Source: an uncultured Aliarcobacter sp. (lineage in GTDB: Bacteria > Campylobacterota > Campylobacteria > Campylobacterales > Arcobacteraceae). From it: a DNA stretch of 64,000 nucleotides. The stretch lies in NCBI GenBank assembly GCA_963664305.2, contig CAXXLV010000002.1, positions 544,001 through 608,000 on the forward strand, in the 5' to 3' direction. The position numbers and the translations under genes are program-made. The notes beneath the pieces were generated by a model. That model was given only the letters and a program-made list of their open reading frames with translations, had not been told where the DNA came from and ran no database searches. Below are positions 1 to 64,000 of the stretch, piece by piece; the stretch's first letter is position 1; the number at the start of each line of letters is the position of its first letter.

Positions 1-903
1 TTAGATAAATCTCCTTTTTTTAGGGATAAACTTGTAAAACAAATAGATATAAATCATAAAAATGAAATGATAAAAGAACTATTTCAAGCACTATTTTTAG
101 CAATTCCTATTTCAAAAGAGTTAAGAGAAATTTGTACAAATTATGGAATTTCTCATTTAATTGCGTTATCAGGTTTTCATCTTGCTGTTTTATCTTTTGT
201 AATTTATTGGATTTTATATTTTCCATATTCTTTTTTTCATCAAAAATTTTTTCCATACAGAAACAAAAAGTATGATTTATTGCTAATAACCATAGTATTT
301 CTTTTTTTGTATTTGTTATTAACTGGAATTATTCCTTCCCTGTTAAGAGCTTTTGTGATGTTTTGTTTAGGTATTTTTTTACTTCGCTCAAATATAAAGA
401 TTTTATCTTTTGAAACTCTATTTTTTACAGCTTTAATTGTAATTTCATTATTTCCTAAATATCTTTTTTCTTTAGGATTTTGGTTCTCAATAATTGCTGT
501 TTTTTATATCTTTTTATATATTCAATATTTTGATTTTAAAAACAAATTTTTTCATCTTTTTTTATTTAATATTTGGATGTTTTTAATTTTTAATCCAATA
601 GTACATTTTTATTTTCCTTCAACTTCCTATTTACAATTTTTATCACCCATAATTACAATCTTTTTTAGCTTTTTTTATCCTTTTGAGATTTTTGCACATA
701 TTTTTAATTTTGCAATCTATTTTGATGAGTATATTAAATATTTTTTAGATTTTAAGCTGTTTATTTATGAAGTTAAAACACCTTTTTATTTTTTTATTGT
801 TTATTTGATTTTCTCATTTTTTTCAATATTTAATAAAAAAGTGTTTTATATTTTAAATTTTTTAATGATTTTATTTAATTTATTTTTGTATTTAAGATTT
901 TAA
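1..903 (+). CDS. comEC: ComEC/Rec2 family competence membrane protein (5'-truncated by window edge)
   Basis: Frame is open from base 1; GISHLIALSGFH motif, PSLLRA and SLGFWFS motifs, many hydrophobic segments. Confidence 0.85.
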   Translation, partial: LDKSPFFRDKLVKQIDINHKNEMIKELFQALFLAIPISKELREICTNYGISHLIALSGFHLAVLSFVIYWILYFPYSFFHQKFFPYRNKKYDLLLITIVFLFLYLLLTGIIPSLLRAFVMFCLGIFLLRSNIKILSFETLFFTALIVISLFPKYLFSLGFWFSIIAVFYIFLYIQYFDFKNKFFHLFLFNIWMFLIFNPIVHFYFPSTSYLQFLSPIITIFFSFFYPFEIFAHIFNFAIYFDEYIKYFLDFKLFIYEVKTPFYFFIVYLIFSFFSIFNKKVFYILNFLMILFNLFLYLRF

Positions 904-1632
904 AACTTTGTCTAAAGTATATTTTAAATCTTCATCTAGTTCCATACTTGTTCTCATCCAATTTAGATAATTTGTATCGATTTTTGCAACTTCTTCAATA
1001 TCTTTACCTTTATATTTTCCAAATTTAAATGTTTTGATAAATACAGGCGTTTTTGTCAAATCAACAAGTTTTTCAATTGGATTATAATCAGGATAAATTT
1101 CTCTACATCTTCCTACAAGTTTTGTTAAAAATAGTTTCATAACTAAAACATCACCAATTGCATCATGAGCTTTTATAGTAATATTATGTTTTGAAGCCTC
1201 TTGTTCTTCAGTTTTATACAATTCAAGAGCATATCTTATATATTGAAGTCTATGATAAGGAAGTTCAGGAAATAGGTGCTTTGCACATCTTAATGTATCA
1301 ATGATTTGATATTGATTTACAAATCCCTCTTTTTTTATCATTTCCATATCAAAAGAGATATTGTGAGCTATCAAAAAGTTTTCATTTGAGTTTAATTCTT
1401 CTAGTCTTTTATAAAATGAAGTTTCAGGTGCTTTTGGTTTTCCAATTAATAAATCAGGAGTTATATTGTGAACTTCCATTGCTTCAAGCTTTATTTCAAC
1501 ATCACTTGAACAAAATTCATCATAAGCTTCAATTTTTCCTTTTTGATCAACAATCATTGCACCAAATTGAATAACTCTATCTTCTTCTTGGTTTCCTGTT
1601 GTTTCTGTATCAAATAGTATGTAATATGCCAT
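892..1632 (-). CDS. DEDDh 3'-5' exonuclease (DnaQ/ExoX-like) with C-terminal FGKYKG domain
   Basis: FDTETTG (ExoI), AHNISFD (ExoII), AHDAIGD (ExoIII); C-terminal FKFGKYKG...YLNWM. Confidence 0.85.
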   Translation of the reverse strand: MAYYILFDTETTGNQEEDRVIQFGAMIVDQKGKIEAYDEFCSSDVEIKLEAMEVHNITPDLLIGKPKAPETSFYKRLEELNSNENFLIAHNISFDMEMIKKEGFVNQYQIIDTLRCAKHLFPELPYHRLQYIRYALELYKTEEQEASKHNITIKAHDAIGDVLVMKLFLTKLVGRCREIYPDYNPIEKLVDLTKTPVFIKTFKFGKYKGKDIEEVAKIDTNYLNWMRTSMELDEDLKYTLDKVLKS

Positions 1633-1641
1633 TTTAGTCCT

Positions 1642-2664
1642 TTAAATTATTAACATACCATCGCCATATGAGTAAAATCTATATTTTTCTTTTATGGCTT
1701 CATGGTAAATTTCAAGTGTTTTTTCTAATCCTACAAAAGATGCAATAAGCATAATTAGTGTAGATTTTGGTAAGTGAAAATTTGTAAGTAAATAATCAAC
1801 TTTAATTGGTTGATTTGATGGATTTAAAAACAAATCACATTCACCTTGGATTTTATTTGTTCTTGCATAGTATTCAACTGTTCTAGTAACCGTTGTGCCA
1901 ACTGCTAAAACTTTTTTTGCATTATCTAAAGCTTTTTTTGCTTCTATTCCTATTTCAAAATATTCACTATGCATTGGATGATTTAAAATATCATCCACAT
2001 CAACAGGTTTGAAAGTTCCAGCTCCAACATGAAGTGTAAGATAATTTACATCATATTTATTATTGATTTTTTCTAATAATTCAGATGTAAAATGTAGTGA
2101 TGCCGTAGGAGCTGCAACTGCTCCATAATTTTTAGCAAACAAAGTTTGGTAATCTTTTTCATCCTCTTTTTCATCTTCTCTATTCATATAAGGAGGAAGT
2201 GGAAGATGTCCAATTTTATTTAAAATTTCAACAAGCTCTAAAAAATCTAAGTTTTTATCTTTTTTAAAAAATTTAACAACTCTTGTCCCATCTTCATTTA
2301 ATTCAATTACTTCTGCAATTAAATCTTCATCAAAAAATAGTTTTGTTCCAATTTTTACTTTACCTCGTATCATTACAAGATATCTATCCATAAAAAGAGG
2401 TTTATTTAAAAGAAGTTCAACTTTTCCACCTGATTCTTTTTCTCCAAAAATTCTAGCTTTTATAACTTTTGTGTCATTCAAAAAAATAGATAAATCAGAA
2501 GGTAAAACATCCATTAGATTTTTGAAAGTTGTGTGGGTAATTTTGTTTTCTTTTCTGTTATAAACCAAAAGTCTAGCACTATCTGCTGGACTTACAGGTT
2601 TTGTTGCGATTAACTCTTTTGGTAAATCATAATCGTAACTTGAAGTTTTAAGCGGGTCTAACAA
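1642..2664 (-). CDS. queA: S-adenosylmethionine:tRNA ribosyltransferase-isomerase
   Basis: YDLPKELIA, NDTKVIKAR, AAPTASLHF, LHVGAGTF, TNFHLPKST, YSYGDGMLI motifs. Confidence 0.97.
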   Translation of the reverse strand: MLDPLKTSSYDYDLPKELIATKPVSPADSARLLVYNRKENKITHTTFKNLMDVLPSDLSIFLNDTKVIKARIFGEKESGGKVELLLNKPLFMDRYLVMIRGKVKIGTKLFFDEDLIAEVIELNEDGTRVVKFFKKDKNLDFLELVEILNKIGHLPLPPYMNREDEKEDEKDYQTLFAKNYGAVAAPTASLHFTSELLEKINNKYDVNYLTLHVGAGTFKPVDVDDILNHPMHSEYFEIGIEAKKALDNAKKVLAVGTTVTRTVEYYARTNKIQGECDLFLNPSNQPIKVDYLLTNFHLPKSTLIMLIASFVGLEKTLEIYHEAIKEKYRFYSYGDGMLII

Positions 2665-2666
2665 TT

Positions 2667-3398
2667 CTATTCTTCCTCATCTTCTTCTTTTGCAGCTGGA
2701 TTAAATACTTTTGCTACATAAATAGAAATTCCATATAATAAAATAAGTGGACCAGCCATTAAAAATTGAGTTAAAACATCAGGAGGTGTTAAAAGAGCTG
2801 CAACTATAAATATAATAACAACCGCATATCTAAAGAAATCTTTTAACATTTTATCATCTACAAGTCCGATTTTTGCAAAAAAGAAAGTTATTACAGGTAA
2901 CTCAAATGCAATACCAAATCCAAATAGTAATTTTGTAAAGAAACTAACATATGCTCCAATACTTGGTAATACTGTTACAACAACTGAACCAAAGTTTACT
3001 AAGAACTCAAATCCAAATGGAACAACAACATAATAAGCAAAAGAAGCACCAATTACAAACATTAATGTTGCAAAAAATACAAAAGGAATTACAAGTTTTT
3101 TTTCATGGTCATAAAGTCCAGGAGCTAAAAATAACCACATTTGCCAGAATATTACAGGTAAAGAAAAAATAAACCCAGTAAAAAAAGCTACTTTTAAAGC
3201 TGTAAAGAATGTTTCTTGAAGTTCAACTGCAACCATATGAGAATTTTTAGGTAAAACAGCTTCAACAGGAATCATCATCCAAGTTAAAATAGGTTCATAA
3301 AAAGAAAAACAAACAAAAAACATTGCAACAACAGTTAAAGTAGAGACAATAAGTCTTTTTCTTAAGTCAGCAATATGGGGTTTTAAATCTTCAAACAT
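2667..3398 (-). CDS. tatC: Twin-arginine translocase subunit TatC
   Basis: HIADLRKRL, FLAPGLY..EK, FELP, LTPPD motifs; about six TM segments. Confidence 0.97.
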   Translation of the reverse strand: MFEDLKPHIADLRKRLIVSTLTVVAMFFVCFSFYEPILTWMMIPVEAVLPKNSHMVAVELQETFFTALKVAFFTGFIFSLPVIFWQMWLFLAPGLYDHEKKLVIPFVFFATLMFVIGASFAYYVVVPFGFEFLVNFGSVVVTVLPSIGAYVSFFTKLLFGFGIAFELPVITFFFAKIGLVDDKMLKDFFRYAVVIIFIVAALLTPPDVLTQFLMAGPLILLYGISIYVAKVFNPAAKEEDEEE

Positions 3399-3775
3399 TA
3401 AGCATTTTCCTCTTTTTTGTCTAATTTCTCTTTTTTAAATGAAACTTTTTCACTTTTTTCTTTAGTTTCATTTTTTGGTGTATCAGTATTTAAATCATCT
3501 TTTAAAATTTCATCTAAACCTAAATCAATTTTTGATTCTATTGATAAAGAAGCTTTAGTTTCTTCTATTTGTGATTTAAATTTATTTGCTTCAGTTTTCA
3601 TTTCAGAAATATTTAATTCACTATCTAAAGTTGATTTTGCATCTTCAAGTCCAGATTTGAATTTTCTGATAAATTTTGCAATTTGAACCATTGCATCAGG
3701 TAATTTGTCTGGTCCTAATGCGATAATTGCAATTATTGCAATTAACAAGATTTCCATAAAGCCCATTCCAAACAT
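3398..3775 (-). CDS. tatB: Twin-arginine translocase subunit TatB
   Basis: MFGMGFMEILLIAIIAIIALGPDKLP N-terminus; start moved to ATG at 3775 (GGAG upstream); stop overlaps the tatC start. Confidence 0.93.
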   Translation of the reverse strand: MFGMGFMEILLIAIIAIIALGPDKLPDAMVQIAKFIRKFKSGLEDAKSTLDSELNISEMKTEANKFKSQIEETKASLSIESKIDLGLDEILKDDLNTDTPKNETKEKSEKVSFKKEKLDKKEENA

Positions 3776-3865
3776 TTGTAACTCCATTGTCTATTTAAAG
3801 GGAGAGATTTTACCTAAAATTTGTTAAAATCAACCAAAAATTTAAACTGGAAGATAAGGGAAAAT

Positions 3866-4621
3866 ATGGAATTAATAGTTTTAGCAGTTGTAATTGTGAT
3901 TTTGTTTTTTATTGGAAAAAACTATAAAACAGAAGAGTTTAAAAATATAAATTTAAAAAGAAAAGAGATTTTTCAAGGAGATTTGTTACATCACGAAGCA
4001 GGACTTTTAGTAGCTTTAATGGCAAAAGTTGCAAAAGCTGATGGAAAGGTTAGTGAACTTGAAGCAGAACTTTTAAAACATACATTTAATGATATTTCAA
4101 GTCATTTTGAAAACTTTGAAGAAGTAAGAACTAAATTAAAAAATTTATATGAAACAGAAAAACAAAGTTTTGATAATCTTATTGTAATTAGTGAAAAACT
4201 ATATGGCTTAACAAGAAATGATTACAATAAACGTCTAAAAATTATGGAATATCTTATAAATTTAGCATTTATTGATAAAGAGTTTTCTAATACTGAAAAG
4301 ATGATAACAGAAGATATTTCAAATGCATTAAAAATCAAAAAAGAGGATTTTGATAGATTAGTTTCAACATTCGAAGCTTTTTATGCTCAACAAGCTTCAA
4401 ATAAAGCTACAAGTTTAGAAAAAGCTTATGAAATTTTGGAATCAACACCAAATGATGATGCAGCAACATTAAAGAAGAATTATAGAAATTTAGTGAAAAA
4501 ACACCATCCTGATATTATTGCAGGACAAGGTGCTAGTCAAAATATTATTGATGAAGCTACAAAAAAACTTCAAGAGATAAATGAAGCTTATGAAATTATC
4601 AAAAAAGATAAAGGTTTATAA
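3866..4621 (+). CDS. DjlA-like co-chaperone (N-terminal TM, TerB-like domain, C-terminal J domain)
   Basis: AKVAKADGKVSELE TerB-like motif; J domain with HPD (KKHHPD); likely ATG at 3866 after AAGGG. Confidence 0.85.
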   Translation: MELIVLAVVIVILFFIGKNYKTEEFKNINLKRKEIFQGDLLHHEAGLLVALMAKVAKADGKVSELEAELLKHTFNDISSHFENFEEVRTKLKNLYETEKQSFDNLIVISEKLYGLTRNDYNKRLKIMEYLINLAFIDKEFSNTEKMITEDISNALKIKKEDFDRLVSTFEAFYAQQASNKATSLEKAYEILESTPNDDAATLKKNYRNLVKKHHPDIIAGQGASQNIIDEATKKLQEINEAYEIIKKDKGL

Positions 4622-4624
4622 AAA

Positions 4625-4855
4625 TTGTTGAATTTTCCTAAAACTTATGAAGTATGTAACTGTAAAAAAGTTACAATTGCACAAATTGAAGATGCAATAA
4701 TCACTCAAAATGCAAAAACTCTTAGAGATATTCAAGATATTACAACTGCTGGAACTGATTGTAGATTTTGTATATTTGAAGAGGGTGATTTTGGAAAAAT
4801 TAAAAAAAAGATATATTGTAAAGATATCTTAAATAGTGTAAAAGAAGGATTTTAA
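4625..4855 (+). CDS. BFD-like [2Fe-2S]-binding protein
   Basis: VCNCKKV...AGTDCRFC (C-x-C ... C-x2-C). Confidence 0.8.
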   Translation: MLNFPKTYEVCNCKKVTIAQIEDAIITQNAKTLRDIQDITTAGTDCRFCIFEEGDFGKIKKKIYCKDILNSVKEGF

Positions 4856-5085
4856 TGGCTAGAAGTTTTCCACACTCTTTTGTGGTTTGTACTTGTAAAC
4901 ACGTAACTTTAGGTGAAATTATTTATTCAATTAAAGAAAAAGGTGCAAAAACTCTTGAAGATTTATCTGAATTAACAGATGCTGGAAGTTGTTGTAAATC
5001 TTGTCAAAATTCACAAAGCGATATTGGTGTTGAAAAAATGGAACTATATTTAGAAGAAATTTTAAATAAATTTAATAAAGAATAA
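4855..5085 (+). CDS. BFD-like [2Fe-2S]-binding protein (second copy)
   Basis: VCTCKHV...AGSCCKSC; TAATG stop/start overlap with the upstream paralogue. Confidence 0.82.
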   Translation: MARSFPHSFVVCTCKHVTLGEIIYSIKEKGAKTLEDLSELTDAGSCCKSCQNSQSDIGVEKMELYLEEILNKFNKE

Positions 5086-5087
5086 TT

Positions 5088-5300
5088 ATGAAAGAAATAT
5101 TAATAGAAAATATAAAAGAGTTAATCAAAATAAATCCAACTGATAGTATAGAAATAAATCCTAAATACCTTGAATACTTTGATGAAGAAGAGCTTTTGAA
5201 TATTCAAAAAGAGTTGGAATTAAGAAAAGAAAACATATCTAAAATAAGTAATAATTATTTAGATGAAATTTATGAAAAAACAAAAAAAGATGAGATATAA
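5088..5300 (+). CDS. Hypothetical protein
   Basis: 70-aa ORF filling the operon gap before nadE. Confidence 0.6.
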   Translation: MKEILIENIKELIKINPTDSIEINPKYLEYFDEEELLNIQKELELRKENISKISNNYLDEIYEKTKKDEI

Positions 5301-5321
5301 TTACTTAATAAAGGATTAAGA

Positions 5322-6083
5322 ATGATAAATTGGGAAAAAATTAAGCAAGATTTAATTTTATTTTTAAAAGATGAAGTTGCTAAAACTGGTCTAGAAAAGG
5401 TAACTGTAGGGCTTTCAGGAGGTTTAGACTCAGCTGTTGTTGCTATTTTATGTAAAGAAGCTTTTGGTGATAATTTAAACTGCGTATTAATGCCATCACA
5501 ATTTTCATCAAAAAGTTCAACAGAACATGCAATCGAAGTATGTGAGAAATTTGATATCAAATATGAAATTATCTCAATTGAACCAATGGTTAGTGCTTTT
5601 ATTAAAAATATGAATGAAGATAAACTAAGAATTGGAAATTTTTCTGCAAGAATGAGAATGTCTGTTTTATATGATGTATCATCAAGAGAAAAATCTTTAG
5701 TTGTTGGAACTTCAAATAGAAGTGAGATACTTTTAGGTTATGGAACAATTTTTGGAGATATTGCATGTGCAATTAATCCAATAGGGGAAATTTATAAAAG
5801 TGACGAGTTTGAATTTGCAAAATATTTAGGTGTTCCTGAATCTATTTTAGGAAAAGCACCAAGTGCAGATTTATGGGAAGGTCAAAGTGATGAAGATGAA
5901 CTTGGACATACATATAAAGAGATGGATGATTTATTAAAAGCAATGATTGATGAAGGAAAATCAAAATATGAGTTATTAAAACTTGGTTTTGATGAACCTT
6001 TTATTGATAAAATAAATTATAGAGTAAAAGCTAATTCTTTCAAAGGTAAATTACCAACAATAGCAAAAATAAGGTGGAATTGA
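5322..6083 (+). CDS. nadE: NH3-dependent NAD+ synthetase
   Basis: GLSGGLDS, GNFSARMRM, GTSNRSE, KAPSADLW motifs. Confidence 0.96.
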   Translation: MINWEKIKQDLILFLKDEVAKTGLEKVTVGLSGGLDSAVVAILCKEAFGDNLNCVLMPSQFSSKSSTEHAIEVCEKFDIKYEIISIEPMVSAFIKNMNEDKLRIGNFSARMRMSVLYDVSSREKSLVVGTSNRSEILLGYGTIFGDIACAINPIGEIYKSDEFEFAKYLGVPESILGKAPSADLWEGQSDEDELGHTYKEMDDLLKAMIDEGKSKYELLKLGFDEPFIDKINYRVKANSFKGKLPTIAKIRWN

Positions 6084-6086
6084 TAA

Positions 6087-7226
6087 ATGGCAAAAAATAT
6101 TGCAATATATAAAGCAACAATTGATAATGATGAATTTAATCAAATCAAATCAGTTTTAGATTCAAAAAATGACTTATCAAAAGTTTTAGAATTTGAAGAT
6201 GGAATAAAAAAATATATTGGTGCAAAATATGCTATTGCAACAGCTACATCAACTGCTGCAATTCATTTAGCTCTTAGTGCTATTAAACTTAAAAGAGGTG
6301 ACAAAATACTTATGTCAGTAAACTCTTTTATAAATCTTCCTGAAGTTGTAAGACATTTTGATGCTGAACCTATTTTTATTGATATTAATATGGAAGATAT
6401 GAATATTGATATTGATAAGTTTGAAGAAGCATTAGCAAATAATGATTCAAAAAAATTAAGAGGAGCAATAATTACATTTATTGGTGGTCAAGCTCCTGAT
6501 TTAGATAGAATTTATGATATCGCTCAAAAATATGGAATTATTTTAATAGAAGATTGTAGAGCCTCTTTAGGTGCAACTTACAAAGGTAAAAAAGTTGGAA
6601 ATTTAAGAGCTGATATGACAATTTTTTCAACTAATCCTTCTCCTTCTAAATATGCAATTAGTCGTTCAGGTGTAATCGTTACAAATAATGAAGAAATTGC
6701 AAATAGAGCAAAACTTTTAAGAACACATGCACTAACTACTGCGTATGATAGTTATGGAAACTTAGATTATGTTTATGATGTTGTTGATATTGGTCATAAA
6801 TATGATTTATCTGAATTAGATGCTGCTTATTCATTAGCTCAATTAAATAAAACAGAAAAATTTATTAAAAGAAGAAAAGAAATAGCAAAACTTTATGAAA
6901 AAAGATTAGCAAATGTAAAACATGTAACAATCTTACCTCATAAAGATGAACATATTTTTACACAATTTATCATCAAAATTTCTAGAAATAGAGATGCTTT
7001 TGCTAGAGCATTAAAAGAAAGAGGAGTTGCTACTGGACTTAATTATATTCCATTACATCTTTTATCTTATTACAAAACAAAATATTCAATAAAAATTACA
7101 GCATTCCCAAATGCTTTAAATAACTATCAACAGATTTTGTCACTTCCTATATATGCAGGACTTACTGATGAAGATGTAAACTATGTATGTGACCAAGTGA
7201 TTGAAGTTGCATCACAATGGGTTTAA
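6087..7226 (+). CDS. DegT/DnrJ/EryC1/StrS aminotransferase-family protein (divergent motifs)
   Basis: TAAIHLAL, GDKI, PIFIDI, IED, LSLPIY fold motifs. Confidence 0.85.
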   Translation: MAKNIAIYKATIDNDEFNQIKSVLDSKNDLSKVLEFEDGIKKYIGAKYAIATATSTAAIHLALSAIKLKRGDKILMSVNSFINLPEVVRHFDAEPIFIDINMEDMNIDIDKFEEALANNDSKKLRGAIITFIGGQAPDLDRIYDIAQKYGIILIEDCRASLGATYKGKKVGNLRADMTIFSTNPSPSKYAISRSGVIVTNNEEIANRAKLLRTHALTTAYDSYGNLDYVYDVVDIGHKYDLSELDAAYSLAQLNKTEKFIKRRKEIAKLYEKRLANVKHVTILPHKDEHIFTQFIIKISRNRDAFARALKERGVATGLNYIPLHLLSYYKTKYSIKITAFPNALNNYQQILSLPIYAGLTDEDVNYVCDQVIEVASQWV

Positions 7227-7232
7227 TTTAGT

Positions 7233-8186
7233 TTGAAACAAAAATTTTACTTATGGATTGAAGAGTATCTCTTCTTTCCAAATAACTTTCAAAAAATTAT
7301 CTCTTTTTTATTATTACCTTTAACTTTTATTTATATGCTAATTATTCTTACAAAAAGAGCAATGGCAAAACAAATTGAGTTTGGAATACCAATTATTTCT
7401 GTTGGAAATATTATTGTTGGTGGTAGTGGAAAAACTCCAGTTACTATAAATCTTGCTTCAAAGTATGAAGATGTTTGTATAATTTTAAGAGGTTATGGAA
7501 GAGCTTCAAAAGGTTTACAAATAGTAAGTTTAAGAGGAAAAATAGAAGTTGATGTAAAAACAAGTGGTGATGAAGCTATGCTTTTAGCAAACTCTTTACC
7601 AAAAGCAACTGTAATTGTAAGTGAAAATAGGGTAACTGCAATTTTAAAAGCAAAAGAATTAGGTTGTAAAATCTTATTTTTGGATGATGGATTTTCAAAA
7701 TATCATATTTCAAAATTTAATATTCTTTTAAGACCAAAAGATGAACCTACAAATATTTTTTGTTTACCAAGTGGTGGATATAGAGAACCAAAAGGTTTTT
7801 ATGCTCAAGCTGATATTGAACTACTTGAAGGGAAAGATTTTAAAAGAGTTATTACTATAAAGAAAGATGGAAATATTAAAGAACTTCCAAATAAAACTCT
7901 TTTAATAACAGCAATTTCAAAACCTAAAAGATTATTGGAATATCTACCAAAAGATATAAAAATGATAAGTTTTCCAGATCATCATACTTTTACAAAAGAG
8001 GAAATTTCACAAATTCAAAAAGAGTATAAAGATTATGCTATTCTAACAACTGGAAAAGATTTGGTAAAATTAAAAGAGTTTAATATAAAAAATCTTTATT
8101 TAATGGATTTAGAGATAAAAATTGATGAAAATGTTGATTTTTCTTTAATGAATGAATATATTGAAAGTTTTAAAAAAGGAGTTTAA
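7233..8186 (+). CDS. lpxK: Tetraacyldisaccharide 4'-kinase
   Basis: SVGNIIVGGSGKTP P-loop, RGYGR, GDEA, LDDGF. Confidence 0.93.
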   Translation: MKQKFYLWIEEYLFFPNNFQKIISFLLLPLTFIYMLIILTKRAMAKQIEFGIPIISVGNIIVGGSGKTPVTINLASKYEDVCIILRGYGRASKGLQIVSLRGKIEVDVKTSGDEAMLLANSLPKATVIVSENRVTAILKAKELGCKILFLDDGFSKYHISKFNILLRPKDEPTNIFCLPSGGYREPKGFYAQADIELLEGKDFKRVITIKKDGNIKELPNKTLLITAISKPKRLLEYLPKDIKMISFPDHHTFTKEEISQIQKEYKDYAILTTGKDLVKLKEFNIKNLYLMDLEIKIDENVDFSLMNEYIESFKKGV

Positions 8187-8188
8187 AA

Positions 8189-8389
8189 ATGATGGGTATT
8201 TTAATGTCTTCTTTTATGATGGTATTTGTAGTTTTTACTTTTGTTTTATATATTTATGTTTTAATAGATATTTTAAAACATGAATTTACAGGTTATAATA
8301 AAATTATTTGGATTTTAGTACTGATTTTTTTCCCCGTTATTGGAGCAATTTTATATCTAGTTTTTGGAAGAGGGCAACGAATAAAGTAG
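8189..8389 (+). CDS. Small PLDc_N-like membrane protein
   Basis: DIL...NKIIWILVLIFFPVIGAILYLVFGR pattern. Confidence 0.8.
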   Translation: MMGILMSSFMMVFVVFTFVLYIYVLIDILKHEFTGYNKIIWILVLIFFPVIGAILYLVFGRGQRIK

Positions 8390-8407
8390 CCAAAAAGCCA
8401 CTTTATT
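8380..8407. terminator. Probable bidirectional intrinsic terminator
   Basis: aataaagtagc-caaaaa-gccactttatt hairpin between convergent genes. Confidence 0.65.
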
Positions 8408-9773
8408 AGATAGTTTTAGAAAATCTTCTTTTTTCTTCAGGAATTTTATTTAAATATGCATCAAATGGCATACAGATATTTCTAATAAGCATAGTTCCTG
8501 TTTGTGAAACTTCAATTTTATCATCACTTATTTTTACAAGTTCTGCATCTTCAAACTCTTTTAAAGCTTCTAGTGCATCACTAAAATAATCTTTAAAGTC
8601 TATTTTAAATTGTTCTTCAACTCTTTTTATATTTAAAGAGAAGTTACTCATAAGTTCCATGATTACAAACTGTCTTAATTGGTCATCATCACTTAATCTA
8701 TAACCTTTAAATACTGGTAAATCTCCATTATCAATCGCATTTTCCCAAGGCTCTAAGTCTTTGAAATTTTGTGCATAATAATCAACACCATTTCCAATAG
8801 ATGTAAGACCAATTCCTATTAAATCAGCTCCACCTTTAGTTGTGTAACCTTGGAAATTTCTATGTAATTCACCTTTTTCAATTGCTTTAAATAACTCATC
8901 TTCTGGTTTAGCAAAGTGGTCCATTCCAACCATTTTATAACCATTTGATGTAAAGAAATCAATAGTGTCTTTTAACATCTCTAGTTTTTCTTGAGGTTTT
9001 GGAAAAGTTGTTTCATCAAATTTTCTCATAGTCTTCATAAGCCAAGGAACATGAGCATAATTAAATACTGCAAATCTATCAGTATTAAGTGTAATCATCT
9101 TTTCTAAAGTTTTTTTGAAACTCTCTCTTGTTTGAAAAGGTAATCCATAAATTAAGTCCGTATTTACAGAGTGAATTCCAGCTTCTCTAGCTATTCTAAT
9201 AACATTTTGAGTTAATTCAAAAGGTTGAATTCTATGAATAGTTTTTTGAACTTCTTCATCTAAATCTTGAACTCCAAAACTCAAACGATTACAACCACCA
9301 GCTTTTAAAACATTCATATGTTCAACAGTAAAATATCTTGGGTCTACTTCACAAGAGATTTCTGCATCAGCACTAAAGTTTGGGAAAATCTCTTTAATTG
9401 CAGTTATAACTTCTTCAAGTTGAGAAGGAGAGAAATAAGTAGGTGTTCCTCCCCCAAAATGCATTTGAGTTACAACTCTTTTTGTATTTAGATGATTTTT
9501 TAAGATATTTAATTCTTTTTTTAAATACTCAATATATCTAGTTTTTTTATCTTCTTTTGAAGTGAAAATTGTATTACAACCACAAAAATAACATGCACTT
9601 CTACAAAATGGCATATGAATATAAAGTGATAATGCTCTATCATCACTTTGATTTTTGTAATACTCTTTTAAATCTTCTTGTGTGAAAGTTTCACTAAACT
9701 CAGGGGCTGTTGGATATGAAGTATATCTAGGTCCTGGTTTTGAATATTTTACAAACTTAGCGAAGTCTATCAT
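8406..9773 (-). CDS. hemN: Oxygen-independent coproporphyrinogen III oxidase
   Basis: GPRYTSYPTA, CRSACYFCGC radical-SAM motif, HRNFQGY. Confidence 0.97.
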   Translation of the reverse strand: MIDFAKFVKYSKPGPRYTSYPTAPEFSETFTQEDLKEYYKNQSDDRALSLYIHMPFCRSACYFCGCNTIFTSKEDKKTRYIEYLKKELNILKNHLNTKRVVTQMHFGGGTPTYFSPSQLEEVITAIKEIFPNFSADAEISCEVDPRYFTVEHMNVLKAGGCNRLSFGVQDLDEEVQKTIHRIQPFELTQNVIRIAREAGIHSVNTDLIYGLPFQTRESFKKTLEKMITLNTDRFAVFNYAHVPWLMKTMRKFDETTFPKPQEKLEMLKDTIDFFTSNGYKMVGMDHFAKPEDELFKAIEKGELHRNFQGYTTKGGADLIGIGLTSIGNGVDYYAQNFKDLEPWENAIDNGDLPVFKGYRLSDDDQLRQFVIMELMSNFSLNIKRVEEQFKIDFKDYFSDALEALKEFEDAELVKISDDKIEVSQTGTMLIRNICMPFDAYLNKIPEEKRRFSKTI

Positions 9774-10702
9774 TATTTCTCGTCTCTTTTTCTATCTAGC
9801 CAAACCATTACACCTTTTTGTGCATGTAATCTATTTTCAGCTTCTTCAAAAATAAGACTTTGAGAACTTTCCATTACTTCATCACTAACTTCATAACCTC
9901 TATATGCAGGTAAACAATGTAAGAAAATAGCTTTATCTTGTGCTAATTTCATCATATTTGAATCTACCATATATCCAGCAAAATCTTTTACTCTTTTCTC
10001 TTTTTCAGCTTCTTGTCCCATAGAAACCCAAGTATCAGTTGTAACTACAGTTGAGCCTTTTATTGCTTCTTTTGGATCATTTGTGATAGTGATTTTTGCA
10101 CCACTTAATTTTGCCATTTCTAAAGATTTTGCCAAAATAGTTGCATCTACTTCATAACCTTTAGGAGTTGCAATTCTAAGTTCAAAACCTAATTTAGCTG
10201 ATAAGTTAAGCCATGAATGAGCCATATTATTACCATCACCAACATAAGCCACAACTAAATCTTTATCTAATCCAGCTTCTTGGATAGTCATATAATCAGC
10301 CATAAGTTGAACAGGGTGGTACTCATTTGTTAAACCATTTATTACAGGAACTTTTGAATATTTTGCAAATTCTTCGATTTTAGATTGTTCAAAAGTTCTA
10401 ATCATCACCATATCTACCATTCTAGAAATTACTCTAGATGTATCACTCATAGGTTCACCTCTACCTAATTGGATGTCATTTGATGAAAGAAATAAACCAA
10501 TACCACCTAACTGATAAATACCTGTTTCAAAAGATACTCTTGTTCTTGTAGAGCTTTTTTCAAAAATCATACCTAATGTTTTTTTAGGCATGTAATCTTT
10601 AAATTCTCTTCTTTTAGTCTCTTCTTTGATTTGTTTAGCTAAAGCAAGTATTTCTAAAATCTCTTCTTTAGTATAATCAGCCAATGTTAAGAAATGTCTC
10701 AT
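9773..10702 (-). CDS. argF: Ornithine carbamoyltransferase
   Basis: SSTRTR, HPVQ, DTWVSMG, FLHCLP, AENRLH; start set at MRHFLTL. Confidence 0.97.
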
Positions 10703-10832
10703 TTTATTTCCTCTGTAATTAATAAAAACAAACATTCTATTTAATTTAACTTTAGAATATCTTAAAATTTTGAAAAATTAAGGATAAAAAATATTCAAAT
10801 TAAAATTTATTATTAAAAAAACTCCCATAAAA

Positions 10833-10848
10833 TGACACTTTTGTGACA
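10833..10848 (+). promoter_or_regulatory. Tandem TGACA direct repeat (11-bp period), candidate response-regulator site in the argF/nrdD divergent region
   Basis: tgaca-cttttg-tgaca about 70 bp upstream of the nrdD ATG. Confidence 0.35.
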
Positions 10849-10913
10849 AAAATGCTTATATCTTATTAAGAACAACTCATCTAGAATTACAAATCTATTG
10901 AAAGGAAAAAATA

Positions 10914-13028
10914 ATGATAGTTGATATATTAAAAAGAGATGGAACTAAACAAAAATTTGAATCTTATAAAATAGAAGATGCCATAAAAAAGGCTTTTAAA
11001 AGTGTAAATAACAAATATGATATTTCGGTATTTTTTAATGTTCTATTTGAATTAAAGTGTAAAAGAGTAGTTGCTGTTGAAGATATTCAAGATATTATTG
11101 AAAAAGAGCTTTATAAAGCAAGATATTTTGATGTTATGAAATCATTTATTTTATATAGACATCTTCATAAAATTCAAAGGGAGCAGATTTTACAAATAAA
11201 TGATGATACAACATATATAAACTCAACACAAACAATAGAAGAGTATATATCTGGAAGTGATTGGAGAATAAAAGCAAATTCAAATACAGGATATTCTCAT
11301 GCTGGACTTATAAATAATAGTGCTGGAAAAATTATTGCAAACTATTGGCTTGATAAAATTTATACAAAAGAACAAGGATATGCACATAGAAATGGAGATT
11401 ATCATATACATGATTTGGATTGTTTGAGTGGTTATTGTGCAGGTTGGAGTTTAAGAATTTTACTTGATGAGGGATTTAATAAGGTACGAGGAAGAGTTGA
11501 AAGTGATGCACCAAATCATTTTAGAGAAGCTTTGGGGCAAATGGCAAATTTTTTAGGAATACTTCAAAGTGAATGGGCAGGAGCTCAAGCTTTTAGTTCT
11601 TTTGATACATATCTTGCTCCTTATGTTTTCAAAGATAAACTTGAATATAAAGAGATAAAAAAAGCAATTAGAAGTTTTATTTATAATCTTAATGTTCCTG
11701 CACGTTGGGGACAAAGTCCTTTTACAAATATCACTATTGATTGGACTGTTCCAAGTGATTTGAAAGAGCAAATTCCAACAAAAAATCAAAAACATCTATT
11801 TAAAAATTTTTATGATGAAGAACTATTTTTAGAGATTCAAAAAAAAGGTTTAACTTCGTTTGAACAATTAACTTATAAAGATTTTCAAAAAGAGATGAAC
11901 TTAATAAATAAAGCCTATTATGAAGTAATGACTCAAGGTGATAAAACAGGACAGCCTTTTACTTTTCCAATTCCCACTGTAAATATAACTGAAGATTTTG
12001 ATTGGTATGGCGAAAATACAGATTTACTTTTTGAAAATACCGCAAAAATAGGAAGTTCTTATTTTCAAAATTTTATAGGAAGTCAATATAAAAAAGATGA
12101 AAAGGGAAATTTGATACAAAACGAACAAGCCTATAAACCAGGGCATGTAAGAAGTATGTGTTGTAGATTACAACTTGATTTAAGGGAACTTCTAAAACGA
12201 GGTGGAGGTTTGTTTGGAAGTGCTGAAATGACAGGTAGTATTGGAGTTGTAACAATAAATATGGCAAGACTTGGATACTTATATAAAAATGATATAAATG
12301 GTTTATTAAACAGATTAGAAGAGTTGATGGATTTAGCAAAAGAGAGTCTAGAAATAAAACGTAAATTTATAAATAGTATGTATGAAAAAGGACTTTATCC
12401 TTATACAAAAAGATATTTAAAGAGTTTTAATAACCATTTTTCGACTATTGGAGTAAATGGGATGAATGAGATGTTGAAAAACTATTTTGGAGAAAATATT
12501 GATATTTCAACAAAAATAGGAAATCAATTTTGTATCGAAATATTAGATTTTATGAGAGATAAAATGGTCAAATTTCAAGAAGAAACTGGAAATTTATATA
12601 ATCTTGAAGCAACACCAGCAGAAGGAACAACTTATAGATTTGCAAAAGAGGATAAAAAAAGATACAAAGATATTATTCAAGCTGGATTTGATAAAAATAT
12701 TTATTACACTAACTCTTCTCAACTTCCAGTTGATTTTACAGAAGACCCATTTGAAGCCTTGGAATTACAAGATGAATTACAATGCAAATATACAGGTGGA
12801 ACAGTGCTTCATCTTTATATGAGAGAAAAAATTTCATCAGTTGAAGCTTGTAGAAAGTTTGTAAAAAATGTAATTTCAAATTTTAGATTGCCTTATATAA
12901 CAGTAACTCCTGTATTTTCTATTTGTGAAATTCATGGATATATAGAAGGTGAGCACGAGTTTTGTCCAAAATGTGATGAAGAGATTTTAAAAAAGGAGTT
13001 AAAAGATGACAAATCAAGAATTGCTTGA
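10914..13028 (+). CDS. nrdD: Class III (anaerobic) ribonucleoside-triphosphate reductase, large part lacking the glycyl-radical motif
   Basis: N-terminal ATP cone (KRDG), HIHDL, YCAGW, FTFPIPT, SMCCRL finger loop, EATPAEG, YTGGT, C-terminal CEIHG...CPKC. Confidence 0.95.
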   Translation: MIVDILKRDGTKQKFESYKIEDAIKKAFKSVNNKYDISVFFNVLFELKCKRVVAVEDIQDIIEKELYKARYFDVMKSFILYRHLHKIQREQILQINDDTTYINSTQTIEEYISGSDWRIKANSNTGYSHAGLINNSAGKIIANYWLDKIYTKEQGYAHRNGDYHIHDLDCLSGYCAGWSLRILLDEGFNKVRGRVESDAPNHFREALGQMANFLGILQSEWAGAQAFSSFDTYLAPYVFKDKLEYKEIKKAIRSFIYNLNVPARWGQSPFTNITIDWTVPSDLKEQIPTKNQKHLFKNFYDEELFLEIQKKGLTSFEQLTYKDFQKEMNLINKAYYEVMTQGDKTGQPFTFPIPTVNITEDFDWYGENTDLLFENTAKIGSSYFQNFIGSQYKKDEKGNLIQNEQAYKPGHVRSMCCRLQLDLRELLKRGGGLFGSAEMTGSIGVVTINMARLGYLYKNDINGLLNRLEELMDLAKESLEIKRKFINSMYEKGLYPYTKRYLKSFNNHFSTIGVNGMNEMLKNYFGENIDISTKIGNQFCIEILDFMRDKMVKFQEETGNLYNLEATPAEGTTYRFAKEDKKRYKDIIQAGFDKNIYYTNSSQLPVDFTEDPFEALELQDELQCKYTGGTVLHLYMREKISSVEACRKFVKNVISNFRLPYITVTPVFSICEIHGYIEGEHEFCPKCDEEILKKELKDDKSRIA

Positions 13029-13170
13029 GAAAAATATGGAAAAAAGAACTAAATGTATAATATATACTAGAGTTATGGGTTATCATAGACCAATTGAAAG
13101 CTTTAATATAGGAAAAAAAGGTGAACACAAACAAAGAGTTAAATTTACTGAATCAAAAACTAATTTATGA
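13006..13170 (+). CDS. Stand-alone NrdD glycyl-radical subunit (54 aa, not in the ORF track)
   Basis: Hand translation MTNQELLEKNMEKRTKCIIYTRVMGYHRPIESFNIGKKGEHKQRVKFTESKTNL; AAGGAG at 12993-12998; RVMGY glycyl-radical motif. Confidence 0.9.
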   Translation: MTNQELLEKNMEKRTKCIIYTRVMGYHRPIESFNIGKKGEHKQRVKFTESKTNL

Positions 13171-13825
13171 TTTTACAAAATTTACAACAACAGATTATGT
13201 AGGGCAAATGTCATGCATAATTTGGTTTATAAAGTGTAATTTTAGATGTTTGTATTGTTATAATAATACTTTGGTTTATACAAAAAAAGGAAATTATAGT
13301 TTTTTTGAGATTTTAGAGTTTTTAAAATCAAGGGTTGGTTTACTAGATGCTGTTGTTTTAAGTGGTGGTGAATCAAGTTTACATGAGTTGGAAATTTTTT
13401 GTAAAAAAATAAAAAAGTTAGGTTTTAAAATAAAACTTGATACAAATGGAACAAATCTAAATTTAGTAAAGAATTTAACAAAAAAAGGTCTAGTTGATTT
13501 TATCGCTATTGATTTTAAAGCTCCAAAATATAAATTTTCTCAAATTACAGCTACAAATTTTTATGAAAAAGTGATAGATACCATAAAATATCTAATAAAA
13601 ATTGGCTTTGATTTTGAACTAAGAACTACAATAAATACAAGGCTTTTAGATGAGAAAGATATAAATTCTATGATTGAAACTATTAGTTGTTTAAATTATA
13701 AAGGTGTTTATTATTTACAAAACTTTATAGAAACCTCATCAAATATAGGAAATATCAAAAAAAGTAGGGCTATAGATAAAAGTTTAATTGATAGCAAAAA
13801 TTTAACTATTCAATACAGAAATTAA
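13121..13825 (+). CDS. nrdG: Anaerobic ribonucleotide reductase activating enzyme (radical SAM)
   Basis: CNFRCLYC, VVLSGGE, KLDTNG, ELRTT; follows nrdD; exact start uncertain. Confidence 0.92.
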   Translation: MNTNKELNLLNQKLIYDFTKFTTTDYVGQMSCIIWFIKCNFRCLYCYNNTLVYTKKGNYSFFEILEFLKSRVGLLDAVVLSGGESSLHELEIFCKKIKKLGFKIKLDTNGTNLNLVKNLTKKGLVDFIAIDFKAPKYKFSQITATNFYEKVIDTIKYLIKIGFDFELRTTINTRLLDEKDINSMIETISCLNYKGVYYLQNFIETSSNIGNIKKSRAIDKSLIDSKNLTIQYRN

Positions 13826-14479
13826 ATAACCTTGTCCTGAAATATTTTCTATCAAATCTTTAGAAGTTTTTATACGTAATCGTTTTATAAAGGTTCTTAA
13901 TCTTTCATCATTTACCTCTTCATTCCAAAGAGAAGTTTTTATAGTTTGAGTTTTTACTATTGAGTTTTTGTTTTTTAAGAGTAAATATATAAACTCTTTT
14001 TCTCTCTTTGTTAGATTTATTAATAGTTCATTTTTATGTAAAGAGAAGGTATTGTTATCAAAAATAAAATCATCTTTTAGTATGGAAATCTTTTGTTTTT
14101 CTATTTTTATTGAGAGCTTTTTTATATGTTCTATTACTTCATCTGGGTCAAAAGGTTTGATAAAATATTTATTTATTCCAACATCTATAGCTTTTAAAAG
14201 TTTTTCTTTATCAGAGTGTGCACTTAGTACAATTATAGGAATATTAGAATCAATCTCTTTGATTTTTATAGTCATATCTAAACCATCAAGTTTTGGCATC
14301 ATTATATCAGTGATTATAATATCAGGTTTAAAAGTTTTATATTTTTTAAGACCTTCAGTTCCATCTTTTGCAATAATTACTTTATAAAATGAATCATTTA
14401 TAGCCTCTTTTAAAAGTTGAGCTAATCTTTTTTCATCTTCAACTATTAAGATTTTTAGAGTTTTTAATATATCTTGCAT
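13802..14479 (-). CDS. OmpR-family response regulator
   Basis: IVEDE, TDIMMPKLDG, KPFD receiver; winged helix (LTKRE...RLRIK...GQGY). Confidence 0.93.
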   Translation of the reverse strand: MQDILKTLKILIVEDEKRLAQLLKEAINDSFYKVIIAKDGTEGLKKYKTFKPDIIITDIMMPKLDGLDMTIKIKEIDSNIPIIVLSAHSDKEKLLKAIDVGINKYFIKPFDPDEVIEHIKKLSIKIEKQKISILKDDFIFDNNTFSLHKNELLINLTKREKEFIYLLLKNKNSIVKTQTIKTSLWNEEVNDERLRTFIKRLRIKTSKDLIENISGQGYLISVLNS

Positions 14480-14481
14480 TT

Positions 14482-15696
14482 TTACTCTTTTTCATTTAAA
14501 ATTGTGATTGTAAAGATTGAGCCATTTTCACTATTTTTATGGCTTAAAGTACCTTCTAAACTCTTTTCTACAATCATTTTTGACATAAATAATCCAAGTC
14601 CAGTGCCTTGTGATTTATGTTTTGTTGTAAAGTATGGCTCAAAGATAGAATCTATATTTTCTTCTTTAATTCCACCTGCATTATCTTCAATCTCAAGTAA
14701 AAAATATTTTTTGTCTAAATCTTCTTTTAGAGTTATTAAAATATTTTTATCTTCTACATCATTTGTTATAAAAGCATCTTTTGCATTTTGAATTAGGTTT
14801 ATAATAACTTGTGATAGTTCATTTGAAACACCTAAAACTTTGTAGTTTGTAGGAACATTAACCTTGATTTTTATATTTTCTTGTTGAATTAGTTTTTTTA
14901 AAATAGTTAAAGCTTCATTGATACTATCTTTTATCTCAAAACTTTTTTTCTCTTTTTTAGGATTGAAAAAGTTCATAAAATCTTCAATAGTTGTTGACAT
15001 ACTTGAAATTAGATTTTTACTCTCTTTATATAACTCTTCAACTTTTTTTTCATCTTTTTTTAAAGAGGCTTTTTTCATATTAAACAAAGTAAGATTTAAC
15101 TCAGTTAGAGGTTGTCTCCATTGATGGGCAATATTTCCTATCATTTGTCCTAAACTTGCCATTCTTGATTGCCAAAAAAGAAGTTTTTGTTTTTCATCAT
15201 TTTTAGCTATCTCTTCTTGAACTCTTTTTTTTAAAGTTTTATTTAGTTCTTTTAGTTGTTTAGTTTGTTCTTTTACTTTTAATTCTAGATTTTGATTTAA
15301 CTCTTCAAGCTCTTTTTCTTTTTGCTCTAAACTTTTTTTGAGCTCAACCTCAAAAGTTACATCATATCTTATAGCAATAAATTCAATAATATTTTCAAAT
15401 TCATCTAAAATAGGCGTTATAGTAGTATTTAAGTAGACAGTTTTTCCATCTTTCGTAAGATTTTTTACAGTTGCTTTATATGGTTTTTTATCTAAAATAG
15501 TTTTCCATAAAAGTTCAAAACTTGAAGCTTGTACCTCTGGATGTCTTACGATGTTATGGTTTTGACCTATTAATTCATCATAAGAGTATCCAGAGATTTT
15601 GCAAAACTCATCATTTACAAAAGTGATAATTCCACTTATATCAGTTTTTGATACAATATTTGAATTTTCAATTGCTTCTTGATAAGTTGTGCTCAT
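14482..15696 (-). CDS. Cytoplasmic PAS-domain sensor histidine kinase
   Basis: PAS (SKTD..GIITFVN..F..ISGY..ELIGQNHNIVRHP), H box AHQWRQPL, NAKDA, DNAGG, FTTK, GTGLGL. Confidence 0.93.
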   Translation of the reverse strand: MSTTYQEAIENSNIVSKTDISGIITFVNDEFCKISGYSYDELIGQNHNIVRHPEVQASSFELLWKTILDKKPYKATVKNLTKDGKTVYLNTTITPILDEFENIIEFIAIRYDVTFEVELKKSLEQKEKELEELNQNLELKVKEQTKQLKELNKTLKKRVQEEIAKNDEKQKLLFWQSRMASLGQMIGNIAHQWRQPLTELNLTLFNMKKASLKKDEKKVEELYKESKNLISSMSTTIEDFMNFFNPKKEKKSFEIKDSINEALTILKKLIQQENIKIKVNVPTNYKVLGVSNELSQVIINLIQNAKDAFITNDVEDKNILITLKEDLDKKYFLLEIEDNAGGIKEENIDSIFEPYFTTKHKSQGTGLGLFMSKMIVEKSLEGTLSHKNSENGSIFTITILNEKE

Positions 15697-15698
15697 TT

Positions 15699-16673
15699 TT
15701 AGTTGTTTCTTAAAATTTCGCAAACCTCTTTTGCATGGTAAGAGATGATGATATTTGCACCAGCTCTTTTAAATGCAATCATAGTTTCCATCATAACTCT
15801 TTCATAATCAATTAATCCAGCAATTCCAGCATGTTTAAGCATAGCGTACTCTCCACTTACATTATAAACACATAAAGGAAGATTTGTTTGGTTTCTAATA
15901 TCTCTAACAATATCTAAAAATGCAAGTGCTGGTTTTACCATCAAAATATCTGCACCTTCTTTTTCATCTTCAAGTGATTCTTCAATTGCTTCAAGTCTAT
16001 TTGCTGGATTCATTTGATATGTTCTTCTATCACCAAAACTTGGAGTTGATTCAGCAACATCTCTAAATGGTCCATAATATCCACTTGCAAATTTTGTTGA
16101 ATATGCCATGATTGGAAGATTTTTAAATCCATTTTCATCAAGTGCATTTCTTAAAGTAGTAATAATCCCATCCATCATTCCTGAAGGTGCTATCATATCA
16201 GCTCCAGCACGAGCATGAACCACTGCTTGTTGAGCAGAGATTTCTAATGTTTTATCATTATCAACACTTCCAGTTTTTGGGTCTAAAATACCACAATGTC
16301 CATGGTCTGTATATTCACAAAAACATAAATCAGTTACGATAAACATTTGAGGGAATTTTGCTTTGATTGCTTTAATAGTTCTTGCAATTATGCTTTCACC
16401 ACATAAACATTCACTTCCAACTGAATCTTTAGTATCTGGAATTCCAAATAAAATAATTGATTTTAAATTTATACTTACTAAATACTCACACTCTTTTAAA
16501 ATTTCATCAATACTCATTTGATAAACACCAGGCATTGATGCAACTTCAGTTTTTATATTTTGACCTTCTCTTACAAATAATGGATAGATGAAATCATCAG
16601 GTGTTAAAACTGTTTCTTGTACTAAGTTTCTTAGTGTTTCATTAATTCTTAATCTTCTAAATCGTTTAAACAT
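15699..16673 (-). CDS. hemB: Porphobilinogen synthase
   Basis: [32 protein letters not shown]. Confidence 0.97.
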
Positions 16674-16732
16674 TCTATTTACCTCTTTTGGTTATAATCC
16701 TCGGATTTTAACAGTTTAAGGTTTAAATACAA

Positions 16733-17308
16733 ATGAATATTGAAAAGTCAAATATCGCTAAATTACCAACAAAACATGGAAATTTTAAAATAAAAGCATA
16801 TAAAGATGATATTCAAGAACATTTAGCGATTATGAGTGAAGATTTTGAAAAAATTGAAATTCCATATGTGAGAATTCACTCAGAATGTTTAACGGGAGAT
16901 GCTCTTGGAAGCCTAAAATGCGACTGTCAAGCACAGTTGAATTTAGCATTAGATTTTATAGCTAAAAATGGTGGTTTAGTGATTTATCACAAACAAGAAG
17001 GTCGAAATATTGGTCTATTTAACAAAGTAAATGCTTATTCTCTGCAAGACCAAGGAAGAAATACAATAGAAGCTAATTTGGAATTAGGTTTTAAAGAAGA
17101 TGAAAGAGATTATTCTATTATTGGATATATTTTAGAAGATTTAGGTGTTAAAAAATTAAAATTGATTACAAATAATCCTAAAAAAATAAATTATATTGAA
17201 AGCTTAGGAATAGAAATAGTTGAAAGAATTCCTGCAATAATCGAAGCAAATAAATACAATGAAGAGTATTTAGCTACAAAAAAAGAGAAAATGGGGCATT
17301 TACTTTAA
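16733..17308 (+). CDS. ribA: GTP cyclohydrolase II
   Basis: RIHSECLTGD..SLKCDC, QEGR.IGL, TNNPKK. Confidence 0.97.
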   Translation: MNIEKSNIAKLPTKHGNFKIKAYKDDIQEHLAIMSEDFEKIEIPYVRIHSECLTGDALGSLKCDCQAQLNLALDFIAKNGGLVIYHKQEGRNIGLFNKVNAYSLQDQGRNTIEANLELGFKEDERDYSIIGYILEDLGVKKLKLITNNPKKINYIESLGIEIVERIPAIIEANKYNEEYLATKKEKMGHLL

Positions 17309-17886
17309 TGTTAAAAGAATTACTTGAATCAAATAATTTAAAATTTGATGATAAATTTTATAGTGATTGTGAAGTTTTTACAAAACTTTTACAGCAATGG
17401 GGAAGTGTTCATAATCTAAGTGGTAGATTAACAAAAGAGGATATAAATGAAAATATTTTAGATTCTTTATATCCTTTAACTTTTATAGATAAATATGAAA
17501 GTTTTGCAGATATTGGAACAGGTGCAGGTTATCCTGGACTTATACTTGCAATTGCTTTAAGAGATGTAAAATCTTATTTAATCGAGCCAAGAATAAAAAG
17601 AGTTTCTTTTTTAAATTTTGTAAAAGCTAGTTTAAAACTTGATAATTTAACTGTATTATGTAATAGAGTAGAAGAGGTTAAAGATTTAAAAGTTGATTTA
17701 ATAACTTCACGAGCAGTAACAAATACTTCTTTACTTTTGGATATTACGAAAAATATTAAAAAAGAGAATAGTTCATACCTTTTTTATAAAGGTAGTATGC
17801 TAGAAGTTGAGATTGAAATAGCTAAAGTAAATAATTATAAAATAGTAAATAGAAAAGATAGAAACTATTTATATATAAAAGGTTAA
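17308..17886 (+). CDS. rsmG: 16S rRNA m7G527 methyltransferase
   Basis: HNLS, DIGTGAGYPG, TSRAV, YKG. Confidence 0.93.
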   Translation: MLKELLESNNLKFDDKFYSDCEVFTKLLQQWGSVHNLSGRLTKEDINENILDSLYPLTFIDKYESFADIGTGAGYPGLILAIALRDVKSYLIEPRIKRVSFLNFVKASLKLDNLTVLCNRVEEVKDLKVDLITSRAVTNTSLLLDITKNIKKENSSYLFYKGSMLEVEIEIAKVNNYKIVNRKDRNYLYIKG

Positions 17887-17888
17887 TA

Positions 17889-18104
17889 ATGGTTTTAAAA
17901 GTTATATTAGTAATTGCAGTAGCCTTTTTAGTTTATGTTTTTTTATTTAAAAAAACTAGAGAAAATGAAATAAATAAAAAAGACGAAATGATTACAGATG
18001 ATATGGTAGAGTGCCCAACTTGTAAAACATATGTTTCTAAAAAAGAAGCAATTGTAAGTAATGGTAAATTTTATTGCTCAAATGAGTGTTTATTAAATAA
18101 ATAG
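17889..18104 (+). CDS. PP0621-like small membrane-anchored Cys-rich protein
   Basis: N-terminal TM; MVECPTCKTYV...FYCSNEC. Confidence 0.8.
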   Translation: MVLKVILVIAVAFLVYVFLFKKTRENEINKKDEMITDDMVECPTCKTYVSKKEAIVSNGKFYCSNECLLNK

Positions 18105-18113
18105 GTTACTAAA

Positions 18114-18485
18114 ATGATTATAATTGGAGATAATTTAATTCCATTTGAAGAGTTGAATTTAATAAATTCTATAGAAGATATAAAAAATACAAAAGCAAAT
18201 TCAGCTTTGTTATTTTTTTATAATGAAGAGTTATTAAAATATTGTTTTAAAAATGAATTATCAAGTGCAATTGTTGTAAAAAGTATAAAAGAGGCTATTT
18301 ATTGTAATAGTTTAAATGTAAAATATATTATTTGCGATAAAAAACTAGCTAAAAAACTACAAAAAATTGCAGATAACTATATGTATGATTCTAAGATTTT
18401 AGCAATTATTAAATCAAATGATGAGTTAGAGAATATTGCAAAAAATGAAATTGATGGAGTTATATATAAAGATTTGATTTCTTAA
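18114..18485 (+). CDS. Hypothetical protein
   Basis: 123-aa ORF within the operon. Confidence 0.65.
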   Translation: MIIIGDNLIPFEELNLINSIEDIKNTKANSALLFFYNEELLKYCFKNELSSAIVVKSIKEAIYCNSLNVKYIICDKKLAKKLQKIADNYMYDSKILAIIKSNDELENIAKNEIDGVIYKDLIS

Positions 18486-18487
18486 TC

Positions 18488-18829
18488 ATGAAAATATTTA
18501 TATTAATATTTACTTTATATTTTTATTCATTTGCATGTAGTGGAGATTGTATGTCTTGTCATGCAACTTTAAAAAACTCAATCAATGAAGAACACCATAA
18601 AGTTTTAACCTCTTGTATAGCTTGTCATACAAAAACGCCAACTACAATGGTTGAATGTGGTGGAGATTGTTTTGCATGTCATTCTCAAAATAAATTAATA
18701 CAATCAAATAGAATGGAACATCAAAACTTGGCATCGTGTAAAAAATGTCATATAAATAAAGAGGATATTTTTAAAACACCAGGTATGAATGAAGGCTCAA
18801 CACTAGTTGATTTACTAAATAATAAGTAA
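18488..18829 (+). CDS. Small exported multiheme c-type cytochrome (4 CxxCH)
   Basis: Signal-peptide-like N-terminus; CMSCH, CIACH, CFACH, CKKCH. Confidence 0.75.
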   Translation: MKIFILIFTLYFYSFACSGDCMSCHATLKNSINEEHHKVLTSCIACHTKTPTTMVECGGDCFACHSQNKLIQSNRMEHQNLASCKKCHINKEDIFKTPGMNEGSTLVDLLNNK

Positions 18830-18878
18830 TAATTAGTTAGAATATTGGCCTTTTATATAGATATAAATTAGGAAAAAT

Positions 18879-19037
18879 GTGAAAGATATATTAGACACAA
18901 TAATACTTATTATGTTTGTTATTATGGTTGCTTTGTTTATCATAAATTTTAATAGACAACAAATCAAAAAACATACAGATAAACTTGACGAAAATGAAAG
19001 AATTAATAACTCTAAGAAGGAAAACGTAGATGAATAA
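18879..19037 (+). CDS. Small single-TM protein (52 aa, not in the ORF track)
   Basis: GTG after AGGA; MKDILDTIILIMFVIMVALFIINFNRQQIKK...; stop overlaps the glyS start. Confidence 0.6.
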   Translation: MKDILDTIILIMFVIMVALFIINFNRQQIKKHTDKLDENERINNSKKENVDE

Positions 19038-21045
19038 ACCATTATTAATTGAGATTGGTGTTGAAGAATTACCAGCAATTCCATTTTTAAATGAATTACC
19101 AAATATTGAAAAAAAATGGAGTGATATATTAGAAAAAAATAGATTATTATGTGATTTTGACTTTTTTTATACACCAAGAAGATTAGTATTATGGCATAGA
19201 GAATTTCAAGTTAAACAAGAAGATTCAACTGTTGAACAATATGGAGCTCCTATTAAAATAGCTTATAAAGATGGTGTTCCAACAGGAGCTGCTATTAGTT
19301 TTGCTACTAAATGTGGAGTAGATGTTAGTGCTTTAGATAAAATTGATTTAGGTAAAGGAGAAGTTCTTTATTTTAAACAAGAAGTAGTTGGTAGTGAATC
19401 AAAAACTTTACTAAATGATATGGTAAATGAATTTGTTGCTTCTTTAAACTTTGGAAAATCTATGAGATGGGCAAGTAGAACAGACAGTTTTATTAGACCA
19501 ATTAGAAGTTTATCTATTCTTTTAGGTGAAGAAATAGTTGACGCTGAACTTTTTGGAGTTAAGTCTTCTAATTTCTCATTTGCACATAGAATGGTTTCTT
19601 ATGAACCATTTACTTACTCTTTTGCAGGAGATTATTTCTGTAAACTTGATAAAAATGGAGTTATTTTATATCCAGATGAAAGAAGAAAAATCATCTTAGA
19701 ACAGATGAAAAATATTGAACAAAGACACAATGTAAAAATTGAAATTGATACAGAATTACTTGAAGAAGTTGTTGCTATTACAGAATATCCAACAGCTTTA
19801 ATTGGTAAATTTGATATTGAATTTTTAGAATTACCAGAAGAAGTAATTGTAACATCTATGAAAGAGAATCAAAGATATTTTGCAGTTTATAAAGATGGAA
19901 AATTATCAAATAATTTCATTGTTGTATCAAATGCAAAAACTGATGATTTTGGTTATATCATTGCTGGAAATGAAAAAGTTTTAAGACCAAGATTAGCTGA
20001 TGCAATGTTCTTTTATAAAAATGATATTAGAAATGGTTTATCAAATGAAGGTCTTAAAAAACTTGTGTTTGTTGAAGGTCTTGGTTCTATGTATGACAAA
20101 TGTGAAAGAGAAGCAAAAATTGCATCACATTTAGTAGAACTTTTAGATGTAAAAGAAAAAGAGTTAGTTCAAAGAGCTGTTATGCTTTCAAAAGCTGACT
20201 TAATGTCTGAGATGGTTTATGAATTTACAGAACTTCAAGGACTAATGGGTTACTACTATGCAAAAATTGCAAAAGAAGATGACTTAGTTTCACTTGCACT
20301 AAAAGAACAATATTTACCAACTGGTGAAGATTCAGAACTTCCTTCAAATGTATTTTCATCAATTGTTGCTTTATCAAATAAATTAGATAATTTAATGGCT
20401 TTATTTAGTGTTGGAAAAATCCCAACAGGTTCTAAAGACCCATTCGGTTTAAGAAGGGCAGCAGCTGGAATTGTAAAAATTGCAATTGAGCATAAACTTC
20501 CTATTGATTTATCAAAAATCATTGATGAATTATCAACAAGTTATAAAAATTTAGATAAAAAAGTTTTAATAGAGTTCTTCAATGAAAGATTATTTAAAAT
20601 ATTTGAAGTTAATCCAACAGTTTTAAAAGCAGTTTTAGCTGGTGGTGAAACTGATATTTATAAAATTTCTCAAAAAATTTGTGCGTTAAATCCAATCGTT
20701 CAAAGTGATAATTTTAAAGAGTATGTTGCTACATTTAAAAGGGTTGCAAATATTATCAAAGATATTGATGTTAATAGTAAACTTGCAATTGATGAAGATT
20801 TATTTGAAAACAATGAAGAAAAAGAGTTATATACTAAATTCCATGAAGCTCAATTTAAAAAATATGCAACTTTTGATGAAGAATTAGAAGCTTTATTTGC
20901 TTTAAAACCACAACTTGATAATTTCTTTGACAATGTTTTTGTAAATCATGAAGATGTAAAAATCAAAACAAATAGAAAAAATCTAATTGGTCTTGTTTAT
21001 CAAGGATTTAGAAAAATCGCTGATATTAAAGAGATTACAATTTAA
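19030..21045 (+). CDS. glyS: Glycine--tRNA ligase beta subunit
   Basis: LLIEIGVEELP, TPRRL, FIRP, GNEKVLRPRLADA, EFTELQG, GSKDPFGLRR. Confidence 0.97.
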   Translation: MNKPLLIEIGVEELPAIPFLNELPNIEKKWSDILEKNRLLCDFDFFYTPRRLVLWHREFQVKQEDSTVEQYGAPIKIAYKDGVPTGAAISFATKCGVDVSALDKIDLGKGEVLYFKQEVVGSESKTLLNDMVNEFVASLNFGKSMRWASRTDSFIRPIRSLSILLGEEIVDAELFGVKSSNFSFAHRMVSYEPFTYSFAGDYFCKLDKNGVILYPDERRKIILEQMKNIEQRHNVKIEIDTELLEEVVAITEYPTALIGKFDIEFLELPEEVIVTSMKENQRYFAVYKDGKLSNNFIVVSNAKTDDFGYIIAGNEKVLRPRLADAMFFYKNDIRNGLSNEGLKKLVFVEGLGSMYDKCEREAKIASHLVELLDVKEKELVQRAVMLSKADLMSEMVYEFTELQGLMGYYYAKIAKEDDLVSLALKEQYLPTGEDSELPSNVFSSIVALSNKLDNLMALFSVGKIPTGSKDPFGLRRAAAGIVKIAIEHKLPIDLSKIIDELSTSYKNLDKKVLIEFFNERLFKIFEVNPTVLKAVLAGGETDIYKISQKICALNPIVQSDNFKEYVATFKRVANIIKDIDVNSKLAIDEDLFENNEEKELYTKFHEAQFKKYATFDEELEALFALKPQLDNFFDNVFVNHEDVKIKTNRKNLIGLVYQGFRKIADIKEITI

Positions 21046-21074
21046 TTATAAGTACCTATTTTAGGTACTTATAA
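21046..21074. terminator. Bidirectional intrinsic terminator
   Basis: Perfect 13-bp stem ttataagtaccta-ttt-taggtacttataa between convergent genes. Confidence 0.8.
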
Positions 21075-22064
21075 ATCCCAAATTTCAGAAATAAGTTTAT
21101 AAGACTTTATTCTATCTTCTGGATTATGAATCCATGAGTTTATCATTATTTCATTTGCGTTTGTTCTATCTATAAGTTTTACAAGTTTTTCTTTTACTAC
21201 TTCTTTTGTTCCCCAAATAGATTCTCTAGTTTTATGTCTTATATTTCGTTCTTCCCAAGGTTCCCATAAATCATCCATAATTTTAGGTTTTGGTAATAAT
21301 TTATTATCACCTCTTTGAATATATAAAAATTTCTGAAGCTCAGTAGTAGAAAGAAATTGAGCCTCTTCATTTGTATCTGCACAAATTACATTTATACAAA
21401 TTATTAAATAGGGTTCTTTTAAATGTATCGAAGGTTTAAAACTTGATTTATAAACTTTTATTGCTTCTTCCATTAAATCAGGTGCAAAATGTGATGCAAA
21501 TGCAAAAGGTAATCCTTTTTCCCCAGCTAATTTTGCACTAAATGTACTAGAACCTAATAACCAAATAGGAATATCTAGTCCATATCCTGGAACAGCTTTA
21601 ATACTATCTTTATTTGTTTTATCTGATAAATAGTATTCTAATTCTTCAAGCATATTTGGAAAATCTGAACCATCATTGTAAATATCTTTTCTTAATGCTA
21701 ACATTGTTTTTCTATCAGTTCCTGGAGCTCTTCCTAAACCTAAATCAATTCTATTAGGATATAAAGATTCAAGTGTTCCAAATTGTTCAGCAACAACTAA
21801 TGGTGCATGATTAGGTAACATAATTCCACCTGAACCAATTCTAATTTTTTCTGTTTTTCCACCAATATGACTAAGTATTACAGAAGTTGCAGCACTTGCA
21901 ATTCCATTAAAATTGTGATGTTCAGCAACCCAATAACGATTGAAACCAAATTTTTCAACAGCTTGCGCTAATTTTGTACTATTTTCAATAGCTTGGCTTA
22001 TAGTAAAACTCTCGCCAATTGGAATTAAATCCAATACAGATAATGGTATTTGTTTTTTTATCAT
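21069..22064 (-). CDS. Luciferase-like (LLM class) flavin-dependent oxidoreductase, YhbW-like
   Basis: LSVLDL, WVAEHH, RIGSGGIMLPNH, DLGLGRAPG, FASHF. Confidence 0.93.
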   Translation of the reverse strand: MIKKQIPLSVLDLIPIGESFTISQAIENSTKLAQAVEKFGFNRYWVAEHHNFNGIASAATSVILSHIGGKTEKIRIGSGGIMLPNHAPLVVAEQFGTLESLYPNRIDLGLGRAPGTDRKTMLALRKDIYNDGSDFPNMLEELEYYLSDKTNKDSIKAVPGYGLDIPIWLLGSSTFSAKLAGEKGLPFAFASHFAPDLMEEAIKVYKSSFKPSIHLKEPYLIICINVICADTNEEAQFLSTTELQKFLYIQRGDNKLLPKPKIMDDLWEPWEERNIRHKTRESIWGTKEVVKEKLVKLIDRTNANEIMINSWIHNPEDRIKSYKLISEIWDL

Positions 22065-22289
22065 AATTACCTCATTTCAAATGCTTATATTGAAGATTTT
22101 AACCTATACATTCTTAAAATAATATTACTTTACTTTAGGTAAGTAATATGTGTTAATCAATAAGAAAATATTCTTTTGATTAAAAATAATAATCAAATTT
22201 ATTTAAAAGATAAAATACAGTCAAATAATAATATGATACGATTATAGTACTATTTTAGAATATAATAATAAAAATTTAAATGGATTGTA

Positions 22290-23453
22290 ATGAAAAAAAA
22301 TCTAGGAATTATTTTACTTTTATTTGTCTTATCTTATTTTTTGATACTAATTTTAAAAAATGAAGTTCTTGAAGATAAGATTTTATTAGGACAAAGCGCT
22401 TCTTTAACTGGTTCTGCACAAAATTTAGGAATAGAGTATACAAAAGGGGCAAATGCATACTTTAATTATATAAATGATTTAGGTGGAGTATTTAATAGAA
22501 AGATTGAATTAATCACATTAGATGATGCTTATGAACCTGATTATGCAAAACAAAACACTTTAGAATTAATAAAAGAAAAAAAAGTTTTTGCAATGTTTGG
22601 AGAAATAGGAACTCCTACTTCAGAAGCTGCAATTTCTATAATTAAAAAATATAATATCCCTTTTTTAATGCCATTATCTGGTGGAAGTTTTTTACGAGAA
22701 AATGAAAGTGGTTTAATTATTAATTTGAGAAAAAGTTATAATGATGAAATTAAGGCTTTGATTGATTATTTAGTAACTGAACAAAATATAAAAAGAGTTG
22801 CTGTTTTATATCAAAATGATAATTACGGTAAGTTAGGTTTTGATAGAGTTCAAAATGCATTAAAAAAATATCAATTAGAAGTTATAGAAGAGGGAAGATA
22901 TAGAAGAAATACTTTATCTTTTCATACTGCTCTTGAAAATATAAAAAATGCAAATCCCGAAGCAGTAGTAATAATTGGAACTTATAAACCAGCTGCTTCT
23001 TTTATAAAAGAAGCTAAAAAGTTAGGTTTAAATGATACAAAGTTTTGTAATATCTCTTTTATTGGTGGAGATAGTTTTGTAAAAGAGCTTAAGGGAAATA
23101 CTAAAAATGTAATTATTTCTCAAGTTGTACCTATTCCTTGGGATGAAAATAATATTGCAACAAAAGAATATCGTGAAATTTATCATAAATATTATCCAAA
23201 TGATGATTTTACTTTTGTATCTTTTGAAGGATTTTTATCTGCAAAACTTGTAGTTAAAGCTTTGGAAAAGAGTGGTGGAAATTTAAATAGAAAGAATTTT
23301 TTAGCATCTTTCAAAAAATTAGATAAAAATGTATTAGATGGTTTTGAAATAAATTTTTCAAAAAATGATAATGAAGCGTTAGATGAAATTTATATTTTAG
23401 ATTATGAAGATTCCCAATATAGAGTATTAAAAAAGGTTAAAATAAATGATTGA
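22290..23453 (+). CDS. Periplasmic ligand-binding protein (type 1, branched-chain amino acid binding fold)
   Basis: [41 protein letters not shown]; no permease or ATPase genes adjacent. Confidence 0.88.
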
Positions 23454-26400
23454 TGATTTTATAAAATATGTAAATAATTCACAGCTTTCAAAACAGATAA
23501 GAATAATTTTTATTTTAGTTTTCTTATTTGTATTAAGTATAATTGCTATTGGTACTGTTTATACATTGTCAATACAAGAAAGATTTAATAAAGCAGTAGA
23601 ATTTCATGTTATGCCTCTTCAATCATTAAATGAAATACAACAAATTTGTGATGTAAATATCTTAGATACTATTAATGAAATGATTAAAGGTAACTTAGAA
23701 GTTAAAGATGCAAAAGAGATATTATCTTTATCAAAAAAACTTCTATTAGATAATTGGGATATTTATAAACAACATCAAAGAGAAGAAGATAATTATTATA
23801 ATTCAAATAGAAAAATAAATAGTTTTTCTCAAACAGAAAATAATTTGATTAAAATTACAGAACATTTAAATAAACTATTGGTTGCTTTAGAGTCAAATGA
23901 TAAAGAAAAAATCTACGAAATAATTTCTACAAAAATTAGACCAGAATTGACTATTACTTCTTATAATTTAAAAGATTTATTTGATGAAGATATTCATTTT
24001 ATAAATGAAATATTATCTTCTGAAAAAAAGATATTTAAAGATATGGTATGGATTATAGTTCCAATATTGACTATTTTGGTTATTTTATTTATTTTAATGA
24101 TTCGAATTATATTACTAAGAATAAAGCATAATAATCATGAATTAGAAGATTCAAGAAAAGAAACGGTTGAAACAAATTTTTTATTAAAAACAATTATTAA
24201 TTCAGTTCCTTTTAGAATTTTTTGGAAAAATTTAGATGGAGTATATCTTGGTGCTAATAATGCTTTTATAAAAGATGCTTCTTTAAAAAATGAATCAGAA
24301 ATTGTTGGTAAAAATGATTATGATATGGTTTGGGCAAATGAAGCACCTTTTTATCGAGCTGATGATTTGGAAGTAATAAACTCAAAAAAAGAAAAGATAA
24401 ATATTATTGAAGAGCAAACTCAAGCAGATGGAACTAAACTAATACTTGAAACATCAAAAGTTTTATTGCAAGATCAAAAAAATAATGTATTAGGTGTAAT
24501 TGGTATTTATCAAGATATAACAGAAAAAGTAAAACTTTCTAAAGAATTAGAACAACTAAATGATAACTTGGAGAAAAAAGTTGAAGAAAAAACTTGTGAG
24601 TTAAGAATAGAAAAAGAAAAAGCAGAAGAAGCAACAAAAACGAAAAGTTCATTTTTAGCAAATATGTCGCATGAAATAAGAACACCAATGAATGGAATTA
24701 TTGGTATGGCTCATCTTGCATTAAAAACAAATCTAAATGAGAAACAAAGAAATTATATTAATAAAATAAATATCTCAGCAAACAATCTTTTGGGAATTAT
24801 AAATGATATTTTAGATATCAGTAAGATTGAAGCGGGAAAATTAGAACTTGATAAAAACAATTTTGATTTATTTAAAATGATAGAAGTAGTTATAAACCTT
24901 ATTGAATTAAAAGCAGAAGATAAAAATCTAGACATTATAGTAGATTATGAACCAAATGTAGGAAAAATTTTCTTTGGAGATAGTTTAAGAATAAACCAAA
25001 TTCTTACAAATTTAATGTCAAATGCTGTTAAATTTACTAATAAAGGTGAAATAGGATTATCTGTAAAAAAAGTATCTAATAATAGAATTAGATTTGAAGT
25101 ACGAGATACAGGTATTGGATTAACAAAAGAACAAATAGATAAACTTTTTGTTTCATTTACTCAAGCAGATACAAGTACTACTAAAAAATATGGTGGAACA
25201 GGATTAGGTCTTTCTATTTGTAAGCAATTAGTTGAAATGATGAATGGAAAAATTTGGATTGAAAGTGAAGTTGGAGTTGGAAGTAAATTCTTCTTTGAGA
25301 TAGATTTAGAAGAAAAAGATAAACAACAAGTATTTACAATATTTAGTGATAAAAAAGCTCTAATCGTGGATGATTGTCAAAGTTGGCTTGAAATTTTAAG
25401 TCATTTAATGCATTCATTTGGATTAGAAGTTGATGTTGTTGATAGTGGTGAAAAAGCAATTGAATTATTGAAAAAAAATGGAAATTTGTATGATTTAATC
25501 ATAGTAGATTGGAATATGCCAGAATTAGATGGAATAGAAACTTGTAAGATTATTGATAATGAATTACATATAAATTCTGAGAAAATTATTTTAATAAGTG
25601 CATATACAGAAGATAGTTTATCTGAGGGCATAAAAGAGGCAAAAATAAGTCACTATTTACACAAACCAATAAATCCATCATCTTTAAATGATATGTTAAA
25701 TGAAATATTCCTAGGTAAAATAAATACTCAAAAAATTGAATTGAAAAATGAACAAAATAATTTACATAATAAAATAAGAACTTTAAAAGGAAGTAATATT
25801 TTATTAGTTGAAGATAATGAAATTAATCAAGAGATAATTAAAGATTTATTATTAGAAAGTGGAATTAAAATTGATATTGCTAATAATGGCTTAGAAGCTA
25901 TAAAAATGTTTAAATCAGCTTCAAATAAATATGAATTAATTTTAATGGATATTCAAATGCCAGTTTTAGATGGATATGAAGCTACAAAAGAGATAAGAAC
26001 AATAAATAGTAATATTCCTATAATTGCATTAACTGCAAATGCAATGAAAGAAGATATTGAAAAAACAAAATTAGTTGGTATGAATAAACATTTAAATAAG
26101 CCAATTGAAGTTGAAAAACTATTTGAAACACTTTTAGAATTTATATCTAAAAAAGTTGAAATAATTGATAGAAAAAATCTATCTAATCAAGAAGATGAAT
26201 TATCAGAATTTGAGAATATTGATAAAAACTATGCTTTAAAATTGGTTTTAGGTAATGAAAATGCATTTAAAACTATTTTAAATGGTGTAGTTAAATATAA
26301 AAATATAAAATTTGAAGAGTTAAATGAAGAAGATTTTAAAAGAGCAATGCACTCTTTAAAAGGAATAAGTGCAAGTGCTGGTGCATTAAGCTTAAGTGAA

Positions 26401-26724
26401 TTAGCTAAAGAGATTGAGTTGACATTAAACAAAGATTTATTACCTTCTTTTTATAAGAAATTAAATGATGTTATAAAAGAAATTGAAGAGAAATTTGTAG
26501 ATACAAATAAACAAAATAAAATAGATTTGGATGAGACCAAAAAATCAATAATTCTTGATAATTTAAAAGAGGCTCTACAAACTAATAGAATTAAAAATAT
26601 AAAACCAATTATTGAAGAAATTGAACAATATACTTTATCGCAAAGAGATAAAGATTTCTTTGAACAAATCAAAGAGTTAGTAAATAAATTTAAATTTAAA
26701 GAAGCTATGGAGTTAATAGATTGA
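23446..26724 (+). CDS. Hybrid sensor histidine kinase (periplasmic sensor, PAS, HisKA, HATPase, two receivers, Hpt)
   Basis: Two TM segments; [27 protein letters not shown] and MDIQMP receivers; AMHSLKG Hpt motif. Confidence 0.93.
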
Positions 26725-28103
26725 GAGAAGAAAAAACTATATTAATAATAGATGATATTGATACAAATATTCATACATTAATAGAACTTTTTGATGGTAA
26801 ATATGATGTTTTAGCATCGATTGATGGACAAGATGGATTAGATATTTTAAATGAAGAAGAGGTTGATTTAGTACTTTTAGATATAAATATGCCTTTAATA
26901 GATGGTTTTGAAGTTTGTAAAAGAATAAAAAAAAATGAAAATACAAAAAATATACCAGTTATTTTTATTACTGCAAATACAAATGAAGAGTCAATAGAAA
27001 AAGCTTATGAAGTTGGTGGAGTTGATTATATAACGAAACCATTTAAAGCTAGAGAAGTATTATCAAGAATTAATAATCACTTATTATTATCAGAAAAGAA
27101 TAGGGCATTATCACAATATTTAGAAGAAAATATAACTCTTTTAAATCAATATAAACAAGTTGTTGATGAGAGTTTATTAGTTTCAAAAACAGATTTAAAA
27201 GGTAGAATAATTTATGCTAATGATGAATTTGTAAATATCTCAGGATTTACAAGAGATGAATTAATTGGAAAACCGCACAATATAGTTCGAGATAAAGAAT
27301 CACCTAAAGATATTTATAAACAGATGTGGGAAACAATAAAAGATAAAAAAGTTTGGCATGGAGAAGTAAGAAATAGAAAAAAAGATGGTTCTTACTATAT
27401 AGTTCAAGCAACTGTTATGCCTATTTTAAACTCTAAAGGAGAAATTGTAGAATACATAAGTGCTAGAAAAGATATAACTGAATTGTATGATTTAAAAAAA
27501 GAAATTATAGATACTCAAAAAGAAGTTATTTTTACAATGGGTTCTATTTGTGAAACAAGAAGTAGAGAAACAGGAAATCATGTAAAAAGAGTTGCAGAAT
27601 ATTCTAAACTTTTAGCATTATATTCTGGATTAAGTGAAGAAAATATTGACCTAATTACTGATGCCTCTCCAATGCATGATATTGGAAAAGTTGCTATTCC
27701 TGATAACATTTTACATAAACCTGCAAAATTAACAGATGATGAGTTTAAAATAATGAGAACACATGCTGAAATAGGTTATAGGATGCTTTGTCATTCAGAT
27801 AGACCATTATTAAAAACAGCAGCCTTAATTGCTTTTGAACATCATGAAAGATGGGATGGAACAGGATATCCTAGATATTTAAAAGAAGAAGAAATCTCAA
27901 TAGAAGGAAGAATTACTGCAATTGCTGATGTATTTGATGCTTTGGGCAGTGATAGAGTTTATAAACAAGCTTGGAAAGATGAAGATATATTTAATTATTT
28001 AAGAAATGAAAGTGGAAAACAATTTGATCCATCTTTAATAAAGATATTTTTTGAACATATAAATGAATTTTTGGAAATAAGAAGAAAATTTTCTGATATT
28101 TAA
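26721..28103 (+). CDS. REC-PAS-HD-GYP response regulator (putative cyclic di-GMP phosphodiesterase)
   Basis: LDINMP receiver, [35 protein letters not shown]. Confidence 0.92.
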
Positions 28104-28107
28104 ATGC

Positions 28108-28136
28108 TATTTTCGGAAATATAAATTCCGAAAATA
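28108..28136. terminator. Intrinsic terminator hairpin
   Basis: tattttcggaa...ttccgaaaata inverted repeat just after the HD-GYP stop. Confidence 0.75.
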
Positions 28137-28224
28137 ACTATATAAATTAATATTCGCGCACATCAATTTATTGATTTAAACTTATAATGATTTCTATTTT
28201 TGGAGAAAAAAAGTTTGAATTTAG

Positions 28225-28301
28225 TGGAGCTGGTGAAGGGAGTCGAACCCCCGACCTGCTGATTACAAATCAGCTGCTCTAGCCAACTGAGCTACACCAG
28301 C
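28225..28301 (-). tRNA. tRNA-Thr(TGT)
   Basis: Reverse complement GCTGGTGTAGCTCAG...CTGATTTGTAATCAG...GTTCGACTC...CCAGCTCCA. Confidence 0.96.
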
Positions 28302-28324
28302 ACAAAGTGCTATTCACTTTAAAA

Positions 28325-28401
28325 TGGTGTCAAGAGAGAGACTTGAACTCTCGACCTCCGGCTTATGAGACCAGCGCTCTAGCCAGCTGAGCTACCTTGA
28401 C
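28325..28401 (-). tRNA. tRNA with CAT anticodon (elongator Met; Ile2 not excluded)
   Basis: GTCAAGGTAGCTCAG...GGTCTCATAAGCC...GTTCAAGTC...TTGACACCA. Confidence 0.9.
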
Positions 28402-28433
28402 ATAAGACATCATTTTAAAGCAAACGATTTTTT

Positions 28434-28510
<77 letters not shown>

Positions 28511-28527
28511 GATTTTGTATCAATTTG

Positions 28528-28602
28528 TGGATGGGGTAGAAGGATTCGAACCTTCGAATGACGGTACCAAAAACCGTTGCCTTACCACTTGGCGATACCC
28601 CA
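28528..28602 (-). tRNA. tRNA-Gln(TTG)
   Basis: TGGGGTATCGCCAAGTGGTAAGGC...GGTTTTTGGTACC...GTTCGAATCC...CCCCATCCA. Confidence 0.96.
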
Positions 28603-28619
28603 AGCTTTTAAGTGATGGA

Positions 28620-28648
28620 ATTATAGTTAAATAACTATTTGTTGTCAA
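28620..28648 (-). promoter_or_regulatory. Consensus sigma70 promoter of the tRNA operon
   Basis: Minus strand TTGACA-17 nt-TATAAT ending 17 nt before tRNA-Gln. Confidence 0.85.
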
Positions 28649-28676
28649 GCCCTTTTAGATTAAATTTTGGATTTTT

Positions 28677-28685
28677 TGATATAAT
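28677..28685 (+). promoter_or_regulatory. Extended -10 element for ribB
   Basis: TGATATAAT about 36 nt upstream of the ATG. Confidence 0.55.
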
Positions 28686-28721
28686 ATTTAAATATAAAAT
28701 AATTAATTATAAAGAAGAAAT

Positions 28722-29753
28722 ATGAATGCAATACAAAGAGTACAAGAAGCTATAAAAGAGATTCAAAAAGGTAATATGGTAATTATGTTGGATGATGAAG
28801 ATAGGGAAAATGAGGGTGATTTAGTTTATGCTGCACCTTTAAGTACTCCTGAAAAAGTTAATTTTATGGCTACCCATGCAAAAGGTTTAATTTGTGTATC
28901 TGTTACAAAAGAAACAGCAAATAGATTACAGTTAAATCCAATGGTTAGTTCAAATACTTCATCTTATGAGACTGCATTTACAGTTTCTGTTGATGCAGCT
29001 GATGCAAGTACAGGAATTAGTGCAAAAGAGAGAGATGATACAATAAAAATTTTATCAAATCCTATCTCAAATCCTTTAGAATTAGTAAGACCTGGGCACA
29101 TTTTTCCATTAATTGCAAAAGATGGTGGAGTACTTGTTAGAACAGGACATACAGAAGGAAGTGTAGATTTATGCAAGTTAGCTGGACTAAATGGTGAAGC
29201 AGTTATTTGTGAAATCATGAAAGAAGATGGAACAATGGCTAGACGAGATGATTTAGATATATTTGCACAAAAATATGATTTAAAGCAAGTATATATATCA
29301 GATTTAGTTGAATATAGATTATCTCATGAAAAATTAGTAGAAGAAATTTCAAGTGTAAATAAGAAATTCTTTTCAACTGATACTTTACAAAAAGAGTTTA
29401 AAGATCATTTAGGAAATATTCATACAGCTATCATTTTTGGTGATATAAAACAAGTAAGTCATATAAAATTTCATACAATTGTTCCTGATATTGATTTATT
29501 TTTAAATGATGAAAAATTACATTCAATGTTAAAAACAATTAATTTCTTACAATCAAAAGGTGGAGTTCTTATTTTCTTAAGTGATGAAATGAGAAAAAAA
29601 GAGACTCAAAAAGATTATGGAATAGGGGCTCAAATCTTAAATTCTTTAAATATTAAACAAATAAAACTTATGACAAGTGGAGGTAAACACTCTTTTGTTG
29701 GATTACAAGGTTTTGGTTTGGAAATTGTTGAGGAGATACAAATAGAGTGTTAA
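28722..29753 (+). CDS. ribB: 3,4-dihydroxy-2-butanone 4-phosphate synthase fused to a degenerate GTP cyclohydrolase II-like domain
   Basis: DDEDRENEGD, RPGHIFPL, RTGHTE; C-terminal DYGIGAQIL but no zinc-binding Cys. Confidence 0.93.
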   Translation: MNAIQRVQEAIKEIQKGNMVIMLDDEDRENEGDLVYAAPLSTPEKVNFMATHAKGLICVSVTKETANRLQLNPMVSSNTSSYETAFTVSVDAADASTGISAKERDDTIKILSNPISNPLELVRPGHIFPLIAKDGGVLVRTGHTEGSVDLCKLAGLNGEAVICEIMKEDGTMARRDDLDIFAQKYDLKQVYISDLVEYRLSHEKLVEEISSVNKKFFSTDTLQKEFKDHLGNIHTAIIFGDIKQVSHIKFHTIVPDIDLFLNDEKLHSMLKTINFLQSKGGVLIFLSDEMRKKETQKDYGIGAQILNSLNIKQIKLMTSGGKHSFVGLQGFGLEIVEEIQIEC

Positions 29754-29765
29754 AACACTCTATTT
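29740..29765. terminator. Bidirectional terminator hairpin
   Basis: aaatagagtgtt-aa-aacactctattt between convergent genes. Confidence 0.75.
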
Positions 29766-29766
29766 A

Positions 29767-30261
29767 TTAATAAATTCCTGCAGCTGATTTGATTAGTTCT
29801 AAAGTTCTTTGTGGGATAATTAATGATTCAGCTAATTTTTCTTTATTGTCTTTGTAGTATTTTGATTCTAAAATAGCATTTATTTTGTCTTCAAATTTTT
29901 GAATAACTGTTTCTTGTGTATCTTTATCTTCAATATTTAAAAATTGTTTAGGTTCTTGATTTTTAACACGAGTTAATCTGTAATTAAATAGATATAAATT
30001 ATCGAAGTCTTCATTAAAAGTTTTACAAATTTCTTTATAAACATCATCTAACTCTGCTTCGTATTTTTTATAAATTATTCCAGCACTGTCATTTAGAGCT
30101 TTTGTAAAATTATCATAATCTACAAATAATTCTTTTAAGACACTATCATCTAAACTATCATTATTTACATCAAATTTCTTTGATAATATATGATTACAAC
30201 AATAATAAACAACTTCTTCTTGATTTTGTTTGATATTTTCTAAAAAAACAGATAATTTCAT
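29767..30261 (-). CDS. Hypothetical protein
   Basis: 164-aa ORF with GGGAG RBS; no motif recognised. Confidence 0.7.
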   Translation of the reverse strand: MKLSVFLENIKQNQEEVVYYCCNHILSKKFDVNNDSLDDSVLKELFVDYDNFTKALNDSAGIIYKKYEAELDDVYKEICKTFNEDFDNLYLFNYRLTRVKNQEPKQFLNIEDKDTQETVIQKFEDKINAILESKYYKDNKEKLAESLIIPQRTLELIKSAAGIY

Positions 30262-30288
30262 AATCTTCTCCCATTTTTATATTAAAAG

Positions 30289-30312
30289 GAAAGAGTGAAT
30301 TAACACTCTTTC
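30289..30312 (-). terminator. Probable pckA terminator
   Basis: gaaagagtg...cactctttc hairpin followed closely by a T run on the minus strand. Confidence 0.65.
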
Positions 30313-30343
30313 AACAATTCTTTTTTTATGAGAGAATTATAAC

Positions 30344-31924
30344 TTATAAAACTGGTCCTGCAGCTGTGAAATCATATTCACTTTCTAAAGTTAAGTATTT
30401 TTTAAAGTTAGTGATATACATTGAAGCTAATTTCTTTTTAGTTTCATCATATGAAGCCTTGTCTTCCCAAGTATTTCTTGGATTTAATACTTCTGTATCA
30501 ACTCCTTGTAAAGTTTTTGGAATAGATAAATTAAATACTGGTAATGTTTCAAATTCAGAATTTTCGATAGAACCATCTAAAATTGCATTGATACATGCTC
30601 TAGTATTTTTAATACTCATTCTTTTTCCAACACCATATGGACCACCCGTCCATCCAGTATTTACTAAATAAACATTTACATTATGTTTATCTATTTTTTT
30701 ACCTAAAAGTTCAGCATAAACAGTAGGATTTAAAGGTAAAAATGCTTCTCCAAAACATGAAGAGAAAGTAGCAATTGGTTCAGTAATTCCTCTTTCAGTT
30801 CCTGCAACTTTTGCAGTATAACCACTTAAGAAGTAGTACATAGCTTGTTGTTTATCAAGTTTTGCAACAGGAGGTAAAACTCCAAATGCATCAGCACATA
30901 AGAAAATTATATTTTTGGGATGACCACCTCTCATATCTGGAGTGTGATTTGGGATATGATCTAATGGATAAGAAACTCTTGTATTTTCTGTTTTTGAACC
31001 ATCTGTATAATCAACAACACCATTTTCATCAGCTACAACATTTTCTAAAATAGCACCTTTTTTAATAGCGTTAAAAATTTCTGGCTCACTAGATTTATCT
31101 AAGTTAATAACTTTAGCGTAACAACCACCTTCAAAGTTGAAAATTCCTTCATCATCCCAACCATGTTCGTCATCACCAATTAAAGCTCTATTTGGATCTG
31201 TAGAAAGAGTAGTTTTACCTGTTCCTGATAATCCAAAGAATAAAGCTGTATCACCATCTTTACCGATATTCGCAGAACAATGCATTGGTAATTTACCTTC
31301 TAAAGGAAGCCAGTAATTCATCATTGAGAATACACCTTTTTTCATTTCACCTGCATACCAAGTTCCACCAATAATTGCTGTATTTTCTTCAACATTAAAT
31401 ATTACATAAACTTCTGAGTGTAAACCATGACTAACATAAGCCATATCAACTGTTTTACAAGAGTTGTAAATTGTAAAATCAGGTTTAAAATTGTCTAATT
31501 CTTCTTGAGTTTGAGGAACAATAAACATATTTTGAATAAAATGTGCTTGCCACGCAACTTCAGTTATAAATCTAACTGATTTTCTTGAATCAAGAGAAGC
31601 TCCACAATAAACATCAGTAACAAAAATATCTTTATTACTTAATTGTTTTTTTGAATTCTTTAATAAATCTTCATAAACTTCTTTAGAAACTTTGTGGTTA
31701 ATATCACCCCATGCAATATATTTATTTGATGGATCTTGATTTACAAAGAATTTATCTTTAGGACTTCTTCCTGTAAATATACCTGTATCAATCATTAAAG
31801 CACCAGTAGAAGATACTTTAGCACCTTCATTTTCTACAGCATATTTGATTAATGAATCTACATCTAAATTTCTTTTTACAATTCCAACGTTTTCTAAACC
31901 TAATGAGTCTTTAATTTCAGACAT
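30344..31924 (-). CDS. pckA: Phosphoenolpyruvate carboxykinase (ATP)
   Basis: [42 protein letters not shown]. Confidence 0.98.
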
Positions 31925-31953
31925 AATTTAACTTTCCTACTTGTTAATTTTAA

Positions 31954-33279
31954 TTATTTAAATATCGATAAAAGGACACCAGCAGCAACTGCTGAACCAA
32001 TAACACCAGCCACATTAGGACCCATCGCATGCATTAATAAAATGTTCGATTTGTCATAAAGTTGACCTTCTTTACTAACAACCCTTGCTGCCATTGGCAC
32101 AGCAGATACTCCAGCTGCTCCAATTAAAGGATTTATTTGACTCTCTTTTGAACTTACTAAATTCATGATTTTTGCCATTATTACACCCATTGCAGTTCCT
32201 GCAGCAAATGCTAAAAGACCAATTGCCATAATACCTAATGTCTCAGCTACTAAGAATTGCTCTGATGCTAGTTTTGAACCAACACCTAATCCTAAAAATA
32301 TTGTTACAATATTAATTAATGCGTTTTGCATTGTATCAGAAAGTCTATCAACAACTCCTGATTCCCTTGCAAAATTTCCAAAACATAATGCTCCAATTAA
32401 TGGTGCAGCATCTGGTAAAATTAATAAAGTTAAAGATAATACCACTAATGGAAATACAATTTTTTCTAACTTAGAAACCTTTCTAAGTGTAGACATTTTT
32501 ATTTTTCTCTCTTTTTCAGTAGTTAATACTCTCATAATTGGTGGTTGAATTAGTGGTACTAATGCCATATATGAATAAGCAGCAACAGCAATAGCTCCAA
32601 GTAATTCAGGTGCAAGTTTTGAAGCAACGAAAATTGATGTTGGTCCATCAGCTCCACCAATAATAGAAATTGCAGCAGCTTGTTCTAATGTAAAGTTAAT
32701 TCCTGGAACAAATTGTGCTAATAACACTGCACCAACTAATGATCCAAAGATTCCAAATTGTGCAGCTCCACCTAATAATGCAGTTTTTGGATTAGCTAAT
32801 AATGGACCAAAGTCTGTCATAGCTCCAACACCCATAAAGATTAATAATGGGAAGAATTGATTTGTAATACCCATACTATAAATAATTCCTAACATTCCAT
32901 CATGTCCTGCCATATTTGCTATAGGAATATTTGCTAATAATCCACCAAATCCAATAGGAATTAATAATAATGGTTCAAACCCTTTTTTAATTGCTAAATA
33001 GAATAATAAGAAACAGATGAAAATCATGATGATTCTTCCATACCCTTGAGCAAAGAATGTCATCTCTTTTCCATGTGAATCTAATACACCAGCTTGCGGT
33101 TCAAACAAGGCTTTAATACCAGTTGTTGCATAAAACGAATCAACTAGTTCACCCATTGTTTTTGAATGATAAGGCTGTTTTTCTTCTGTTGGTGTTTCAA
33201 CACTTGGTGTTGAAGCAAAACTATTTAGTGCAAATGCACTAAATAGAAGAAAAATTGCTATTAATATATTTTTTTTCAT
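31954..33279 (-). CDS. oadB: Na+-translocating decarboxylase beta subunit
   Basis: [44 protein letters not shown]. Confidence 0.95.
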
Positions 33280-33296
33280 TAATTACCCTCAAATTA

Positions 33297-35111
33297 TTAA
33301 CCAATAATGGCTAATGTTTGTCCTTCATCAACAGCTTGTGTATTTTCAACTAAAATCTTAGTAATAACTCCAGAAACTGGTGCAGTTATATCTATTTCCA
33401 TTTTCATTGCTTCAAGAATCATGATTTGTTGATCTTTTTCAACTCTATCACCTTCTTTTACTAAAATTTTCCAAACAGCTCCATTTACAGCAGCTGGTAC
33501 TTCAGTTCCACCATTTGAAGCAGGTGTTGAAGCAGCAGGTGCTGAACTTACTGTATTTGAAACAGGAGTTACTTGAATATCTGCATTTCCTTCAGCAATT
33601 GTTACATTAAATCTTTGTCCATCAACTACAACTGTATAGTTTCCACTAGCATTTGCCATTTTATTCTCTCCTAATTTACAATCTTTATTATCTTCACAAA
33701 CAGTATCATTTTTTCTTACATTTAAAGGTGATTCACCTTTTAAGAATGCAATTCCTTTTTCATCACAAGCAGCAGCAATAAAGATATTTTCTTCAGTTGC
33801 TTCAATTCCTTCAATTTCTAATCTTTGTTTCCAAACAGAGATTTTTTTCTTTTCATCTCTATCTGCGATATCTAAAGGATTTTCACATGTAGGTTCAAGT
33901 TTTAGTTTTTCAGCTGCAAGTCTTACTACTTCAGCATCTGGTTCAACTGGAGTTTTACCAAAGTAACCTAAAACCATTTTTCCATAACCAGGAGCAATTT
34001 GTTTCCATGGACCAAACATAACATTTGCGTATGCTTGTTGCCAATAGAATTGTGAAACTGGAGTTACAGATGTACCATATCCACCTTTTTCAACAACTTC
34101 TCTCATAGCTTTAATAACTTCTGGGAATTTATCTAAAGTTCCATTATCTCTCATCATTTGAGTATTTGCAGTTAATGCACCACCTGGCATTGGAGAGAAT
34201 GGAATTAAAGGAGAAACTTGTGTAGCTTCTGGTGGGATAAAGTAATCTTTTAAGCAGTTAGCTAATACATCTTGGTATTTTAGAATTTTATCAATTTCTA
34301 AACCACCTAAATCGTAGTTTTTACCTTTTACTGCATGAAGCATAGTTAAAATATCTGGTTGAGAAGTTCCACCACTAACAGGAGAGGCAGCTAAATCTAT
34401 ACCATCAGCTCCAGCTTCTAAAGCTGCTAAATAACAAGATACAGAAACACCAGCTGTTTCATGAGTATGAAGTCTAATATGAGTATCATTACCCACTAAT
34501 CTTCTTGCCATTTGGATTGTTTCATAAATTTTTTGAGGAGATGAAGTACCTGATGCATCTTTAAAGCATAAAGAATCAAATGGTAACCCACTATCAAGAA
34601 TATTTCTTAAAGTTTTTTCATAGAAAGGTACATCATGAGCACCAGTACAACCTGGAGGTAAATCCATAAGTGTAACAACTACTTCATGGTTAAGACCATA
34701 TTTTTTAATACATTCAGCACTATATTCAAGATTTTGAACATCATTTAATGCATCAAAGTTTCTAATTGTTGTTGTTCCATGTTTTGCAAACATTTTTGCA
34801 TGTAAGTCGATTAATTCTCTAGAACCAGTATCAAGCATTACAGTGTTGATACCTCTAGCTAAAGTTTGTAAGTTTGCATCTGGTCCAACGATTTCTCTAA
34901 ATTTGTCCATCATTTCAAATGCGTTTTCTTGTAGATAGAAGAATAAAGATTGGAATCTTGCTCCTCCACCAAACTCAAAGTGAGTTATACCTGCTTCTTT
35001 TGCAGCTTCTACGGCTGGAAAGAAATCTTTCATTAGGACTCTTCCCCCAAAGACAGATTGGAATCCATCTCTAAAAGTTGTATCCATGATATCTATATAT
35101 TTTTTAGACAT
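33297..35111 (-). CDS. oadA: Oxaloacetate decarboxylase alpha / pyruvate carboxylase B-like subunit with biotin carrier
   Basis: DTTFRDGFQS, HTH metal site, MPGG, VTPVSQ, EAMKM biotinylation motif. Confidence 0.88.
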   Translation of the reverse strand: MSKKYIDIMDTTFRDGFQSVFGGRVLMKDFFPAVEAAKEAGITHFEFGGGARFQSLFFYLQENAFEMMDKFREIVGPDANLQTLARGINTVMLDTGSRELIDLHAKMFAKHGTTTIRNFDALNDVQNLEYSAECIKKYGLNHEVVVTLMDLPPGCTGAHDVPFYEKTLRNILDSGLPFDSLCFKDASGTSSPQKIYETIQMARRLVGNDTHIRLHTHETAGVSVSCYLAALEAGADGIDLAASPVSGGTSQPDILTMLHAVKGKNYDLGGLEIDKILKYQDVLANCLKDYFIPPEATQVSPLIPFSPMPGGALTANTQMMRDNGTLDKFPEVIKAMREVVEKGGYGTSVTPVSQFYWQQAYANVMFGPWKQIAPGYGKMVLGYFGKTPVEPDAEVVRLAAEKLKLEPTCENPLDIADRDEKKKISVWKQRLEIEGIEATEENIFIAAACDEKGIAFLKGESPLNVRKNDTVCEDNKDCKLGENKMANASGNYTVVVDGQRFNVTIAEGNADIQVTPVSNTVSSAPAASTPASNGGTEVPAAVNGAVWKILVKEGDRVEKDQQIMILEAMKMEIDITAPVSGVITKILVENTQAVDEGQTLAIIG

Positions 35112-35116
35112 ATATT

Positions 35117-35365
35117 TTAACCCTTCAGATTTTTATGATGTTGTATTGCTGCTACTATTGCAGCCATTTTTGCAGCTTCAGTTTTTCCGTTATTTGTTAC
35201 TATTGGAGTATTATTTACTGGTTTCTTTTCTTCTTGTGGAAAAAACTTTGTTAATATTATCCCTTGTGCTTTTAGTACAAATATCATTATTGTTAGGAAT
35301 GCAAATACTACTCCCATCCCTAAAAACATAAACTTTACTGATTCTGCGATTAAGTTTACTTCCAT
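35117..35365 (-). CDS. oadG: OadG-family gamma subunit
   Basis: LGMGVVFAFL TM, C-terminal AAIVAAIQHH; GGAG RBS before ATG 35365. Confidence 0.88.
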   Translation of the reverse strand: MEVNLIAESVKFMFLGMGVVFAFLTIMIFVLKAQGIILTKFFPQEEKKPVNNTPIVTNNGKTEAAKMAAIVAAIQHHKNLKG

Positions 35366-35484
35366 ATTATTCTCCATGGTTACCACTTGTTAATATCAAC
35401 GTAATAATATATAAAAGTTGCTTTAGTAATATTTATATTTTTGATAGATTTTTACTAAATTTATAAATTTTTTGTTTTTTTTGA

Positions 35485-35580
35485 TTAAAGGATTTTATCA
35501 CCAAACTCATAAATAAATGTATCAATTATTTTAATAAATTTAATTACATTGTCTTTTGTTTTATTTATTTTCATTACCAT
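35485..35580 (-). CDS. Candidate 31-aa micro-ORF divergent from the S24 repressor
   Basis: AAGGA RBS then MVMKINKTKDNVIKFIKIIDTFIYEFGDKIL*. Confidence 0.3.
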   Translation of the reverse strand: MVMKINKTKDNVIKFIKIIDTFIYEFGDKIL

Positions 35581-35634
35581 AAATCATCCTTTTAAATAAA
35601 ATATTTCAAATTTTATAAAAAAAATAAAATACAC

Positions 35635-35663
35635 TTGAAAAATATTTCAATTTGTAATATAAT
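35635..35663 (+). promoter_or_regulatory. Sigma70 promoter with embedded palindrome (candidate autorepressor operator)
   Basis: TTGAAA-17 nt-TATAAT; ATATTTCAA-T-TTGTAATAT at 35642-35660. Confidence 0.6.
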
Positions 35664-35693
35664 TATTTAAAGAATACATCAAAAGGAGTTAAA

Positions 35694-36350
35694 ATGTTAA
35701 TAGTTGATGAAATTATAGAAAAGTTAAAAGATATAATTAGTGCAGATGGAAAGAATGGAAAAGTATTTGATAAAGATGTTGCAGAATCTCTTGAATTAAG
35801 CCAAGCAAATTTTGCAACTATGAAAAATAGAGGAAAAATACCTTTTTCAAATATTTTAAACTTTTGTGCAAAAAAGAAGATATCAATTAATTGGCTTTTA
35901 TATAACCAAAATCCAGGTTCATTAGTGGATACTACTGATAAGTATTGGATTAAATACTATCCTTCTATTGCTGTTAGTGCTGGAGGTGGAGCTTATGAAG
36001 CAGAAGATAATTATGAATCTTTAGAATTACCAACATATTTTGTAAATATGTTAGGAGGAAAAGAAAATTTAAAAAATATTGATGCCATAAATGTTGTGGG
36101 TGATTCAATGGAACCAACATTAAATAGTGATAATATTATATTTGTTGATAAAACAAAAAAAGATGTGACAAGAGATGGAATTTATGCTTTTACTACTACT
36201 CATGGATTATTTGTAAAAAGAATTCAAAGACGTGTAGATGGAAAACTTGATATTATTTCTGATAATAAAGATTATCCATCTCAAATATTAAATAAAAATG
36301 ATTTAGAAATTTTAGGAAAAGTGATAAGCTCTTTTGGATTAGTATATTAA
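35694..36350 (+). CDS. CI/LexA-like transcriptional regulator with S24 peptidase domain
   Basis: N-terminal HTH (DVAESLELSQANFATMKNRG...INWLL), SAG cleavage site, VVGDSMEP Ser, FVKR Lys. Confidence 0.9.
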   Translation: MLIVDEIIEKLKDIISADGKNGKVFDKDVAESLELSQANFATMKNRGKIPFSNILNFCAKKKISINWLLYNQNPGSLVDTTDKYWIKYYPSIAVSAGGGAYEAEDNYESLELPTYFVNMLGGKENLKNIDAINVVGDSMEPTLNSDNIIFVDKTKKDVTRDGIYAFTTTHGLFVKRIQRRVDGKLDIISDNKDYPSQILNKNDLEILGKVISSFGLVY

Positions 36351-36351
36351 T

Positions 36352-37350
36352 CTAGAAGAGTGTTAAAACTTTTTCTGATTTCATAAAATATTCATATACT
36401 TCTTTATAATCAAAACCTATAATATAAATACAATTGAATTTTAAATCTTTAATTATAGGTTTTAATTTTTCTAAATCATCAATTATAATTTGTTCTTCAT
36501 CTTCTAAAAAATCTATTTTAAGAGCTGATATAAAAATTGTTTTTGCGTATTTATATTTTTCTTTTATATAGATAATTTCATCTTGATATAACTCTTTATT
36601 ATTTTGACAAATTATAAATTTATCACTTTTCCCAAATTCAATTAAATTAAGATTTTTATCTAAAAATAGGGGCTTTAAATGATAAAAAGATTTTAATTTA
36701 GAAAAATCTAAATTTTGATTAAATAAATTAAAAATTCTAATAAAATTTTTTAAATATAAGCTAGAAATCTTTAATCTTGAAAAATAATTACCTTTATATG
36801 AAAAAGAAGTTTCAAATAAAGAGTGTTCAATTAAATTGTCAATTTCATTTAAATTTATAGTTTTGTCAAAATTAAAACAATTTGGATATATTTTATCTAG
36901 ATTGTTTTTATCAGATGAAATTAAAATATCATTATTTTCAATATCATCAATAATTTTAAAAAAATTTTCTAGTTTTTGAGGTACTAATTTTATATTTTCA
37001 TCAAAATTATTTGAATAAATTTTTAATAAATCATAAGTAGCTTTTTCACAATAATAGACTTCAAGATTTTTAACTGCAAGTTTAAATCTTATTAATTTTA
37101 CGACAGATAATTCTATATTTTTAACCTTTATCCAAGCTATTTCATTATCTATTATTGGATAATTCTCTTCTAAAATTATTGCAAATGCACCATTTTTAAT
37201 TGCAAGTTCAATTTCATCTAAATTTTTAGTGATAAATAAATCACCTTCTTTAACTTTATTTACATTTGTTTTGATTGAATATATAAAAGAGATTGATGGA
37301 GAGTTTAATAAACTTCCATCAACTATATCTAAAATAGATGAAATCTGCAC
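36352..37350 (-). CDS. Conserved hypothetical protein with Mur-ligase-like N-terminus
   Basis: KVKEGDLF...AIKNGAFAII; coupled to the metG stop. Confidence 0.65.
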   Translation of the reverse strand: MQISSILDIVDGSLLNSPSISFIYSIKTNVNKVKEGDLFITKNLDEIELAIKNGAFAIILEENYPIIDNEIAWIKVKNIELSVVKLIRFKLAVKNLEVYYCEKATYDLLKIYSNNFDENIKLVPQKLENFFKIIDDIENNDILISSDKNNLDKIYPNCFNFDKTINLNEIDNLIEHSLFETSFSYKGNYFSRLKISSLYLKNFIRIFNLFNQNLDFSKLKSFYHLKPLFLDKNLNLIEFGKSDKFIICQNNKELYQDEIIYIKEKYKYAKTIFISALKIDFLEDEEQIIIDDLEKLKPIIKDLKFNCIYIIGFDYKEVYEYFMKSEKVLTLF

Positions 37351-39308
37351 TAGCTTATTTTTGTCCCAGATTTTTTAGGAGCTTCTGGTCTTAATAATGA
37401 TAAACCATTTTCATCTTTGGCTGCCATTAACATACCTTCACTAAGCATTCCCATAAGTTTTGCAGGTTTTAAGTTTGCAACAACACAAGCTTGAGTCCCT
37501 ACTAATTCTCCAGCAGAATAATATTCTTTAATCCCAGCTAAGATTTGTCTATTTCTTCCTTCTCCTAAATCTACTTGTAATTTTAGAAGTTTTGCAGATT
37601 TTGGAACTTCAACTGCCTCAACAATTGTTCCAATTTTTAAAGTTGTTTGGAAAAATTGGTCTATAGTAATTAAATTATCATCTTCTTCTTTTTTCTCTTC
37701 AATTTTTGCAACTTTTTTTGTTTCACATTCAGCTTTTGTTTCATCTGCAACAGGAGGTTGTTCTAAAAGAATTTCTTCAATTCTTGGGAATAGCTGATCA
37801 ACTTTTGTTATAACTGTATCAGATAATAATTCTTGATTTTTTATTAGTTTATTAAAAGTTTCAGTATCAATATTCATACCTAAAGAATGTGCTATTAATT
37901 TAATTTTTTCAGGCATTACAGAATCTAAAAGTAGGGCAACTTTAGCCATAATATTTGTAATTAAAGCAACTAAAGCCATTGCTTCAGCAGTTTTTCCATC
38001 TTTCATTAGATTCCAAGGTTCATAATCATTAATTGCTTTATTAGCAATTGTTAAAACTTTCCAAATTTCTTCAAGATATCTGTTAATTTGCATATTAAAT
38101 AAGTAGTTTTCAACACTTCCTAAAATAGAATGAACTTCTTCAAGTTCTTTTGCATGGAATTTTGATACATCAACTGAACTAACTTTGTAATCAAAATATT
38201 TTCCACTCATTCCAGAAATTCTATTTAATAAGTTTCCTAAATCATTTCCTAAATCAGAGTTAATTCTATCAATTAGTGCTTTTTGAGAAAAATCTCCATC
38301 TTGACCAAATGGAACTTCTCTTAACATAAAATATCTAAATGCATCAAGTCCATAAGCATCAGCTACTTCTTTAGGATTTACTACATTACCTTTTGATTTA
38401 GACATTTTTTCACCATCTCTTGTCCACCAACCATGAGCTGCAATATGTTTTGGAAGAGGTAATTCCAAAGACATTAAAAATGCTGGCCAATAAATAGCAT
38501 GGAATCTTAAGATATCTTTTCCTACAAGTTGAACATTCGCTGGCCAGAAATCCATATTTTTATTGTCAGTCCCATATCCTAAAGCCGTGATATAGTTCAT
38601 AAGTGCATCTAACCAAACATACATAACATGTTTTGGTTCATTCATTGATTCTGGTAATTTTACTCCCCAGTCAAAAGAAGTTCTTGAAATTGATAAATCT
38701 TTTAATCCACCTTTTACAAAGTTAACTATCTCATTTTTTTTACTTCTTGGTAAGATACAATCTTCATTTTCTTCATACCATTTGATTAATTTATCTTCAT
38801 ATTTTGATAATTTAAAGAAGTAACTCTCTTCCTTTACTATTGAAGTTGGTCTTCCACAATCAGGACAGAATTGCTCATCTACTAATTGTTTTTCAGTAAA
38901 AAATGTTTCACAAGATACACAGTAAAAACCTTCGTATTCACCTTTGTAAATGTCACCTTTATTAAACATTGTTTCAAATGCTTTTTGAACACCAGCTTTA
39001 TGCTCAACATCTGTTGTTCTAATAAATTTATTATATGTTATACCAAAATCATCCCATAACGTTCTAAATTTACCAGATATTTCATCTGCATACTCTTTTG
39101 GAGTTTTACCTCTAGCTTCTGCACTTTGTGCTATTTTTTGACCATGTTCATCAGTTCCTGTTAGAAAAAATGTCTCATGACCCATAAGTCTTGAATATCT
39201 AGCTAGCATATCAGCGATAATTGTCGTATATGCATGACCAATGTGAGCTACATCATTTACATAATAAATTGGTGTTGTTATATAAACATTTTTACAAGAT
39301 TCTTGCAT
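37350..39308 (-). CDS. metG: Methionine--tRNA ligase
   Basis: HIGH, KMSKS, zinc knuckle CVSC/CPDC, C-terminal tRNA-binding domain. Confidence 0.98.
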   Translation of the reverse strand: MQESCKNVYITTPIYYVNDVAHIGHAYTTIIADMLARYSRLMGHETFFLTGTDEHGQKIAQSAEARGKTPKEYADEISGKFRTLWDDFGITYNKFIRTTDVEHKAGVQKAFETMFNKGDIYKGEYEGFYCVSCETFFTEKQLVDEQFCPDCGRPTSIVKEESYFFKLSKYEDKLIKWYEENEDCILPRSKKNEIVNFVKGGLKDLSISRTSFDWGVKLPESMNEPKHVMYVWLDALMNYITALGYGTDNKNMDFWPANVQLVGKDILRFHAIYWPAFLMSLELPLPKHIAAHGWWTRDGEKMSKSKGNVVNPKEVADAYGLDAFRYFMLREVPFGQDGDFSQKALIDRINSDLGNDLGNLLNRISGMSGKYFDYKVSSVDVSKFHAKELEEVHSILGSVENYLFNMQINRYLEEIWKVLTIANKAINDYEPWNLMKDGKTAEAMALVALITNIMAKVALLLDSVMPEKIKLIAHSLGMNIDTETFNKLIKNQELLSDTVITKVDQLFPRIEEILLEQPPVADETKAECETKKVAKIEEKKEEDDNLITIDQFFQTTLKIGTIVEAVEVPKSAKLLKLQVDLGEGRNRQILAGIKEYYSAGELVGTQACVVANLKPAKLMGMLSEGMLMAAKDENGLSLLRPEAPKKSGTKIS

Positions 39309-39322
39309 TCTTACCTCTTTTT

Positions 39323-39529
39323 TTAAAATTCAAATCCACCGCCAGAACCTTTATTCATCGATTCATAAACAGCAATAACATATTTTTTTCTTAATTCACA
39401 TTCAAAAAATTGACTACAAGGAGTACAAGATTTTAAACTATTTGATTCTTGACAATTTTTCAATTCAACTAGCATTTTATCTAGTTTTAAATCCCATTCG
39501 TCAATTATAATTTCTTCGTGATCAGACAT
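39323..39529 (-). CDS. Small four-Cys hypothetical protein
   Basis: CQ...SCTPC...EC; ends GGFEF; lies between fbp and metG. Confidence 0.7.
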
Positions 39530-40364
39530 TTTTACTATAAACTTCTAAAACTCTTTTAATTTCAGTATTTGAACCAAAAAAACATGGAGTTGTATCATGA
39601 ATATGAGTAGTTTCTACTTCTAAAACTCTTTTAAATCCATCAACAGCTTGCCCACCAGCTTTTTCATAAGCTAATGCAAATGGGAAAACTTCAAATAATT
39701 GTCTTAATTTACCTTTTGGTCTATCACTTGTTCCTGGATATGAGAATAATCCTCCACCTTTTAGTAATATTTGATGAAGATCTGGAACCATACCACCAGA
39801 ATATCTTAATCTATAACCATCATTGAAAATATCATCAATTAATTGTTTATGAAATGGTGCCCAACAGTTTTGAGTAGAACCTGGAGCATTTAATTTACCT
39901 TTTTCATTTAATTTAATATTTTGAATAAATTTAAATTCACCATTTAATAATCTATACATTTTTACATCTGTTGTAGTTACAACCATTTCAACTCTTGGAC
40001 CAAATACAACATAAACAGAAGCAACTATATTTTTTGCATTAAATTCATTTTCATAAATACCAAAAATTGAACCAACTGAAAGATTTACGTCAACTAAAGA
40101 TGAACCATCAAGTGGATCATAAGCAATTAGATATTTACCATCTTCATGTAAATTAACTATAGCTTCTTGCTCTTCACTAACTATTGCTTTAATACTTGGA
40201 ATTTTTTTGAAAATATTCTCAATAATCTCATCACTTTCAATATCAAGTTTTAATTGCGTATCACCAGTTGAGTTTTCAGATTCACTTTTCCCTGTATCAC
40301 CTGTTTCAATTAAATATTTTATTTTTATAGCTGATTCTTCAATTGCTTTAATTATTTCTTGCAT
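39522..40364 (-). CDS. fbp: Class 1 fructose-1,6-bisphosphatase
   Basis: [25 protein letters not shown]. Confidence 0.96.
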
Positions 40365-40366
40365 TT

Positions 40367-40864
40367 TTACACTCTTTTTGCATTTTTATTTATCCAAGAG
40401 ATTAAATCTTCTGGATTATTTAAATCTAATTTTTCAATATTGTTTGGAATATCATTTTCATCAATAGTTTCATCACAAGCAATTGCATCTGTTACATTAA
40501 AATAACTTTCATCTAATCTATCTCTAAAAATTGAAATTCTAGGAAGTTCTAAAGTTTTTAATCCTTCAACTAATAAATAATCAAAATCTTCAAAAAGTTC
40601 TATTAATTCATCAATTGTAGATGTAGATTTTTTAAATAAAGTTGTTTTATTTGGGCTTACAACTGCAACGTCAGCACCTGTTTGAGAAAATTTAAAGGAA
40701 TCTTTTCCTTCTCTATCAAACATAGCTTTATCTTTTGGATCATGTTTTACAATACATACTTTAAAACCTTGATCTTGAAGAATACTTGCAACTTTTACAA
40801 TGGCTGTTGTTTTACCACTATTTGATGGTCCTGAAAAGGCTACTACTAATCTTTTTTTATTCAT
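40367..40864 (-). CDS. mobB: Molybdopterin-guanine dinucleotide biosynthesis protein B
   Basis: [23 protein letters not shown]. Confidence 0.92.
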
Positions 40865-40916
40865 AAGTCGGATTTTATCTAAATGATTGTTAAACTTAAT
40901 TTACATCAGAAATATA

Positions 40917-41303
40917 TTATTCTTTTATTGTTTGTATTCTTTTAAAATCAGGATAAACAAAAGCACTAAAAGGAACAAATAAAATTAAAGTAATCCAAAG
41001 AAGTTTATTATTTTTTCTTTTAAAATTATTTTTTAAAATAGAAAATAATGAATATAACCAAACAACTATGTAATTTATTGCAAAAATTATAATAAATATT
41101 AAAATTTGAAAATAGAAAGCAAGTCCTAATAATAAGCTATTTAAAATAATTTGAATGATTAAAAGTTTTGGAGTATATTTTTCACTCATCTCTATATAAC
41201 CTGAGTTCATAATATTTGAATATGTAATTTCAGGTGAGTTTTTTCTTAAACTACTTCGTAATCTACCGTTTAATTTAATTCTTTCATTTTTAGTTTTTAT
41301 CAT
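40917..41303 (-). CDS. Hypothetical membrane protein
   Basis: Three hydrophobic segments; C-terminus resembles PLDc_N. Confidence 0.6.
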   Translation of the reverse strand: MIKTKNERIKLNGRLRSSLRKNSPEITYSNIMNSGYIEMSEKYTPKLLIIQIILNSLLLGLAFYFQILIFIIIFAINYIVVWLYSLFSILKNNFKRKNNKLLWITLILFVPFSAFVYPDFKRIQTIKE

Positions 41304-41440
41304 AGTTAATTCTTTAGTTTATTTTATTATTTATTAAAAATTATTATTTTTTCCATCATACCATTTTTTTGTTAATTTTTTATAAAAATATTTTTTAAAG
41401 CCTTTGTAGTGTAAAATCAGACCAATAAAAGTTTGGAGAG

Positions 41441-41926
41441 ATGATGTATAAAATAGTATTTCTTTTATTTATTTCACTTTTTTTTGTTTCTTGTGGACCT
41501 AAAAATAGTGCATTTAGATATTTTGAAAAAAAAGATGTAGAAACAAGAGGTATTCAGTATACTAAAAAAGCTGATATATTAAAAGATAAAGAAGTTGATG
41601 TAATTTTTATAGCAACGTATTTAAATAAAATTGATAAAAAAATATCAGATTCAAAAAATGAAGTGTTTTTAGTATTTACATATTTTTCAAACAAAGAATC
41701 TCAAAATATAGAAGATAACAATTATCAAGTTGTTTTAAATGATAAAGAACCAATAGTTTTGGAAAAAGTAGAAAAAGATAATGAAAACTTTAAAGATTTA
41801 ATGTTAAAAAATCATTGGGGAAATTATTATTTAGTTAAATTTGACTCAATTGGAGAAACAAATTCTTTAAAATTAGAATTAAAAAATTCAGAGTCTAGTA
41901 GGGCGATACTAGACTTTGAAAAATAG
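41441..41926 (+). CDS. Putative lipoprotein
   Basis: Signal peptide with FVSC lipobox. Confidence 0.75.
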   Translation: MMYKIVFLLFISLFFVSCGPKNSAFRYFEKKDVETRGIQYTKKADILKDKEVDVIFIATYLNKIDKKISDSKNEVFLVFTYFSNKESQNIEDNNYQVVLNDKEPIVLEKVEKDNENFKDLMLKNHWGNYYLVKFDSIGETNSLKLELKNSESSRAILDFEK

Positions 41927-43556
41927 TAGATAGTGAAATAGGATTTTCACTATTTAAATAATTATTATAAATATAGTAATTTGCAAGAACTTTTTTACCA
42001 TACTCTCTTGTTTCTGTAAAAGAAATCATTTCCATACTTAAAAATGGTTCAAATTTTCCTTTTCCTGAAAACAGACCTTTTTGTAGTTGTCTTTTTGTAT
42101 ATCCTCCCCCACCATTGTATGCATAAGCTATAAATAAAGGATTATTATCAAATTGTTTCATTAGAGTATCTAAATGAAAACTTCCATATTTAATATTTTT
42201 ATTTGGTATAAATTGTTCATAAACATTATAATCTTCATTTAATTTTTTTGAAATATCAAGTGATAAAAATGGCATTATTTGCATTACACCTTGAGCAGAA
42301 GAAAAAGATATCGAAGATGGAATAAAATGACTCTCTTGTCTTGCTATTGAATAAATCAAAACTTGTTTATAAATATCATAATTTTTAATTACATTTCTAT
42401 AAGGAGTAATATAATATTGAGTTTTATATTTATTAAATCTTTCTAAAACAAAAGTTAAGTGAGGTAAAGTATTTTCATCAGTAAAAATTTCATAATATTT
42501 TTGAAGTTTAGCTTCGTCTAAATTTTTTTTAGTGTCTTCAACTACATCCATCCATTTAAATGCATCATAAATATCAAAAGAACTTTTTGTATTTTTTAAA
42601 TCAATATTAAAAACGATATTATCAGGTTTTATTCTATATATCTCTTTTGCATATAAAGAGTAGATGTTATTATCCCAACTTGTTGATAATTCTTGTAAAA
42701 AAGAGGTATTTTTACTTACTAAATATAACCAAAATAGAGATTTATCTTTATCAATTTTTAAATAAGATTTATTGTATGAATTTAAAAAGAAATTATAAGC
42801 TGTGTTAATATTGTCATTATTAACTGCATTAATTCCAAGTAAAAATTGTATTTGAGGTGGTAAGTCTTTGTTTGTTTCAAATAAAAATAATGATTTTTGG
42901 ATATTTGTAAGTTTTTTATCAAAAACAACATATCTCAAAAATTTTTCAAAATCTTTATCTAAAGATATTTGATTTAAAAGTTCATTTGGAATTTTTTTAT
43001 TTAAAACTTTTACTCTATAATCATCACCTAAATCAAAAAAAAGTCTCAAAAATCTTTTTACATCAGAATTCACTAATGAAGTAAAAGGATCATTTGAATT
43101 TAAAATCATTAAATCATTTTTTAAAGTAGGGTACGGGTCAAGTTTTGTTATAAAATAAGTTAAATCTTTTTTTGATAATTCTAAAGCTTCTTGTAAAGAT
43201 AATCCTAATGCAATACATTTTGAATCTTCTTGTTTTAATTGTTCTATTGTTGCTCTATAACATTTTAAGTCAATAGGAGCAGTTTTTTTATATTTTTCAT
43301 TAAAAACTTTTTTTAGTGTAGCATTTGTTCCATTGCCCATTTCATAAGCAATTTTTGCATTTTCAAATGATAAATTATCTTGATTTAAATATTGTAAAAT
43401 AAAAAAATCTTTTGCATAAGATTTTGGTTTTTGTTCGAGCCAATCTAAAGTAACTTTAAAATCTTTTTGTAAGAAATCTGTAGTGCTAATTTCATTAGCA
43501 CTAATAGATAAATTTAATAATATAGTAGCACTTAAGCTAAAAAGTTGTTTTTTCAT
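41895..43556 (-). CDS. slt: Soluble lytic murein transglycosylase
   Basis: IARQES, AQGVMQIMP, AYNGG, ETREYGKKV SLT motifs; signal peptide. Confidence 0.9.
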   Translation of the reverse strand: MKKQLFSLSATILLNLSISANEISTTDFLQKDFKVTLDWLEQKPKSYAKDFFILQYLNQDNLSFENAKIAYEMGNGTNATLKKVFNEKYKKTAPIDLKCYRATIEQLKQEDSKCIALGLSLQEALELSKKDLTYFITKLDPYPTLKNDLMILNSNDPFTSLVNSDVKRFLRLFFDLGDDYRVKVLNKKIPNELLNQISLDKDFEKFLRYVVFDKKLTNIQKSLFLFETNKDLPPQIQFLLGINAVNNDNINTAYNFFLNSYNKSYLKIDKDKSLFWLYLVSKNTSFLQELSTSWDNNIYSLYAKEIYRIKPDNIVFNIDLKNTKSSFDIYDAFKWMDVVEDTKKNLDEAKLQKYYEIFTDENTLPHLTFVLERFNKYKTQYYITPYRNVIKNYDIYKQVLIYSIARQESHFIPSSISFSSAQGVMQIMPFLSLDISKKLNEDYNVYEQFIPNKNIKYGSFHLDTLMKQFDNNPLFIAYAYNGGGGYTKRQLQKGLFSGKGKFEPFLSMEMISFTETREYGKKVLANYYIYNNYLNSENPISLSTIFQSLVSPY

Positions 43557-43565
43557 AATTAAATA

Positions 43566-43838
43566 TTAGAAGAATAAATTTTTTAAAAATGTCTCTAAAA
43601 AAATTAATGCAAAAATTAAAATAAGTGGAGCTAAATCCATTCCACCAAAAACAGTTGGAATGTATTTTCTTATAAATGCATAAGCAGGCTCTGTTAATCT
43701 ATAAAGCATTTGAACAATTGGATTATAAGGATCAGGTCTAACCCAAGATAGTATTGCACTTATAATTACTACCCATTTATATAAAAAGATAATACTAAAT
43801 AAAACAGTAAGAATTGAGCTTAATAATGCATCTATCAT
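43566..43838 (-). CDS. YggT family membrane protein
   Basis: LSWV.PDPYNP..LYRLTEP...GGMDLAP. Confidence 0.93.
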
Positions 43839-45136
43839 TTTATAATTTCTCCTAAATAATTTTTAATTAAAGGATAAATATCTGAAATATTTGGACCATT
43901 GTCAACACCAGTTAAAATATATCTTAATGGTTTAAATAGGTTTTTACCTTTTAGCCCAGTTTGTTCCATTACATATTTTTTTAATTCTTCATAATCTTCA
44001 AAAAATGGTGCTTTTTGTAAACATTCTTTTAATTTTGAAAATTCTTCTTCAAAACCTTCACAAGAAGTTTTTGGTGTAAAAATTGGTGCAATTTTTTCTT
44101 TTATCTCTTTTATTGTACTAGCTTCTTCTAAGAAAATTTTCCCAAGTTTCCCAATATCAGCATCAGCAAAACCTAAAATTTTTGATAATCTCATTTCATC
44201 AAGCATTTCAATATGTTTTCTATTAATAAATCTTAATTTATCAATATCAAATTTTGCAGAACTTTTTGATACGTTTTCAATTTTAAACCACTCAATAGCT
44301 TCTTCTAAAGTAAAGATTTCAGTTGGAGTTTTATTTCCCATTAAAACTAAATAATTAGCAATAGCGCTTGGTAAAAAACCTTCTTCAATTAACCATTTTA
44401 CTGAACTTGCATCATCTCTTTTACTCATTTTTTTACCAGTTTGAGCATTTAAAATAATTGGTAAATGAACATATTTTATCTCTTTTTCATATCCTAAAGA
44501 ATTTCTAATATGTATTTGTTTAGGAGTATTTGAAACATGGTCTTCACCACGAATTACTACAGAAATATCCATTAACATATCATCAACTGCACATGCATAG
44601 TTATAAGTTGGAGTTTTATCTTGTCTTAAAATAATAAAACTATCTACATCAAATGGTGCATAATCAAAATCACCTTTTAAAAGGTCAGTAAATTTGATAT
44701 TATGTTCAGGTTTTTTGATACGAACAGTAAAAGGTGCATTTGTATTTAAAACTGTTTCATCAGATAAATTTTCACAAAAATCATCATATCTAAAAGGTTT
44801 TTTTTCACTTTCTGCTTTTTGTCTTAATTCATCAAGCTTGTCATCACTACAAAAACATGCAAATGCCTTTTTTTGAGTCATTAACTGTAAAGCCATTTTT
44901 TGATGATATTTTAAATTTGCACTTTGATAGAAAAGTGATTTATATTCAATAGAAAAAAGATTTAAAATCTCTAAAATCTCTTTATCTTTACCTTCTATGT
45001 TTCTTTCTGTATCTGTATCTTCAATTCTGATAATTAAATCTTCTTTTAATTGTTTTGATACAATATAATTAAAAATGGCAACTCTAAGGTTACCAATATG
45101 CATATCTCCTGTTGGACTTGGGGCAAATCTTAACAA
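43835..45136 (-). CDS. gltX: Glutamate--tRNA ligase (GluRS2-type)
   Basis: [30 protein letters not shown]. Confidence 0.93.
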
Positions 45137-45138
45137 AA

Positions 45139-46431
45139 TTATTTCCTTACAATTGAAAATGTTAAATTATTTATCTCATTATGAGATTTTATATATTTAT
45201 TTAAATCAGCTAATTCTAAAGTTTGAATTTTTTCTAGCTCTTTTTTAGAATAATCAGGCTCTAAACCTCTATAATATAAAGTAAAAGCTCTATTTAATCT
45301 TTGAGCTAAAGTTTCACTTCTTAATGGTTCACTTCCTGTTAAAAAGTTTTTAGCTGCTTCTAATTCCTCTTTTGTTACACCTTTTTCAACAAAATCTGCA
45401 ACAATTTGTGAAACTAATTTTTGTGCTTCATTTGCACTTTCATTTTTAGTTTGTAAATAACCATTAAAATATGTGTGAGATTTATTTATAGAGATTGAAC
45501 CATAAGCACTATAAGCTAAACCTCTTTTTACTCTAATTTCTTCCATTAATCTTGAACCAAAACCTGAACCACCTAAAATAAATGATGCAACTTTTGCTTT
45601 GTAGTTTTCCTCATCTTTTGAATCTACATTAAATGAACTACCAAAATAAATATAAGCTTGTTCAGTATCTTTTATTAGAGTTTTTTCTTCTTTTTTAGAT
45701 ATGAAATCAACTTTTTTAGCTTCTTGAGTTGTTCCAACTTTTAAAGTTTCTAAAATAGGTTTTATTAAATTTTCAAATTCATTTAAACTAAAATCCCCTC
45801 CAGCAACAATAATTAAGTTTTCTAAACATAAAGTTTTATCTAAAAAATTTTCTATATCTTTTAATTCTATTTTAGAAATAGACTCAATTGTTCCAGAAGC
45901 TGGATTTTGTAAAGCTGTATCTTTAAAAAGTATAGATTTTAATTGATTTTGTGCAACATAATCAAAGTCATTTTCTTTTCTTTTTAAGCTTCCAACTTGA
46001 ATAGTTTTTAACTTTGTTAATGTGTCATCTGTAAAATTTGGTGATTTTAATAAATCATTTAAAAGTGAAACAGCTTTTGATGCTTCTTCTTTTAAACTTG
46101 ATAATTCAATTACAAAAGTTTCAAAACCATTTGAAGTTGTTAAGGTAATAGCATTTTCATCAAGTTCTTGAGCAAAGTTTGTTGCACCTAACTCTTTTGT
46201 TCCTTCATTTAAAAGTTTAGAAGAAAGATTTACTAAACCACTTTTTTCATTGTCTTGAATATAACCAGAATTTTTAAAAACAAGTTGTAGATTTAAAATT
46301 GGTAAACTTTTTTGTTCTTCAAAAATTACTGGTATTTCAACACCTTTTATATTAATATGCTTAATTGTAGCACTCATTAAACTTCCTTGTAAAATTACTA
46401 GTATAAATAAAAAATAGTATTTTATTTTCAT
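45139..46431 (-). CDS. M16 family peptidase-like protein (non-catalytic type)
   Basis: [25 protein letters not shown]; no HxxEH. Confidence 0.88.
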
Positions 46432-46436
46432 TAGAT

Positions 46437-47510
46437 TTAGAACCTTTCTAAAATCTCGTAAGCTGTATTTCTTTTTGCTGGATTTTCACCAATATCTTTT
46501 ATTAATCTAATCATTTCATCTTGATTCATTCTATTTGCTGCACCAGCTGCTTTTACAACGTTTTCTTCCATCATTGTACTTCCTAAATCATTTGCACCAA
46601 ATTTAAGTGCTAATTGACCGATGTAAGAACCTTGTGTAACCCAAGAACTTTGCATATTTCTAAAATTATCTAAATATAGTCTTGAAACAGCTAATAATCT
46701 TAAATATCTATTTGAAGATTGAGGTTTGATTTCAGGATGTTCTTCTGTAAGTTTTGTATTTTTTCCTTGAAAAGACCACATAATAAATGCTCTAAATCCA
46801 CCAGTTTCATCTTGTAATTTTCTTAAATGTTCCCAATGTTCAATTATCTCTTCATCTGTTTCTACTGTACCAAACATCATAGTTGCTGTTGTTTTCATAC
46901 CAATTGAATGAGCAAGTCTATGAACTTCTAACCACTCTTGTGTATCCATTTTTTTAGGAGCAATTATATCTCTTACTCTATCAGATAAAATTTCAGCACC
47001 AGCTCCAGGAATTGAACTTAGACCTTTTGCTTGTAATCTTTTTAAAACTTCAAGTTTTGAAATTTTTGAAATTCTAGCAATAAAATCAATTTCAATAGCA
47101 GAAAAACCATGAATTGTAATTTGTGGATATTTTGTATGAATATGATTTACTAACTCTTCATAATAATCAATTTTTAGTTTTGGATGAACTCCACCTTGGA
47201 AAAGGATTTGTGTTCCACCAATAGCTAATAACTCTTCTATTTTTTCATCAATCTCATCAAATTTTAAAACATAAGAGTCTTCATCTTTCCCATGTCTAAA
47301 AAAAGCACAAAATTTACAATCTACCCAACAAACATTTGTATAGTTGATATTTCTATCAACTATAAATGTTGTTAATTTTTCAGGATGAAGTTCAGCTTTT
47401 TTAGCGCTTGCCATTTCACCTAATTCTAAAAGTGAAGCATTTCTTATTAAATCAAGTGCTTCTTCATTTGTAAGTCGTTTTTTTAAATCAACTTCAACTT
47501 TTTTAACCAT
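46437..47510 (-). CDS. mqnC: Dehypoxanthine futalosine cyclase
   Basis: DRNINYTNVCWVDCKFCAF, PGAGAEIL, GANDLGSTMMEENVV. Confidence 0.93.
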   Translation of the reverse strand: MVKKVEVDLKKRLTNEEALDLIRNASLLELGEMASAKKAELHPEKLTTFIVDRNINYTNVCWVDCKFCAFFRHGKDEDSYVLKFDEIDEKIEELLAIGGTQILFQGGVHPKLKIDYYEELVNHIHTKYPQITIHGFSAIEIDFIARISKISKLEVLKRLQAKGLSSIPGAGAEILSDRVRDIIAPKKMDTQEWLEVHRLAHSIGMKTTATMMFGTVETDEEIIEHWEHLRKLQDETGGFRAFIMWSFQGKNTKLTEEHPEIKPQSSNRYLRLLAVSRLYLDNFRNMQSSWVTQGSYIGQLALKFGANDLGSTMMEENVVKAAGAANRMNQDEMIRLIKDIGENPAKRNTAYEILERF

Positions 47511-49762
47511 TAGAAGCTTGCTCCTAATGAGAATTCAAATGATGATGTATCATCACCTGGTTCATTATCAAGTGCTCTTGAGAAGATTAATTGTAATGGT
47601 CCCATAGGTGAAATCCATTCTAATAATGCACCAGCTCCTGATCTTTCAATATCATTAAATGTATCTTGTCCAATCATACCATAGTCGTAGAATAATCCCC
47701 ATCTCATTTTTGCACTTGGAATTAATGGGAAACTCATCTCTGCTGAATTTGCCCATAAGTTTTTATATGGGTCTGTTTTATAACCTGTTTCATTTGATGG
47801 GAAGGCATAAGATTTATAACCTCTTAATGTTTTAGGACCTCCAAGGTATAAAGAGTCTCCTTGATTAATTTGGCCATTATCAATTAAGATTTTCATTTGA
47901 GTTTTTAATCTTAATACCCAATCAAGTTCTGTTAAATCCTCTAAAGAATAGAAATATTTTAAATAAGCACTAGGTTTTATATATTTTGAATCTCCACCAA
48001 CTCCAGCATACTCAGCAGAAACTCCTGCTCTATATCCTTCTCTTGGGAAGTAATAATCATCAGTATTATCATAGTTTAGATAAGGCGTGATTGAACTTGA
48101 AGTATAATCTTGTGATTCATATTTTTCACCTAAAGCAGAATTATAAACAAAAGTAGAGTCATAATCATAATTTTCACTAACAAAATCAAGTCTATATCTA
48201 GCTCCTGCATATAGATTTCTCATTACTTCTTTTCCTAGAGCAACAGAAAAACCTTGAGTTTCTATAGTTGAATCATAAGTGTCTCTATTTATTTCTGATT
48301 CAGTACTATGAACTTCAACTTCACCATTATAATCACTATCATTAATTGCAGGATTTTTTAGACTTAATTCAAATCTATTTGTTCTTGCAGATAAATCAGC
48401 ACTTAATCCAAGAGCCATTCCTGAACCAAAAATATTTACATCGCTGATAGAACCATTTACCATGAATTTATCATAAGAACCATATCCTCCACCAAGCATT
48501 AATGAACCTGTTGGTGCTTCAGTTACTTTTACAACAATATCCATTTTTGTATCACTAACTCTTTTTTCTTCGATTTGAACATCTTCAAAGAATCTAGAAC
48601 GTTTAAGTTTATTTGTTGAATCTTTAAAATCTGTAAGATTATATAAATCTCCAGGTGCTAAGAATACATTTCTTCTAATAACTCTATCTAAAGTTCTGTT
48701 GTTTCCTGAAATTTTTACATCATTAATATAAACTTTTTTACCAGGAATTACATTATAAATAACATCAACTTTTCTTTCAGCTTCATTTTTCTTTAAATCA
48801 AATTTTACTTCTGTAAAAGCGTAACCTTGATTTGCTACTTGAGTTTTTATATAGTCTTGGTCAGCTCTTAATTTTTTAATATTAAAAGTATTTCCAACAA
48901 TTAATTTTAATTCAGGATAAATTGTTTCAGGGTCTACAATTGATGAATCTAAATATATTTTGATGTCATTTGTAGTATATTTTTCACCCTCAAAAATAAA
49001 GAAGTCTAATTTTGCTTGGTCAGATGCAAAATCAATATCTAAAAATGGTTCTTTTACTTGAGCATCTAAATAACCTTTTTCATAATACAAATCATTAATT
49101 CTTCTTGCATCATATTTTAATTGGTCAATTTTTACTTCACCATCATTTTGTCCAAACCACCAAGAAGCAAATTCTATTTCTTTATTTGCAGTAACTAAAT
49201 CAAAATCATCTTGTTCTAAATTATCAGCACCATGATAGTTTGCTTGTTTGATAATAATTTCATCACCTTTATTTACATTGAAAGTAACTTTTAATGATTG
49301 CTCATTTATTTTTTCAACTTCAGTTTCTACAACTGAGTTAATAAAACCTTCACTTTCAAGCATACTAAGAAGTTTCTCTTTAGCTTCTTTTATTCTTTTT
49401 TCCGTGTACATTGAACCTTTTTTTAATCTAATTAGATTTTTTAAAGTTTCTATATCTTCACTTCTTGACTTATAACCTTTAATATCAATACTTGCAATTG
49501 AAGGTTTTTCTTTGAAAATTAATTTTATATTACCATTTTCATTTACAATTTTAATATCTTCAAAATAACCCTGTTTATAAAAATTTATAACAGCATCATT
49601 TAGCTTATCTTCATTAAGTTCATCACCAACTTTCATATTTAAAGTTTCATCTAATATTTGAGGTGAAATCTTGTTTACATCTTTATATTCTATTGATTTT
49701 ATTGTAGTAGCGCTTAATGCTGTTGCACAAGCAAGAGATAATAGTACGACTTTATTTTTCAC
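47510..49762 (-). CDS. bamA: Outer membrane protein assembly factor BamA
   Basis: POTRA repeats, GNNRTLDRVIRR, LRGY, SPMGPL, terminal Phe; GTG start after AAGGA. Confidence 0.96.
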   Translation of the reverse strand: MKNKVVLLSLACATALSATTIKSIEYKDVNKISPQILDETLNMKVGDELNEDKLNDAVINFYKQGYFEDIKIVNENGNIKLIFKEKPSIASIDIKGYKSRSEDIETLKNLIRLKKGSMYTEKRIKEAKEKLLSMLESEGFINSVVETEVEKINEQSLKVTFNVNKGDEIIIKQANYHGADNLEQDDFDLVTANKEIEFASWWFGQNDGEVKIDQLKYDARRINDLYYEKGYLDAQVKEPFLDIDFASDQAKLDFFIFEGEKYTTNDIKIYLDSSIVDPETIYPELKLIVGNTFNIKKLRADQDYIKTQVANQGYAFTEVKFDLKKNEAERKVDVIYNVIPGKKVYINDVKISGNNRTLDRVIRRNVFLAPGDLYNLTDFKDSTNKLKRSRFFEDVQIEEKRVSDTKMDIVVKVTEAPTGSLMLGGGYGSYDKFMVNGSISDVNIFGSGMALGLSADLSARTNRFELSLKNPAINDSDYNGEVEVHSTESEINRDTYDSTIETQGFSVALGKEVMRNLYAGARYRLDFVSENYDYDSTFVYNSALGEKYESQDYTSSSITPYLNYDNTDDYYFPREGYRAGVSAEYAGVGGDSKYIKPSAYLKYFYSLEDLTELDWVLRLKTQMKILIDNGQINQGDSLYLGGPKTLRGYKSYAFPSNETGYKTDPYKNLWANSAEMSFPLIPSAKMRWGLFYDYGMIGQDTFNDIERSGAGALLEWISPMGPLQLIFSRALDNEPGDDTSSFEFSLGASF

Positions 49763-49865
49763 AACTATCCTTATTTTCATTATAGTGCATTAATATATCT
49801 AAATATAGTTTATATAAATATAAAGTAGGGTATAATCCTTTAATAATTTATAAAAAGGTCGTAGT

Positions 49866-50696
49866 TTGAATATTGGAATTATTGGTTTAGGACTAATGGG
49901 TGGTTCTTTAGCAAAAGCTGTAAAAAGATATGGTATTGCAAAAAAAGTTTATGGTTTTACAAATAGTGAAAAAAATAAAAAAGATATCTTAGATTTAAAT
50001 TTAGTTGATGAATTAGTAGATTTAGAAACATTAAAAAAAGTTTCAGATGTAATAATATTAGCAATTCCAGTAGATGCAATTATTGGAATGTTTCCAAATT
50101 TTTTAGATATAGATGATGAAACAACAATTATTGATATGGGTTCAACTAAAGAGTATATAGTAAAATCTATTCCATCTGAAATAAGAAAAAATTTTATTGC
50201 AGCACATCCTATGACGGGAACAGAAAAATCAGGTCCAAAAGCTGCTATTGATGATTTATATGAAGGAAAAACGGTAGTTTTTTGTGATTTAGAAGACAAC
50301 GCTAATTTACATGTAAATAGAGCATTTAGAATTTTCCAAGAAATTGGTATGAGAATTGTTGTTATGGATAGTGACCAACATGATATTCATGCTTGTTATA
50401 TTTCTCATTTACCACATGTTATATCTTTTTCTCTTGCAAATACAGTTATGAGTCATGAAGACCCAAAATCAATCATTGCACTTGCTGCTGGTGGATTTAA
50501 AGATATGAGTAGAATAGCAAAATCAAGTCCAAGAATGTGGAGTGATATTTTTAAACAAAACAGAAAAAATCTTTTAGCTTCTATTGAAACATTTGAAGAG
50601 CAATTACAAAGTGCAAAAAGAATGGTTGAAAATGAAGATTATGAAGCTTTAGAAGCTTGGATGAAAAAGGCAAATACTTTACATGAGATACTATAA
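49866..50696 (+). CDS. tyrA: Prephenate dehydrogenase
   Basis: GLGLMGGS, DMGSTK, HPMTGTE, SHLPH, FKDMSRIA. Confidence 0.95.
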   Translation: MNIGIIGLGLMGGSLAKAVKRYGIAKKVYGFTNSEKNKKDILDLNLVDELVDLETLKKVSDVIILAIPVDAIIGMFPNFLDIDDETTIIDMGSTKEYIVKSIPSEIRKNFIAAHPMTGTEKSGPKAAIDDLYEGKTVVFCDLEDNANLHVNRAFRIFQEIGMRIVVMDSDQHDIHACYISHLPHVISFSLANTVMSHEDPKSIIALAAGGFKDMSRIAKSSPRMWSDIFKQNRKNLLASIETFEEQLQSAKRMVENEDYEALEAWMKKANTLHEIL

Positions 50697-50707
50697 AATA
50701 GTATCTC
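50685..50707. terminator. Bidirectional terminator hairpin
   Basis: gagatactat-aaa-atagtatctc between convergent tyrA and folP. Confidence 0.7.
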
Positions 50708-50713
50708 TTCTTT

Positions 50714-51853
50714 TTAATTTATATTATTTATAGCTTCAAAAACTTTTATTGCTTGATAGTGTTCTTTTACATCATGACATCTAATAATTGAAGCACCATA
50801 TCTAATAGATTCTAAATGAATTGCTAAAGTTCCAGGAAGTCTATCTACAACTTCAGTTGGAGTTATCATATTTATCATAGATTTTCTACTTGCACCTATT
50901 AATAACTCATAACCAAAATGTTTAAAGTGTTCTAAATTTTTTAAAAGTAATAAATTATGTTCTAATGTTTTTCCAAAACCAATTCCAACATCTAAAACAA
51001 TATCATCTATTCCAAAACTTTTGGCTTTTTCTATTTGATTTTTTAAATAAGTATCAATATCTAAAATTACATTTTCATAGGTTGGATTATCTTGCATATT
51101 TGTTTGATTATTTTGCATATGCATAATTACAACTTGAGCATTGTATTTTGAAGCTATTTTACAAACTTCATCATTTTCTAAACCTGTAATATCATTTACA
51201 ATTTTAAAACCATGATTTAAAACATAATCAATAACTTTTGGAGCAAAAGAATCAATTGAAAAATCAACTTTTTCATAGTATTTATTTTTATAAATAGTTT
51301 GAACTATATCTTTTACTCTTTCTAATTCAACATCTTCTGGAACAGCAAGACTTCCAGGTCTAGAAGAAACTGCACCAATATCAATTATATTAGCACCATC
51401 TTCAATCATTTTTTCAATTCTAGTTGATGCACAAGAATTATCAAATCTACTATTTTTAAAAAATGAGTCTTCATTTGCATTTAAAACACCCATTATTTTT
51501 GTTTTAAAATTTTGTTCTTTTACATAATTTTTTAAAGATTTTGCTAACTCTTTTAAACCAAAAGGTTGCGCTAACTCTTTTCTAGATAAAACTTCAAAAT
51601 GTTTAGTTGTTCCAATTAACACAGCATCTACATATTTATCACGAGCCACAATAACTCCACTTGGAACTGCTAAATCCGCACCAATAGATAAAGCATCTTG
51701 TTTTAAAATATTTGCTGCTCCAACATGTAAATCTTTTATATATAAAGTGTGAAGTTTTGATTTTTTAGATAGTATTTCTATACCACCTTTGTCACAACCT
51801 AAATTTTCATAAAATTTTTTTGTATCAGATATTGATATTTTATATGTTTGCAT
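50714..51853 (-). CDS. folP: Dihydropteroate synthase with N-terminal extension
   Basis: IMGVLN..DSF, DIGAVSSRPG, DVGIGFGK, GASRKS, RCHDV. Confidence 0.95.
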   Translation of the reverse strand: MQTYKISISDTKKFYENLGCDKGGIEILSKKSKLHTLYIKDLHVGAANILKQDALSIGADLAVPSGVIVARDKYVDAVLIGTTKHFEVLSRKELAQPFGLKELAKSLKNYVKEQNFKTKIMGVLNANEDSFFKNSRFDNSCASTRIEKMIEDGANIIDIGAVSSRPGSLAVPEDVELERVKDIVQTIYKNKYYEKVDFSIDSFAPKVIDYVLNHGFKIVNDITGLENDEVCKIASKYNAQVVIMHMQNNQTNMQDNPTYENVILDIDTYLKNQIEKAKSFGIDDIVLDVGIGFGKTLEHNLLLLKNLEHFKHFGYELLIGASRKSMINMITPTEVVDRLPGTLAIHLESIRYGASIIRCHDVKEHYQAIKVFEAINNIN

Positions 51854-51864
51854 ATAAAACCTTT

Positions 51865-52494
51865 TTAGTTTTTATTTTTTTGATTTACCAAAAATAGAAG
51901 TAGGGTAGTTAACACATTTATAGGTCTAGAATTTAATTCTAATAATTTTATTGATTTAGAAAAAAATTCTAACTCTTTTTGTGATAATTTTATTTTTTGA
52001 TTATTTACTTTTAATAAAATTGATTCAACAATATCTTTAGCTTCTTGTTTAGAAATTTTTTGATTTTCTTTTAAAAAATTATAAATATCTTTTAAATCTA
52101 ATTTATTTAGATTAAGAGTAGATTCTTGTTTTATCAAAGATTTCTTTAGATATTTGTATGGTAATCTCGAATAAATTGTTGGTAAAAGAGATGTTTTAGA
52201 ATTTGTTATTATTATAAATACAACATTTCTTGGTGGTTCTTCTAAAATTTTAAGTAAAGAGTTTTGAGCCTCTTTTCTAAAAGTTGTTCCACATAAAAAA
52301 ATATATTTTTTTTCATTTGAAGCAATATATGCTTCTTTTATTGCTTGTGTAGCTTGAGCAATTTGAAATTCTTCTTTCTCTTCATTTTTTATAATTCTTG
52401 TAGAATGCAAAGGATATTTTGGAATCAACTCATTTATAGTTGTTTCAATATCATTTACTATTAAGATAGACGAGTTTTCAATAAATTCAATCAC
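51865..52494 (-). CDS. holB: DNA polymerase III delta' subunit (short Campylobacterota form)
   Basis: AQNSLLKILEEPP, LLPTIYSR. Confidence 0.9.
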   Translation of the reverse strand: MIEFIENSSILIVNDIETTINELIPKYPLHSTRIIKNEEKEEFQIAQATQAIKEAYIASNEKKYIFLCGTTFRKEAQNSLLKILEEPPRNVVFIIITNSKTSLLPTIYSRLPYKYLKKSLIKQESTLNLNKLDLKDIYNFLKENQKISKQEAKDIVESILLKVNNQKIKLSQKELEFFSKSIKLLELNSRPINVLTTLLLFLVNQKNKN

Positions 52495-52496
52495 TT

Positions 52497-53048
52497 TTAA
52501 TTTTCCACATTAATTTCAGCAAATAAAGAAGCACTAACTGATTTATTATATAATCTAAACATTTGTAAAAGTTTCATATCTAAAGCTTCATCGCTACTTT
52601 TTAAATTAAATGCATCTTGTTTCTCTTCATCAAATAACCATAAAAAAGAGTTTTTAGAAACTTTTGGAATAATAGCTCTTACATCTTGGCTTTTACCAAT
52701 ATACCAAAAACAATATCCATTTGGAAAAGAGATACTTAACATATCTTTTATATAAGAAATATCTTCATCTGATTTTACAGCATCAATATATCTATAAAAA
52801 GATTTAAAATCATAGTAAGGTAAAAATGGTCGATTCAATTTAGGAGAATTAATATTTCCTAAAATATACTCTAAAAACCATTCTCTCTCTTTATCCGTAA
52901 CAACAATTATAGAAAAACCTCTTTCTAATAAATTGTTTATGTTTTTAGATACTAATGGTGTCCATTCATATTTTTTTTCTTCCAACCAAGGAGATATTAA
53001 TCTATCTTCCCTGATTGTATTTACAGTCCAATTTAAAAATTCTTGCAC
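52497..53048 (-). CDS. hobA: DnaA-binding replication regulator HobA
   Basis: FLNWT...IRED...WLEEKKYEW, RPFLP, FWYIG; lysC-hobA-holB-folP synteny. Confidence 0.9.
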   Translation of the reverse strand: MQEFLNWTVNTIREDRLISPWLEEKKYEWTPLVSKNINNLLERGFSIIVVTDKEREWFLEYILGNINSPKLNRPFLPYYDFKSFYRYIDAVKSDEDISYIKDMLSISFPNGYCFWYIGKSQDVRAIIPKVSKNSFLWLFDEEKQDAFNLKSSDEALDMKLLQMFRLYNKSVSASLFAEINVEN

Positions 53049-53050
53049 TA

Positions 53051-54262
53051 TTACTTATCCAGCTCATATGCATCATGTAAAGCACGAACTGCTAATTCTG
53101 CATATTTTAAATCAATTATCATAGAGATTTTAATTTCACTTGTAGAAATAATTCTAATATTGATATTTTCATTTGCCATTGCTGTAAATGCTTTTGATGC
53201 AACTCCTGTATGAGATTTCATACCAACACCAACAATAGATACTTTACAAATAGATTCGTTGTAATCTATATTTTTAGCTTGAGGCTTAAATTGTTCCATA
53301 ACTTTTTTACAAATTTCAAAATCAGTAGTTGGAATTGTAAAGTCTAAATCAGTAGTACCATCTAATCCTCTTGTTTGAACAATCATATCAACATTGATAT
53401 TTGCATCAGCAAGAGCTGTAAAAATAGCAGAAGCAATACCAGGTTTATCAGTTACTCCATACATTCCTACTCTAATTTGGTTTTTATCTAAAGCAATTCC
53501 ACTAACAATTGGTTTTTCCATTATATTTTCTTCCTTTGTGATTAATGTACCATCAACTTCTGGCGTAAAGCTGCTTCTTGATACTAAATTTACATTTAAT
53601 TTTTTCGCCATTTCAACAGATCTGTTTTGTAATACTTTTGCACCTAAACTTGCTAATTCTAACATCTCATCATAAGAGATTTTTTCAAGTTTTTTTGCTT
53701 TTGGTTCAATTCTTGGATCTGTTGTATAAATACCATCAACATCAGTATAAATTTCACAAACATCAGCTTCAATAGCTCCAGCAATTGCAACAGCAGTTAA
53801 ATCACTTCCACCTCTACCTAAAGTTGAAACTCTTAAAGTATCTTGTGCAACACCTTGAAAACCTGCAACAATAATGATATTTCCTTCAGTTATTGCTTTT
53901 TTCATTTCTGTTGTGTCAATAGATTCAATTCTTGCTTTTGTATGAGCATTATCAGTGATAATTCCAGCTTGTCTTCCACTCATAGACATTGCTTTATATC
54001 CCATTTCATTTAAAGCAATAGATAAAAGTGCAGAAGTAACTCTTTCTCCTGAACTTAAAAGCATATCAATTTCATCTAACTTAGGAGTTTTAGAGTAATA
54101 TTCAGCATATTCAATTAATTTATTAGTTTCTCCACTCATAGCCGAAACAACAGCAATTACATCATGCCCTTCATCTTTTATTTTTTTGATGATATTTGCA
54201 ACATTTTGTATTCTATCAAGTGTACCAACACTTGTTCCACCAAACTTAAGTACTTTTAACAT
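53051..54262 (-). CDS. lysC: Aspartate kinase
   Basis: KFGGTSVG, VVSAM, TLGRGGSD, two ACT domains. Confidence 0.97.
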   Translation of the reverse strand: MLKVLKFGGTSVGTLDRIQNVANIIKKIKDEGHDVIAVVSAMSGETNKLIEYAEYYSKTPKLDEIDMLLSSGERVTSALLSIALNEMGYKAMSMSGRQAGIITDNAHTKARIESIDTTEMKKAITEGNIIIVAGFQGVAQDTLRVSTLGRGGSDLTAVAIAGAIEADVCEIYTDVDGIYTTDPRIEPKAKKLEKISYDEMLELASLGAKVLQNRSVEMAKKLNVNLVSRSSFTPEVDGTLITKEENIMEKPIVSGIALDKNQIRVGMYGVTDKPGIASAIFTALADANINVDMIVQTRGLDGTTDLDFTIPTTDFEICKKVMEQFKPQAKNIDYNESICKVSIVGVGMKSHTGVASKAFTAMANENINIRIISTSEIKISMIIDLKYAELAVRALHDAYELDK

Positions 54263-54279
54263 TTAATTTTTTATCCTTT

Positions 54280-54777
54280 TTAAATATAACCTTCATTCTT
54301 AAAATATTTCAAAACTTGTTTATAAACAGTTCTTTTGAAAAAAGTTATATATTCATAAATATTTTTAGTAGGCACAAATTTATATTCGCTAAATTCAGGA
54401 ATTTCTGTATTAATATTTATTTTAGCGCCTTTTTTTAATTTCACTAGATAATATTTTTGTCTTTGTCCATCATAAGGATACATCCTTTTTGCAATTGCAG
54501 GAGGAAATTCATATGAAACCCAAGTAGGGTACTCTGCAATAATCTCAACATCTCTAGTTCCAATTTCTTCTTCAAGTTCCCTAAATAATGCTTCTTTTGA
54601 TGACTCACCATCATCAATTCCTCCTTGAGGAAATTGCCAAGCATTTTCTACATCAGTTCTTGAAGCAATAAATATTTCGCATTTATGAGGATATTTTGCT
54701 GATAGTACAATTGCGGCAACATTAGGTCTAAACTTTTTTTTCTCGTGGTTAATTGTATTTTCTCTTTTATCAGTCAT
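54280..54777 (-). CDS. rppH: RNA pyrophosphohydrolase
   Basis: RPNV, WQFPQGG..Nudix box RELEEEIG, GQRQ. Confidence 0.95.
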   Translation of the reverse strand: MTDKRENTINHEKKKFRPNVAAIVLSAKYPHKCEIFIASRTDVENAWQFPQGGIDDGESSKEALFRELEEEIGTRDVEIIAEYPTWVSYEFPPAIAKRMYPYDGQRQKYYLVKLKKGAKININTEIPEFSEYKFVPTKNIYEYITFFKRTVYKQVLKYFKNEGYI

Positions 54778-54832
54778 AAATATATTTTCCCTTATAATTA
54801 GCCAGATATTTTACAAAAACTAGGATTAAAAA

Positions 54833-55900
54833 TTGCTTTTATATATACACATTCCCTTCTGCGATAGTAAATGTTTTTACTGCGCTTTTAACTCATATAC
54901 TGATAGATTTTACCTAAAACAGGAATATATGAAGGCATTAAAAAAACAATTAAAATATAATTTAGATAATTATGTTTTAAAAAGAGATAAAAAAATTGAA
55001 ACAGTTTTTATAGGAGGAGGAACTCCTTCAACTATAAAAGCTTTTGAATATGAAGAAATTTTTTCGATGATAAAACCTTTTTTAACAGAATTTGCAGAAA
55101 TTACAACTGAAGCAAATCCTAATTCAGCATCTTTTGAATGGCTACAAAATATGAAAGATTTTGGAGTAAATCGTGTTAGCTTTGGAGTACAAAGTTTTGA
55201 AAATAATAAGCTTAAATTTCTAGGTCGTTCACATAATAGTAATAGTGCTATAAAAGCTATACAAAATGCAAATAGTATAGGTTTTAAAGGTATTAACTGT
55301 GATATAATTTATGGTGTTCAAGGAGACACGATAGAGAGTATAAAAAGTGATTTAGATGTTGCTTTTTCTCTTCCGATTACACATTTAAGTGCATATTCTC
55401 TTACTATTGAAGAAGGAACAAAGTTTTTTGATAGAAGTAGTGTAAAAATTGATGATGAAGAGTTGTCTTATGAGATATTTGATTATATTTCAAAAAAAGG
55501 TTTCAGTCAATATGAAATTTCAAATTTTGCAAAAAACAAAGAATCAGAATCAAAACATAATTATGGTTATTGGCAACATAAAGAGTATTTAGGAGTTGGT
55601 GCTGGAGCTGTTGGATATATTAATTCTCAAAGAGAATATCCAAGTAAAAGTATTGAAGAATATATTAATGACCCACTATTTTTTGAAATAGAAAAAATTG
55701 ATGAAGATGATGTAAAAACTGAAAAAATTTTACTTGGATTTAGATGTTCAAATGGAGTAGAATTAGAGCTTTTTAATGAAAAAGAAAAACAAAAAATTGA
55801 TGAATTAATACAATATAATAAGCTTTATATAGAAAATGAAAAAGTTTATAATAAAAACTTTTTGTTAGCTGATGAGTTAGCTTTATACATATTAGATTAA
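54833..55900 (+). CDS. hemW: Radical SAM heme chaperone HemW
   Basis: LYIHIPFCDSKCFYCAFN, GGGTPS, YEISNF, HN..YW. Confidence 0.92.
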   Translation: MLLYIHIPFCDSKCFYCAFNSYTDRFYLKQEYMKALKKQLKYNLDNYVLKRDKKIETVFIGGGTPSTIKAFEYEEIFSMIKPFLTEFAEITTEANPNSASFEWLQNMKDFGVNRVSFGVQSFENNKLKFLGRSHNSNSAIKAIQNANSIGFKGINCDIIYGVQGDTIESIKSDLDVAFSLPITHLSAYSLTIEEGTKFFDRSSVKIDDEELSYEIFDYISKKGFSQYEISNFAKNKESESKHNYGYWQHKEYLGVGAGAVGYINSQREYPSKSIEEYINDPLFFEIEKIDEDDVKTEKILLGFRCSNGVELELFNEKEKQKIDELIQYNKLYIENEKVYNKNFLLADELALYILD

Positions 55901-55953
55901 TCTCTTAATTATTTTTATAATATAATCTAAACTTTTAAAAGGTAAATAAATTA

Positions 55954-56781
55954 ATGACGATAAAAGAAATTGTAAGAAAATATACAAATCAATTAAAATT
56001 AGTAACTCACATTCCTGCAAAAGAAGTTGAAATACTAATTATGCATCTACTAGATAAAAATGCTATTTGGCTTCATTTAAACTACAATCAGGAATTTTCA
56101 AAAGAAAAAGAACTTGAAGTTTTAGTAAAAAAAAGAGCTACAAATTATCCTTTGGAATACATTATAAATAAAGCTTCATTTTATGGTGAGATGTTCATTG
56201 TAAAAGAGGGGGTTTTAATTCCTAGACCTGAAACTGAAATTTTGGTTGAAAATGCTGTTGAAATCTTGAAAGATATTAAAGAGCCTATAAAAGTTTTAGA
56301 GATTGGAACAGGTAGTGGAATAATATCTGTAATGCTAGCTATGTTAATTGAAAATATTAAAATTATTGCAGTTGATATAAATGAAAAAGCATTAACTTTA
56401 GCAAAAGAAAATGCAATAAAACACAATGTTCAAGATAAAATTGAATTTAGGTTGAGTAATTTGTATGAAAATGTAAATGAAGATGATATCTTTCTTACAA
56501 TTTCAAATCCTCCGTACATAGCAGATGATTATAAATTACCTCAAAATGTTAAGTTTGAACCATCAAATGCACTTTTTGGAGGATTAGTTGGGGATGAACT
56601 TTTAAAAGATATTATAAAACAAACTAATGAGAAAAAAATTCCATATTTACTTTGTGAAATGGGATATGACCAAAAAACTCCTTTGGAAAACTATTTCAAA
56701 GAGTTTGAAGTTGAATCTTATAGTTTTTATAAAGATTATGAAAGTTTTGATAGAGGTTTTACTTTAAAATTTAAAAAATGA
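55954..56781 (+). CDS. prmC: Release factor glutamine methyltransferase
   Basis: LIPRPETE, EIGTGSG, SNPPY. Confidence 0.96.
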   Translation: MTIKEIVRKYTNQLKLVTHIPAKEVEILIMHLLDKNAIWLHLNYNQEFSKEKELEVLVKKRATNYPLEYIINKASFYGEMFIVKEGVLIPRPETEILVENAVEILKDIKEPIKVLEIGTGSGIISVMLAMLIENIKIIAVDINEKALTLAKENAIKHNVQDKIEFRLSNLYENVNEDDIFLTISNPPYIADDYKLPQNVKFEPSNALFGGLVGDELLKDIIKQTNEKKIPYLLCEMGYDQKTPLENYFKEFEVESYSFYKDYESFDRGFTLKFKK

Positions 56782-56795
56782 GAAAGGAATAAAAA

Positions 56796-58763
56796 ATGTT
56801 TAAAGAATTTGATTTAAGTAATTTAGAAAATAGTAAAGAATTATTAGAAAAGTTTTTAGATGAAAATAGAAAAAAAGTTGATGAGTTATTAAAGATAGAA
56901 AATAAAACTTATAAAAATTTTGTTTTACCTTTTCAAGAAATAGGGGAGAGTATAAATGATTTTTTAACTCCAATCTTTCATATAGACTCTGTTAAAAATT
57001 CAGAAATAACTACAAAAGTTTATGAAGAGTGTATTCCAGTTATCTCAAAATATGAAACAGAAATTTCTCAAAATGAAAACATATATCTAGCTTTTAAAGA
57101 TATACAGTCTAAAGAAAAAAGTACTTTAAATGATATACAAAATAAAGTTTTAGAAAATGAAATTAGAGACTTTAAACTTTCAGGTTGTCATCTTGAAAAT
57201 GATAAAAAGAAAAGATTAGAAGAAATAAGTCTAAGACTTAGTGAAATTTCTCATAAGTTTTCACAAAATCTTTTAAATGCTACAAAATCTTTTGAAATGA
57301 TAATTGATAATTTTGAAGATGTAAAAGAAATCCCAGCTTCTGACTTAGAATTAGCAAAATTTGAAGAAGAAGGAATTACAAAATATAAATTTACATTACA
57401 AATGCCATCTTATTTAGCATACATTACTTATGGAACATCTAGAGAAAAAAGAGAAGAAATATATAAAGCATATTGTACCAGAGCACCAGAAAATGGAAAA
57501 ATAATAGAAGAACTTTTAGCTTTAAAAGATGAAAAAGTAAAAATCTTAGGTTTTGAAAACTATGCTCAATATTCACTTGCTACAAAAATGGCTTCAAAAG
57601 AAGAAGATGTTGTTTCATTTTTGGAAGAATTAGGAAGTAAAGCTAAAAACAAAGCTAAAGAAGAACTTGAAGAGATAAAAGCTCTTGCTTTAAAAGATGG
57701 AATAACAGATTTTAGATCTAGTGATATGTCATATTATTCTGAGAAATTAAAAAAAGCTCAATATGATTTAGATGAAGAATATTATAGACCATATTTTGAA
57801 CAACAATCAGTTTTAAATGGATTTTTTGATTTTTTACATCAAATGTTTAATATCAAATTTACAAAAGCAAATACTCCTGCTTGGGATGAAAAAGTAAAAG
57901 TATATGATTTAAGTGAAGATGGAAAAATTGTTGCTAGAATTTATATAGATTTAGAAGCTAGAAAAGAGAAGCGTGGTGGTGCATGGATGAATAATTGGCA
58001 TACATACCATAGAAACTCAAATGGTGAGATCAAACTTCCAACAGCATATATTGTAGGAAACTTCCCTCAATCTACAGAAGAAACTCCTTCATTATTAAGA
58101 CATTCAGATGTTGTAACACTTTTCCATGAGATGGGTCATGCATTACATCATCTTTTAAGTAAAATTGAAGAGCCATTTGTTAGTGGAATTTCTGGTGTTG
58201 CTTGGGATACAGTAGAATTTCCATCACAATTCTTAGAATATTTCTCTTATGATAAAGATGTTTTAAAACTTTTTGCAAAACATTATCAAACAGGAGAAGT
58301 TTTAGATGATGCAGCTATTGATAGAATTATAAAAGCTAAAAATTTTCAATCTTCTTTAGCAACTGTAAGACAAGTTGAATTTGCATTGTTTGATTTTAAA
58401 CTACATCAAAAATTATACAAAACTGAAGAAGAGATACAAAATTTATTGGATTCAGTAAGAGAAAAATTCTCAGCAATGATACCTCCAAGATATAATAAAT
58501 TCCAAAATGGTTTTTCTCATATCTTTAGTGGAGGATATTCTGCTGGATATTACTCATATAAATGGGCAGAAGTTTTAAGTGCAGATGCATTTTATATGTT
58601 TATTGATTCAGGAAATATTTTTAACAAAGAGTTAGGAATTAAATATAGAGATACGATTTTAAGCCAAGGTGGTTCGTATGATATGGATAAATTATTTTTC
58701 AATTTTGCACAAAGAGAACCAAGTGTTGATTCTTTATTAAAAATTGATGGAATTATTAGCTAA
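56796..58763 (+). CDS. prlC: M3 family oligopeptidase (oligopeptidase A-like)
   Basis: FHEMGHALH, KRGGAWM, VEFPSQ, YSAGYYSYKWAEVL. Confidence 0.92.
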   Translation: MFKEFDLSNLENSKELLEKFLDENRKKVDELLKIENKTYKNFVLPFQEIGESINDFLTPIFHIDSVKNSEITTKVYEECIPVISKYETEISQNENIYLAFKDIQSKEKSTLNDIQNKVLENEIRDFKLSGCHLENDKKKRLEEISLRLSEISHKFSQNLLNATKSFEMIIDNFEDVKEIPASDLELAKFEEEGITKYKFTLQMPSYLAYITYGTSREKREEIYKAYCTRAPENGKIIEELLALKDEKVKILGFENYAQYSLATKMASKEEDVVSFLEELGSKAKNKAKEELEEIKALALKDGITDFRSSDMSYYSEKLKKAQYDLDEEYYRPYFEQQSVLNGFFDFLHQMFNIKFTKANTPAWDEKVKVYDLSEDGKIVARIYIDLEARKEKRGGAWMNNWHTYHRNSNGEIKLPTAYIVGNFPQSTEETPSLLRHSDVVTLFHEMGHALHHLLSKIEEPFVSGISGVAWDTVEFPSQFLEYFSYDKDVLKLFAKHYQTGEVLDDAAIDRIIKAKNFQSSLATVRQVEFALFDFKLHQKLYKTEEEIQNLLDSVREKFSAMIPPRYNKFQNGFSHIFSGGYSAGYYSYKWAEVLSADAFYMFIDSGNIFNKELGIKYRDTILSQGGSYDMDKLFFNFAQREPSVDSLLKIDGIIS

Positions 58764-58815
58764 ATTTTGTAATAATACGGCTTTTAATAATATATACCAA
58801 CGGGGATTTAATAAC

Positions 58816-59277
58816 ATGACAAACGCAGAAACAATTTCAAAATTAAATAACGCTTTAAGTACTTTAATTAAGGCATATGAAGAACTTCAAGATGAAAATA
58901 ATAATTTGAAAAGTAGAATTAATGAATTAGAAGATGAAGTTTTAGAATTAGAAGCGGCAAAAGAAGATTTAGAGAAAAATGTTGATGAGTTTAAAAATCA
59001 TACTCAAGAAGATAAATCAAATATTAGTTCTATGTTAGGTAAAATAGAAAGTATTTTAAATAGAAAAATTGGTGATTCTACACCTTCAAGTTCAACAGCT
59101 ACAAAAGTTGAAGATAAAAAAGAAGAGGAAGAAGTAAAAGAAGAACCAAATATTTTAAATACAAATCCAAACTCTTTTGAAAATGTATTACAAAAAGAAG
59201 AAGCAAAAGAAGAATCAAATAGTAATAAAATAGATTTAAATAGAATGGCTTCTTTATTAAATGGTTTTAATCATTAA
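58816..59277 (+). CDS. Coiled-coil hypothetical protein
   Basis: Heptad-rich N-terminal half, low-complexity tail; start at MTNAET after GGGGA. Confidence 0.7.
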   Translation: MTNAETISKLNNALSTLIKAYEELQDENNNLKSRINELEDEVLELEAAKEDLEKNVDEFKNHTQEDKSNISSMLGKIESILNRKIGDSTPSSSTATKVEDKKEEEEVKEEPNILNTNPNSFENVLQKEEAKEESNSNKIDLNRMASLLNGFNH

Positions 59278-59294
59278 TAAAAGAATTTGAATTT

Positions 59295-59573
59295 ATGATT
59301 ATTTCTGTAGATAAGGATTCTTTATTTAATATATTTGGAGTTAGTAGTTTCAATTCTTTAGAAAATAAGATTGATTCTATGGCTCCTTCATTAGTAGAGT
59401 ATCATTTATCAAATTTTTACAATTATAACAATGACAATGTATATTTTAACAAACGAGATGTTGAAGAGAGCGTTTCAATTGGAGAATACAATTTGTATTT
59501 TGATTATAATGAGAATATTTATTTAGAAGTTACTGAATCAAACTTAGATGATAATACTCAAACTCTTTGGTAA
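59295..59573 (+). CDS. Acidic hypothetical protein
   Basis: 92-aa ORF. Confidence 0.6.
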   Translation: MIISVDKDSLFNIFGVSSFNSLENKIDSMAPSLVEYHLSNFYNYNNDNVYFNKRDVEESVSIGEYNLYFDYNENIYLEVTESNLDDNTQTLW

Positions 59574-59930
59574 TTAAGAGTTTGATATTATCATATTTTC
59601 AATGCCATTACATAATCCAATATGTGGTAATAAAATAAATTCTAATTCAGGATATTGTTTTTTGAATTTTTTTATTTCACAAGGAATATCTTCTAAAACA
59701 TGTTTTCCTGCAGCTAAAAAATAAGGAAATATTTTTATTTTTTTACAGTTTTTATTTATTGCATTATTTATAGTTATAAATAAAGATGGTTCACTTAGTT
59801 CTAAAAAAGCATGAAAAACATGAAGATTTGTATTTTCATTTGACTCTTTAATTTTTTCTACAATTGTTACGATTTCATCATTTGAACTTTTCATTTTACT
59901 ACCATGAGCTACAATTATTAAAGCTTCCAT
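59574..59930 (-). CDS. CbiX/SirB-type short chelatase
   Basis: AHGS, AFLELSEP, PYFLAAGKHVLEDIP. Confidence 0.9.
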   Translation of the reverse strand: MEALIIVAHGSKMKSSNDEIVTIVEKIKESNENTNLHVFHAFLELSEPSLFITINNAINKNCKKIKIFPYFLAAGKHVLEDIPCEIKKFKKQYPELEFILLPHIGLCNGIENMIISNS

Positions 59931-59983
59931 TCTTCCATCCTTTCTCTTAAATTAAATATTTATTTATATTACAGAAATATTAT

Positions 59984-61036
59984 TTAAAATATCTCTGTAG
60001 TTTTACGTAATCTTTCTTTATCAAAGTGTGTATAAATTCTAGATGTATTAATATCTGCATGACCTAAAGCTTCTTGAACAAGTATTAAATCATGATGTTT
60101 TGCATAAAGTAGGGTTGCAAAACTATGTCTTAACATATGTGCACCATTTTTTTCTTTTCTTATTCCTGCACTTATTAAAATATTTTCAACAATTCTACTT
60201 ATGTATGCTTGAGTTAATCTTTCACCTTTTTGATTACAAACTAACAAATCACTATTACAAACTCGCATATCTAACCAATTTCTTAAATCATTCTCAATAA
60301 TTGAGCTTTTTATCATTACAACTCTTGGTTTATTACCTTTTCCTCTAATTTGAAGTAAATAAATATTGTCTTCTTTGAACATATCTTTAATTTTTAAATT
60401 AAGTATCTCACTAACCCTAATTCCCGTATAAATTATAATTTTTAATATTAATCTATTTCGATAAGAAGTATTATCAGAAAACTCAAAAGTATCAATTGCA
60501 TTTAAAAATCTATCAATTTCATCTTTATTCATAAAAGAGGGTAGTTTTGTGCCACTTTTCCCACTTAAACCTCCCCAATTTTTTAATTCAATTTTAAATA
60601 AATATGAACTTCCATCTTCATTTTGATTTTGTTTATCTATATATGAAAATAGTGATAATAGGGCAATTCTATGGTTTTTTTTAGAGGCATCAGACAATGA
60701 GCTAGTTTCACTAGCTAAAAAATCACTAAGTAATTCTTCATCTATTTCTCTCATTGAAGCAAGTCCAAGAGTTATAATGAAATTGTATAGTTTAAATAGG
60801 GGATTAAAATATGTATTAACTCCTGCTAAACCAATATTTCTAGCTTCTTTGACTATAGTTGCTAATTCATCAATAGATTTACTTCCTTTTACTAATTGTT
60901 GAATTATTGAAGCTAATTTTTCTTTATCTGTAACTTGTCTATTTGATAATGTTGTAAGTTTATTTCTAACAAATCTTTCAATCCAAAATAAAAATGTATC
61001 GTTGAAATTATTCTTAAAATCTAAATCATATCTCAT
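59984..61036 (-). CDS. xerH: Tyrosine recombinase XerH
   Basis: TGIRVSE, GKGNK, HMLRHSFAT, LGHADINTSRIY; long Campylobacterota-type N-terminus; adjacent difH-like site. Confidence 0.92.
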   Translation of the reverse strand: MRYDLDFKNNFNDTFLFWIERFVRNKLTTLSNRQVTDKEKLASIIQQLVKGSKSIDELATIVKEARNIGLAGVNTYFNPLFKLYNFIITLGLASMREIDEELLSDFLASETSSLSDASKKNHRIALLSLFSYIDKQNQNEDGSSYLFKIELKNWGGLSGKSGTKLPSFMNKDEIDRFLNAIDTFEFSDNTSYRNRLILKIIIYTGIRVSEILNLKIKDMFKEDNIYLLQIRGKGNKPRVVMIKSSIIENDLRNWLDMRVCNSDLLVCNQKGERLTQAYISRIVENILISAGIRKEKNGAHMLRHSFATLLYAKHHDLILVQEALGHADINTSRIYTHFDKERLRKTTEIF

Positions 61037-61093
61037 TTTAATCCTAATCAATTAATATATAATGAAAGTATTATATCAGAAGATATATTTATT

Positions 61094-61124
61094 TTAGTTT
61101 GAAAATTATAGTTTTCAATACTAA
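61094..61124. other. difH-like chromosome dimer resolution site
   Basis: Minus strand TTAGTATTGAAAACTATAATTTTCAAACTAA: inverted TTGAAAA/TTTTCAA arms around a 6-bp spacer, matching the Campylobacter difH as I recall it. Confidence 0.85.
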
Positions 61125-61136
61125 TATAAATTTTTA

Positions 61137-61418
61137 TTAATCTAAATTACATCCTTGGTAAATTCCTGAAATAATTCTTGAACAATATCCTGTTAAGATT
61201 GTTTTTCTTTCCATTTTAAAATTAGGATCTGCAATTAATATTATTTCTCCTAAATTAAAATCATTTATTAAAATTTTAATGTATGATTTTGATTTAGTAT
61301 AATCTAAGATTTTTCCTTTTATTGGATAATATCTAAATACTGTAGAACTATCTGCATTTAAACTGAAACTACAAAATGCAAAATAAATAGAAAATAAAAA
61401 AATAAATTTATTAAACAT
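61137..61418 (-). CDS. Small exported hypothetical protein
   Basis: Signal peptide (SLNA), two C-terminal Cys. Confidence 0.6.
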   Translation of the reverse strand: MFNKFIFLFSIYFAFCSFSLNADSSTVFRYYPIKGKILDYTKSKSYIKILINDFNLGEIILIADPNFKMERKTILTGYCSRIISGIYQGCNLD

Positions 61419-61433
61419 TCTATACCTTTCTTT

Positions 61434-62024
61434 TTATTTTGAATTAATTATTAACTTATCAGCCATTTCTTTTAATCTTTTAGCATAGTCTTTTATTAAG
61501 TCATTTGTAGGAATTATTGCTTGCCAATCTAATACTTTTGCTCCAATAGAAATTGATGCTTCTTCCATATACATTCTTGCCATATAAAAACTATGATTCA
61601 TAAAATATTTTGTAGTATTATAGTTTATTAAAATAGAAGTTTTATCTAAAATTGTTTTTCTTGGAGTTGAATGAGTTTGACTATATGGCCAATAATGATA
61701 TGCTATCAACCTACTTTCAACTTTTTCAAATAATCTATTTCTATTAAATAAATCATTTCTATCAGCTACAATTACAAATGCAGTAGCTTCTTCAATTTTG
61801 TCAAGTAAATCATTCATATCATCTTTTATAACGCATTTTGTAGGACTATCACTTTTTATTAAAGTACAACATCTACATTGGGTACATTTAACAATTTTGA
61901 AATCTTTAAATTTTATTCTTTCATTTTTTATATTTAAAGAATCAAAATAATTTATGAGAAAATTTATTATATCTTCAATATTTTTATCTGATTTCTCAGT
62001 GCAATCAATTATTTTTATAAACAT
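61434..62024 (-). CDS. Iron-sulfur flavoprotein / flavodoxin-like protein (divergent)
   Basis: CTQCRCC...KCVIKDDM motif typical of Isf-like proteins. Confidence 0.7.
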   Translation of the reverse strand: MFIKIIDCTEKSDKNIEDIINFLINYFDSLNIKNERIKFKDFKIVKCTQCRCCTLIKSDSPTKCVIKDDMNDLLDKIEEATAFVIVADRNDLFNRNRLFEKVESRLIAYHYWPYSQTHSTPRKTILDKTSILINYNTTKYFMNHSFYMARMYMEEASISIGAKVLDWQAIIPTNDLIKDYAKRLKEMADKLIINSK

Positions 62025-62034
62025 TTAAAAGATA

Positions 62035-63108
62035 TTACCTCTTTTTCCCTCTTGAAAAATCTATAATGTATTCTGCAATTTCATCTAAATGAACGATATC
62101 TTTTACCGCTCCTGCTTGAATTGCTTTCATTGGCATTCCAAAAACTACACAACTCTCTTCATTTTGTGCAACTGTATACGCACCATTATCATGTAATTCT
62201 TTCATTGCAATTGTACCGTCATCACCCATTCCAGTCATCATAACAGCCATCGCAGCTCCACCAACAGCATTATTTACAGATCTAAATAAAACATCCACAC
62301 TTGGTTTATGTTGACTTACTTTTTTTGTATCTAATAATTTTGTTCTATATTCATTTGCATATTTCTCAATTGTAAGATGCATATTTCCTGGTGCTAAATA
62401 AGCGTGCCCTTTTTCTAATACCATTCCATCTTTTGCTTCACACACTTCAACATCAGAATTATCATTTAATCTATGAGCAAAAGAGTTAGAAAATCCATAT
62501 GGAATATGCTGAGTAATTAATATTGGAGGTAAATCTCCTGGAAGTTTTCTAAAAACTCTTAATAATGACTCTACTCCACCTGTTGAAGAACCAATTGCTA
62601 TTAGTCTCATACCTGGAAATTTTGCTGCTCTTAATGGTATTACTTCATCTGGATGAACTTTATATTCTATATTATTTAATATCTTATTACTCTTTTTTAA
62701 AGCAGGTGGCTTTTTTAGAGTATATCTTTTTAATAAGAATGTCAAATTTAAAAGAGTATCTTTTATTCTATCTGAAAATGAGTTCATTGATTCACCAGTA
62801 TCAGGTTTTGGAATAAACCCTACTGCACCATCATCAAAAATATCATTTCCTCTTACACTTTCTCCTGATATTACAACTGCTGGCATTGGATGTAATCTCA
62901 TTAAGTTTCTTAAAAATGTAACTCCATCCATTTTAGGCATATTAATATCAATAGTTACTAAATCAGGCTCATATTCTTTGATTTTTTCTCTTGCATCATA
63001 GGCATCTGTTGCAACACCTATAACTTCAAATTCATCTATAGAATTAATCATATCTTTTATGATTCTTCTCATAGAAGGTGAGTCATCTATAACTAATACT
63101 GTATACAC
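62035..63108 (-). CDS. cheB: Chemotaxis methylesterase CheB
   Basis: Receiver plus IGSSTGG, QHIP, TGMGDDG, VVFGMP. Confidence 0.97.
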   Translation of the reverse strand: MYTVLVIDDSPSMRRIIKDMINSIDEFEVIGVATDAYDAREKIKEYEPDLVTIDINMPKMDGVTFLRNLMRLHPMPAVVISGESVRGNDIFDDGAVGFIPKPDTGESMNSFSDRIKDTLLNLTFLLKRYTLKKPPALKKSNKILNNIEYKVHPDEVIPLRAAKFPGMRLIAIGSSTGGVESLLRVFRKLPGDLPPILITQHIPYGFSNSFAHRLNDNSDVEVCEAKDGMVLEKGHAYLAPGNMHLTIEKYANEYRTKLLDTKKVSQHKPSVDVLFRSVNNAVGGAAMAVMMTGMGDDGTIAMKELHDNGAYTVAQNEESCVVFGMPMKAIQAGAVKDIVHLDEIAEYIIDFSRGKKR

Positions 63109-63129
63109 TTATAACATCCTACCCTATTT

Positions 63130-63807
63130 TTAGAAAAGTTCAATTTCCATTTGAGGTTCAACTTCTTTAGTATCAATACCAAATAAGTCAACACCACCAA
63201 CATATTCTTTGATAACAGGAGCTTTTGTAATCTCTTGTTGTAAATATTTTTCATCAGATAAGATTTTACTATCAGTTTCAGATTTTTGAGTAACTTTGAT
63301 AAATGTTTCAAAATTATCTGCTAATAATATTAATCTACCATGTTCACCACGAGTGTGTTCACTTACTAATTTAAAACCTTCTGATTTACAAAAATCTTTA
63401 GCAAATTCAACATTTCTAAAACCAATAGATTGGCTAGACATGTTTATTTGCATAATATCTGCACCACCAGATATTTTTGCAACCATATTATTTTTACTAC
63501 AACCTAATTTATACATTTCATTAAGCATTGCCTCAACTGAATATAATCCATATTTCATATCATCATTAGTATTGTTTGTTTTTGGTAATAAAAAGTGATT
63601 CATACCTTTTATTTTTGTATTTTTATCATAGAACATGATTGCAACACAAGAACCAAGCAATGTTTTAAATGCTATTTGATCCAAATCACTTCCAACGGCA
63701 AATTCACCACCGATTACTGTATGAGTCAAAAATCCTTTTGTTTTTTGAGTGAATCTAACGGCAGAAGTTTTTTCAATACTTCCATCTTTATGTCCAATAA
63801 CAATCAT
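63130..63807 (-). CDS. cheD: Chemoreceptor glutamine deamidase CheD
   Basis: TLLGSCV, GMNHFLLP, AKISGGA, IGFRN. Confidence 0.93.
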   Translation of the reverse strand: MIVIGHKDGSIEKTSAVRFTQKTKGFLTHTVIGGEFAVGSDLDQIAFKTLLGSCVAIMFYDKNTKIKGMNHFLLPKTNNTNDDMKYGLYSVEAMLNEMYKLGCSKNNMVAKISGGADIMQINMSSQSIGFRNVEFAKDFCKSEGFKLVSEHTRGEHGRLILLADNFETFIKVTQKSETDSKILSDEKYLQQEITKAPVIKEYVGGVDLFGIDTKEVEPQMEIELF

Positions 63808-64000
63808 ATTATTTCCTTCTCTTTAACAAAGATATTTTGCCCAACTCTTTTTACATAATGAACTAAATCTTGAGGATTTTCTGAATGTCCTAAATATAAA
63901 GTACCACCAATTTTAAGATGTTTAAACAACTTTTTTAATATTGAGTTTTGATCTTCAGCTGAAAAATAGATTAGTACATTTCTACAAAAAATTACATCAA
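63804..64000 (-). CDS. cheR: Chemotaxis methyltransferase CheR (C-terminal part only; gene begins beyond the window)
   Basis: Hand translation DVIFCRNVLIYF...GGTLYLGHSE...; stop overlaps the cheD ATG. Confidence 0.93.
   Translation of the reverse strand, partial: DVIFCRNVLIYFSAEDQNSILKKLFKHLKIGGTLYLGHSENPQDLVHYVKRVGQNIFVKEKEII

Follow-up and report, generated by a model that had tools for sequence, protein, structure and literature searches.

Organisation of the locus and family assignment

We analysed a window of 64,000 nucleotides from an uncultured Aliarcobacter sp., in which three overlapping genes, nrdD-large, nrdD-small and nrdG, very probably encode a class III (anaerobic, glycyl-radical) ribonucleotide reductase (RNR) in two chains together with its activase. 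The features of the locus are as follows.

10914..13028, + strand: nrdD-large, 704 aa; class III ribonucleotide reductase body (ATP-cone, barrel, Zn ribbon), without the glycyl-radical motif
10926..11171, + strand: ATP-cone (PF03477), residues 5-86 of nrdD-large; Pfam match, 2.4e-17
12924..12974, + strand: Zn-ribbon motif C671-x2-H674-x9-C684-x2-C687, with which the folded part of the large chain ends
12993..12998, + strand: Shine-Dalgarno (SD) sequence AAGGAG, inside the nrdD-large coding sequence, 7 nt 5' of the small-gene ATG
13006..13170, + strand: nrdD-small, 54 aa, ATG start, +1 frame; C17 and T21-R-V-M-G25-Y-H-R-P29
13078..13080, + strand: Gly25 codon (GGT in AGA GTT ATG GGT TAT), predicted radical site
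13121..13825, + strand: nrdG, radical-SAM activase, 234 aa, GTG start; matches to TIGR02495, Radical_SAM and Fer4_12

The large gene ends with the TGA at 13026-13028, and nrdD-small overlaps it by 23 nt; at the end of this overlap (...ATT GCT TGA) the large chain reads I-A-stop and the small frame L-L-E. The overlap between nrdD-small and nrdG is 50 nt, provided that nrdG starts at GTG 13121, which is the sole in-frame common start (ATG, GTG or TTG) 5' of the conserved NrdG core. A TAA at 13000-13002 ends the small frame two codons 5' of the ATG at 13006. The first-pass annotation had described a 704-aa NrdD that stops after its metal site without a radical motif, and an open reading frame at 13006-13170 that has its own AAGGAG and ATG and overlaps both nrdD and nrdG. 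The ORF and profile coordinates agreed with the first description, and the DNA agreed with the second.

Profile searches placed the large chain in the NrdD family, with matches to Pfam NRDD (PF13597; 5.8e-166, 553.9 bits, cut-off 26.2) over positions 2-529 of 562, to NF006126 (1097.4 bits, cut-off 548) over positions 2-658 of 684 and to TIGR02487 (422.5 bits, cut-off 326). The small chain matched positions 531-562 of 562 in NRDD (27.6 bits, cut-off 26.2) and positions 649-682 of 684 in NF006126. Because the matches of the two chains are complementary, they correspond to a single NrdD that is divided after the Zn ribbon and before the Gly loop. NRDD was the sole family matched by nrdD-small at E<=1, and no homology to Pfam Gly_radical, the C-terminal domain of PFL, was found. 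The nrdG product matched TIGR02495 NrdG2 (2.8e-52, 176.9 bits, cut-off 131). Profiles and residues thus revealed the NRDD barrel, the Zn ribbon and the dedicated NrdG activase by which a class III NrdD is recognised; the glycyl-radical motif is missing from the large chain alone, which ends at NRDD position 529 of 562, and is present when the two chains are taken together.

In an alignment of 34 large chains, C671, H674, C684 and C687 were invariant in every chain, as were the catalytic residues. The Zn motif aligned with that of T. maritima NrdD, which binds Zn through CxxxHx6CxxC according to the available text of PMC4493059. By homology, the Zn ribbon is complete within the large chain, and metal binding is predicted. 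Gly25 of the small chain was invariant in alignments A1 and A3, and 19 columns were invariant among 34 small chains. The genome holds one nrdD copy only, in two pieces, and no one-chain NrdD. Since there is one small gene and no one-chain enzyme, the peptide is in this genome a single-copy, obligatory subunit, whereas GrcA is a spare.

Class III RNR is described, in the parts of PMC9531940 and PMC9669993 that were available, as a single catalytic chain with the glycyl radical in its C-terminal domain. The one-chain enzymes (P. copri 8P23, T. maritima 4COI/4U3E, phage T4 1H78; NF006126/PRK08270) have the same order of ATP-cone, NRDD barrel, Zn ribbon and RVxGY loop, and an adjacent NrdG2-type activase, as here. 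However, their Gly loop lies on the same chain, whereas here it lies on a separate 54-aa protein with its own start.

Conservation of the split and its junctions

A homopolymer A-run at 12989-12994 lies just upstream of the junction, and an assembly or sequencing indel, or a decaying pseudogene, might be suspected of having produced the two frames. The chance of this is negligible in our judgment. First, the TAA at 13000-13002 shuts the +1 frame downstream of the A-run, so that an indel in the run could not fuse the frames. Second, contigs from two RNA libraries and one DNA run spanned 12980-13030 with 0 gaps; the RNA-library contigs come from relatives that are 93-97% similar, and DNA may be present in libraries of this kind. 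X1, probably the source run, covered 12572-12664 only, with the junction outside. Third, 28 genomes of the genus, many of which are assembled completely in a single contig, have the same junction, and the purifying selection described below and the invariant catalytic and Zn residues also argue against decay. The first-pass annotation had held that the split was not a sequencing frameshift and had called for reads across 12980-13030. Its position was borne out by the TAA, by the independent contigs, which carried no indel over the site, and by the persistence of the split in relatives; the indel or pseudogene explanation is refuted as far as sequence data can refute it.

Of 61 related genomes, 41 had the small frame, 34-73 aa long, detached from the large gene. 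This count is 42 matches minus one in G001, which was taken as chance by its likeness to G008, where a weak second match, inside a permease gene and on the opposite strand, was rejected as a small gene. The large gene was present in 42 of these 61 genomes, and in none did it reach the end of the NRDD profile. The sample of the phylum contained the small frame in 94 of 201 genomes, and all but two of these matches lay in open frames of at most 101 aa, nearly all of 48-92 aa. Nearly all nrdD-bearing Campylobacterales in the samples searched had the split layout.

The distribution extends well beyond this order. At E<=1e-3, 1136 cluster representatives matched nrdD-small; the best 150 of them were all 43-145 aa long, and 148 of these 150 began with M. 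Word-indexed searches for proteins close to the small chain returned 1436 short and 160 long ones. The motif RVMGYHRP was carried by at least 599 genomic stretches (species genomes), and among the best 80 of these loci, from Campylobacterota, Bacteroidota and PVC bacteria, none was fused. One locus, L077, was considered as a fused gene and rejected, its long open frame being due to GC-rich DNA and its genes overlapping by ATGA. A tblastn search of the small chain against 50,697 phage records gave no match at E<=1e-3, which is weak evidence of absence for so short a query.

Over the 30 non-overlapped codons of the small gene, pN/pS was 0.21 in 26 same-genus comparisons, which are not independent of one another. 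With its frame kept in relatives and this ratio, nrdD-small is, on the comparative evidence, more than a chance ORF. These sequence comparisons show that the two-gene layout has been kept under purifying selection across three phyla, with many junction types. A homologue search for a conserved split had been suggested by the first-pass annotation, which regarded the enzyme as a natural two-chain NrdD with the radical loop on a small protein and expected similar splits in other genomes; both views stood, in that the separate small frame is widespread, the relatives are not all fused and the split is kept among them.

Each of the 28 same-genus junctions read had the small gene in the +1 frame, an overlap of 23-26 nt, and an SD and ATG, with GGAG or GGAA at the same spacing before the small ATG; L017 and L032 also possess small ORFs, with junctions outside the set read. 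Ten other genera showed ATGA overlaps (6), overlaps of 8 and 14 nt, a 17-nt spacer and an in-frame stop followed by 21 nt. Across all junctions seen, we observed overlaps of 4 to 92 nt, in-frame stops, spacers of up to ~300 nt, inserted genes and unlinked loci. Fused relatives have a linker of 6-21 residues between the Zn ribbon and the Gly loop, which in the split form gives way to a tail of ~17 extra residues in the large protein and a 16-residue leader in the small one.

The constant +1 frame in the 28 same-genus junctions and the nearly invariant overlap sequence (...ATT GCT TGA) would also be expected if a programmed +1 ribosomal frameshift in the 23-nt overlap (13006-13028) produced a fused chain of ~750 aa in the genus, with the ATG and SD incidental. 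We consider this scenario very improbable. The conservation is explained by dual coding (I-A-stop / L-L-E), the SD and ATG were kept in 28 of 28 junctions, and no known slippery motif was recognised at the overlap. In prfB the SD lies 3 nt before the stop, compared with ~28 nt at the nrdD junction. Moreover, the junctions of other genera include ATGA overlaps in the +2 frame, in-frame stops, spacers of 17 to ~300 nt, inserted genes and unlinked loci, and this diversity indicates that the protein works as two chains.

Predicted complex and proposed mechanism

Modelling of the complex, which had likewise been proposed in the first-pass annotation, predicted that the peptide docks into the body: the small and large chains gave ipSAE values of 0.88, 0.87 and 0.88, against 0.00 for the best control. 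Of 157 solved complexes 116 attained this ipSAE mark, compared with 2 of 215 mismatched pairs. The docking runs agreed with one another in at least 94% of contacts, and the pLDDT of the partner was at least 83. The docking pass may nevertheless reflect one-chain NrdD structures (8P23, 4COI, 1H78) known to the model, an effect by which halves of split genes tend to pass.

In the modelled complex, the invariant Cys17 of the small chain touched C671 and C684, and a Zn site shared between the chains through Cys17 was considered. Cys17 also persists in most of the fused relatives, so it does not represent an adaptation to the two-chain state. A search of the PDB with a profile of 34 small chains gave no match at E<=1, and the equivalent of Cys17 was not placed on a solved structure by sequence.

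We propose the following mechanism for the two-chain enzyme. Ribosomes would initiate nrdD-small independently, through translational coupling, and NrdG would take a hydrogen from Gly25 of the small chain. On docking, strand 17-20 of the small chain would pair with strand 667-671 of the large chain, beside the Zn ribbon, and the docked chain would insert its TRVMGY loop into the barrel. As in the one-chain enzymes, nucleotide reduction would be initiated there by a thiyl radical produced by the glycyl radical. The peptide would act as an obligatory subunit in this genome, and its exchange after oxygen cleavage, as a consumable radical cofactor, is possible.

Permanent subunit or exchangeable part

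Small free-standing proteins that carry only a glycyl-radical loop and act in trans are already known among the PFL spare parts, such as GrcA/YfiD of E. coli and Y06I, reportedly a phage T4 protein (Wagner et al. 2001), and nrdD-small resembles them. As Y06I occurs in phage T4, extra nrdD-small copies occur in prophage-like regions of Campylobacter. However, GrcA belongs to Pfam Gly_radical, whereas nrdD-small matches only NRDD. In addition, the PFL for which GrcA serves as backup is full-length and itself possesses a Gly domain; the large NrdD described here has none, which makes the peptide obligatory, unlike GrcA. No full-length parent coexists with the small chain in this genome, where the only nrdD is the two-piece one, and none of the large chains of 42 relatives is full-length. 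Formate lyases are named as the only class of glycyl radical enzymes with known spare-part proteins in the available portion of a June 2026 review (PMC13450708).

An RNR catalytic subunit that naturally occupies two genes has a precedent in the split class II NrdJa/NrdJb of Pseudomonas aeruginosa and Thermus phage phiYS40, whose two genes are consecutive and whose second chain bears the C-terminal accessory part, a Zn finger (PMC9669993 and PMC3653736, in the text accessible to us). That system differs in being class II, in using adenosylcobalamin, in its cut site, and in that NrdJb has no radical residue. Phage nrdD genes in more than one piece are also on record, and 6 of 16 phage genomes with split RNR genes had them in the accessible part of PMC3653736. 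In those cases (introns, inteins and homing endonucleases; Aeromonas phage phiAS4), either a mobile element interrupts the gene or an individual phage has a break that lacks an explanation, whereas the nrdD described here contains no intron, intein or endonuclease and its cut site is conserved across phyla.

The two-gene layout of this nrdD may have its origin in neutral gene fission, to which we give an even chance; the small chain would then be a permanent stoichiometric subunit that brings no gain in repair or regulation and persists as both forms work. On a large-chain tree of 59 rows, which is a quick tree with SH-aLRT support, 7 state changes were needed, at least 3 of them forced by well-supported branches. 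This interleaving of split and fused forms suggests that lineages pass readily from one state to the other and that the two have roughly the same fitness. The single small gene here, presumably coupled to the large one in translation, and the fused close relatives in Chitinophaga, Arcticibacter and Streptomyces also fit neutral fission. However, short forms outnumber long forms by 1436 to 160, and the best 150 representatives are all short. Furthermore, the small gene of Campylobacter travels with nrdG and not with the large gene, and has extra copies in prophage-like regions, which is hard to explain for a merely permanent subunit. Some Campylobacter genomes contain one body gene, an unlinked operon of the small gene and nrdG, and two further small copies in prophage-like regions, and these unlinked and prophage-borne copies indirectly support action of the small chain in trans.

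The first-pass annotation had also proposed that the small subunit is replaceable and lets a microaerophile mend oxygen damage at little cost; this part of its reading is, unlike the split itself, a conjecture. We hold tentatively, as a possibility that falls short of even, that the peptide is a consumable cofactor. NrdG would charge the free peptide, docking would be reversible, and a copy cut by O2 at Gly25 would be replaced while the body survives; the temperate phages of Campylobacter would carry copies that sustain the dNTPs of the host. The single small gene, the interleaved split and fused forms, and the fused relatives in Chitinophaga and Streptomyces all speak against a role in repair. 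Both are aerobic genera, so the split has no clear link with oxygen habit.

No account of a two-chain class III enzyme turned up in our literature search, and small proteins of the nrdD-small type are already listed in public databases. A predicted radical site on a separate 6-kDa protein is common, with more than 1000 cluster representatives and at least 599 genomic stretches, and surveys that drop NrdD entries without a Gly motif, or 50-aa 'fragments', will misjudge such enzymes. For enzymologists, nature here supplies the radical domain and the barrel as parts that can be worked on independently. The system is relevant to a problem still unsolved for glycyl radical enzymes as a whole, namely by what route the activase gains access to a glycine lying buried in the active enzyme, and it offers a concrete test case, outside PFL/GrcA, for the mending of oxygen damage by swapping a small part. 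Should the peptide prove to be a consumable cofactor, spare parts would for the first time be known from a glycyl radical enzyme other than the formate lyases, and the way in which activases get to the buried glycine could be studied in a natural setting.

Gene layout and the predicted complex

Three genes for a class III ribonucleotide reductase (RNR), identified from the ORF listing and the sequence, overlap one another in series on the + strand:

10914-13028, +, nrdD-large, 704 aa
12993-12998, +, AAGGAG motif, 7 nt upstream of the nrdD-small ATG
13006-13170, +, nrdD-small, 54 aa, ATG start, +1 frame
13121-13825, +, nrdG, GTG start

The large chain matched the Pfam family NRDD (positions 2-529 of 562), together with an ATP-cone, and the NCBIfam model NF006126 over positions 2-658 of 684, with 1097 bits vs. 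a cut-off of 548. The small chain corresponds to the extreme end of both models (531-562 of 562 and 649-682 of 684, respectively), and the nrdG product matched the NrdG2-type activase family. The motif C671-x2-H674-x9-C684-x2-C687 lies in the large chain, 17 residues from its C-terminus, and T21-R-V-M-G25-Y is carried by the small chain. No second nrdD was found in the source genome (2 contigs, 99.96% complete). In addition, the small frame is closed by a TAA at 13000-13002, two codons ahead of the nrdD-small ATG; thus, an indel in the A-run at 12989-12994 could not join the two frames. The ORFs, the sequence and the family matches agreed in every detail with the split locus described in the first-pass annotation. 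Downstream, the 3' end of nrdG overlaps that of a convergent minus-strand gene for a putative response regulator (13802-14479) by 24 nt (13802-13825), leaving no space for a terminator between them, and the adjacent minus-strand ORF (14482-15723) encodes a putative sensor kinase, judging by sequence alone.

According to the available part of PMC4493059, T. maritima NrdD has a Zn ribbon placed between its final barrel strand and the Gly loop, with Zn held by CxxxHx6CxxC. Our alignment placed the cut in the window exactly at this boundary between the Zn-ribbon and Gly-loop domains, and by homology the metal site appears complete within the large chain. To model the complex, the large chain was given an alignment of 34 and the small chain the matched alignment of 34, with Zn included. 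The small chain docked with ipSAE values of 0.88, 0.87 and 0.88, vs. 0.00 in the highest-scoring of three controls; the mark for this score is attained by 116 of the 157 solved complexes in the calibration and by 2 of its 215 mismatched pairs, a calibration that is only rough here because our own alignments and a ligand were used. The models showed 170-187 contacts and a partner pLDDT of 84-86, and the runs shared at least 94% of contacts. Small-chain residues 17-20 were paired with large-chain residues 667-671, Cys17 contacted C671 and C684, and residues 21-29 and 32-49 lined the barrel. Because one-chain NrdD structures have been solved (8P23, 4COI, 4U3E, 1H78), this result may mirror likeness to them instead of giving independent evidence of binding.

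The junction in related genomes

We searched 61 related genomes for the small protein and found matches in 42, the real ones all in open frames of 34-73 aa. The second match in genome G008 was rejected as chance, since it sits within a permease gene on the opposite strand, and the match in G001, among the weakest, was discarded by its likeness to that one. When these 61 genomes were searched with the NRDD family, a large gene was likewise present in 42, and none of these genes extended to the profile end. Only G021 had a large gene without a small one, and its large gene is truncated by a contig end.

In all 28 same-genus junctions read, from a total of 30, the small frame was +1, overlapped the large gene by 23-26 nt and had an ATG start with a GGAG or GGAA motif. 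Ten further genera of the order had junctions unlike this type: six genera had a 4-nt ATGA overlap, and the others had overlaps of 8 and 14 nt, a 17-nt spacer with stops, and an in-frame stop with 21 nt after it. This variety can be explained by independent initiation and not by one frameshift signal, and a programmed frameshift at the overlap that makes a fused chain is therefore very improbable.

The pN/pS ratio, pooled over 26 mutually non-independent same-genus comparisons, was 0.21 in the 30 nrdD-small codons free of either neighbour's overlap. Furthermore, contigs from other public runs, derived from close relatives, span 12980-13030 with no gap or indel:

12590-13069, RNA library
12807-13146, another RNA library
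12858-13090, DNA

The RNA libraries may hold DNA, and the probable source run of the assembly covered 12572-12664 only. Because the same split is kept in relatives, with this pN/pS ratio and gap-free contigs across the junction, the probability that it is an error or a pseudogene is negligible. Frameshifting, error and pseudogene origin can thus practically be dismissed. The first-pass annotation had proposed a natural two-chain NrdD and not a sequencing frameshift; the closing TAA, the gap-free contigs, the conservation and diversity of the junctions and the pN/pS ratio bear this out. The two-gene class III RNR architecture is conserved and under selection. The small chain would be translated independently of nrdD-large, NrdG would install the radical on Gly25, and the small chain would dock beside the Zn ribbon with its Gly loop entering the barrel; we consider this scheme as a whole very probable.

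Distribution and evolution of split and fused forms

The expectation that similar splits occur in other genomes was confirmed. The small frame was present in 94 of 201 genomes and 24 of 45 genera of a phylum sample, where no more than two of the matches fell within long open frames (746 and 922 aa). Among 1.84 billion cluster representatives there were 1136 matches at E<=1e-3; the best 150 were all 43-145 aa, 148 with an initial Met, and one (P0202) was plainly a piece of a fused protein. In a scan of species genomes, with an alignment of 45 small proteins as the query, RVMGYHRP was encoded by at least 599 stretches. The 80 best loci came from Campylobacterota (Arcobacteraceae, Campylobacter, Sulfurospirillum, Helicobacteraceae, Sulfurimonadaceae), many Bacteroidota (Flavobacterium, Parapedobacter, Algoriphagus, Saprospiraceae and others), one PVC-group MAG and one Akkermansia MAG, and none of these 80 was fused. 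In 62 of them the large gene ends close by, with overlaps of 4-92 nt or spacers of up to 176 nt.

Arrangement at the remaining 18 of the best 80 loci
L077: ATGA overlap in GC-rich DNA
L060, L063, L095 (Flavobacterium): large-gene stop 162-379 nt upstream of the Gly motif, roughly 100-320 nt before the small ATG
L079 (Saprospiraceae): large and small genes about abut
L085: two genes, PAC_bac-like and NifU_N-like, between large and small
L050, L078: broken large gene
L081: run of N
Eight uncultured Campylobacter loci: nrdG-like gene after the small gene, no large gene within 3.5 kb upstream
L117: prophage-like

The Flavobacterium spacers consist of short tandem-like repeats (e.g., ttctaaac... 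and ctttaaac... units). In L085 (2645-3470, an Arcobacteraceae MAG), the separating genes are PAC_bac (proteasome-assembly-chaperone-like, PF21758) and NifU_N/IscU-like; the part of PMC9669993 available reports IscU-like domains within the long C-termini of class II RNRs, and the inserted genes possibly serve the two-chain enzyme as an Fe-S or assembly helper. The large gene has a frameshifted tail in L050 (C. concisus) and an in-frame stop in L078 (a Helicobacter MAG), each beside an intact small gene; these may be pseudogenes or assembly errors.

Word-indexed searches for relatives of the small chain returned 1436 short (29-95 aa) vs. 160 long (96 aa or more) proteins, the latter including fused enzymes of Chitinophaga, Arcticibacter, Streptomyces and Actinomyces. 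Within the order, fused forms occur at loci L133 (743 aa) and L134 (893 aa), each followed by nrdG. The linker joining their CxxC with the conserved Cys has 6-8 residues, and its equivalent in the window is 17 tail residues of the large chain plus 16 leader residues of the small one. In L134 (2120-4801, genome G228), the NRDD domain begins at residue 286 and the better of two ATP-cone stretches covers residues 210-250, so this protein may have an extended or doubled N-terminal region. A maximum-likelihood tree, built by a quick search from 59 large chains (37 split, 22 fused), each trimmed after the Zn motif, required 7 state changes; well-supported branches force at least 3 of these, illustrating that fission or fusion occurred several times. 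In the alignment, large chains were 66-83% identical among Campylobacterota, Bacteroidota and PVC bacteria, far closer than we would expect between phyla, suggesting that the two-gene unit was transferred horizontally as a whole.

Unlinked copies and the role of the small chain

The Campylobacter genomes G144 and G239 each possess one solitary large gene, one small gene followed by nrdG at a different locus, and two additional small genes in prophage-like regions; the window's own genome has one copy. The extra small genes, with the one at L117, are:

L126:3358-3534, G144
L127:3657-3845, G144
L130:3563-3745, G239
L131:3388-3570, G239
L117:3501-3677, prophage-like locus

The small genes in the prophage-like regions are flanked by a holin gene (phrog_2073) and a DUF5675 gene (PF18925) that overlaps their 3' end; nearby genes encode a spanin-like protein, a tail assembly chaperone, tail-fibre-like proteins, an integrase or a DNA methyltransferase. 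Compared by eye, a single position of about 36 separates the core (KRTKC...VKF) of one prophage copy from the chromosomal copy. Genomes G131, G172 and G196 each have one adjacent pair and one further small gene. Thus, the gene for the small chain need not lie beside that for the body, and its linkage to the activase is tighter. The unlinked and extra copies in Campylobacter give some support to action in trans but do not bear on the window's own genome.

Public records of Aliarcobacter, Poseidonibacter and Campylobacter already include 54-aa proteins of this kind, named 'anaerobic ribonucleoside-triphosphate reductase', so the gene models themselves are not new. In the open full-text literature, to which our search was confined (subscription-only papers lay outside it), no description was found of a class III RNR with the glycyl radical on a separate chain. 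In the available parts of PMC9531940 and PMC9669993, the alpha subunit carries the glycyl radical domain at its C-terminus, and only class II NrdJa/NrdJb is discussed as a split RNR. The part of PMC3653736 available describes split nrdD in six phages, broken by introns, inteins or endonucleases, and that of PMC11528403 holds nothing on a two-chain class III RNR.

The two-chain class III RNR is real, conserved and widespread, an enzyme with no printed description in the literature searched and annotated piecemeal in databases. Neutral fission that left the small chain as a permanent subunit, the main alternative to a replaceable part, has about an even chance of being correct. The adaptive reading of the first-pass annotation, which we hold tentatively as a possibility, is that the small chain would be a replaceable radical part making oxygen damage cheap; exchange of the peptide is the one point that separates these two readings.
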